Positions 1-33,555 of a stretch of 33,555 nucleotides of DNA are shown in pieces. Position numbers and translations under genes: made by a program. Under the pieces are notes generated by a model. The model searched no databases. It was not told the DNA's origin and saw nothing but the letters and a program-made list of their open reading frames with translations. Position 1 is the first letter of the stretch. Each line of letters opens with the position of its first letter. Source of the stretch: Armatimonadota bacterium (GTDB lineage: Bacteria; Sysuimicrobiota; Sysuimicrobiia; Sysuimicrobiales; Humicultoraceae); contig JACQHU010000019.1 in assembly GCA_016198805.1 (NCBI GenBank), positions 1 to 33,555 of the forward strand, read 5' to 3'.

Positions 1-102
1 GCGCTGCATGTCCTGTCGGCGCATCGCCTGTTCGTAGACCAACCGCTCGGGACTGTGGACGACGACATAGCGCGCCGGATCGGTCGGGAGGCGGACCGCG
101 CA
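1..102 (-). pseudogene. Probable internal fragment of an IS1634-family-like DDE transposase, running off the window edge
   Basis: Minus-strand reading CAVRLPTDPARYVVVHSPERLVYEQAMRRQDMQR resembles, from memory, the 'R(Y/V)(F/V)VVHSxERxxYExxxR' segment of IS1634-type transposases. No start or RBS is visible upstream, and it lies inside the predicted island end. Confidence 0.4.
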
Positions 103-149
103 CGGGGGGGCCCCAGAGGGTAGGGGGCGGTTCGATCCGGGGAACACCG

Positions 150-169
150 CTGCTAACGGCCTGCTAACG
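150..169 (+). repeat. Tandem 9-bp direct repeat CTGCTAACG x2 (11-bp period); candidate integrase arm-type sites
   Basis: CTGCTAACG at 150-158 and 161-169, about 120-135 bp from the tRNA-derived att core. Confidence 0.5.
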
Positions 170-286
170 CGCGGGGCAAGACGCGGCGGGAGGCGGTGTC
201 GCGGGGCGCGAACGCCGGGGGCGAAAACGCAGACAGGACGGGCCTTTGTGACGCGCGGCGGGACGGGGCGGGAATACCACCCCAGA

Positions 287-331
287 CTTACACGGAGGAG
301 GTCGGGGGTTCGAAACCCTCCTCGCCCACCA
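287..331 (+). mobile_element. Displaced 3' half of tRNA-Val(TAC): att site (attR-like) of an element integrated left of the window
   Basis: Reads CTTACAC (anticodon loop, TAC), GGAGG, AGGTC, GGGGG-TTCGAAA-CCCTC, CTCGCCC, A, CCA. The upstream sequence (CCAGA) cannot pair with GGAGG, and there is no D arm or 5' acceptor strand. Confidence 0.85.
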
Positions 332-381
332 TCACCTCTGGCCAGTAAGAGCCAGGCCGTCGCCTGCGAAGGAATTCATTC

Positions 382-410
382 TCGGTCCCGCTGCACTCGC
401 GGGACGATTT
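382..410 (+). terminator. Possible weak terminator/hairpin downstream of the tRNA-Val 3' end
   Basis: GTCCCGC-TGCACTC-GCGGGAC (385-405), extendable with one bulge, followed by only a short TTT. Confidence 0.35.
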
Positions 411-482
411 GAACGCGCTGCGGAGTGACCAGTAGACCCCATGCCCGACGAGAGGAAGATCAGGGCAAGGGCTGAAATGCAA

Positions 483-497
483 CCTGATTGAATCAGG
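483..497. promoter_or_regulatory. Perfect 7-1-7 palindrome upstream of chrA; candidate operator
   Basis: CCTGATT-G-AATCAGG, AT-rich relative to background, ending 14 bp before the ATG at 512. Confidence 0.4.
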
Positions 498-511
498 ATC
501 GTCGCCGCCCA

Positions 512-1699
512 ATGAGCTCCGCTGTGTCTGCCCTCGAGGTCCTGTGGGTGGTGACGCGGCTGGGCCTCACCTCGTTCGGCGGCCCCATCGCGCACCTGGG
601 GTACTTCCGTGACGAGTACGTGGCCCGGCGCCGGTGGCTGGACGACCACAGCTACGCCGACCTGGTGGCGCTGTGCCAGTTCCTTCCGGGCCCGGCGAGC
701 AGCCAGGTGGGGATCGCGATCGGCATCACCCGTGCGGGACTGCTCGGGGGCCTGACGGCCTGGCTGGGGTTTACGCTCCCCTCGGCTATCGCGATGGTGG
801 CTGTGGCCTACGGAATCCAAGCCGCCGGCGTCGCGGACGCGGGGTGGCTGCGGGGTCTGAAGATCGTGGCGGTCGCCGTCGTGGCGCACGCGCTCGCCGG
901 TATGGCGCGATCGCTCACCCCCGACCGGGCGCGCGCCAGCATCGGCCTCCTGGCCGCGCTGGTCGTCCTGCTCTGGCCCGGGGCCGCCACGCAGGTGCTC
1001 GTCATCGCCGCCGGAGGCCTCATCGGGTGGCTGCTCCTGCCGCCGGCCGAGGCGTCGCCCGGCCTGCGCCTGAAGGTGCCGATCAGCCGGCCTGCAGCGA
1101 TCACCGCCTCTGTCGCTTTCCTCATCCTGCTGGGCGGGCTGCCCTTGGTGCGGCAGGCCGTCTCTGCCCACGCCCTGGCAGTCTTCGACAGCTTCTACCG
1201 CGTGGGCTCGCTCATCTTCGGGGGCGGGCACGTGGTGCTTCCGCTGCTGCAGGGCGAGGTCGTTCGGCCTGGATGGGTCTCCAACGAGGCCTTTGTAGCG
1301 GGATATGGGGCGGCGCAGGCCGTGCCCGGCCCGCTCTTCACCTTCGCGGCCTACCTGGGCGCGGTGATGGAGCCCGGACCCAACGGGGTGGCAGGCGCCG
1401 CACTGGCGCTCGTCGCCATCTTCCTCCCCTCGTTCCTGCTGGTGATCGGCGTGCTCCCGTTCTGGAACGGGCTGCGCGAACAGCCCGCTGTGCGCTCCGC
1501 CTTGCGCGGCATCAACGCGACGGTGGTGGGCCTCCTCCTGGCCGCCCTCTACCACCCTGTTTGGACCAGTGCCATCCGGACCCCGACCGACTTCGCCCTG
1601 GCGCTGGTGGCGTTCGGGATGCTCGCGCTGTGGAGGCTTCCGTCCTGGCTGGTCGTGATCTTCACGGCGGCGGCGGCCGCCGCGCTCGCCGTGCGATGA
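512..1699 (+). CDS. chrA: Long-chain chromate ion transporter (CHR family)
   Basis: LGLTSFGGPIAHLGYF, LCQFLPGPASSQ, GSLIFGGGHVVLPLL and AQAVPGPLFT motifs; two homologous membrane halves; 395 aa from ATG 512. Confidence 0.93.
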   Translation: MSSAVSALEVLWVVTRLGLTSFGGPIAHLGYFRDEYVARRRWLDDHSYADLVALCQFLPGPASSQVGIAIGITRAGLLGGLTAWLGFTLPSAIAMVAVAYGIQAAGVADAGWLRGLKIVAVAVVAHALAGMARSLTPDRARASIGLLAALVVLLWPGAATQVLVIAAGGLIGWLLLPPAEASPGLRLKVPISRPAAITASVAFLILLGGLPLVRQAVSAHALAVFDSFYRVGSLIFGGGHVVLPLLQGEVVRPGWVSNEAFVAGYGAAQAVPGPLFTFAAYLGAVMEPGPNGVAGAALALVAIFLPSFLLVIGVLPFWNGLREQPAVRSALRGINATVVGLLLAALYHPVWTSAIRTPTDFALALVAFGMLALWRLPSWLVVIFTAAAAAALAVR

Positions 1700-1894
1700 C
1701 CGCTGATCTCGTCTCGTGCTGCGAGCGGCGCAGCCCAACGGAAGCGGTTGCGGCAGCAGAAGGACGTCTCCCGCCAACGCGGGGATCAACGCGGACTGGT
1801 GGCTACTGGCATTTGTCCCTGCGGGCGGCTTCGTGCTGTGGCGCCAACGCCAGGAAGGCCGCGGCAGCGGCGGCAGCGAAGGAAGGCCCCGGGT

Positions 1895-4201
1895 ATGACG
1901 GTTGCGGTGCTTTCCGGCTTTGTCCTTGCGCTGGCCGCGCCGTGGCTTGTGAGAGCCACGGGCAGGGCCGCAGGATGGGTCACCGCCCTCCTCCCGCTGG
2001 CACTGACGGTGTACTTCGGGAGCCTGCTCGGCCAGATCGGAGCAGGTGACGCTCTGAACGTCACGCATTCCTGGATCCCGGCCCTCGGCATGCAGTTCTC
2101 TCTCTATCTGGACGGGTTGGGTCTCCTGTTCGCGCTGCTGATCTGCGGGATCGGCACGCTGATCTTCATCTACTCGGGCGGATACCTGCCGAATGATCCG
2201 CACCTCGGCCGGTTCCTCAGCATGCTCCTGCTCTTCATGGGCGCCATGCTGGGCCTCGTCCTCGCCGATAATGTCATCGTGCTCTTCGTGTTCTGGGAAC
2301 TCACCAGCATCAGCTCCTACTTCCTGATCGGCTTCCAGCACTCCCGGCCCGAGGCCCGGGCCGCGGCGCTCCAGGCCCTGCTGGTCACAGGTGTCGGCGG
2401 CGTGGCGCTGTTGCTGGGAGTGCTCCTGTTGGGCCAGGTCGGCGGGAGCCTGGAACTCTCCACCCTCCTGGGTCGGGGAAACGAGATCCGCGCCCATCCC
2501 CTCTACCTCCCGATCCTGGTGCTGGTGCTGCTGGGCGCCTTCACGAAGTCCGCGCAGGTCCCGTTTCACTTCTGGCTCCCGGCCGCCATGGAAGCGCCGA
2601 CACCCGTCAGCGCCTACCTGCATTCCGCTACGATGGTCAAGGCCGGCGTGTATCTGCTGGCCAGAATGAGCCCGATCCTCGGTGGTACCGACCCGTGGGT
2701 GGCCCTTGTCACCACTGTGGGCGCCGTGACGATGCTGGCGGGCGGGACCCTCGCGCTGCTGCGCACAGACCTGAAGCAGATTCTCGCGTACACCACGGTC
2801 GCGGCGCTGGGCACCCTCACCATGCTGCTGGGCATGGGGACAGCCGATGCCGCCAGAGCCTGCATGACATTCCTGCTCGCCCACGCGTTCTACAAGGGCG
2901 CCCTCTTTCTGGGGGCCGGCAGCCTGGAGCACGGGGCCGGCTCCCGTGATGTGGATCATCTCGGCGGCCTGTGGCGGACGATGCCGCTCACCACCGCGGC
3001 CGCGGGCCTGGCCGCGCTGGCGCTGGCCGGATTCGGGCCCGTGTTGAGTTTCATCGGCAAAGAACTCCTGCTGGAAGCCGTGCTCGCACAGTCACCGACA
3101 CGGGCCCTGCTGGCTCCTGCAGTACTTGCCGGCTCAGCGCTGTCGGTCGCGGCGGCGGCGATCGTTGGCCTCCGCCCGTTCGCAGGCACGAGGCCCGATG
3201 AGCTGTCAGACGCCCAGGAGGCGCCCGCCAGCCTGTGGCTCGGGCCGGTCGTGCTGGCCGCGGGCGGCGTGGTCCTGGGCCTGCGGCCGGAGATCCTGGC
3301 CGAGCCGATCGTGACAGCGTCTGCCGCATCGGTGCTGACCCGGCGCGAGGTCGCGGACCTGGCCCTCTGGCATGGGCCGAACCCGGCCCTGGCGTTCAGC
3401 GGCGCGTCGCTGGTGCTCGGTCTGCTGGTCTATCGCGCCTGGCCCACGATCCGCCGGAGCGCTGCGGCCCGCACGTGGTGGCTGAGCTGGGGGGGGCCGT
3501 CCCGCTGGTATGAACTGGGGCTTCAGGCGCTTTCCTGGCTCGCGGAGAGTCAGACGCGGCTGCTGCAGAGCGGGTATCTGCGATTGTACCTGATCATGAT
3601 CCTGATCACCGCCAACGGGCTGGCCGCTTATGCGCTGCTGGCACGTGTCCGATGGCAGCCGATTGTGTTGCAGCCAGCCGTGCAGCTCCACGACGCGTTC
3701 ATCGGCGCTCTCATCTTGCTTGGAGCCCTGGCGGCGGCGGGGTCCGCGTCACGCCTCGGCGCGGTGGCCGCCCTGGGGGTCGTTGGCGCAGGCATCTCCC
3801 TGGTTTACATCTCGTTCGGGGCGCCGGATCTGGCGATGACGCAGTTCCTGGTCGAGGCCTTCACCGTGATCCTGCTGGTGCTGGCGTTCTATCACCTGCC
3901 CAGGTTCGCCCGGTTGTCGGGGCGGACCGCCCGGCTTCGCGACGTCGTTATCGCTGGCGTCTCAGGGACGCTGGTGGCGGCCCTGGTACTCCTGACCACC
4001 ACGGCCCGCAGGGACTCCAGGATTGCGGAGTACTTCGCCGAGCACAGCGTCGCGGCCGCGCACGGTCGAAACATCGTCAACGTCATCCTGGTGGACTTCC
4101 GCAGTCTCGATACGCTGGGCGAGATTACGGTCCTGGCGACGGCGGCCATTGGGGTGTACGTTCTGCTGCGCCTCCGGCCTGAGAAAGGAAGCACACCGTG
4201 A
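1895..4201 (+). CDS. mrpA: Mrp Na+/H+ antiporter subunit A
   Basis: [49 protein letters not shown] and C-terminal [23 protein letters not shown]; ATG 1895; 768 aa. Confidence 0.95.
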
Positions 4202-4614
4202 GATCGCTGATCCTGCGCACCGCCGCGCGCCTCCTCCTCCCATTGCTGCTGCTGTTCTCGGTCTTCCTGCTCATCCGCGGCCACAATGAGCCCGGGGGCG
4301 GCTTCGCGGCCGGTCTCGTCGCCTCCGCAGCCTTCGCGCTACACGCGTTTGCTGAGGGCCTCCCGCAGACGCGGCGGATGATCCGGGTCGATCCGATCTC
4401 GCTCCTTGGCGCCGGCCTGCTCGTGACAGCCGCCGGCGGGGTTGCCGGCGTGCTGGCCGGTCAGCCCTTTCTCACCGGCCAGTGGGTGTCGCTGGCACCG
4501 GTGGGTCTGGGGCACGTGGACATCGGAACGCCGGTGGTGTTTGATGTCGGCGTCTACCTCGTCGTGGTCGGGGCGGTCCTGACGATCATCTTCACGATCA
4601 TGGAGGAAGCCTGA
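4198..4614 (+). CDS. mrpB: Mrp antiporter subunit B
   Basis: [10 protein letters not shown] and [11 protein letters not shown] motifs; GTGA overlap with mrpA. Confidence 0.95.
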
Positions 4615-4615
4615 G

Positions 4616-4963
4616 ATGCCGCTGCTTCTGGCCGTCGTTATCGGAGGCCTCTACGCCACAGCCCTGTATCTCATCCTCCGGCGCAGCATCGTGAAGCTCC
4701 TCATCGGTCTGGCCCTGTTGACCAATGCGGCGAATCTGCTGATCTTTACCTCGGCGGGATTGACCCGTGCCACAGCCCCGATCGTCCCTCTGGGCAGCGA
4801 CCGCCCCCCTGCGCCCTTTGCCGATCCGCTGGCGCAGGCGATGATCCTGACCGCGATCGTCATCGGCTTCGGCGTGCTGGCGTTCATGGTCGTGCTCGTC
4901 CATCGCGCCGTCCAGGCCGTCGGGACCGACGACCTAGACGACTTGAAGGCGACCGATACATGA
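4616..4963 (+). CDS. mrpC: Mrp antiporter subunit C
   Basis: [17 protein letters not shown] motif; three TM segments. Confidence 0.95.
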
Positions 4964-6477
4964 ATCTGTTCCTGCTCGGAACGCTGCTGGTCCCGCTGCT
5001 GACGGGCATCGCGTGCCTCCTGGCCTGGCGCCGGCGGACGACTCAGCGCGGTTTGGGCCTGGCCGGGGCGACGGCGCACTTTGGCGCGACGCTCGGCCTG
5101 CTGTGGACGGTCGCCTCAGACGGTATTCAGACCGCCCAGATCGGCGCCTGGCCGGCACCCTTTGGCATCACGATCGTCGCGGATCTGTTCAGCGCGATCA
5201 TGGCCGTCGTGGCCGGCATGATGGGGCTGGCCGTCACCGTCTACTCGCTGGGGAGCATGGACGCCCGGCGCGAGGAGTACGGGTACTACCCGCTGTTCCA
5301 CGTGCTGCTGCTGGGCGTCAGCGGCGCGTTTCTCGCAGGGGATATTTTTAACCTGTATGTCTGGTTCGAAGTCATGCTCATTGCATCGTTCGCGCTGCTT
5401 GTGCTCGGCGGGGAACGAGCCCAGATCGAGGGAGCGATCAAGTACGTCACGCTGAACCTCATCTCGTCAGCCTTCTTCCTGACAGCGGTCGGCATTCTCT
5501 ATGGCATGACCGGGACGCTCAATATGGCCGACCTGGCCCGCGCGCTGAGCCGGACCGCGGCGCCCGGGTTGGTCACCACGGTCGGCCTGCTGTTCTTGGT
5601 CGCCTTTGGCATCAAGGCCGCGACGTTTCCGCTGTTCTTCTGGCTGCCTGCCTCCTATCACACGCCGCCGGTTGCCACCTCCGCCATCTTCGCGGGCCTG
5701 CTCACCAAGGTCGGGGTCTACGCGCTGATTCGGGTCTTCACGTTGCTGTTCGTGCAGGATCCGGGTTTCATCCACACGCTCATCCTGGTGATCGCGGGGC
5801 TGACGATGGCCACCGGTGTCCTGGGCGCCGTCGCCCAGAACGAGTTCCGGCGGATCCTGGCGTTCCACATTGTCAGCCAGATCGGCTACATGATCATGGG
5901 GCTGGGCCTGTTTACGCCGCTCGGCCTGGCGGGCTCGATCTTCTACATCACCCATCACATCATCGTGAAGACGAACCTCTTCCTCATCAGCGGAATCGCC
6001 TACCGCTTGCGTGGGACATACGTCCTGAAAGACCTGGGCGGGCTGTACCGGACGCAGCCCGCGCTCGCGCTGCTGTTCCTGGTGCCCGCGTTTTCCCTGG
6101 CCGGCGTTCCACCGCTCTCCGGGTTTGCAGCGAAGCTCTCCCTGGTCCAGGCCGGGCTCGCCGGACAGCAGTACGCCGTCGTGGCGACGGCTCTGGCCGT
6201 GGGCCTGCTGACCCTGTTCTCGATGACCAAAATCTGGGCCGAAGCCTTTTGGAAGGGCGACACCGGCGAATCGGCCGCCACGCCGCGTCCAGGGAGTGCC
6301 GCCGGAGTGCGGCCGCGGGGGCTGACGAGCATGTTCATGCCCGTCGTCGTGCTCGCGGCCGTGACGGTCGCCATCGGGCTCGCCGCGCAGCCGCTCTTCA
6401 CCCTGACGTGGCGCGCCGCCGAGCAGCTGCTCGACCCCACCGCCTACATCAACGCCGTGCTGGGGAGCCCCCGATGA
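4960..6477 (+). CDS. mrpD: Mrp antiporter subunit D
   Basis: [40 protein letters not shown] and [11 protein letters not shown] motifs. Confidence 0.95.
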
Positions 6478-6944
6478 GGGTATTTCTCTGGAACCTTCTG
6501 CTCGCCCTGACCTGGACCGCGGTCACGGGACGGTTCACCCTGAGCAACCTGGCCCTGGGGTTTGCGCTCGGCTACCTGGCCCTGCGGTTCTCGGGCCTGG
6601 TGGGACGCGCCGCCTACGGGAGCAGGATCCGCCGCGTGATCGAGTTCCTGCTCTTCTACTTCTGGGAACTCCTGCTGGCGAACCTGCGGGTAGCCTACGA
6701 CGTGCTCACGCCGCGCCACCACATGAGGCCGGGGATCCTTGCCATTCCGCTGGATGCCCGGACCGACGGAGAGATCGCCATTCTTGCCAACCTGATCACG
6801 CTGACGCCGGGGACGCTCAGCCTGGACGTCTCAGACGACCGGCAGGTCCTGTATATCCACGCCACGTACGTCGACGAGGTGGAAGCGTTCCGCCAGCGGC
6901 TGAAAGAGAAGCTGGAACGCCGGGTGCTGGAGGTGACCCGATGA
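6474..6944 (+). CDS. mrpE: Mrp antiporter subunit E
   Basis: [17 protein letters not shown] motif; ATGA overlap with the mrpD stop, so the start is 6474 rather than 6249. Confidence 0.93.
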
Positions 6945-7225
6945 GCGGGACGGGACCCCTGCTGGCCGCGGTGTCCAACGTGGTGCTCGCCATGCTGACA
7001 TCCACCCTCCTCCTGGCCCTTGTGCGACTCGTCCGGGGGCCCAGCCTCCCCGACCGGGTTGTGGCCCTGGACCTGATCGCGTTGACCGTGGTGGGCTTCG
7101 TGGCCGTCTATGAGATACGAACTGCACAGCCTGTCTTGCTTGACGCGGCCATCGTGCTGGCGCTCATCGGCTTCCTCAGCACGGTGGCCTTCGCCCGGTA
7201 TCTCGAACGGGGAGCCAGGCGATGA
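6941..7225 (+). CDS. mrpF: Mrp antiporter subunit F
   Basis: RGPSLPDRVVALD and FLSTVAFARYL motifs. Confidence 0.95.
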   Translation: MSGTGPLLAAVSNVVLAMLTSTLLLALVRLVRGPSLPDRVVALDLIALTVVGFVAVYEIRTAQPVLLDAAIVLALIGFLSTVAFARYLERGARR

Positions 7226-7614
7226 CCGAATGGGTGACGGCGCTGCTGTTGCTCCTGGGCGGCGCATTCATCTTGCTGGCCGGCATCGGCATCCTTCGGA
7301 TGCCTGACGTGTACACGCGGATGCAGCCGGCCACGAAGGCCGCGACGCTCGGCGTTGGATGCCTGCTCCTGGCCGTCGCCGTGCATTTCGACGACCTGGG
7401 TATCCGGACGCGCGCGCTGGCGGCGATCGCCTTCGTGCTGCTCACGGCGCCGGTGGCGGCTCATATGATCGGCAGGGCCGCCTACATCGTCGGTGTCCCG
7501 CTGTGGGAAGGAACCATCGTAGACGAACTGCGAGGACAATACGACGTGCGGGCGGGGGTGCTGAGGAGCCGGGCCACGCGTGGCTCCGGGACCCCGGCGG
7601 CTGGGGGAGAATGA
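7222..7614 (+). CDS. mrpG: Mrp antiporter subunit G
   Basis: RMPDVYTRMQPATKAATLG and LTAPVAAHMIGRAAY motifs. Confidence 0.95.
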   Translation: MTEWVTALLLLLGGAFILLAGIGILRMPDVYTRMQPATKAATLGVGCLLLAVAVHFDDLGIRTRALAAIAFVLLTAPVAAHMIGRAAYIVGVPLWEGTIVDELRGQYDVRAGVLRSRATRGSGTPAAGGE

Positions 7615-7690
7615 GAAGGCAGGCCATGCTGGCTGTCAGGGCTTCTCTGGGGCGCTCCGTGCCTGAGCGTGCATCCCGGAGGGTGTTGCC

Positions 7691-8776
7691 ATGAGGTGGG
7701 CCTGGAAACTGGGGGAAGTCGTCGGCATCGCCGTCTATGTCCATGCCACGTTCCTGATTCTCATCGGGTGGATCGCGCTCATCTACTGGACCCAGGCGCG
7801 TGAGCTGGGCGCGGTGGTCGCAGGCGTCGGGTTCATCGTGGCGATCTTCGGCTGCGTGGTGCTCCACGAGTTGGGCCATGCCCTCATGGCCATGACCTAC
7901 GGGATCAAGACGCGTGATATCACCCTGTTGCCGATCGGCGGTGTGGCGCGGCTCGAGCGGATGCCCGACGAACCGGCGCAGGAGCTCTGGGTGGCGCTCG
8001 CCGGGCCTGCCGTCAATGTCGCCATCGCGCTGGTGCTGCTGGCCTGGATGCAGCTGACCGCCGGGCTGGAGCCGATCAGCCGCCTCACCATCACGCAGGG
8101 GCCCTTCCTGGAACGGCTGATGATCGTCAATATCTTCCTGGCCGCGTTCAACCTGCTCCCGGCGTTCCCCATGGACGGCGGGCGGGTCGTGCGCGCCCTG
8201 CTGGCGATGCGGATGGACTATACGCGGGCGACGCAGGTGGCCGCCGCCCTGGGGCAGGGCATGGCGCTCCTGTTCGGATTCCTGGGACTGCTCATCAACC
8301 CGTTCCTGCTGTTCATCGCGCTCTTCGTCTGGATCGGCGCCACCCAGGAGGCGAGCCTGGTGCAGATGAAGTCCGCCCTCAGCGGGATTCCGGTTGGCCG
8401 GGCGATGATCACGGAGTTCCGCGTGCTCGCTCCTGAGGATCTCCTGCGGCAGGCGATCGATCTGTTGCTGGCGGGGACCCAGCAGGATTTCCCGGTGCTC
8501 GAAGACGCGCGGGTCGTAGGCGTGCTGACGCGCAGCGACCTGCTGGTGGCCCTGGCGCAGCGCGGGCAAGAGGCACGCGTGGCCGATGTGATGCAGCGGG
8601 AGTTCATGGTCGCAGACCCCCACGAGATGCTGGAAGCGGCATTCATCCGGATGCAGGGCTGCGCGTGCCACACGCTGCCGGTGATCCGAGGGGGCCGGCT
8701 TGTCGGATTGATTACCATGGAAAACGTCGGCGAGTTCGTGGCGGTCCAGGCCGCGCTGGGTGCCGTAAAAGGCTGA
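7691..8776 (+). CDS. Site-2 protease (peptidase M50) with C-terminal CBS domain pair
   Basis: HELGH (HExxH), AGPAVN and FNLLPAFPMDGG motifs; two CBS-like repeats; GGAGG upstream. Confidence 0.93.
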   Translation: MRWAWKLGEVVGIAVYVHATFLILIGWIALIYWTQARELGAVVAGVGFIVAIFGCVVLHELGHALMAMTYGIKTRDITLLPIGGVARLERMPDEPAQELWVALAGPAVNVAIALVLLAWMQLTAGLEPISRLTITQGPFLERLMIVNIFLAAFNLLPAFPMDGGRVVRALLAMRMDYTRATQVAAALGQGMALLFGFLGLLINPFLLFIALFVWIGATQEASLVQMKSALSGIPVGRAMITEFRVLAPEDLLRQAIDLLLAGTQQDFPVLEDARVVGVLTRSDLLVALAQRGQEARVADVMQREFMVADPHEMLEAAFIRMQGCACHTLPVIRGGRLVGLITMENVGEFVAVQAALGAVKG

Positions 8777-8906
8777 GGGTCAGTAGCGCAGCCGCGCGCC
8801 CACGCCGCCCACCGCAGCTGATGCGGGATCCCCCGACGGCTCAGGGCCTCGGCAGCCTGTCGGACGAGCCCTTCGCCGGCCGCCAGCCGCCTGGTTCTGA
8901 AAGCGA

Positions 8907-10682
8907 TCAGAGCGGCCAGAACCACAGGATGAGCGGCACCGCCACCGCGACGATGACGACCTCAAGCGGCAGACCCACACGCCAGTAGTCGCCGAACTGG
9001 TAGCCACCCGGTCCCATCACCAGGGTGTTCGATTGATGCCCGATCGGCGTGAGAAACGCGGAGGAGGCACCGATCGCGACCGCCATGAGGAAGGGATCGA
9101 TCGACACGCCCATGCCGTGGGCGACGCCGATCGCAATGGGCGCCATCACTATGGCCGCGGCCGCATTGTTGACGAGATCCGAAAGGAACATGGTGCCCAC
9201 CAGGACGATCGTGAGCGTGGCCACGGGCGGCAGTTGCGCGGACAGGGCCAGCAGCGCGCCGGCGATGAGCCGGGCGCCGCCCGTGGTCTCCAGGGCCCGG
9301 CCGACCGGAATCATGGCGCCGAGCAGGACGATGATCGGCCAGTCGATGCTCTCGTAGAGCTCGCGAAGCGGGAGCAGCCCGACCAGCACCATAGCCAGGG
9401 CCGCCGTGGTGAAGGCGATCTGCACCGGCGCCAGCCCCGTGGCGGCGGCCGCCAGGGCCAGGCTGAAGATGCCCACCGCCGGCAGGAATCGGAGCGGCTG
9501 CCCGATCCGAAGCCCTCGCTCGGCCAGCGGCAGACATCCCAGCAGCGGCAGCACCTCGGCGAGCGCCTCCTCCCCGCCCTGGAGGAGCAGGACATCGCCG
9601 GCCCGGAAGCGGATATCCGACAGCCGCGCCTTGAGCCGCGCCCCCTGACGCGCCACAGCCAGCAGGTTCACGCCGTGGCGCCGGCGGAGGTTCAGGCTCC
9701 GCGCGGTCTTGCCCACGATGCGAGCGTCGAGCGTGACGACGGCCTCGACGATGGTGACTTCGTCCGAGCCGAGTGCGTCTTCTCCGAGCTGCTTGGCTCC
9801 AACCAGCTTCAGGCCGGTCTTGTCGATCAGCGCCTGCAGGTCTTCAGAGTCGGCCTCGATGACGAGGCCATCGCCCGCCCGCAGGAGTTCGGACCCGGAG
9901 GGCGCCGGGAACCGCCGTTCGCCGCGCACGAGGGCCACGACGGTGATCTCCGCGTCGTCCATCGCCTCGAGGTCCCGGATCGGCTGGTCCACGACCTTCG
10001 ACTCCGGCGGCACCCGGACCTCGGTGATGTAGCTCTCGATCTCGAAGAGCTCCTGGCGGGATGTCTTTCCCCTACGCCGCGGAACGAGCCGCCATCCCAC
10101 CAGCGCCATGAAGAGCACGCCAGCGACGGTGACCCCCAGGCCGACCGGCGTGAAGTCGAACATGCGAAACGGCTCGGCGCCGTCCCGCGCGCGGAAGGTG
10201 GCGATGATGATGTTCGGCGGCGTGCCGATGAGGGTGATCAACCCGCCGAGCAGTGAGCCGAAGGCCAGAGGCATGAGGAGAGCCGAGGGGGGGTTGTCGC
10301 TCCTACGCGCCAGCCGGATCGCGATGGGCATGAACAGGGCCAGTGCGCCCACATTGTTCATGAAGGCCGACGCCGCCGCGACCACGCCCGTCAGCGCCCC
10401 GACCTGGACAATGAGTCGATCGCCGATGCGTGACATCCAGTCAGCCACCACATGGACCGCGCCCGACGTGAAGAGGCCGCGGCTCACGACCAGCACCGCG
10501 GCCACCGTGATCACGGCCGGATGCCCGAACCCATCGAACGCCTCGCCCGGAGGCACGAGTCCCGTCACGGTGACCACCAGGAGGGCCAGGAGCGCGACGA
10601 TGTCGTATCGCCAGCGCCCGGTGATGAACAACACCAGCGACATGGCCAGGACGCCGAAGACGATGGCCTGCTCGGCCGTCAT
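8907..10682 (-). CDS. SLC13/DASS-like permease with two TrkA-C (RCK-C) domains
   Basis: SAFMNNVGA, TLIGTPPNII and TPIGHQSNTLVMGPGGYQFGDYWRVG motifs; central soluble TrkA-C repeats; GAGGAG RBS. Confidence 0.9.
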   Translation of the reverse strand: MTAEQAIVFGVLAMSLVLFITGRWRYDIVALLALLVVTVTGLVPPGEAFDGFGHPAVITVAAVLVVSRGLFTSGAVHVVADWMSRIGDRLIVQVGALTGVVAAASAFMNNVGALALFMPIAIRLARRSDNPPSALLMPLAFGSLLGGLITLIGTPPNIIIATFRARDGAEPFRMFDFTPVGLGVTVAGVLFMALVGWRLVPRRRGKTSRQELFEIESYITEVRVPPESKVVDQPIRDLEAMDDAEITVVALVRGERRFPAPSGSELLRAGDGLVIEADSEDLQALIDKTGLKLVGAKQLGEDALGSDEVTIVEAVVTLDARIVGKTARSLNLRRRHGVNLLAVARQGARLKARLSDIRFRAGDVLLLQGGEEALAEVLPLLGCLPLAERGLRIGQPLRFLPAVGIFSLALAAAATGLAPVQIAFTTAALAMVLVGLLPLRELYESIDWPIIVLLGAMIPVGRALETTGGARLIAGALLALSAQLPPVATLTIVLVGTMFLSDLVNNAAAAIVMAPIAIGVAHGMGVSIDPFLMAVAIGASSAFLTPIGHQSNTLVMGPGGYQFGDYWRVGLPLEVVIVAVAVPLILWFWPL

Positions 10683-10796
10683 CCCTGTCTCCTCACTGAC
10701 GCGGGACCACGATCATGGCGACCTGACGCGCATGCTTCGTGGCCGTTCGAGCCCTCTCCCCAGGAACGTCGCCAGCCAGGCCACAAACGTAGCGCG

Positions 10797-12032
10797 TTAC
10801 ACGCCGAGAAGCGACGCATACAGCCGGAGCTCATCGGCAATCAACCGGGTCAGCAGGAATTGGCGGCGTACCAGCTCCCGCCCGCGCTTTCCCAGCTCCC
10901 TGGCCTCTTCAGGATGCTCCAGCAGCCACAGGATCCGGTCGGCGGCCTCTTCCACGGAGGCGACGAGAAAGCCCCCACCCTCACGCATCTGCATGGGGAT
11001 CCCACCGGCTCGCCCCGCCACCACGGGCGTGCCCTTCCAGAGCGCCTCGGAAATCACCAGGCCGAATCCCTCACGAATCGACTTCTGGATGACCACCTGC
11101 GAGAGGCGCTGGACCGCGTTGACCTCGATGTTGCCCACGCCGGTCAGGTTCGTGAAGATGTGGATCTCCCGGTCGGTCCGGGAGGCTTCCAGGATCTGGT
11201 GGTAGATGTCCCACCCTTCGGGATCGTCGAGCGCCATGGATCCCACCAGCGCGAGCTGCAACTTGGGAATCGCCTGCTTGACGCGCCGGTACGACTCAAT
11301 CACGCCCAGCGGGTCCTTCCAGGGGTCGAACCGCGAGACCTGAGTGACCAGAGGCCGGTCCACATCCACCCCAATCCACCGGAGCAGCCGCCGGGCAAAC
11401 TCCGGGGCGATCTCGATGTTCTTGGGACTCTCGGGGTCGATGGCGGGCGGGATCATCTCGATGCGATGGACCTGGCAGTCCGGCGGGACGAAGTCCTGGA
11501 GCGTGAAGACGGCGGCATCGTAGTCGCTCAGGTAGGGGCGCAGGAATCCCCACACCTGGGGGTTGGGCTCGGAGGTATCGATGTGACACCGCCAGATCCA
11601 CCTGGCCGCATTCTTTCCACGGAAATGGAGCAGGGCCAGCGGCTGAGGATCGTGGACCACGATCACATCATACGGTTCTTCCAGCAACTGCGCGTTTCTC
11701 GTGGAGTAGGTGAGATACGTCTCCTGCTCCGTCGTCGCGAGTTCGCGGGACGCTCCTTGCAGCCCGTTGTGGATCGTCTTGGTCACGCGGAAGAACGCCT
11801 CGTCCCCCGTGATCAGCTTCCAGTCGGCTTGGATTCCCAGGTCGCGCAACAGCGGGATCTGCGAACGGAGAATCTCGGCCACCCCTCCCCCGTACGGCGT
11901 GGCGTTGATGTGGAGGACGCGCGCTCCCCGGAGATCCTCGGCCTGCGCCCGCAGCGCCTCGACGACCTCGACACCCGCACTGGTGTTGTAGCTGTCGATG
12001 GATTGCGTGCCGACGTCAACGGATGCCAGCAT
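10797..12032 (-). CDS. treT: GT4 glycosyltransferase, TreT-like (trehalose glycosyltransferring synthase)
   Basis: [41 protein letters not shown] and [18 protein letters not shown] motifs. Confidence 0.85.
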
Positions 12033-12076
12033 GAAGCCCTTAAGGGATAGGAGGTGATCTCCGCGGCGCCGCCCGC

Positions 12077-12871
12077 CTACCTGCAGGGGACCCGCAGGGC
12101 AGACGAGCTGATGCCGATCCCCCAGGTGTCATCACTCATCCCGCCCCCGGCGAAGATGCCGGCGACCTGGCCGGAGCCGTTGAGCACCGGCGATCCGCTG
12201 TGCCCGGGCGCCGCCGCCCGATCATAGACGACCGTGAATACCGGGGTCCCGTCGGGCGCGCGGTTCACCTCCCGCACCGTCCCCGTAGCCGACCAGCGGC
12301 GAGGGATGGGGAGGCGCCCGAACCCCACGATGCGCACCCCATCCCCCTGGCGCGGGTCTGCGCCGAGGGTCAGGGGGAAGAACGACGGCATCGGCCCTTC
12401 GTGCTTTCTGGCGACGGTGATGAACTGACCGTCGGGGGCGCGTACGCCCCACTGTCCGAAGGGCACGTCAGGGAGGACGACTTTGATCTGCGCCACATCC
12501 CGCTCCAGGGGCACGCCTGCCGGTGCCGGCCGCGTGGGATCCTGCGTGAGCCGGCTCGCGCACACCACTTTGGCGGAAAAGAACGCGCCGTCCAGAATCG
12601 CCAGGAGCTGGAAGCGTGCTGGGTCTCGATGCGGGCGCCAGACGACGTGGCTGGTGGTCAGTGCCGTTCCCTCGGCGTCGGTGAAGAAGGCGGTGCCCGA
12701 ACTGAACTCGCGATACCCGCTGCCTTCCTGGCCGATGACCTCGAGGAGAAACACGCCGCGCTCGGCGGCCGTGGTCTCTTGCGCGGCGGCGTGCGGTCGA
12801 CCGACGAGGACAGCGATGGTGGCGGCCAGCGCCGCGCACATGACGACCACGCCGAAGCGACCGAGCGCCAT
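12077..12871 (-). CDS. Secreted trypsin-like (S1) serine protease
   Basis: Hydrophobic N-terminus ending in AAA|Q; triad motifs LTTSHVV, ERDVAQI and PGHSGSPVL; no PDZ domain. Start is 12871 or 12883. Confidence 0.8.
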
Positions 12872-12917
12872 CTGGCCGCCCACCTCCGTGATTGGTGTCT
12901 GTCTTCTTGACCCGGCG

Positions 12918-14192
12918 CTATCCGGCCTCTCGAATCCCGGCGGACCCGTCCCGTACCACGCGGGCGCCCAGGAGGGTCAGCTTCCCCTCCAGCCCCTCAT
13001 ACCCGCGGTCGAGGTTTTCGACCTTCGAGATCTCGGTCTCCCCCTCCGCCGCCAGGGCCGCGATGACCACGGCGGCCCCGCCGCGGATGTCCGGCGCCTC
13101 TACCGGAGCGCCGGAAAGGCGCGACGGCCCGTTGACGTGCACCGTTTCCCCTTCCACCCTGACGTCCGCGCCCATCCGCCGAAGTTCGTCGGTGTACGCG
13201 AACCGTGACTCGAAGACCGTCTCGCGGATCCTGGAGGTGCCGCGGGCCAGGGTCAGCATGGCGGCCATCTGCGGGTGCAGGTCGGTGGCGAAACCGGGAT
13301 AGGGCGCGGTGTCGACGTCGAGCGCCCGGATCTCGCCCGTCGCCCGCACGCGGACCCCGTCGGTGCCGGGCACCACTTCCAGCCCGGCTTCCTCCAGCTT
13401 CGTCAGCAGCGCGGTCACGTGCTCGGGGATCATCCCCTCGACCAGGACATCACCGCCGGTGGCGGCGCCGGCCAGCAGGTAGGTGCCGCCTTCATTGCGG
13501 TCCGGAACGATCGTGTACGTGCTGCCGTGGAGTTCGTCGGTGCCCTCGATCGTGATGGTATCGGTGCCGGCTCCCCGGATCCGGGCCCCCATGAGGTTGA
13601 GGAATACCGCGGTGTCGACGATCTCCGGCTCGCGGGCGGCATTCTGCAGCACCGTGGTTCCCTTCGCCATGCTGGCCGCCAGCATCATGTTGGTGGTGGT
13701 GCCGAAGCTGCTGCGGGGCACGTAGAACAGCCCCCCGCGCAGGCGGCGAGCCGCGGCCTTCACGAAGCCGTGCTCGGTGACCACCTTCGCGCCGAGTGCG
13801 GCAAAGCCCCGCAGGTGAAAGTCTACGGGCCGGGCCCCGATCGAGCATCCGCCCGGCAGCGGCACCTGCGCCCGGCCCATCCGCCCCAGCAGCACGCCCG
13901 CGGTGTAGAACGACGCCCGCATGCTGCGGCAGAGGTCGTACGGGGCCGCGTGATTCGTCAGCCCGCGCGCGTCGATGGTCAGGCGCCCGGGGACGAAGGC
14001 GATGCGCGCTCCCAGCGCTTCCAGGATCTCCACCAGGGTGGTGACGTCCCGGCAGTGCGGAACGTTTTCGAGGGTCGAGACGTCGGCAGCCAGCGCGGCA
14101 GCGGCGATGATGGCGAGCGAGCTGTTCTTCCCTCCGGCGACATTGACCGCGCCGCGCAGACGGCGGCCGCCTGTGATGCGTAACGTCTCCAC
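12918..14192 (-). CDS. murA: UDP-N-acetylglucosamine 1-carboxyvinyltransferase (MurA/MurZ family)
   Basis: GGKNS, MRAS, LPGGCSIGARP (catalytic Cys), NAAREPEI, YPGFATD and LDRGYE motifs; GTG start at 14192 after AGGAGG. Confidence 0.95.
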   Translation of the reverse strand: METLRITGGRRLRGAVNVAGGKNSSLAIIAAAALAADVSTLENVPHCRDVTTLVEILEALGARIAFVPGRLTIDARGLTNHAAPYDLCRSMRASFYTAGVLLGRMGRAQVPLPGGCSIGARPVDFHLRGFAALGAKVVTEHGFVKAAARRLRGGLFYVPRSSFGTTTNMMLAASMAKGTTVLQNAAREPEIVDTAVFLNLMGARIRGAGTDTITIEGTDELHGSTYTIVPDRNEGGTYLLAGAATGGDVLVEGMIPEHVTALLTKLEEAGLEVVPGTDGVRVRATGEIRALDVDTAPYPGFATDLHPQMAAMLTLARGTSRIRETVFESRFAYTDELRRMGADVRVEGETVHVNGPSRLSGAPVEAPDIRGGAAVVIAALAAEGETEISKVENLDRGYEGLEGKLTLLGARVVRDGSAGIREAG

Positions 14193-14226
14193 CGAGTCCC
14201 TCCTGCGACGAAACGTGTGACTGCTG

Positions 14227-14499
14227 CTACGATGTGGCCGCGCGCAGCCGGTTCTCCATGTAGGTCCGGACCAGCTCCTCCAGGAGGAGGATCCGGTCGA
14301 CCTGACGGATCGCCTTCCGCGCGTCGCCGTGACTCGTGATATACGTGGGATCCCCTGACAGGAGGTACCCGACGATCTGCTCCACGGGGTTGTAGCCCCG
14401 CTCTTCCAATGCCCGGTACACGTCGAGCAGGATGTCCTGCACGCCGCCGGCGGTGAGATCACCGCGCCGGAAGACCCCGGTGCGTTCCCGTTCCTCCAT
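14227..14499 (-). CDS. ireB: IreB/ReoM family regulatory phosphoprotein (UPF0297)
   Basis: [35 protein letters not shown]...R..LLEELV..Y signature; 90 aa; ATG 14499 after GGAGG; Thr at residue 7. Confidence 0.93.
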
Positions 14500-14579
14500 G
14501 ACCGACACCTCCGATCCCACCGGCCCTTTCTGCGCCGCGCTGGCGGCTCTTCCGGCAGGACGCCATGCGAGACGAGCCC

Positions 14580-14656
14580 TGGTGGGCCCGCCTGGCTTCG
14601 ATCCAGGAACCTGCGCCTTATGAGGGCGCTGCTCTCACCACTTGAGCTACGGGCCC
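14580..14656 (-). tRNA. tRNA with CAT anticodon, most likely tRNA-Ile2 (lysidine type); elongator Met not excluded
   Basis: GGGCCCG TA GCTC AAGTGGTGA GAGC A GCGCC CTCATAA GGCGC AGGTT CCTGG ATCGAAG CCAGG CGGGCCC A CCA; all stems pair. G1-C72 and absence of the three G-C anticodon pairs exclude fMet. Confidence 0.9.
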
Positions 14657-14664
14657 GCGCGACG

Positions 14665-14673
14665 ATTATAGCA
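14665..14673 (-). promoter_or_regulatory. Consensus extended -10 sigma70/sigmaA promoter (TGnTATAAT) for the tRNA(CAT) unit
   Basis: Minus strand TGCTATAAT ends 8 nt before the mature tRNA 5' end and overlaps the truA TAA stop. Confidence 0.8.
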
Positions 14674-15448
14674 TCACAGGGCCTTCGCCACCCCGTGGGC
14701 GGTCTGCGGCGGGATCATAGACGATCCGCATCAGGTACAGCCCGTGGGCCGGGGCCGGCGGGCCGGCCCGTTGAGTGTCACGGGACCCCAGGATGGCTGG
14801 AATGGCGTCGGGCGCCAGCGCCCCGCGGCCGATCTGAAGCAGCGTCCCCACCATGCGGCGCGCCATCTGCCTGAGGAACCGGTTGGCGGCCACGGTGAAG
14901 AGGATCAGGTCGCCTCGGCGCTCAATAGTCACGGCGGCCAGCGAGCAGATCGTGGAGGCCGTCGCGGTGCCACTCACGCGGAAGGCCGCGAAGTCGTGTC
15001 GGCCTTCCAGATGGGCTGCCGCGGCCCGCATCGCTTCCAGATCCAGCGGGCCAGGCACGTGGTGCGCGTAGCCGCGCAGCAGGGCCGACGGTCTGGGACG
15101 GGCCAGCACCGCGTAGCGGTAGATCCGCAGCCGCGCGTCGCGCCGGGCGTGGAACGTGGCCGCGGCCTCGCACACCTCGCGGACCACGATGTCGGGAGGC
15201 AGGAGCGCGTTGAGTCCGTCGCGGATCCGCTCGGCGGCGAGGCCACTCTCGGTCGTCAGATGAGCCACCTGGCCCAGCGCGTGGACCCCCGCATCGGTGC
15301 GGCCGGCGCCCACCACGCGGTGAGGCGTCTGCAACAGCCGGGCGGCCGCCTCCTCCAGCGCCGCCTGGATCGATGGGACGTCCGGCTGGCGCTGCCAGCC
15401 GGCGTAGCGCCCCCCATCGTACTCGATCACCAGTTGCAGCGTGCGCAT
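14666..15448 (-). CDS. truA: tRNA pseudouridine(38-40) synthase
   Basis: YDGGRYAGWQRQ, GAGRTDAGVHA, FLRQMARRMVG and APAHGLYL motifs. Confidence 0.95.
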   Translation of the reverse strand: MRTLQLVIEYDGGRYAGWQRQPDVPSIQAALEEAAARLLQTPHRVVGAGRTDAGVHALGQVAHLTTESGLAAERIRDGLNALLPPDIVVREVCEAAATFHARRDARLRIYRYAVLARPRPSALLRGYAHHVPGPLDLEAMRAAAAHLEGRHDFAAFRVSGTATASTICSLAAVTIERRGDLILFTVAANRFLRQMARRMVGTLLQIGRGALAPDAIPAILGSRDTQRAGPPAPAHGLYLMRIVYDPAADRPRGGEGPVML

Positions 15449-15475
15449 GCCCGATTCCCGCCGCGCGGTTCGACG

Positions 15476-16285
15476 CTACCGCACCGACACCAGCAGCGCC
15501 GATGCCGCGACCACCAGCACCCCCGCCACCGCGTCGCCGAGTCCCCACCGGAGTTCTTTCATGCGGGTCCGGGGCGCGCTGCTGCTGTAACAGCGGGCTT
15601 CCATCGCCAGGGCCAGCTCCTCAGACCGCCGGATCGCGCTCAACAGCAGGGGCACCAGGACCGGGACCAGGGCCTGCGCGCGGCGGACGATGTTGCCCTG
15701 TCCGAACTCGGCGCCGCGCGCCGTCTGCGCCTTCATGATCCGCTCGGTCTCTTCGAGCAACGTGGGGATGAACCGCAGCGCGATGGTCATCATCATCGCG
15801 ATCTCGTGGCCGGGGAGGCCCACACGCCGCAGGGGCCGCAGCAGCCACTCGAGGCCATCCGCAAGTTCGACCGAGGAGGTGGTAAAGGTCAGCAGGGAGG
15901 TGATGGTGACCAGCAGGAGCAGGCGCGCCCCGACGAACAGGCCGGTGCGCAGCCCCTCCTCGGTGGCGACCAGAGGTCCTAGCACGAACAGCGTCCGCGC
16001 CTCGCTTCCGCCGCTGCCAAAGAAGGCGTTCAGCACGACGGTGAGCAGGAGCAAGAAGATGACCGGTCGCAATCCGCGCAGCGCGTACCCCAGGGGGATC
16101 TGCCCGAGCACCAGCAGCGCCAGCGAGGCGACAGCAAACAGGCCCAGCCCGGCCATCGCCCTCAACAGGAAGAGCACGACCGCCAGGGCCATGGTGGCCA
16201 GAATCTTCGTCCGCGGGTCGAGCCGGTGCAGCGGCGAATTTCGCGGCAAGTACTGTCCGACCGGCGCGTACTTAACGAGGTCCAC
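15476..16285 (-). CDS. ecfT: ECF transporter transmembrane component T
   Basis: LHRLDPRTK, IALRFIPTL, AQTARG and AMEARCY (the two XRX motifs). Confidence 0.93.
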   Translation of the reverse strand: MDLVKYAPVGQYLPRNSPLHRLDPRTKILATMALAVVLFLLRAMAGLGLFAVASLALLVLGQIPLGYALRGLRPVIFLLLLTVVLNAFFGSGGSEARTLFVLGPLVATEEGLRTGLFVGARLLLLVTITSLLTFTTSSVELADGLEWLLRPLRRVGLPGHEIAMMMTIALRFIPTLLEETERIMKAQTARGAEFGQGNIVRRAQALVPVLVPLLLSAIRRSEELALAMEARCYSSSAPRTRMKELRWGLGDAVAGVLVVAASALLVSVR

Positions 16286-17144
16286 GGTCCTGCCCTCGGA
16301 GCGCCGCGACGATCGCGGCGCGGGCGTCCTCCACGGTCAGCGCGTCGGCCACCCGAAGCCCGCGGCACTGCAGCAGCCGCACCAGCCGCGCGGCCTCCGG
16401 GAGCCCGAGGCCGATCCGGTGGAGATCTTCCTCGTGCGCAAACACCTCCCCCGGCGATCCCTCCAGGACGATCCGGCCCTCGTGCAGAACGATCACCCGC
16501 CGCGCAAGGCGGGCGACCTCTTCCATGCCGTGCGTGACGAGCACGATGGTCTGGCCCTGGCGGTGCAGGGCCTGGATCCGCGCCAGAAGTTCCTCCCGGC
16601 CGCGGGGATCAAGCCCGGCGGTCGGCTCGTCCAGAACCAGAACCCCGGGGCGCATCGCCAGGACGCCAGCCAGGGCGACCCGTCGCATCTCGCCGCCCGA
16701 CAACGAGAAGGGGGACCGGTCGCCAAATCCCGCGGGATCCAGGCCGACCTGCCGGAGCGCCTCGTCGACCCGCTGCGCGATCTCCTCTTCGGAGCATCCC
16801 AGGTTCTTGGGCCCGTAGGCGACGTCGCGCCGCACGGTCTCCTCGAAGAGCTGGTACTCGGCGAACTGAAAGGCCAGCCCGACCTGCCGGCGCGCACGCC
16901 GGCGGTCGGCGCGGGGGCCCCAGAGGTCCTGGCCCAGCACCCGAACCACCCCGGCGGTCGGGCGGAGCAGCCCGGCGCACAGCTGGATCAGCGTGGATTT
17001 GCCCGAGCCGGTGGGACCGATGAGCGCCAGCAACTCTCCCGGCTGCACCTCGAGCGACACGCCGCGCAGCGCGACAGCCGCCATGGGCGTGCCGCGCAGA
17101 TACGTGTAGTGCACCTGCTCGCAGGCGATGAGCGGATCAGGCAT
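16272..17144 (-). CDS. ecfA2: ECF transporter ATPase A2
   Basis: GPTGSGKST, FQFAEYQLF, LSGGEMRRVA and LDEPTAGLDP motifs; ATG 17144. Confidence 0.92.
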   Translation of the reverse strand: MPDPLIACEQVHYTYLRGTPMAAVALRGVSLEVQPGELLALIGPTGSGKSTLIQLCAGLLRPTAGVVRVLGQDLWGPRADRRRARRQVGLAFQFAEYQLFEETVRRDVAYGPKNLGCSEEEIAQRVDEALRQVGLDPAGFGDRSPFSLSGGEMRRVALAGVLAMRPGVLVLDEPTAGLDPRGREELLARIQALHRQGQTIVLVTHGMEEVARLARRVIVLHEGRIVLEGSPGEVFAHEEDLHRIGLGLPEAARLVRLLQCRGLRVADALTVEDARAAIVAALRGQDRGPR

Positions 17145-18003
17145 GCGAGGCTCCGTCCCTCCCGGCCAGCGCGGCCAGAGCACTCACGAGCGCCTCGACG
17201 GTGAACAGCCCCGGCGGGAGCGGGACGCCGTCCTGCCGCAGCCAGTGCGCCAGGCGGGCCATCGGCGGCGCGTGGATCCGCGCAAGCGGCGACCGGCTCA
17301 ACTGATCGAACACCTGCCCGGTGGGGCCGTCCAGGACGATCCGGCCGGCGTCCAGCGCGACGATCCGCTCGGCGTCGGCCAGGTCCTCCAGCGTATGCGA
17401 GATGGCCACAATGGTCATCCCCTCGTCGCGATGAAGCGTGCGGACCGTCGCCAGCACCTCGGCCCGCCCCTCGGGGTCGAGCATCGTGGTGGCCTCGTCG
17501 AGGATCAGACATTCGGGATGCATGGCGAGAACGCCGGCGATGGCCACGCGCTGTTTCTGGCCGCCGGACAGCAGGTGCGGCGCATGCCGGCGGTAGGCGG
17601 TCATCCCCACGGTTGCCAGCGCCCGATCGACCCGCTCCCGGATCAGGGGGGACGGCAGCCCCAGGTTTTCCGGCCCGAAGGCCACGTCCTCATCCACGAC
17701 GGTCGCCACCAGCTGGTTGTCAGGATTCTGGAAGACCATCCCCACACGCCGGCGGATGGCAAGCGTGGCCGACCGGTCGCGGGTGTCCTGCCCGCCCACG
17801 ATCACGCGGCCGGACGCGGGCAGCAACAGCGCGTTGAAATGCTTGGCCAGCGTCGACTTGCCGGACCCATTCCCGCCGACGATCCCGACGTACTCGCCGC
17901 GGCCAATGGACAGCGACAGGCCGTCGAGGGCGACGACGGCCTGTGGCGTATGGGGGTGGTACGTATACCGGAGGTCGGTGACCTCGATGAAGGGTTGGCG
18001 CAC
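17137..18003 (-). CDS. ecfA1: ECF transporter ATPase A1
   Basis: GGNGSGKST, FQNPDNQ, LSGGQKQRVA and LDEATTMLDP motifs. Confidence 0.92.
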   Translation of the reverse strand: MRQPFIEVTDLRYTYHPHTPQAVVALDGLSLSIGRGEYVGIVGGNGSGKSTLAKHFNALLLPASGRVIVGGQDTRDRSATLAIRRRVGMVFQNPDNQLVATVVDEDVAFGPENLGLPSPLIRERVDRALATVGMTAYRRHAPHLLSGGQKQRVAIAGVLAMHPECLILDEATTMLDPEGRAEVLATVRTLHRDEGMTIVAISHTLEDLADAERIVALDAGRIVLDGPTGQVFDQLSRSPLARIHAPPMARLAHWLRQDGVPLPPGLFTVEALVSALAALAGRDGASHA

Positions 18004-18013
18004 CCCGTGGGGC

Positions 18014-18367
18014 CTACTTCACCAGCTCGACCAGCGCCATCTCCGCCCCGTCCCCGCGGCGCGTCCGGGTCTTGAGGATGCGGGTATACCCCCCGCGGCC
18101 GGGCCGATAGCGGGGGACGACGTCTGCGAACAGCCGCCGGAGCACCCGGGGGTCGGTCAGGAACCGGCGCACCTGGCGGCGGGCCTGCAGGTCTCCGCGC
18201 AGGGCGGTGGAGATGACACCGTCGGCGATCTTCTTGGTCTCCTTGGCCCTGGCATCGGTGGTCTCGATGCGATCATGCAGGATGAGCGCGCTGACCAGGT
18301 CCCGGAACAGCGCGCGGCGCTCACCCGTATCCCGGCCCAACTTGCGGCGCTTGGCCCCCAGTCCCAT
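18014..18367 (-). CDS. rplQ: 50S ribosomal protein L17
   Basis: RKLGR, IETTDARAKE and GGYTRILK..RRGDGAEMA motifs; follows rpoA. Confidence 0.95.
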   Translation of the reverse strand: MGLGAKRRKLGRDTGERRALFRDLVSALILHDRIETTDARAKETKKIADGVISTALRGDLQARRQVRRFLTDPRVLRRLFADVVPRYRPGRGGYTRILKTRTRRGDGAEMALVELVK

Positions 18368-18380
18368 CGGTCTCGCTCCC

Positions 18381-19343
18381 TTAGGCCTGGTCCGGCTGCC
18401 GCAGACTCAGGCCGTGCGCGGTGAGCTTTTCCTTGACCTCATCCAGCGACTTCCGCCCAAAGTTTTTGACGGCCACGACCTCTTCTTCGGTCTTCTTGAT
18501 CAGGTCGCCGACGGTGTGGATGCCCGCGCGCTTGAGGCAGTTGTAGGGTCGCACGGAGAGGTCAAGTTCCTCGATCGGCATGGCCATGGCGCGGGCGCGG
18601 TCGGGATCCTCGGTGACGCCGAACGGCGCCCCGGCCCCCGCCTCGTCGGCGATGCCGGCGAACAGCCGGAAGTGGTCGATGAGCAGGCGTGAGGCCTCCT
18701 GCAGCGCCTCCTCCGGCCGGATCGACCCGTCGGTCCAGATCTCCAGCACCAGGCGATCCAGGTCGGTGGCGTGCCCCACCCGCGTGTCTTCAACAATGTA
18801 GCTCACCTTGCGGATCGGCGAGAAGATCGAGTCGATGGGAATGACGCCGATCACGTGCTCGCTGCGGCGATGACGCTCCGCCGGGACGTACCCTTTCCCT
18901 CGCTCGACCACGATCTCCATCGCCAGCCGGGCGTCCTTGCGGTCCAGCGTGGCGAGATGCAGGTTGGGGTTGATGATCTCGACCTCGGGATCCTCCTGGA
19001 TATCGGCCGCGGTCACGTCCTTCTTCCCCTTCATGTCCAGCCGCAGCAGCTTGGGCTTGTCGGTGTAGAGCCGCAGCGTCAGCTCCTTGAGGTTCAGGAC
19101 GATCTGCGTCACATCTTCCACCACGCCCGGAATGGTCGAAAACTCATGCAGGACGCCGTCGATCTTCACCGAGGTGACGGCCGCCCCCGAAATCGACGAG
19201 AGCAGCACCCGGCGCAGGGCATTCCCCAGCGTCACGCCGAAGCCGTGATCCAGCGGCTCAACGACGAACTTCCCGTAGGTGTCTGAGAGTTCCGCGTACT
19301 CGACCTTGGGGGTCGGGGTTTCCCACAACGTGCCAATACTCAT
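18381..19343 (-). CDS. rpoA: RNA polymerase alpha subunit
   Basis: EPLDHGFGVTLGNALRRVLLS, HEFSTIPGV and the alphaCTD LSVRPYNCLKR..NFGRKS. Confidence 0.97.
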   Translation of the reverse strand: MSIGTLWETPTPKVEYAELSDTYGKFVVEPLDHGFGVTLGNALRRVLLSSISGAAVTSVKIDGVLHEFSTIPGVVEDVTQIVLNLKELTLRLYTDKPKLLRLDMKGKKDVTAADIQEDPEVEIINPNLHLATLDRKDARLAMEIVVERGKGYVPAERHRRSEHVIGVIPIDSIFSPIRKVSYIVEDTRVGHATDLDRLVLEIWTDGSIRPEEALQEASRLLIDHFRLFAGIADEAGAGAPFGVTEDPDRARAMAMPIEELDLSVRPYNCLKRAGIHTVGDLIKKTEEEVVAVKNFGRKSLDEVKEKLTAHGLSLRQPDQA

Positions 19344-19384
19344 GATCGGCTGACCTCCTGCCTCATGACTCGCCGCACGTGCGA

Positions 19385-20008
19385 TTACCGCGAGTAGTAC
19401 TCGACGATCAACTGCTCCTGGATCGGCACGTCGATCTCCTCACGCGCCGGCAGCGCCAGCACGCGGGCCTCAAGACGGCCCGGGTCGAACTCGAGCCACG
19501 AGGGGGGCTTGCGCCCGGGCGTGGCCACGAGTTCCTTCATCCGCGGATGGACGTGCTGCGGATCGCTGACCCCCACCGTCTGCCCGGGCCGGACCTGGTA
19601 GGACGGGATCGTGACCCGCTTCCCGTCCACCGCGAGGTGGCCGTGAGCGACCAGCTGCCGGGCTTCCTTGCGCGAGGACGCCAGCCCCAGGCGGTAGACG
19701 ACGTTGTCCAGCCGCGTCTCCAGCAACTGCAGCAGGCGCGTCCCGGTGACGGCCTTGGTCCTGGCCGCCCGCTGGAAGTAGGTCTTGAACTGGGTCTCGT
19801 ACAGCCCGTAGATCCGTCGCAGCTTCTGCTTCTCCCGCAACCGCACGCCGAACTCGCTCAGCTTCCGGCGGGACACCCCGTGCATGCCCGGCGGCTGCGG
19901 CCGCTTATGCACCGGGCACTTCTCGGTGTAGCACTTCTCGCCTTTGAGGTAGAGCTTCATCCCCTCGCGCCGGCAGAGCCGACAAACCGAACCGGTGTAC
20001 CGCCCCAT
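19385..20008 (-). CDS. rpsD: 30S ribosomal protein S4 (Zn-binding, four-Cys form)
   Basis: [10 protein letters not shown]....C, LREKQK and [13 protein letters not shown] motifs; ends IVEYYSR. Confidence 0.97.
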
Positions 20009-20037
20009 GCGTGCCTCCTCCGCTCCGCGTCAGCCCA

Positions 20038-20068
20038 CCCCACAGATTCGCGTCGCGAATCTGCGGGG
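20038..20068 (-). other. Long GC-rich hairpin in the rpsK-rpsD intergenic region
   Basis: mRNA strand CCCCGCAGATTCGC-GAC-GCGAATCTGTGGGG: 14-bp stem with one G-U pair, no U tract. Confidence 0.7.
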
Positions 20069-20077
20069 ACCCCGGGC

Positions 20078-20467
20078 CTACACGCGCCGCCGCTTCGGCG
20101 GCCGGCAGCCGTTGTGCGGCACCGGCGTCACGTCTTTGATCAGGTTGACCTCGAGCCCGGCGGCCTGGAGCGACCGGATGGCCGCTTCACGGCCCGACCC
20201 CGGGCCACGGACCAGCACCTCGACCTGGCGCACGCCGTGCTCCATCGCCCTGCGCGCGGCGGTCTCGGCCGCCACGCTGGCCGCGAACGGGGTCCCCTTG
20301 CGCGACCCCTTGAAGCCCACGGTGCCAGCGCTCGCCCAGGCGACGACGTTGCCCTGGCCGTCGGTGATCGTGACCATGGTGTTGTTGAAGCTCGACCGGA
20401 TGTGGGCGACGCCCACCGGGATGTTCTTGCGCTCGCGCTTGCGCGCGCGACTGGGTTTGTTGGCCAT
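20078..20467 (-). CDS. rpsK: 30S ribosomal protein S11
   Basis: [18 protein letters not shown] and [13 protein letters not shown] motifs. Confidence 0.97.
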
Positions 20468-20479
20468 CTGCTGCTCCTT

Positions 20480-20905
20480 CTAGGATTTCGCGGCCGGCGC
20501 AGGCGCCGCAGGCCCGGCCGCCGACGGTCCGGCTGCCGCCTTCCGGCGCACGCCGACCGTCTTCTTCGGGCCCTTGCGCGTCCTGGCGTTGGTCCTGGTC
20601 CGCTGCCCCCGCACCGGGAGGCTCCGCTTGTGCCGGATACCCCGGTAGGAGCCGATCTCGACCAGGCGGCGGATGTCCATGGCGATGTCGCGCCGCAGGT
20701 CGCCCTCCACCTTGTAGTTCCGCTCGATGTACTCCCGCAGCCGCGTCACCTCGTCCTCGGCCAGCGCCCGCACCCGGGTGTCGGGACTCACGCCTGTGGC
20801 GCGGCAGATCGCCTTGGCCCGGCTGGGCCCGATCCCGAAAATGTACGGCAGGGCCGCTTCGATCCGTTTGTCCCGCGGCAGGTCCACTCCCGCAATGCGT
20901 GCCAT
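20480..20905 (-). CDS. rpsM: 30S ribosomal protein S13
   Basis: [10 protein letters not shown] and [17 protein letters not shown] motifs. Confidence 0.97.
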
Positions 20906-20915
20906 AGGGTGCCTC

Positions 20916-21029
20916 CTAGCCCTGCTTCTGCTTGTGCTTCGGGTTCTCGCAGATCACGCGGACCCGCCGCCCGCGCTTCACGATCTTGCACTTCTCACAC
21001 ATGATGCGCACCGATGCTCTGACTTTCAT
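20916..21029 (-). CDS. rpmJ: 50S ribosomal protein L36 (not in the ORF track)
   Basis: Manual translation [37 protein letters not shown]; C-C-C-H zinc ribbon. Confidence 0.96.
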
Positions 21030-21055
21030 CGTCAGGACTCCCTTCGCGCCGCGCC

Positions 21056-21274
21056 CTACCGATACCGGTAGGTGATCCGACCGCGGGTCGGATCATACGG
21101 CGATAGCTCGACCTTCACGCGATCGCCCGGCAGGATCCGGATGAAGTGGATCCGCATCTTACCCGAAATGTGCGCGAGCACCTTGTGCCCGCTGGCCAGG
21201 GTGACCCGAAACATGGCGTTGGGCAACACCTCGGAAACGGTGCCTTCCACTTCGATCGCGTCCTGCTTGGTCAT
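21056..21274 (-). CDS. infA: Translation initiation factor IF-1
   Basis: [17 protein letters not shown] and [22 protein letters not shown] motifs. Confidence 0.97.
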
Positions 21275-21561
21275 TCGCCCTCCTGATGCGCGTCCAGGAC
21301 GTCGCGCAACTCCTCGTCGGTGGCGCGCCCCCCGTCACGCAAGCGCGCCGCCAGCGCCCCCGCGGGGCCGTGGACCTGCAGGTGCTTGACATTCTTCTTC
21401 TTGGGGCGGTCCGCCCCCCGGCGGCGACCGTCGGCCACCAGCACCATCTCACCGCCCGCGGTCCCGACCACCACGTAGCGATCTCCCGCGTCACGCCCGG
21501 CCCGCGACGTCACCACCATACCAACCAGCCCGTGCGCAGGGCGCCCTGCCGCGTCGTCCAC
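21271..21561 (-). CDS. KOW-domain RNA-binding protein (L14e-like), start uncertain
   Basis: [15 protein letters not shown] and LVADGRRR...[11 protein letters not shown] motifs; located between map and infA. Confidence 0.85.
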
Positions 21562-21577
21562 AGTCGTCCACAAATGT

Positions 21578-22360
21578 TCAGTATATGGTCCCGGCGCCAT
21601 TGCGTCCAGTCAGGATCTCAGGACCGTCCGGCGTGATCGCCACCGTATGCTCGGCGTGCGCCGACAGCGAGCGATCGCGGGTCCGCACCGTCCAGCCATC
21701 CTCCTCGATGACTACGTCGGCACCCCCCATGTTCACCATGGGTTCGATGGCCAGGGTCATGCCCACGACCAGGGGGGAGCCGGTTCCGGGGCGGCCGACG
21801 TTGGGAACCTGCGGATCCTCGTGCAACTGCCGGCCGATGCCGTGCCCGGCGAAGTCGCGGACGGCCGAGAATCCGGCCGCCTCCACCACCGCCTGGATGG
21901 CCCAGCTTACGTCCCCCAGGCGGGCGCCGGGCCGCGCCTCAGCGATCCCCCGGGCCAGCGCCTCCTCGGCGACCTCCAGGAGGCGGCGGACCGGCGGCGA
22001 GACATCGCCGACCGGGACCGTCTTCGCCACGTCGGCGTGGAACCCGTCCAGCAGGACGCCCAGATCGATGGACACGATCTCCCCGGCCTGCAGGACCCGC
22101 GGACCCGGGATGCCGTGAACGACCTCCTCATCGACCGAGGTGCAGATGCTCTTGGGGAACCCCCGGTAGTTCTTGAACGACGGGATCCCCCTATGGCGGC
22201 GGATGAACTCCTCGGCGATCCGATCCAGCGCCGCCGTGGAGACCCCCGACCGCGCCGCCCGCGTCACCGCCTCAAGCGCCCGGGCCGCCAGCTGTCCGGC
22301 GCGACGCATCCGGTCCAGGTCTTCCGCGGTCTTCAGGACGATCATCTCTCCGAGCGTCAT
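21578..22360 (-). CDS. map: Methionine aminopeptidase type I
   Basis: SVDEEVVHGIP, GHGIG..LHEDP, AIEPMVN and SAHAEHTV motifs; start 22360 (ATGA overlap with adk) or 22345. Confidence 0.96.
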   Translation of the reverse strand: MTLGEMIVLKTAEDLDRMRRAGQLAARALEAVTRAARSGVSTAALDRIAEEFIRRHRGIPSFKNYRGFPKSICTSVDEEVVHGIPGPRVLQAGEIVSIDLGVLLDGFHADVAKTVPVGDVSPPVRRLLEVAEEALARGIAEARPGARLGDVSWAIQAVVEAAGFSAVRDFAGHGIGRQLHEDPQVPNVGRPGTGSPLVVGMTLAIEPMVNMGGADVVIEEDGWTVRTRDRSLSAHAEHTVAITPDGPEILTGRNGAGTIY

Positions 22361-23013
22361 CGGCACACCGGCGGGGCGATCAGCGCCAGCAGGACGCGGT
22401 AGATCGCCTCGACGTCGCCCTCGGCATTCAGCATCGCGTAGAGCCCCCGCGCCCGATAGAAAGCCAGCAGGGGCTCGGTCTGCTCGCGGTACACCTGGAG
22501 CCGCCGGCGCACAGTCTCCGGCCGATCGTCCTCCCGGGTGTAGAGGGGGCTGCCGTCGACGTCGCAGACGCCGGGCGTCTTCGGCAGGTTGGAGTGGACG
22601 TTGTAGATGTGCCCCTGAGCCCGGCAGAGCATGCGGCCGCTCAGCCTCTTGATCAGGGTGGTCTCGCTCACCTCGAAGTAGATCACGCGGTCGAGATGCC
22701 GGTTCATCCCGGCCAGGACCGCCTCCAGGGCCTCGGCCTGGGCGATTGTCCGCGGAAAGCCGTCGAGGACGAACCCGGCCGAGGTGTCCTCCTGCTGGAG
22801 CCGATCGGCGACGAGGCCGATCATCACGGCGTCGGGCACCAGCTCGCCGGCCCGCACGTATCGCTCGGCCTCCCGGCCCAGCGGCGTCCCCGCCGCGCTG
22901 GCGGCGCGCAGCATGTCGCCGGTCGCGATCTGGGGAATCCCCTCACGCTGGTGCAGGAGCCGGGCCTGCGTGCCCTTGCCGGCACCGTTGGGGCCCAGGA
23001 AGATCAGGTTCAT
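22357..23013 (-). CDS. adk: Adenylate kinase
   Basis: GPNGAGKGTQA, TGDMLR, LDGFPRT and REDD motifs; LID domain present. Confidence 0.96.
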   Translation of the reverse strand: MNLIFLGPNGAGKGTQARLLHQREGIPQIATGDMLRAASAAGTPLGREAERYVRAGELVPDAVMIGLVADRLQQEDTSAGFVLDGFPRTIAQAEALEAVLAGMNRHLDRVIYFEVSETTLIKRLSGRMLCRAQGHIYNVHSNLPKTPGVCDVDGSPLYTREDDRPETVRRRLQVYREQTEPLLAFYRARGLYAMLNAEGDVEAIYRVLLALIAPPVCR

Positions 23014-23020
23014 CGCCCGC

Positions 23021-24295
23021 TCACTTCATGAACCCTTCGTAGTGGCGCATCAGGACATACGCCTCGAGTTGCTTCATCGTCTCCAGCGCGACGCCCACGA
23101 CGATGAGCAGGGACGTGCCGGCCAGGTACAGGGTCAGCACGCCGGTGCCGCGGGAGAGGTAGACGGGCGCGATCGCAATAGTGGCCAGGGTCAGCGCGCC
23201 CACGAATGTCAGGCGCTCGGTCACGCGCGCCAGGTAGTCGCTGGTCGGCTTGCCCGGCCGGATGCCGGGGATGAAGCCGCCGTACTTCTTGATGTTATTG
23301 GACACGTCATTGGGATCGAACTGCGTGGCCGTGTAGAAGTACGTGAACAGGATGATCAACACAAAGTAGAGGGCGTCGCCCAGCGGCTGACCCGGGAGGA
23401 TCCTCTGGCCCCAGATGCGGAGCCATTCCACACGGGAAAACTGCGCGATCGTCCCCGGGAACTGCAGGACCGAGACCGCGAAGATGATGGGGATGACGCC
23501 GGCCTGGATCAGCCGCATGGGCAGATGGGTGGACTGTCCCTGGTACACGCGGCGGCCCACCACCCGCTTGGCGTACTGGACCGGAATCTTGCGGAGCGCC
23601 TGGGTCATGATGATCACGGCCACGATGCTGGCCAGGATGACCAGCACGTCGAGGAAGAACGAGAGCACTCTCACTTCGCCGGCGCGCATCAGCGTCAGCG
23701 TCTGCCCGATCTGCGCCGGCAGGCGGGCGACGATGCCCCCAAAAATGATGAGCGAGACGCCGTTGCCGACCCCGTACTCGGTCATGATCTCGCCCATCCA
23801 GGTCAGCAGCATCGTCCCGGCCACCAGCGTCACCAGGATCGTGCCGACGACCAGCGGCCGGCTTTCGTAGACGGCCCCCTGGGTGCTGATAATGTAGTAC
23901 TGGCTCCAGGCCTGGAGGAACGCCAGCGCGACGGTCAGATACCGCGTGTACATGCCCAGGCGCCGCCGGCCTGCTTCGCCTTCCTCGGTCGCCATCTCTT
24001 TGAGGCGCGGGAAGACCACCTGGAGCAGGCTGAAGATAATGGAGGCGGTAATGTACGGGAACACGCCCAGCGCGAAGATGGCGAAGCGGGACAGCGCGCC
24101 GCCCACGAACAGGTCGTAGAAGCTGAACAGGGTGCCCTGCTGCTGGAACAGCTGCTCGATCCGCGACACGTCCACTCCGGGCACCGGCAGGTGCGATCCC
24201 AGCCGGAACAGCGCCAGCATCCCCGCCGTGAAGAGCAGGCGGCGCCGCAGATCCGGGATCCGCAGCGGGTTGGAGAGGGAGCGGACCTGCATCAT
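23021..24295 (-). CDS. secY: Preprotein translocase SecY
   Basis: LGVFPYITASII, GVGNGVSLII, FIPGIRPG and GTSLLIVVGV motifs. Confidence 0.97.
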   Translation of the reverse strand: MMQVRSLSNPLRIPDLRRRLLFTAGMLALFRLGSHLPVPGVDVSRIEQLFQQQGTLFSFYDLFVGGALSRFAIFALGVFPYITASIIFSLLQVVFPRLKEMATEEGEAGRRRLGMYTRYLTVALAFLQAWSQYYIISTQGAVYESRPLVVGTILVTLVAGTMLLTWMGEIMTEYGVGNGVSLIIFGGIVARLPAQIGQTLTLMRAGEVRVLSFFLDVLVILASIVAVIIMTQALRKIPVQYAKRVVGRRVYQGQSTHLPMRLIQAGVIPIIFAVSVLQFPGTIAQFSRVEWLRIWGQRILPGQPLGDALYFVLIILFTYFYTATQFDPNDVSNNIKKYGGFIPGIRPGKPTSDYLARVTERLTFVGALTLATIAIAPVYLSRGTGVLTLYLAGTSLLIVVGVALETMKQLEAYVLMRHYEGFMK

Positions 24296-24762
24296 CGCTC
24301 GAGCACCTCGGCGCGGCCGCCTGCGGCCTCGATGGCCCGGCGGGCCCCCGCAGAGAAAGCGTGCGCGCGGACGGTCAAGACATGGGTGAGCCGGCCGGTG
24401 GCCAGCACTTTCACCGGTCCTGTCCCGACCAGGCCGGCGCCCCGTAGAATGGCCGGCGTGACCTCGCTGCCGGCCGGGAAGCGGTTGAGATCGCGCAGCC
24501 GGATTTCCTGCACGAGAGGCCTGGGCTTCCCGCCGGTCATGTTGCTGCCAGCCCCGCGCACCCCTCGCCGGAACGGGAGTCGCTTGAACAGCGGCGTCTG
24601 GCCGCCTTCAAATCCCGGCCGCGGCCCGGATCCCGAGCGGGCCTTCTGCCCCTTGCGCCCCTTACCGGCGTAGGCCCCCCGGCCGGAGCCCAGACCCCGG
24701 CCGACCCGGCGCCGTCGCCGGTGCGCGCCTTTGGGCGGCCTCAGATCCGTGATCGTGATCAT
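24292..24762 (-). CDS. rplO: 50S ribosomal protein L15
   Basis: RVGRGLGSGRG...G.G.KGQKARSG and GFEGGQTPL motifs. Confidence 0.95.
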   Translation of the reverse strand: MITITDLRPPKGAHRRRRRVGRGLGSGRGAYAGKGRKGQKARSGSGPRPGFEGGQTPLFKRLPFRRGVRGAGSNMTGGKPRPLVQEIRLRDLNRFPAGSEVTPAILRGAGLVGTGPVKVLATGRLTHVLTVRAHAFSAGARRAIEAAGGRAEVLER

Positions 24763-24962
24763 CGCGTTCCCCCTGCCTGGCCGTTCCCGTCGTCCACGTC
24801 CACCAGGTGCGTGACGCGCCGCAGCATGCCCGCAAGGCGAGGCGAGCGCGGCCGTTCGACCGTCTGGCCGATCCGTCGCAGCCCCAGGGTCCGCAGGATC
24901 GCCTGCTGCTGGGCGGGGCGTCCGTGGAGGCTGCGGCGCAGCGTGATCCGCACGCGCCCCAT
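24759..24962 (-). CDS. rpmD: 50S ribosomal protein L30
   Basis: [13 protein letters not shown]......[13 protein letters not shown] and [10 protein letters not shown] motifs; ATG 24962. Confidence 0.92.
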
Positions 24963-24963
24963 C

Positions 24964-25476
24964 CTACGTCCTCCGACCGGCCAGCTCAACCTGCCGGCCC
25001 CGGAGCCGGGACACGTCCTCGGGCAGGCGCAGCGCCTCCAGCCCGGCGAGCGTGGCCCGGGCGACATTGATCGGGTTGGTGGAGCCCAGGGCCTTGGTCA
25101 GGACGTCCTTGATCCCTGCCGCGTTGAGCACCGCGCGCACGGCGCCGCCGGCGATAACGCCGGTCCCCGGCGACGCCGGCCGGAGCAGCACGCGGGCCGC
25201 CCCGTAAGTGCCGATCACCTCGTGGGGGATCGTTGTCCCGATGCGGGGCACGGCGATCAGGGCCTTCTTCGAGTCTTCCACGCCCTTGCGGATCGCATCC
25301 GGAACCTCGGCGGCCTTCCCCAGCCCGACCCCGACATGGCCGTTCTCGTCGCCCACGACCACCAGCGCGCTGAAGTTGAACCGCTTCGCGCCCTTGGTCA
25401 CCTTGGCGACCCGGTTGATGAACACCGCCTTCTCGACGGTCAGGTTGATGCTGGACGAATCGATGCGCTGTGCCAC
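24964..25476 (-). CDS. rpsE: 30S ribosomal protein S5
   Basis: [19 protein letters not shown] and [11 protein letters not shown] motifs. Confidence 0.97.
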
Positions 25477-25491
25477 GTCACTCCTCCTGAG

Positions 25492-25860
25492 CTAGAACTG
25501 CAGGCCGCCGGCGCGGGCTCCTTCGGCCAGCGACCGGACCCGGCCGTGGAAGAGGTACCCTCCCCGGTCGAAGACGACCGCGGTGATGCCCCGGCTCCTC
25601 GCGCGCTGGGCCGTGATCTCCCCGACGACGGCCGCGGCGTCGGCCTTCTTCTTGCCAGCAAGGCGCTCGCGGACCTCCGGATCCAGGGTCGAGGCGGCCA
25701 CCAGCGTCCGGCCGCTGGCATCGTCGATCACCTGGGCGTAGATGTGCTGCAGGCTGCGAAACACCGAGAGCCGGGGACGCGCGGGGACGCCCGCGAGGCG
25801 CCGCCGGGCCCGCAGGTGCCGGCGCTGCCGGAGCACGTTGCGATCGGTGCGTTTGAGCAT
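25492..25860 (-). CDS. rplR: 50S ribosomal protein L18
   Basis: [14 protein letters not shown] and VFDRGGY.FHGRV motifs. Confidence 0.97.
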
Positions 25861-25887
25861 CGCTCTTCCCTCTCCCTGGCCGGTAGG

Positions 25888-26439
25888 CTACGCCTTGCCG
25901 GCGGTCTTCCCGGCCTTGCCGGCCTTCAACCGCAGGCGCTCGCCGACGTAGCGGATGCCTTTGCCCTTGTACGGATCCGGCGGACGGATCGCGCGCACCG
26001 TCGCCGCCATCTGGCCGACCAGTGCCTTGTCCGTGCCGGTGATGACCAGGCGGTTAGGCTGCGGGACCTCGATCTCGACGCCCGCCGGAGGCGTCACCTC
26101 CACCGGGTGCGAAAACCCGACCTGGAGGGTCACCTGGCGGCCCTGTTTGATGGCACGGTAGCCGACGCCGTGAATCTCCAGTTCGATCCGGTACCCATCC
26201 ACGACGCCTTTCACCATGTTCGCGATCAGCGCCCGGGTCAGCCCGTGCAGCGCCCGGTGGTGGCGCTGATCGGTGGGCCGGTTCACGGTCACGCGCCGGT
26301 CTCCGACCCCGACCTGGATGTCGGGATGGACCTGGCGGACCAGCGTGCCCCTGGGCCCTGTGACCTCCACGGTCCGCCCCGACACCGAGACGGTGACACC
26401 CTGTGGCAGGACCACGGGCAGTCGCCCGATGCGTGACAT
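25888..26439 (-). CDS. rplF: 50S ribosomal protein L6
   Basis: MSRIGR.P and RPPDPYKGKGIRY motifs. Confidence 0.97.
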   Translation of the reverse strand: MSRIGRLPVVLPQGVTVSVSGRTVEVTGPRGTLVRQVHPDIQVGVGDRRVTVNRPTDQRHHRALHGLTRALIANMVKGVVDGYRIELEIHGVGYRAIKQGRQVTLQVGFSHPVEVTPPAGVEIEVPQPNRLVITGTDKALVGQMAATVRAIRPPDPYKGKGIRYVGERLRLKAGKAGKTAGKA

Positions 26440-26466
26440 CGTTACGCCCTCCTCCGGCCGGCGCGG

Positions 26467-26871
26467 CTACCAGACATAGCAGATGACCTCGCCGCCCACA
26501 CCGTGCCGCCGCGCCTCCCGGTCGGTCATGATGCCCCGCGAGGTGGAGACGATCGCCACGCCGAGCCCTCGGCGGACCTGCGGCAGGCTGACCCGCTTGG
26601 CGTAGATCCGCAGGCCGGGTCGGCTGACCCGGCGGACGCCGGTCAGAACCTGTTGCCGCTTGGGCCCGTACCGGAGCTGCAGCCGCAGCTGGTTCTGCGG
26701 CTTGCGCTCGATGACCTGATAGTCGGCGATGAACCCTTCGGCCTTGAGAATCTTGGCGATCTCGACCTTCATTCGGCTCAATGGAACGAGTACGTGGTCA
26801 TGCCTGGCGGCGTTGGCGTTGCGCAGCCGCGTCAGCATGTCCGCGATCGAATCGGTAATCACTCCACCCAC
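26467..26871 (-). CDS. rpsH: 30S ribosomal protein S8
   Basis: [21 protein letters not shown] and STSRGIMT...AR...VGGEVI motifs. Confidence 0.97.
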
Positions 26872-26883
26872 GGGACGCCCTCC

Positions 26884-27069
26884 CTACCAGCTCGCCTTCA
26901 CCATGCCGGGGATTTCACCGCGATACGCCAGCTGCCGCAGGCAGATCCGGCACAACCCGAAGCGGCGAAAGACCGCCCGCGGACGCCCGCACCGCCGGCA
27001 CCGGGAGTACTTGCGCACGGCGAACCTCGGGGTGCGCTTCCACTTCTCGATCATTGACTTCTTCGGCAC
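26884..27069 (-). CDS. rpsN: 30S ribosomal protein S14 (short Zn-binding type Z)
   Basis: 61 aa from GTG 27069; RCRRCGRPR...GLCRICLR; ends KASW. Confidence 0.95.
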
Positions 27070-27070
27070 G

Positions 27071-27646
27071 CTAGGCTCCTCTCTCGACCGCCCCTGCAGG
27101 CACCGGCTCCCGCAGCGGCAGTCCCAGCAGGCGTAGCAGTTCGCGGGCCTGTTCATCGTTCGGGGCCGTGGTCACCACGGTGATGTCCAGCCCCCGCATC
27201 TTGTCGACCTTGTCGTAGTCGATCTCCGGGAAGATCAACTGCTCCTTGATGCCCAGGTTGAGGTTCCCCCGACCGTCAAAGGCGCGGTCGGAGACCCCCC
27301 GGAAGTCTTTGATGCGCGGGAGCGACACGCTGAAGAGCTTGTCCAGGAACTCGTACATGCGGTCGCCCCGCAGGGTGACCTTCACCCCGATGGGCATCCC
27401 CTGACGCAGCTTGAACGCCGCGATGGACCGGCGGGCCCGCGTCACGACGGGCCGCTGGCCCGCGATCAGAGTGAGTTCCTCGACCGTCTTGTCGATCTGC
27501 CGGGGGTCAGACGCCGCCGCGCCCACCCGCATGTTGAGCACGACCTTCTCCAGCCGCGGCACCTGCATGACGTTGGCGTACTGGAACCGCTCGCGCATCT
27601 GCGGCACGACTGCTATCCGATATCGTTCCTTCAGCCTCGCTGCCAT
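27071..27646 (-). CDS. rplE: 50S ribosomal protein L5
   Basis: [24 protein letters not shown] and FDGRGN motifs. Confidence 0.97.
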
Positions 27647-27671
27647 CGCTCTCCTCAGCCCTGCCGTCCGC

Positions 27672-28016
27672 CTACTTTTCCAGCTGCTCGCCGCAGCGCT
27701 TGCAGTACCGCACCTTGGTCCCGTCGTCCAGGATCCGCCGGCCGGTCCGCGCGGCCTCGCCGCACCGGGTGCAGACCACCATGAGGCGGGCCACGGGCAG
27801 GGGGGCTTCCTTCTCCACGATGCCGCCCTGCTGCCCCTTGGCGATATTGGGCTTCATGTGATGCTTGACGAGATTGACCCTTTCGACAATGACGCGTCCC
27901 TCGTCCGTCAGGACCCGCAGCACCTTCCCGCGCTTTCCGCGAAACTTGCCCCCGATGACCTCCACCATGTCCCCCTTGCGGAGGTGCCACCGGAGCCTCG
28001 CCTCGACGATCGCCAT
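27672..28016 (-). CDS. rplX: 50S ribosomal protein L24
   Basis: [19 protein letters not shown] and GGIVEKEAP motifs; ATG 28016. Confidence 0.95.
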
Positions 28017-28039
28017 CGTCCCTGCCTCCAGCAACGCGC

Positions 28040-28408
28040 CTACAGCACTTCCGGCGCGAGCGAGATGATCTTCATGAACTGCTTCTCGCGCAACTCTCGG
28101 GCGACCGGACCGAAGATCCGCGTCCCCCGTGGGTTCGCGGCGTCGGATAGCAGCACCGCCGCGTTGTCGTCGAACCGGATATACGAGCCGTCCGGTCGCC
28201 GGAGTTCCTTTTTGGTCCGGACGACCACGGCCCGGACGACCTCGCCCTTCTTGACCGGGCTGTTGGGAATGGCCTGCTTCACCGACGCCACGATGATGTC
28301 GCCCACCGTGGCGTACCGCCGGTGGGATCCCCCCAGGACGCGGATGCACAACAGTTCCCGCGCGCCGGTGTTGTCCGCGACCTTCAGACGGCTCTGCTGC
28401 TGGATCAC
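28040..28408 (-). CDS. rplN: 50S ribosomal protein L14
   Basis: VADNTGA, FDDNAAV and [13 protein letters not shown] motifs. Confidence 0.97.
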
Positions 28409-28421
28409 GACGCCACCCCGC

Positions 28422-28679
28422 CTACTCTGCGCGCTTCAAGATCTCGACGACCCGCCACCGCTTCTCCTGGGACACGGGGCGGGTCTCCACGATGCGCACG
28501 CGATCGCCGGCCCTGGCCTGGTTCTGCTCATCGTGGGCCTTGACGCTGCGGCTGCGCCGCACGGCCTTCTTGTACAGGGGATGGTGAGTGATGGTCTCGA
28601 TCCGGACGACCACCGTCTTGGTCATCTTGTCGCTGGTCACCACACCCACCTGGTTCTTCCGCCTGCCCCGCTCTGCCAT
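28422..28679 (-). CDS. rpsQ: 30S ribosomal protein S17
   Basis: [20 protein letters not shown] and ETRPVS..KRW motifs. Confidence 0.97.
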
Positions 28680-28701
28680 CCGTTGATCCCCGCCTCTCCC
28701 C

Positions 28702-28890
28702 CTAGACCCGGACGCCCTGGGCGTCCAGCGTGGCCTTCAGCCGCGCGATGTCCCGGCGCAGCTCCCGGATGCGGGAGGTGTTGCGCTGCTGCGACACCTT
28801 GATCCGCAGCAAGAACAGTTCGCGGTCGGCCTCTTCCAGTTTCTTCATGAGTTCCGCGGAGGTCAGCTCCCGCATCGCGCTCGCCTTCAT
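28702..28890 (-). CDS. rpmC: 50S ribosomal protein L29
   Basis: ELFLLR and [12 protein letters not shown] motifs; located between rplP and rpsQ. Confidence 0.94.
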
Positions 28891-28892
28891 GG

Positions 28893-29306
28893 TCAGGCCA
28901 CCACCCGCGTGACGAACTTGGTCTTGATCGGCAGCTTGTGGGACGCCAGCGCCATGGCCTCCCTGGCCTGGCCCTCTGGCACGCCGGAGAGCTCAAAGAG
29001 GATCCGGCCGGGCCGGACCACCGCGACCCAGAACTCGGGGTTGCCCTTCCCGCTGCCCATGCGCGTTTCGGCCGGCTTCTTGGTCACCGGCTTGTCGGGG
29101 AACAGGCGGATCCATAGCTTCCCCCCCCGGCGGATGTACCGGGTGATCGTCCGGCGGGCGGCTTCCAGCTGAGCGCTCGTGACCCATCCGGGTGCCAGCG
29201 CCTGTAGCCCGTACTCCCCGAAGACGACGGTGGAGCCGGCGAACGCCTTGCCCGCCCGGCTCCCCCGGTGCGCCTTACGAAACTTTGTCCGCTTGGGCAT
29301 CAACAT
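28893..29306 (-). CDS. rplP: 50S ribosomal protein L16
   Basis: [15 protein letters not shown] and [13 protein letters not shown] motifs. Confidence 0.97.
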
Positions 29307-30054
29307 CGGTGCCCTTCCTCCTGACGCTCGCCGGCTCGGTGCGGCTGGGAATCACTACGGGCCCCGTCCCCCCGCCTGAGGCAGGCTCGGGCCGCGGGGG
29401 CCGGCGGAGCTCCGGCTCGTGCCGCCGGCCTTCGGGCAGAATCTCGCCCCGGTAGATCCAGACCTTCACCCCAATGCGCCCGTAGGTGGTAAGCGCCTCG
29501 GCGACCCCGAAGTCGATGTCGGCTCGCAGCGTGTGCAGCGGGACGCGGCCTTCCCGGTACCACTCGTACCGCGCGATCTCCGCGCCGCCGAGGCGACCGC
29601 TGCACGCGATCCGGATGCCCTTGGCGCCGGCCCGAAGGCTGCGCTGAACCGCCTGTTTCATGGCGCGCCGGTAGGCGATGCGGCGCTCCAGCTGCGCCGC
29701 GACGTTCTCGGCGACCAGCTGGGCCTCGATCTCGGGCCGCCGCACCTCATTGACGCTGAGCAGGATCTGGCGGCCGGTGAGCGCATCCAGTTCTTTCTTC
29801 AGGGCGTCGATCCCCGTGCCGCCCCGGCCGATGATGATCCCCGGGCGCGCCGAATGGATGATGACGCGCGCCCGGTTGGCGGCGCGCTCGATCTCCACGC
29901 GGGAGATCCCGGCCCGGTGCAGCTTCTTCTTGATCAGGGTCCGGATCTTCTGATCCTCCTCGATCAGGGCCGCCATGTCCTTGGCATACCAGCGCGACTC
30001 CCAATCGCGGATGATCCCCACCCGCAGCCCGACCGGATTAACCTTTTGCCCCAC
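29275..30054 (-). CDS. rpsC: 30S ribosomal protein S3
   Basis: [21 protein letters not shown] and [13 protein letters not shown] motifs. Confidence 0.97.
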
Positions 30055-30075
30055 CGTCCACCTCCGCTGCGCGGC

Positions 30076-30417
30076 CTAGCGGCCCGCGCGCTCCCCCACG
30101 ACCACAGTGATGTGACTCGTCCGCTTGGTCAGGATATCTGCCCGGCCGCGCGCCCGGGGCTGGAGCCGTTTCGTCACCGGCCCCTTGTCGACATACGCCC
30201 GGGCGACCACCAGATCGTCGGCGTCCAGTTCCAGGTTGTTCTCGGCATTGGCCACCGCCGATTGCAGGACTTTGGCCACCATCTTGGCGATCACGCCGGG
30301 CGCCACGCGCAACCGGGCTTCGGCCTCGCTCACCGGCAGCCCGCGCAACCCCTGCAGGGCGCGGCGGGCCTTACGGGGCGACACGCTCTGGTATCGGGCC
30401 GTGGCCGTTGCCTCCAT
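30076..30417 (-). CDS. rplV: 50S ribosomal protein L22
   Basis: SPRKAR, SAVANAE and PRARGRA..KRTSHITVV motifs. Confidence 0.97.
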   Translation of the reverse strand: MEATATARYQSVSPRKARRALQGLRGLPVSEAEARLRVAPGVIAKMVAKVLQSAVANAENNLELDADDLVVARAYVDKGPVTKRLQPRARGRADILTKRTSHITVVVGERAGR

Positions 30418-30432
30418 GACGTCCTCCTGCCC

Positions 30433-30717
30433 CTACTTCAACGTGCTCGAGCGCTCGGTGTGCGCGCCGTGCCCCCTGAACGTCCGCGTCGGGGCGAACT
30501 CGCCGAGCTTGTGTCCGACCATCTGCTCCGTGACGTAGGTCGGGACATGCTTCCGGCCGTCATACACGGCGATGGTGTGCCCGACGAACTCCGGGAGGAT
30601 GGTCGAGCGCCGCGACCAGGTCTTGATGACCCGCCGCTCCCGCGAGCGGTTCAACTCCCGCACCTTCTCGGCCAGATGCTCGTCGACGAACGGCCCTTTC
30701 TTCCGCGATCGTCCCAT
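30433..30717 (-). CDS. rpsS: 30S ribosomal protein S19
   Basis: KKGPFVD, TWSRRS and [13 protein letters not shown] motifs. Confidence 0.97.
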
Positions 30718-30737
30718 GCCTGGTTCGCGCCTCCCGA

Positions 30738-31562
30738 TTACTCGCGCCGCTTCACGATCAGCGCATCGCTGCGCTTGGCTTTCCGCGTCTTATAGCCCAG
30801 CGTGGGTTTGCCCCACGGGCTGACCGGTCCCGGCATGCCGACCGGCGACCGCCCCTCGCCGCCGCCGTGGGGGTGGCTGGATGGATCCATCGCGACCCCG
30901 CGCACGGACGGGCGCCAGCCCATCCACCGGACGCGGCCGGCCTTGCCCAGCTTGATGGCCTCGTGCTCCAGGTTGCCGACCTGCCCCACCGTCGCCCGGC
31001 AGTCCTGGGGCACCAGGCGCACCTCGCCGGACGGCAGCCGGAGGTGCGCGAATGCGCCCTCCTTGGCCATGATCTGGGCGCCGCTCCCGGCGGCCCGGAC
31101 TATCTGCCCGCCGCGCGACGGCATGAGTTCGACGTTGTGGACCACGGTGCCCACCGGGATCGCGCGCAACGGCAGGGCGTTCCCCGGCCGGATGTCCGCG
31201 TCGGGCCCGGATGTCACCACATCGCCCACGTTGAGGCCCACCGGCGCCAGGATGTACCGCTTCTCCCCGTCGGCGTACTGCAGCAGCGCGATCCGGGCCG
31301 AGCGGTTCGGGTCATATTCGATGGCTTTGACTCGGCCCGGCACGCCGTCTTTGTCCCGCTTGAAGTCGATCACGCGGTACTGACGCTTGTGCCCGCCGCC
31401 CCGGTGGCGGACGGTGATCTTTCCCTGCCCGTTGCGGCCGGCTCGCTGCGTCAGCGGCTGGACCAGCGACCGCTCCGGCCTGGCCTTCGTGATCTCCTCA
31501 TACGTGGAGCCCGTGGCGAAGCGTCGGCCCGGCGTGGTCGGTGCGTACTTCTTGATGCCCAT
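30738..31562 (-). CDS. rplB: 50S ribosomal protein L2
   Basis: [16 protein letters not shown] and HPHGGGEG motifs. Confidence 0.97.
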
Positions 31563-31583
31563 CGCGGCCTCCTGACGTCGGCC

Positions 31584-31868
31584 CTAGGTCAGACTCTCGA
31601 GATCGATCTTCTGGCCCGGGGCCAGTGTCACGATCGCCTTGCGCCGCCCGGGGGAAGTGAACTCGTACCGTCCCCGCCTCCGGGTGCGGCCCCGGAGATT
31701 CATGATGTTCACTTTGCGCACCCGGACGGAAAACAGCTCCTGAACGGCCTGCCGGACAGTAATCTTGTTTGCCCCCGGGGCCACTTCAAAGGTGTACTTG
31801 CCGGCTTCACCGCCCCGCAGGCTCTTCTCGGTGAGGATCGGCCTCCGGATGATCGTCCGCGGGTTCAC
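31584..31868 (-). CDS. rplW: 50S ribosomal protein L23
   Basis: P.LTEKS, YTFEV...ANK and KAIVTL motifs. Confidence 0.96.
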   Translation of the reverse strand: MNPRTIIRRPILTEKSLRGGEAGKYTFEVAPGANKITVRQAVQELFSVRVRKVNIMNLRGRTRRRGRYEFTSPGRRKAIVTLAPGQKIDLESLT

Positions 31869-32491
31869 GGCGCCAGCACCTCCTGCAGCTCGGTCAGCGC
31901 CCCACGCGTGATCAGCATGGGACGCGGGAGCAGCAGATGACGCACGGTCAGCCGTCGCGCCGCCAGGACCCGCGCGCCGCGCACGTTGGCCGCTGCCCGC
32001 GCGAGGGTGGCATCACCGGCTCCGGTCACGATCACCGCGCCGCCCTCGGCGCCCAGCGCCCGCAGCAGCGCGGCCACCGTCGCGGTCCGCGGCCGGTCGG
32101 TTGCCGACGGGTCGACCACGGTGACGCGGCCAGCCCGGACCTGGGCCGAGAGCGCCGACCGGAGCGCCAGGGCGCGCTCCTGCCGGTTCTGCTTCGGCGA
32201 GTAATCCTGCGGGCGCGGGCCGAAGGTGATGGCCCCGCCCACCCACAGCGGGGAGCGCCGGCTCCCGTGCCGGGCCCGGCCGGTCCCCTTCTGACGCCAC
32301 GGCTTGCGACCTCCACCCCGGACCATCCCTCGCGTCCTGGTGGCATGGGTGCCGGCGCGGGCGCTGGCCATCTCGGTCACCACGGCCCGGTGCAGCACCG
32401 CGCGGTGCGGTGCGAGGCCGAAGATCTCCTCCGGCAGGTCGAGCTCCCCCGTCGGGGCGCCCGTGGCATCCACGGTCGTCACCTTAGGCAT
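31865..32491 (-). CDS. rplD: 50S ribosomal protein L4
   Basis: GGGRKPWRQKGTGRARHGS.RSP.W.GG...FGP motif. Confidence 0.97.
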   Translation of the reverse strand: MPKVTTVDATGAPTGELDLPEEIFGLAPHRAVLHRAVVTEMASARAGTHATRTRGMVRGGGRKPWRQKGTGRARHGSRRSPLWVGGAITFGPRPQDYSPKQNRQERALALRSALSAQVRAGRVTVVDPSATDRPRTATVAALLRALGAEGGAVIVTGAGDATLARAAANVRGARVLAARRLTVRHLLLPRPMLITRGALTELQEVLAP

Positions 32492-32525
32492 CCTGCACGG
32501 CCCGCTCGTTCGCCCTGGCCTTCAT

Positions 32526-33158
32526 TTACGCGTTCCTCTCCCGCGCGCTCCTCACCAGCAGCAACGCGCCCCGGATCCCCGGGGTCGCCCCGCGGACCAG
32601 CAAGAGGTCCCGCTTGGGGTCGACCTGGACCACCCGCAGCCGGCGGACGGTCACCCGCTTGTTCCCCGCTCGGCCGGGCATGCGCTTCCCGGGGAGCACG
32701 CGGGCCACATCCGAGGAGCCGATGGATCCCACGGCCCGGTGCATCAACGACACGCCGTGCGAATCCCGCTGCCCGCTAAAGCCGTGGCGCTTCATGGCGC
32801 CTGCGAAGCCCTTGCCGATGCTCGTGCCGGTCACATCAACGAGCTGGCCGGGGGCGAACGCCTCCACGGTGATGGTCTGGCCGGGCTGGACCGTCCCGCC
32901 CTCGGGCATGGGCACCTCGCGGATCACCCGGTGCGGGGGGATCTTGCGTTTCGCGAAGACCCCGCGCAGGGGCTTGGTGAGCTTGCGCTCCGGGACCGGC
33001 TCGAAGGCGACCTGGACCGCCGCGTACCCGTCGCGCTCGGGCGTCCGGGTATCGACCACGACGCAGGGGCCGGCCTCGATCACGGTCACCGACACGCTCT
33101 GGCCCTGCTCGTCGAAGATGCGGGTCATGCCAAGTTTTCGCCCAAGGATGGCCGCCAT
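32526..33158 (-). CDS. rplC: 50S ribosomal protein L3
   Basis: GRKLGMT, DGYAAVQ, SIGKGFAG and PGKRMPG motifs. Confidence 0.97.
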   Translation of the reverse strand: MAAILGRKLGMTRIFDEQGQSVSVTVIEAGPCVVVDTRTPERDGYAAVQVAFEPVPERKLTKPLRGVFAKRKIPPHRVIREVPMPEGGTVQPGQTITVEAFAPGQLVDVTGTSIGKGFAGAMKRHGFSGQRDSHGVSLMHRAVGSIGSSDVARVLPGKRMPGRAGNKRVTVRRLRVVQVDPKRDLLLVRGATPGIRGALLLVRSARERNA

Positions 33159-33167
33159 CGCTGCCCT

Positions 33168-33479
33168 CTACAGCTTGATCTCGATGTCCACGCCCGCCGG
33201 CAGGTCGAGGTGCATCAACTCGTCGACGGTCTTCTGGGTCGGCTCCAGGATATCGATCAGACGTCGATGGGTCCGGATTTCGAAGTGCTCCATCGACTCC
33301 TTATCGATATGGGGGGATCGGATCACACAGTAGACGTTCCGGTTCGTCGGCAGGGGCACCGGTCCCGACACCCGTGCGCCAGACTTGCGGACGACGCTGA
33401 CGATCTTCTCGGCCGACTGGTCCAGGACTTTGTGATCGAAGGCCTTGAGCTTGATGCGGATCTTCTGCGCGACGGCCAT
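33168..33479 (-). CDS. rpsJ: 30S ribosomal protein S10
   Basis: [19 protein letters not shown] and RSPH..K.S.E.FE..TH.RLIDI motifs; ATG 33479. Confidence 0.97.
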
Positions 33480-33483
33480 GAGC

Positions 33484-33555
33484 CTACTCCACGACCTTCG
33501 TGACGACGCCGGCGCCCACGGTCCGCCCGCCTTCCCGGATCGCAAACCGCAGCCC
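33484..33555 (-). CDS. tuf: Elongation factor Tu, C-terminal 23 aa (partial; not in the ORF track)
   Basis: Manual translation [23 protein letters not shown], the conserved EF-Tu C-terminus. Confidence 0.95.

Follow-up and report, generated by a model that had tools for sequence, protein, structure and literature searches.

In Candidatus Sysuimicrobiota (CSP1-3), an uncultured phylum outside Bacillota, the gene for the IreB/ReoM phosphoprotein lies directly upstream of murA, in the same orientation and on one contig, in 78 of the 81 genomes in which ireB was found, an adjacency far beyond chance. We interpret the pair as a two-gene unit of a regulator and its direct target, in which IreB probably acts on MurA by phosphorylation-sensitive direct binding, direct inhibition being the favoured outcome. 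The analysis was centred on the window, the whole 33,555-nt contig stretch of one Sysuimicrobiota MAG, where both genes are encoded on the minus strand (Table 1). The partnership of IreB/ReoM with MurA is itself known and rests on genetic and biochemical work in four or five Firmicutes. For the linkage of the two genes, literature searches over freely accessible papers returned none that describes it.

Table 1. Features of the ireB–murA locus, with positions in the window.
Feature	Position	Strand	Description
trypsin-like serine protease gene	12077..12883	-	34 nt downstream of murA; PF13365 at E 1e-12
murA, UDP-GlcNAc 1-carboxyvinyltransferase	12918..14192	-	GTG start; 424 aa; Cys116 in LPGGCSIG
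ireB–murA spacer	14193..14226	-	34 nt; holds GGAGGG; no terminator-like hairpin or T-tract
Shine-Dalgarno of murA, GGAGGG	14198..14203	-	5 nt 5' of the murA GTG; read from sequence
ireB/reoM	14227..14499	-	90 aa between an ATG start and a TAG stop; N-terminus [10 protein letters not shown]; phosphoprotein of the IreB family, carrying Thr7 and an SGDP loop that includes Asp50
Shine-Dalgarno of ireB, GGAGG	14508..14512	-	8 nt 5' of the ireB ATG; read from sequence
tRNA-Met (CAT)	14580..14656	-	directly upstream of ireB, downstream of truA; ARAGORN; Rfam tRNA at 62.9 bits
truA	14666..15448	-	TIGR00071 at 186 bits, and Pfam; last of the rpoA-rplQ-ecfA-ecfA'-ecfT-truA string preceding the pair

Gene calls, profile searches and a terminator scan agree with the original prediction of a 90-aa IreB/ReoM protein encoded 34 nt before murA on the same strand, with GGAGG ribosome-binding sites and no terminator in between; that prediction had left the strand, minus, unspecified. 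The ATG start of ireB is backed by 90-aa database homologues that cover 99–100% of the query. A 514-aa open reading frame at 12918..14462 was rejected as a separate gene, being merely an upstream in-frame extension of murA. The terminator scan of positions 11900–15600 found none between ireB and murA, and two overlapping sites, both at 12754–12769, within the gene downstream of murA. Over the same interval no sigma-70-type promoter was found, a result that is weakly informative at such high G+C, and an Rfam scan of positions 12000–15600 recovered the tRNA only, three other matches lying far below their gathering scores. Judged by their spacing, with no terminator-like site between them, ireB and murA are very probably carried on one transcript.

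The same layout recurs across the phylum; the suspicion in the original prediction that the host might lie outside Bacillota was also borne out. Of 94 genomes, 81 gave an ireB match, each of them a single one, and one true murA was counted in each of the five genomes checked (5/5). Two of the three exceptions to the adjacency (G022 and G004) have murA cut by a contig end, and the 13 genomes that gave no ireB match gave no murA match either (13/13). Because related genomes share gene order by descent, this phylum-wide count stands for few independent events. The surroundings of the pair are conserved over much shorter ranges: the tRNA-Met is found upstream of ireB in relatives of family f1 only, and the rpoA-rplQ-ecfA-ecfA'-ecfT-truA context is kept only in that family and a few other relatives. 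The serine protease gene is not a conserved neighbour, giving no tblastn match in the 4-kb flanks of loci L045–L050.

The usual setting of the gene in Bacillota is a different one, as had been stated at the outset: alaS–ireB–ruvX was the context in 47 of 73 sampled Bacillota loci, versus murA downstream in 1 of 73. In the present genome the alaS–ruvX (4-nt gap)–DUF1292–mltG string is intact and holds no ireB, and ruvX is located away from ireB in all five genomes compared (5/5). By gene order, then, ireB has left its ancestral alaS–ruvX slot in Sysuimicrobiota.

Sysuimicrobiota are not alone in having the linkage, which is also widespread in Limnochordia, a class of Bacillota. There, a second ireB paralogue is encoded directly upstream of a murA paralogue in at least 56 of 95 genomes; in one order, ireB precedes murA in 14 of 14 genomes, and 13 of the 14 carry an additional, alaS-linked ireB. 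The proposed extension of the system's range, with gene-neighbourhood support for the interaction, was upheld in part: the system does reach beyond Bacillota, into Sysuimicrobiota, and the pair is kept in two lineages, but it does not belong to one lineage alone. An IreB tree was set aside as arbiter of whether the linkage arose once or twice. With 90 columns it is poorly resolved, the split joining both linked groups (54/82) includes one unlinked row, and it does not demonstrate that the linked IreBs are monophyletic, nor do AU tests reject this (p 0.756 and 0.405). A third ireB–murA pair in genome G094 was not taken for a true triplication: the MurA sequence is the same as in G101, and bin contamination may account for the pair.

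The IreB of the pair is a full member of its family. It matched the IreB/ReoM family PF06135 (UPF0297) of Pfam at E 1e-30 and 106.2 bits against a cut-off of 25, over profile positions 2–78 of 78, and scored 109.2 bits with the NCBIfam equivalog NF003997 (cut-off 91). In a profile search of the whole MAG, its match at this locus was the single one. The threonine at residue 7, pointed out in the original prediction, aligns with Thr7 of Listeria ReoM (PDB 6tif) and does not vary in either of two alignments, of 17 and 40 IreB sequences; the S48-G49-D50-P51 loop is likewise invariant in the alignments. Both the putative phospho-acceptor and the SGDP loop with Asp50 are thus kept. In E. faecalis IreB, Asp50 is placed in a solvent-exposed loop, and the D50A substitution abolishes MurAB binding (excerpts of PMC12077105). 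Fusions of IreB to MurA were also looked for: among nine longer-protein matches with IreB, six were fused to RuvX and none to MurA, which is weak evidence of absence.

MurA scored 502.8 bits with TIGR01072 (cut-off 392.7), the match spanning profile positions 1–415, and is encoded by the sole murA of this genome, the second genomic match to that profile reaching only 52.8 bits, the level of aroA. Its active-site cysteine, Cys116, aligns with the cysteine of the Listeria and B. anthracis enzymes. The ireB-linked MurAs, 15 from Sysuimicrobiota and 12 from Limnochordia, form one clade with support of 100/99, apart from MurAA and MurAB references that were labelled via B. spizizenii gene context and the gene order of B. 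subtilis. The clade lies nearest the MurAB-type references in two quick trees (SH-aLRT 90 and 87). In one genome of the Limnochordia class, G183, a MurA inside this clade has no adjacent ireB, indicating that the clade can exist without the linkage.

A third Firmicutes MurA paralogue clade, MurAC, has been described, with Limnochordia having mainly this form (Chan et al. 2022, PMC9600426). The clade recovered here, made up of Limnochordia and Sysuimicrobiota MurAs and likewise a third one beside MurAA and MurAB, is probably MurAC. The study covers Firmicutes only, and neither IreB nor ReoM occurs in its text. The linked MurAs also differ at a putative interface residue. In Listeria MurA, N197D abolishes ReoM binding (PMC8959180); the equivalent position is Val or Ile in the linked clade alone and Asn elsewhere, and in the present MurA N197 and S262 correspond to V196 and A261. 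These replacements could reflect an altered IreB interface, or no such interface at all.

Modelled on the published work in Listeria, B. subtilis and E. faecalis, the unphosphorylated IreB dimer would bind MurA via the Asp50 loop and restrain it. When more wall synthesis is needed, a PASTA Ser/Thr kinase would phosphorylate Thr7, and MurA would be freed. One mRNA for both genes would fix the IreB:MurA ratio, so that new MurA would be held in reserve by default and would depend on kinase signalling.

The accompanying machinery was partly recovered. A PASTA kinase with a Pkinase and three PASTA domains is present in each of four relatives, one per genome (4/4). A Pkinase-domain Ser/Thr kinase was not found in the present MAG, which is 78% complete at 1.49 Mb (relatives, 1.5–5.3 Mb) and whose one PASTA match, a weak one at 24.5 bits, falls in a protein that is not a kinase. 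ClpC-like ATPases bearing Clp_N were detected in 5/5 genomes, and so was ClpP; the ClpC architecture (two Clp_N, AAA, UVR, AAA_2) was seen in relative G007, and the present MAG holds an N-terminal fragment of such a protein at a contig end. A search for ReoY (UPF0302, PF08864) at E up to 0.1, which matched the B. subtilis control, found it in none of the five genomes, of which four are 96–100% complete. Of the kinase–ReoM–ClpCP–MurA checkpoint originally proposed, ClpC, ClpP and, in the relatives, the PASTA kinase were recovered, and a kinase in this MAG and ReoY were not; with ReoY at 0/5, the full Listeria-type ReoM–ReoY–ClpCP route is not backed.

Since ClpC and ClpP were recovered but ReoY was not, we favour direct inhibition of MurA activity over ReoY-assisted delivery to ClpCP. 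Direct enzyme inhibition by IreB has been shown for E. faecalis MurAB (excerpts of PMC12077105). It seems unlikely that the Listeria-type route operates here, with unphosphorylated IreB directing MurA into degradation by ClpCP and some unrecognised substitute standing in for ReoY, or ReoY being dispensable. Proteolysis is the best-documented role of ReoM/IreB (PMC7286690 and PMC12077105, both in excerpt), and the ClpC-like ATPases and ClpP would be at hand in all five genomes; however, besides the ReoY result, the linked MurA falls outside the MurAA-type clade, which is the one proteolysed in Firmicutes, and the positions of Listeria MurA escape substitutions differ in it.

A further possibility, which we regard as improbable, is that nothing regulatory lies behind the adjacency: ireB came to sit beside murA once in an ancestor and was inherited there, with IreB acting on other targets or in trans, as it does in all studied species. 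Since Sysuimicrobiota form one order, the 78/81 may reflect a single event, and the MurA of G183 lacks a neighbouring ireB altogether. Yet the pair stays joined while both flanks change between families, and its spacers in relatives remain at 2–69 nt. The same gene order is found in a second, deeply diverged lineage, Limnochordia, where the extra ireB paralogue occurs only beside murA, and IreB and MurA are experimentally proven partners. Equally doubtful is a positive role, with IreB a stabiliser or assembly partner needed for the activity of this MurA clade: a permanently co-made inhibitor looks costly for the sole MurA of a peptidoglycan-requiring organism, and the interface residue is unlike that of MurAA and MurAB, but such a role is without precedent in the literature consulted, and Thr7 and Asp50, which serve inhibition and release in the studied species, are kept.

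Beyond direct inhibition by a co-transcribed IreB, a broader evolutionary scenario can be put forward only tentatively. In it, ireB–murA(C) might be an ancient, co-inherited and possibly laterally moved cassette of outer-membrane-bearing Terrabacteria, whose dedicated IreB paralogue co-adapted with a MurA clade of its own; the Asn-to-Val/Ile change would be one trace of this. Limnochordia would then run two insulated pairs in parallel, a MurAA-like enzyme with the alaS-linked IreB and MurAC with the murA-linked one, both governed by a single PASTA kinase, and Sysuimicrobiota would have kept the cassette only.

Compared with known systems, the locus shares with ReoM (Lmo1503)/PrkA/ReoY/ClpCP of L. 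monocytogenes and its B. subtilis counterpart (YrzL, YpiB) the PF06135 family, the aligned Thr7, MurA as partner, ClpC and ClpP, and, in the relatives, the PASTA kinase. It differs in that the gene directly precedes murA rather than sitting in the alaS–ruvX interval, no ReoY match was obtained, the single MurA belongs to a different clade with V and A for Listeria N197 and S262, and the host's phylum lies outside Bacillota and has genes for BamA and LpxC. With the E. faecalis IreB–IreK/MurAB system (Mascari et al. 2025, PMC12077105), the locus has in common the IreB family and the Asp50 loop, and that mechanism needs no ReoY. In E. faecalis the genes are not linked and a single IreB acts on both MurA paralogues, whereas one IreB and one MurA form one operon-like unit here, and Limnochordia have two IreBs for two MurAs. 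In the mycobacterial CwlM–PknB system, a substrate of a Ser/Thr kinase likewise binds MurA, adjusting the first committed step of peptidoglycan synthesis (excerpts of PMC12723410), but CwlM is an activator from an unrelated family, not an IreB.

Together, our results add evidence of an independent, evolutionary kind, a probable operon conserved in two deep lineages, for a direct functional link between IreB and MurA. The system reaches lineages whose BamA and LpxC genes make an outer membrane probable, and in which PASTA-kinase control of MurA is not known to have been studied. The little-known third MurA clade, MurAC, gains a candidate regulator. Limnochordia, with two IreBs and two MurAs per cell, offer a natural experiment in paralogue specificity, and the minimal version in Sysuimicrobiota (one IreB, one MurA, ReoY not found) a clean test case for direct inhibition as the ancestral mode. 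If the tentative cassette scenario holds true, the entire peptidoglycan input of Sysuimicrobiota would hang on one phospho-switch encoded in cis.

Several lines of evidence show that the ireB (reoM)–murA pair of the window is real and that its family assignments are secure. Thr7 of the window IreB aligns with Thr7 of Listeria ReoM (PDB 6tif). The layout is that of the original prediction, now placed on the minus strand: a 34-nt spacer (14193–14226) separates the genes, Shine–Dalgarno motifs precede both (GGAGG 8 nt 5' of the ireB ATG, GGAGGG 5 nt 5' of the murA GTG), and a terminator scan found none between ireB and murA. The string from rpoA to truA (14666–19343, minus) follows the Bacillus order, rpoA-rplQ-ecfA-ecfA'-ecfT-truA; in Bacillus truA is followed by rplM-rpsI, and in the window tRNA-Met and ireB–murA come after it.

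Genes around the ireB–murA pair in the window, 5' to 3' along the minus strand
Feature	Position	Strand	Remarks
rpoA	18381–19343	minus	
rplQ	18014–18367	minus	
ECF-transporter ATPase genes (two)	17137–18003, 16272–17183	minus	
ecfT	15476–16285	minus	
truA	14666–15448	minus	
tRNA-Met (CAT)	14580–14656	minus	between truA and ireB
ireB	14227–14499	minus	90 aa, ATG; Pfam IreB E 1e-30; NCBIfam IreB equivalog 109.2 bits (cut-off 91)
murA	12918–14192	minus	424 aa, GTG start; TIGR01072 502.8 bits (cut-off 392.7)
trypsin-like serine protease gene (PF13365)	12077–12883	minus	starts 34 nt after murA
TreT-like glycosyltransferase gene	10797–12032	minus	
CitMHS transporter gene	8907–10682	minus	

Two minus-strand ORFs elsewhere in the window have no Pfam match: 332–2959 (875 aa), which overlaps long plus-strand ORFs with Mrp/Mnh antiporter genes just downstream (4198–6477, plus), and 7442–8671 (409 aa), overlapped by a plus-strand M50 peptidase/CBS gene (7691–8776). 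In a genome of such high GC content, both are likely to be shadow ORFs.

The source genome, G000, is a 1.49-Mb MAG in 207 contigs, 78% complete. Its placement outside Bacillota, as had been suspected, holds: among named public records, those with the closest IreB (74–81% identity) and a matching gene order include Candidatus Fervidifonticultor octavus, of a genus that NCBI assigns to the family Humicultoraceae of Candidatus Sysuimicrobiota. Many close IreB homologues carry the depositor label 'Armatimonadota bacterium'. According to the paper naming it, the phylum is part of Terrabacteria and comprises a single class with a single order; 'peptidoglycan' and 'cell wall' have zero occurrences in the main text (PMC11604079).

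Loci fetched around IreB matches in G000 and 29 relatives (five families) had murA directly after ireB, by tblastn, in 30 of 30 cases. The GTDB phylum of G000 comprises 94 species genomes, all of one order, with ireB detected in 81 (one match apiece) and murA in 78 (E up to 1e-60). Of the 81 ireB genomes, 78 have murA downstream of ireB on one contig and in the same orientation, with 12–115 nt between profile matches; these counts take in two linked genomes flagged unpublished (G008 and G018), and excluding them the figure is 76/79. The remaining ireB genomes are G022 and G004, where a contig end cuts the murA start, and G054, with a partial IreB match only. All 13 genomes without ireB, some rated 93–97% complete, also lack a murA match, which fits loss of one shared contig; the locus seems to drop from bins as a unit. 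Together, these counts give strong comparative support to the prediction that regulator and target would form one operon outside Bacillota.

Spacers between called ORFs in the relatives measure 2–69 nt, carry a Shine–Dalgarno motif and contain no T-tract. Upstream, truA, ecfT and tRNA-Met precede ireB only in one family (f1) and a few other genomes; the tRNA-Met is found in f1 relatives and two more distant relatives, and not in other families. The protease gene 3' of murA was not found beside murA in relatives with 4-kb flanks. The conserved unit is thus the ireB–murA pair itself, with variable flanks.

A survey of UPF0297 neighbourhoods, covering the best 80 of 599 confirmed candidates from an IreB alignment search of 4 of the collection's 64 parts, bore out the expected difference from Bacillota: murA was downstream in 7/7 Sysuimicrobiota-like loci versus directly downstream in 1/73 Bacillota loci (L063). 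Among the same 73 within the best 80, alaS, ruvX, DUF1292 or mltG lies beside ireB in 47, murA lies 2.8 kb upstream of ireB in one, and 24 show no neighbour detectable with the queries used. G000 retains alaS-ruvX-DUF1292-mltG, with a 4-nt alaS–ruvX gap and ireB missing; since the string is intact without it, the Bacillota-type slot is present yet vacant. G000 has a single ireB, the one at murA, and one true murA is present in each of five genomes checked. ireB has moved from the alaS–ruvX slot to murA. Some metagenomic proteins of 212–326 aa (P0189, P0191–P0194 and P0196) combine IreB and RuvX domains, one also with DUF1292; these are fusion proteins or else gene calls that read across the canonical ireB–ruvX neighbours. 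No IreB–MurA fusion was seen among longer proteins.

The linkage predicted for the window's lineage holds in Sysuimicrobiota, but is not confined to it, as it also occurs, with a dedicated ireB paralogue, in most sampled Limnochordia. L063 belongs to genome G094, and all 14 genomes of its order have ireB directly upstream of murA (15 linked loci, G094 having two); 13 of the 14 carry a second ireB after alaS. Every genome of the order carries a linked murA and an unlinked one, except that G094 has three in all. The MurA proteins of loci L174 (genome G101) and L180 (G094) are identical, and the third ireB–murA copy of G094 may be a contig from another genome (bin contamination). The class containing G094 was identified as Limnochordia from identical public proteins named 'Limnochordia bacterium' or after Limnochordaceae species. 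Among its 95 genomes, 94 have ireB, 64 with two or more matches, and at least 56 have the linked pair (11–121 nt between matches) among the matches listed, with 11 IreB and 52 MurA matches lying outside these. Three single-contig genomes of this class (G177, G182 and G183) each have one ireB, beside ruvX and unlinked.

Next to gene order, phylogeny was examined with a careful IQ-TREE analysis of 45 MurA sequences (ultrafast bootstrap/SH-aLRT), leaving out two truncated or long-branch rows and 13 near-duplicates from the G094 order. Fifteen Sysuimicrobiota MurAs and 12 linked Limnochordia MurAs, the latter from at least three lineages, joined at 100/99, each group being monophyletic (100/100 and 99/94, respectively). 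B. spizizenii references were typed by context, DUF1779-murA-spoIID as MurAA-type and fbaA-tal-murA-glpX as MurAB-type, which we take from the B. subtilis gene order to mark murAA and murAB. MurAA-type references group with unlinked Limnochordia MurAs (99/89), and MurAB-type references form a separate clade (100/99). When the three single-contig Limnochordia genomes were added, the MurA of L201 (G183:C1:1515642-1518880) fell inside the linked clade though it has no adjoining ireB, the only ireB of G183 adjoining ruvX; this may be the ancestral state, or the linked paralogue may have been lost secondarily.

Chan et al. (2022) distinguish three Firmicutes MurA clades, MurAA, MurAB and MurAC, and ascribe mainly MurAC to Limnochordia, 'the third diderm lineage' (PMC9600426); that paper has zero mentions of IreB or ReoM. 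Going by its description of Limnochordia, the distinct MurA clade defined by the linkage is probably MurAC. In the IreB tree (~90 columns), a clade unites the linked Limnochordia copies (96/82) and a weak one the Sysuimicrobiota copies (87/15), and both groups plus one unlinked row join at 54/82; monophyly of linked IreB was not rejected (AU p 0.756, quick tree; 0.405, careful tree). These data fit one origin of the cassette, short of proof, and are equally compatible with vertical descent and with transfer.

In the pathway described for Listeria and B. subtilis, ReoY together with unphosphorylated ReoM promotes degradation of MurA by ClpCP, and PrkA phosphorylates ReoM on Thr7 (PMC7286690). 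The Listeria-type checkpoint proposed for the window is only partly represented. ClpC-type ATPases (Clp_N x2, AAA, UVR and AAA_2 in relative G007; in G000, an N-terminal fragment where a contig ends) and ClpP occur in 5/5 genomes, but ReoY (PF08864) was found in 0/5 at E up to 0.1, with a positive B. subtilis control, leaving the pathway incomplete. A PASTA kinase, made up of Pkinase and three PASTA domains, is present once in each of four relatives; none was found in the partial assembly G000, whose sole PASTA match is weak and outside any kinase.

Degradation by ClpCP, whose protease components are at hand, is one rival to a direct mode of control; the missing ReoY favours the direct mode over the ReoY-assisted one. 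A direct mode is described for E. faecalis, where IreB in its unphosphorylated form also binds MurAB and directly inhibits its activity; D50A abolishes binding, and D50 lies at the interface in an AlphaFold3 model of two IreB and two MurAB (PMC12077105). In the IreB alignments, Thr7 and the D50-bearing SGDP loop do not vary, so both switch and binding loop are retained. The Listeria MurA variants N197D and S262L no longer bind ReoM and evade degradation (PMC8959180). The N197 position is mostly Asn in MurAA-type, MurAB-type and unlinked Limnochordia MurAs, and is Val (Sysuimicrobiota) or Ile (Limnochordia) in the linked clade; the S262 position is Ala in the window MurA. Such a change, confined to the linked clade and affecting a proven contact residue, is compatible with a co-adapted interface, without proving one. 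Mere hitch-hiking of ireB beside murA would account for the adjacency as such, and is set against a pair that persists while its flanks vary; we consider functional coupling likely. We hypothesize that IreB and MurA would be made from one mRNA, with unphosphorylated IreB inhibiting MurA directly and phosphorylation relieving the inhibition; coupling and this mechanism taken jointly appear moderately probable.

All five Sysuimicrobiota genomes examined, G000 included, carry genes for BamA (Omp85) and LpxC within ~8 kb of each other (G000:C105:7707-15848; matching loci in G007, G013, G028 and G031), which makes an outer membrane with lipid A likely. By gene content, Sysuimicrobiota would thus probably resemble in this respect the Limnochordia that share the ireB–murA cassette. 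No description of the ireB–murA linkage was found in the literature searched, subscription-only papers and supplements aside. The regulatory system is a known one, and the murA-linked arrangement is a new variant of it.
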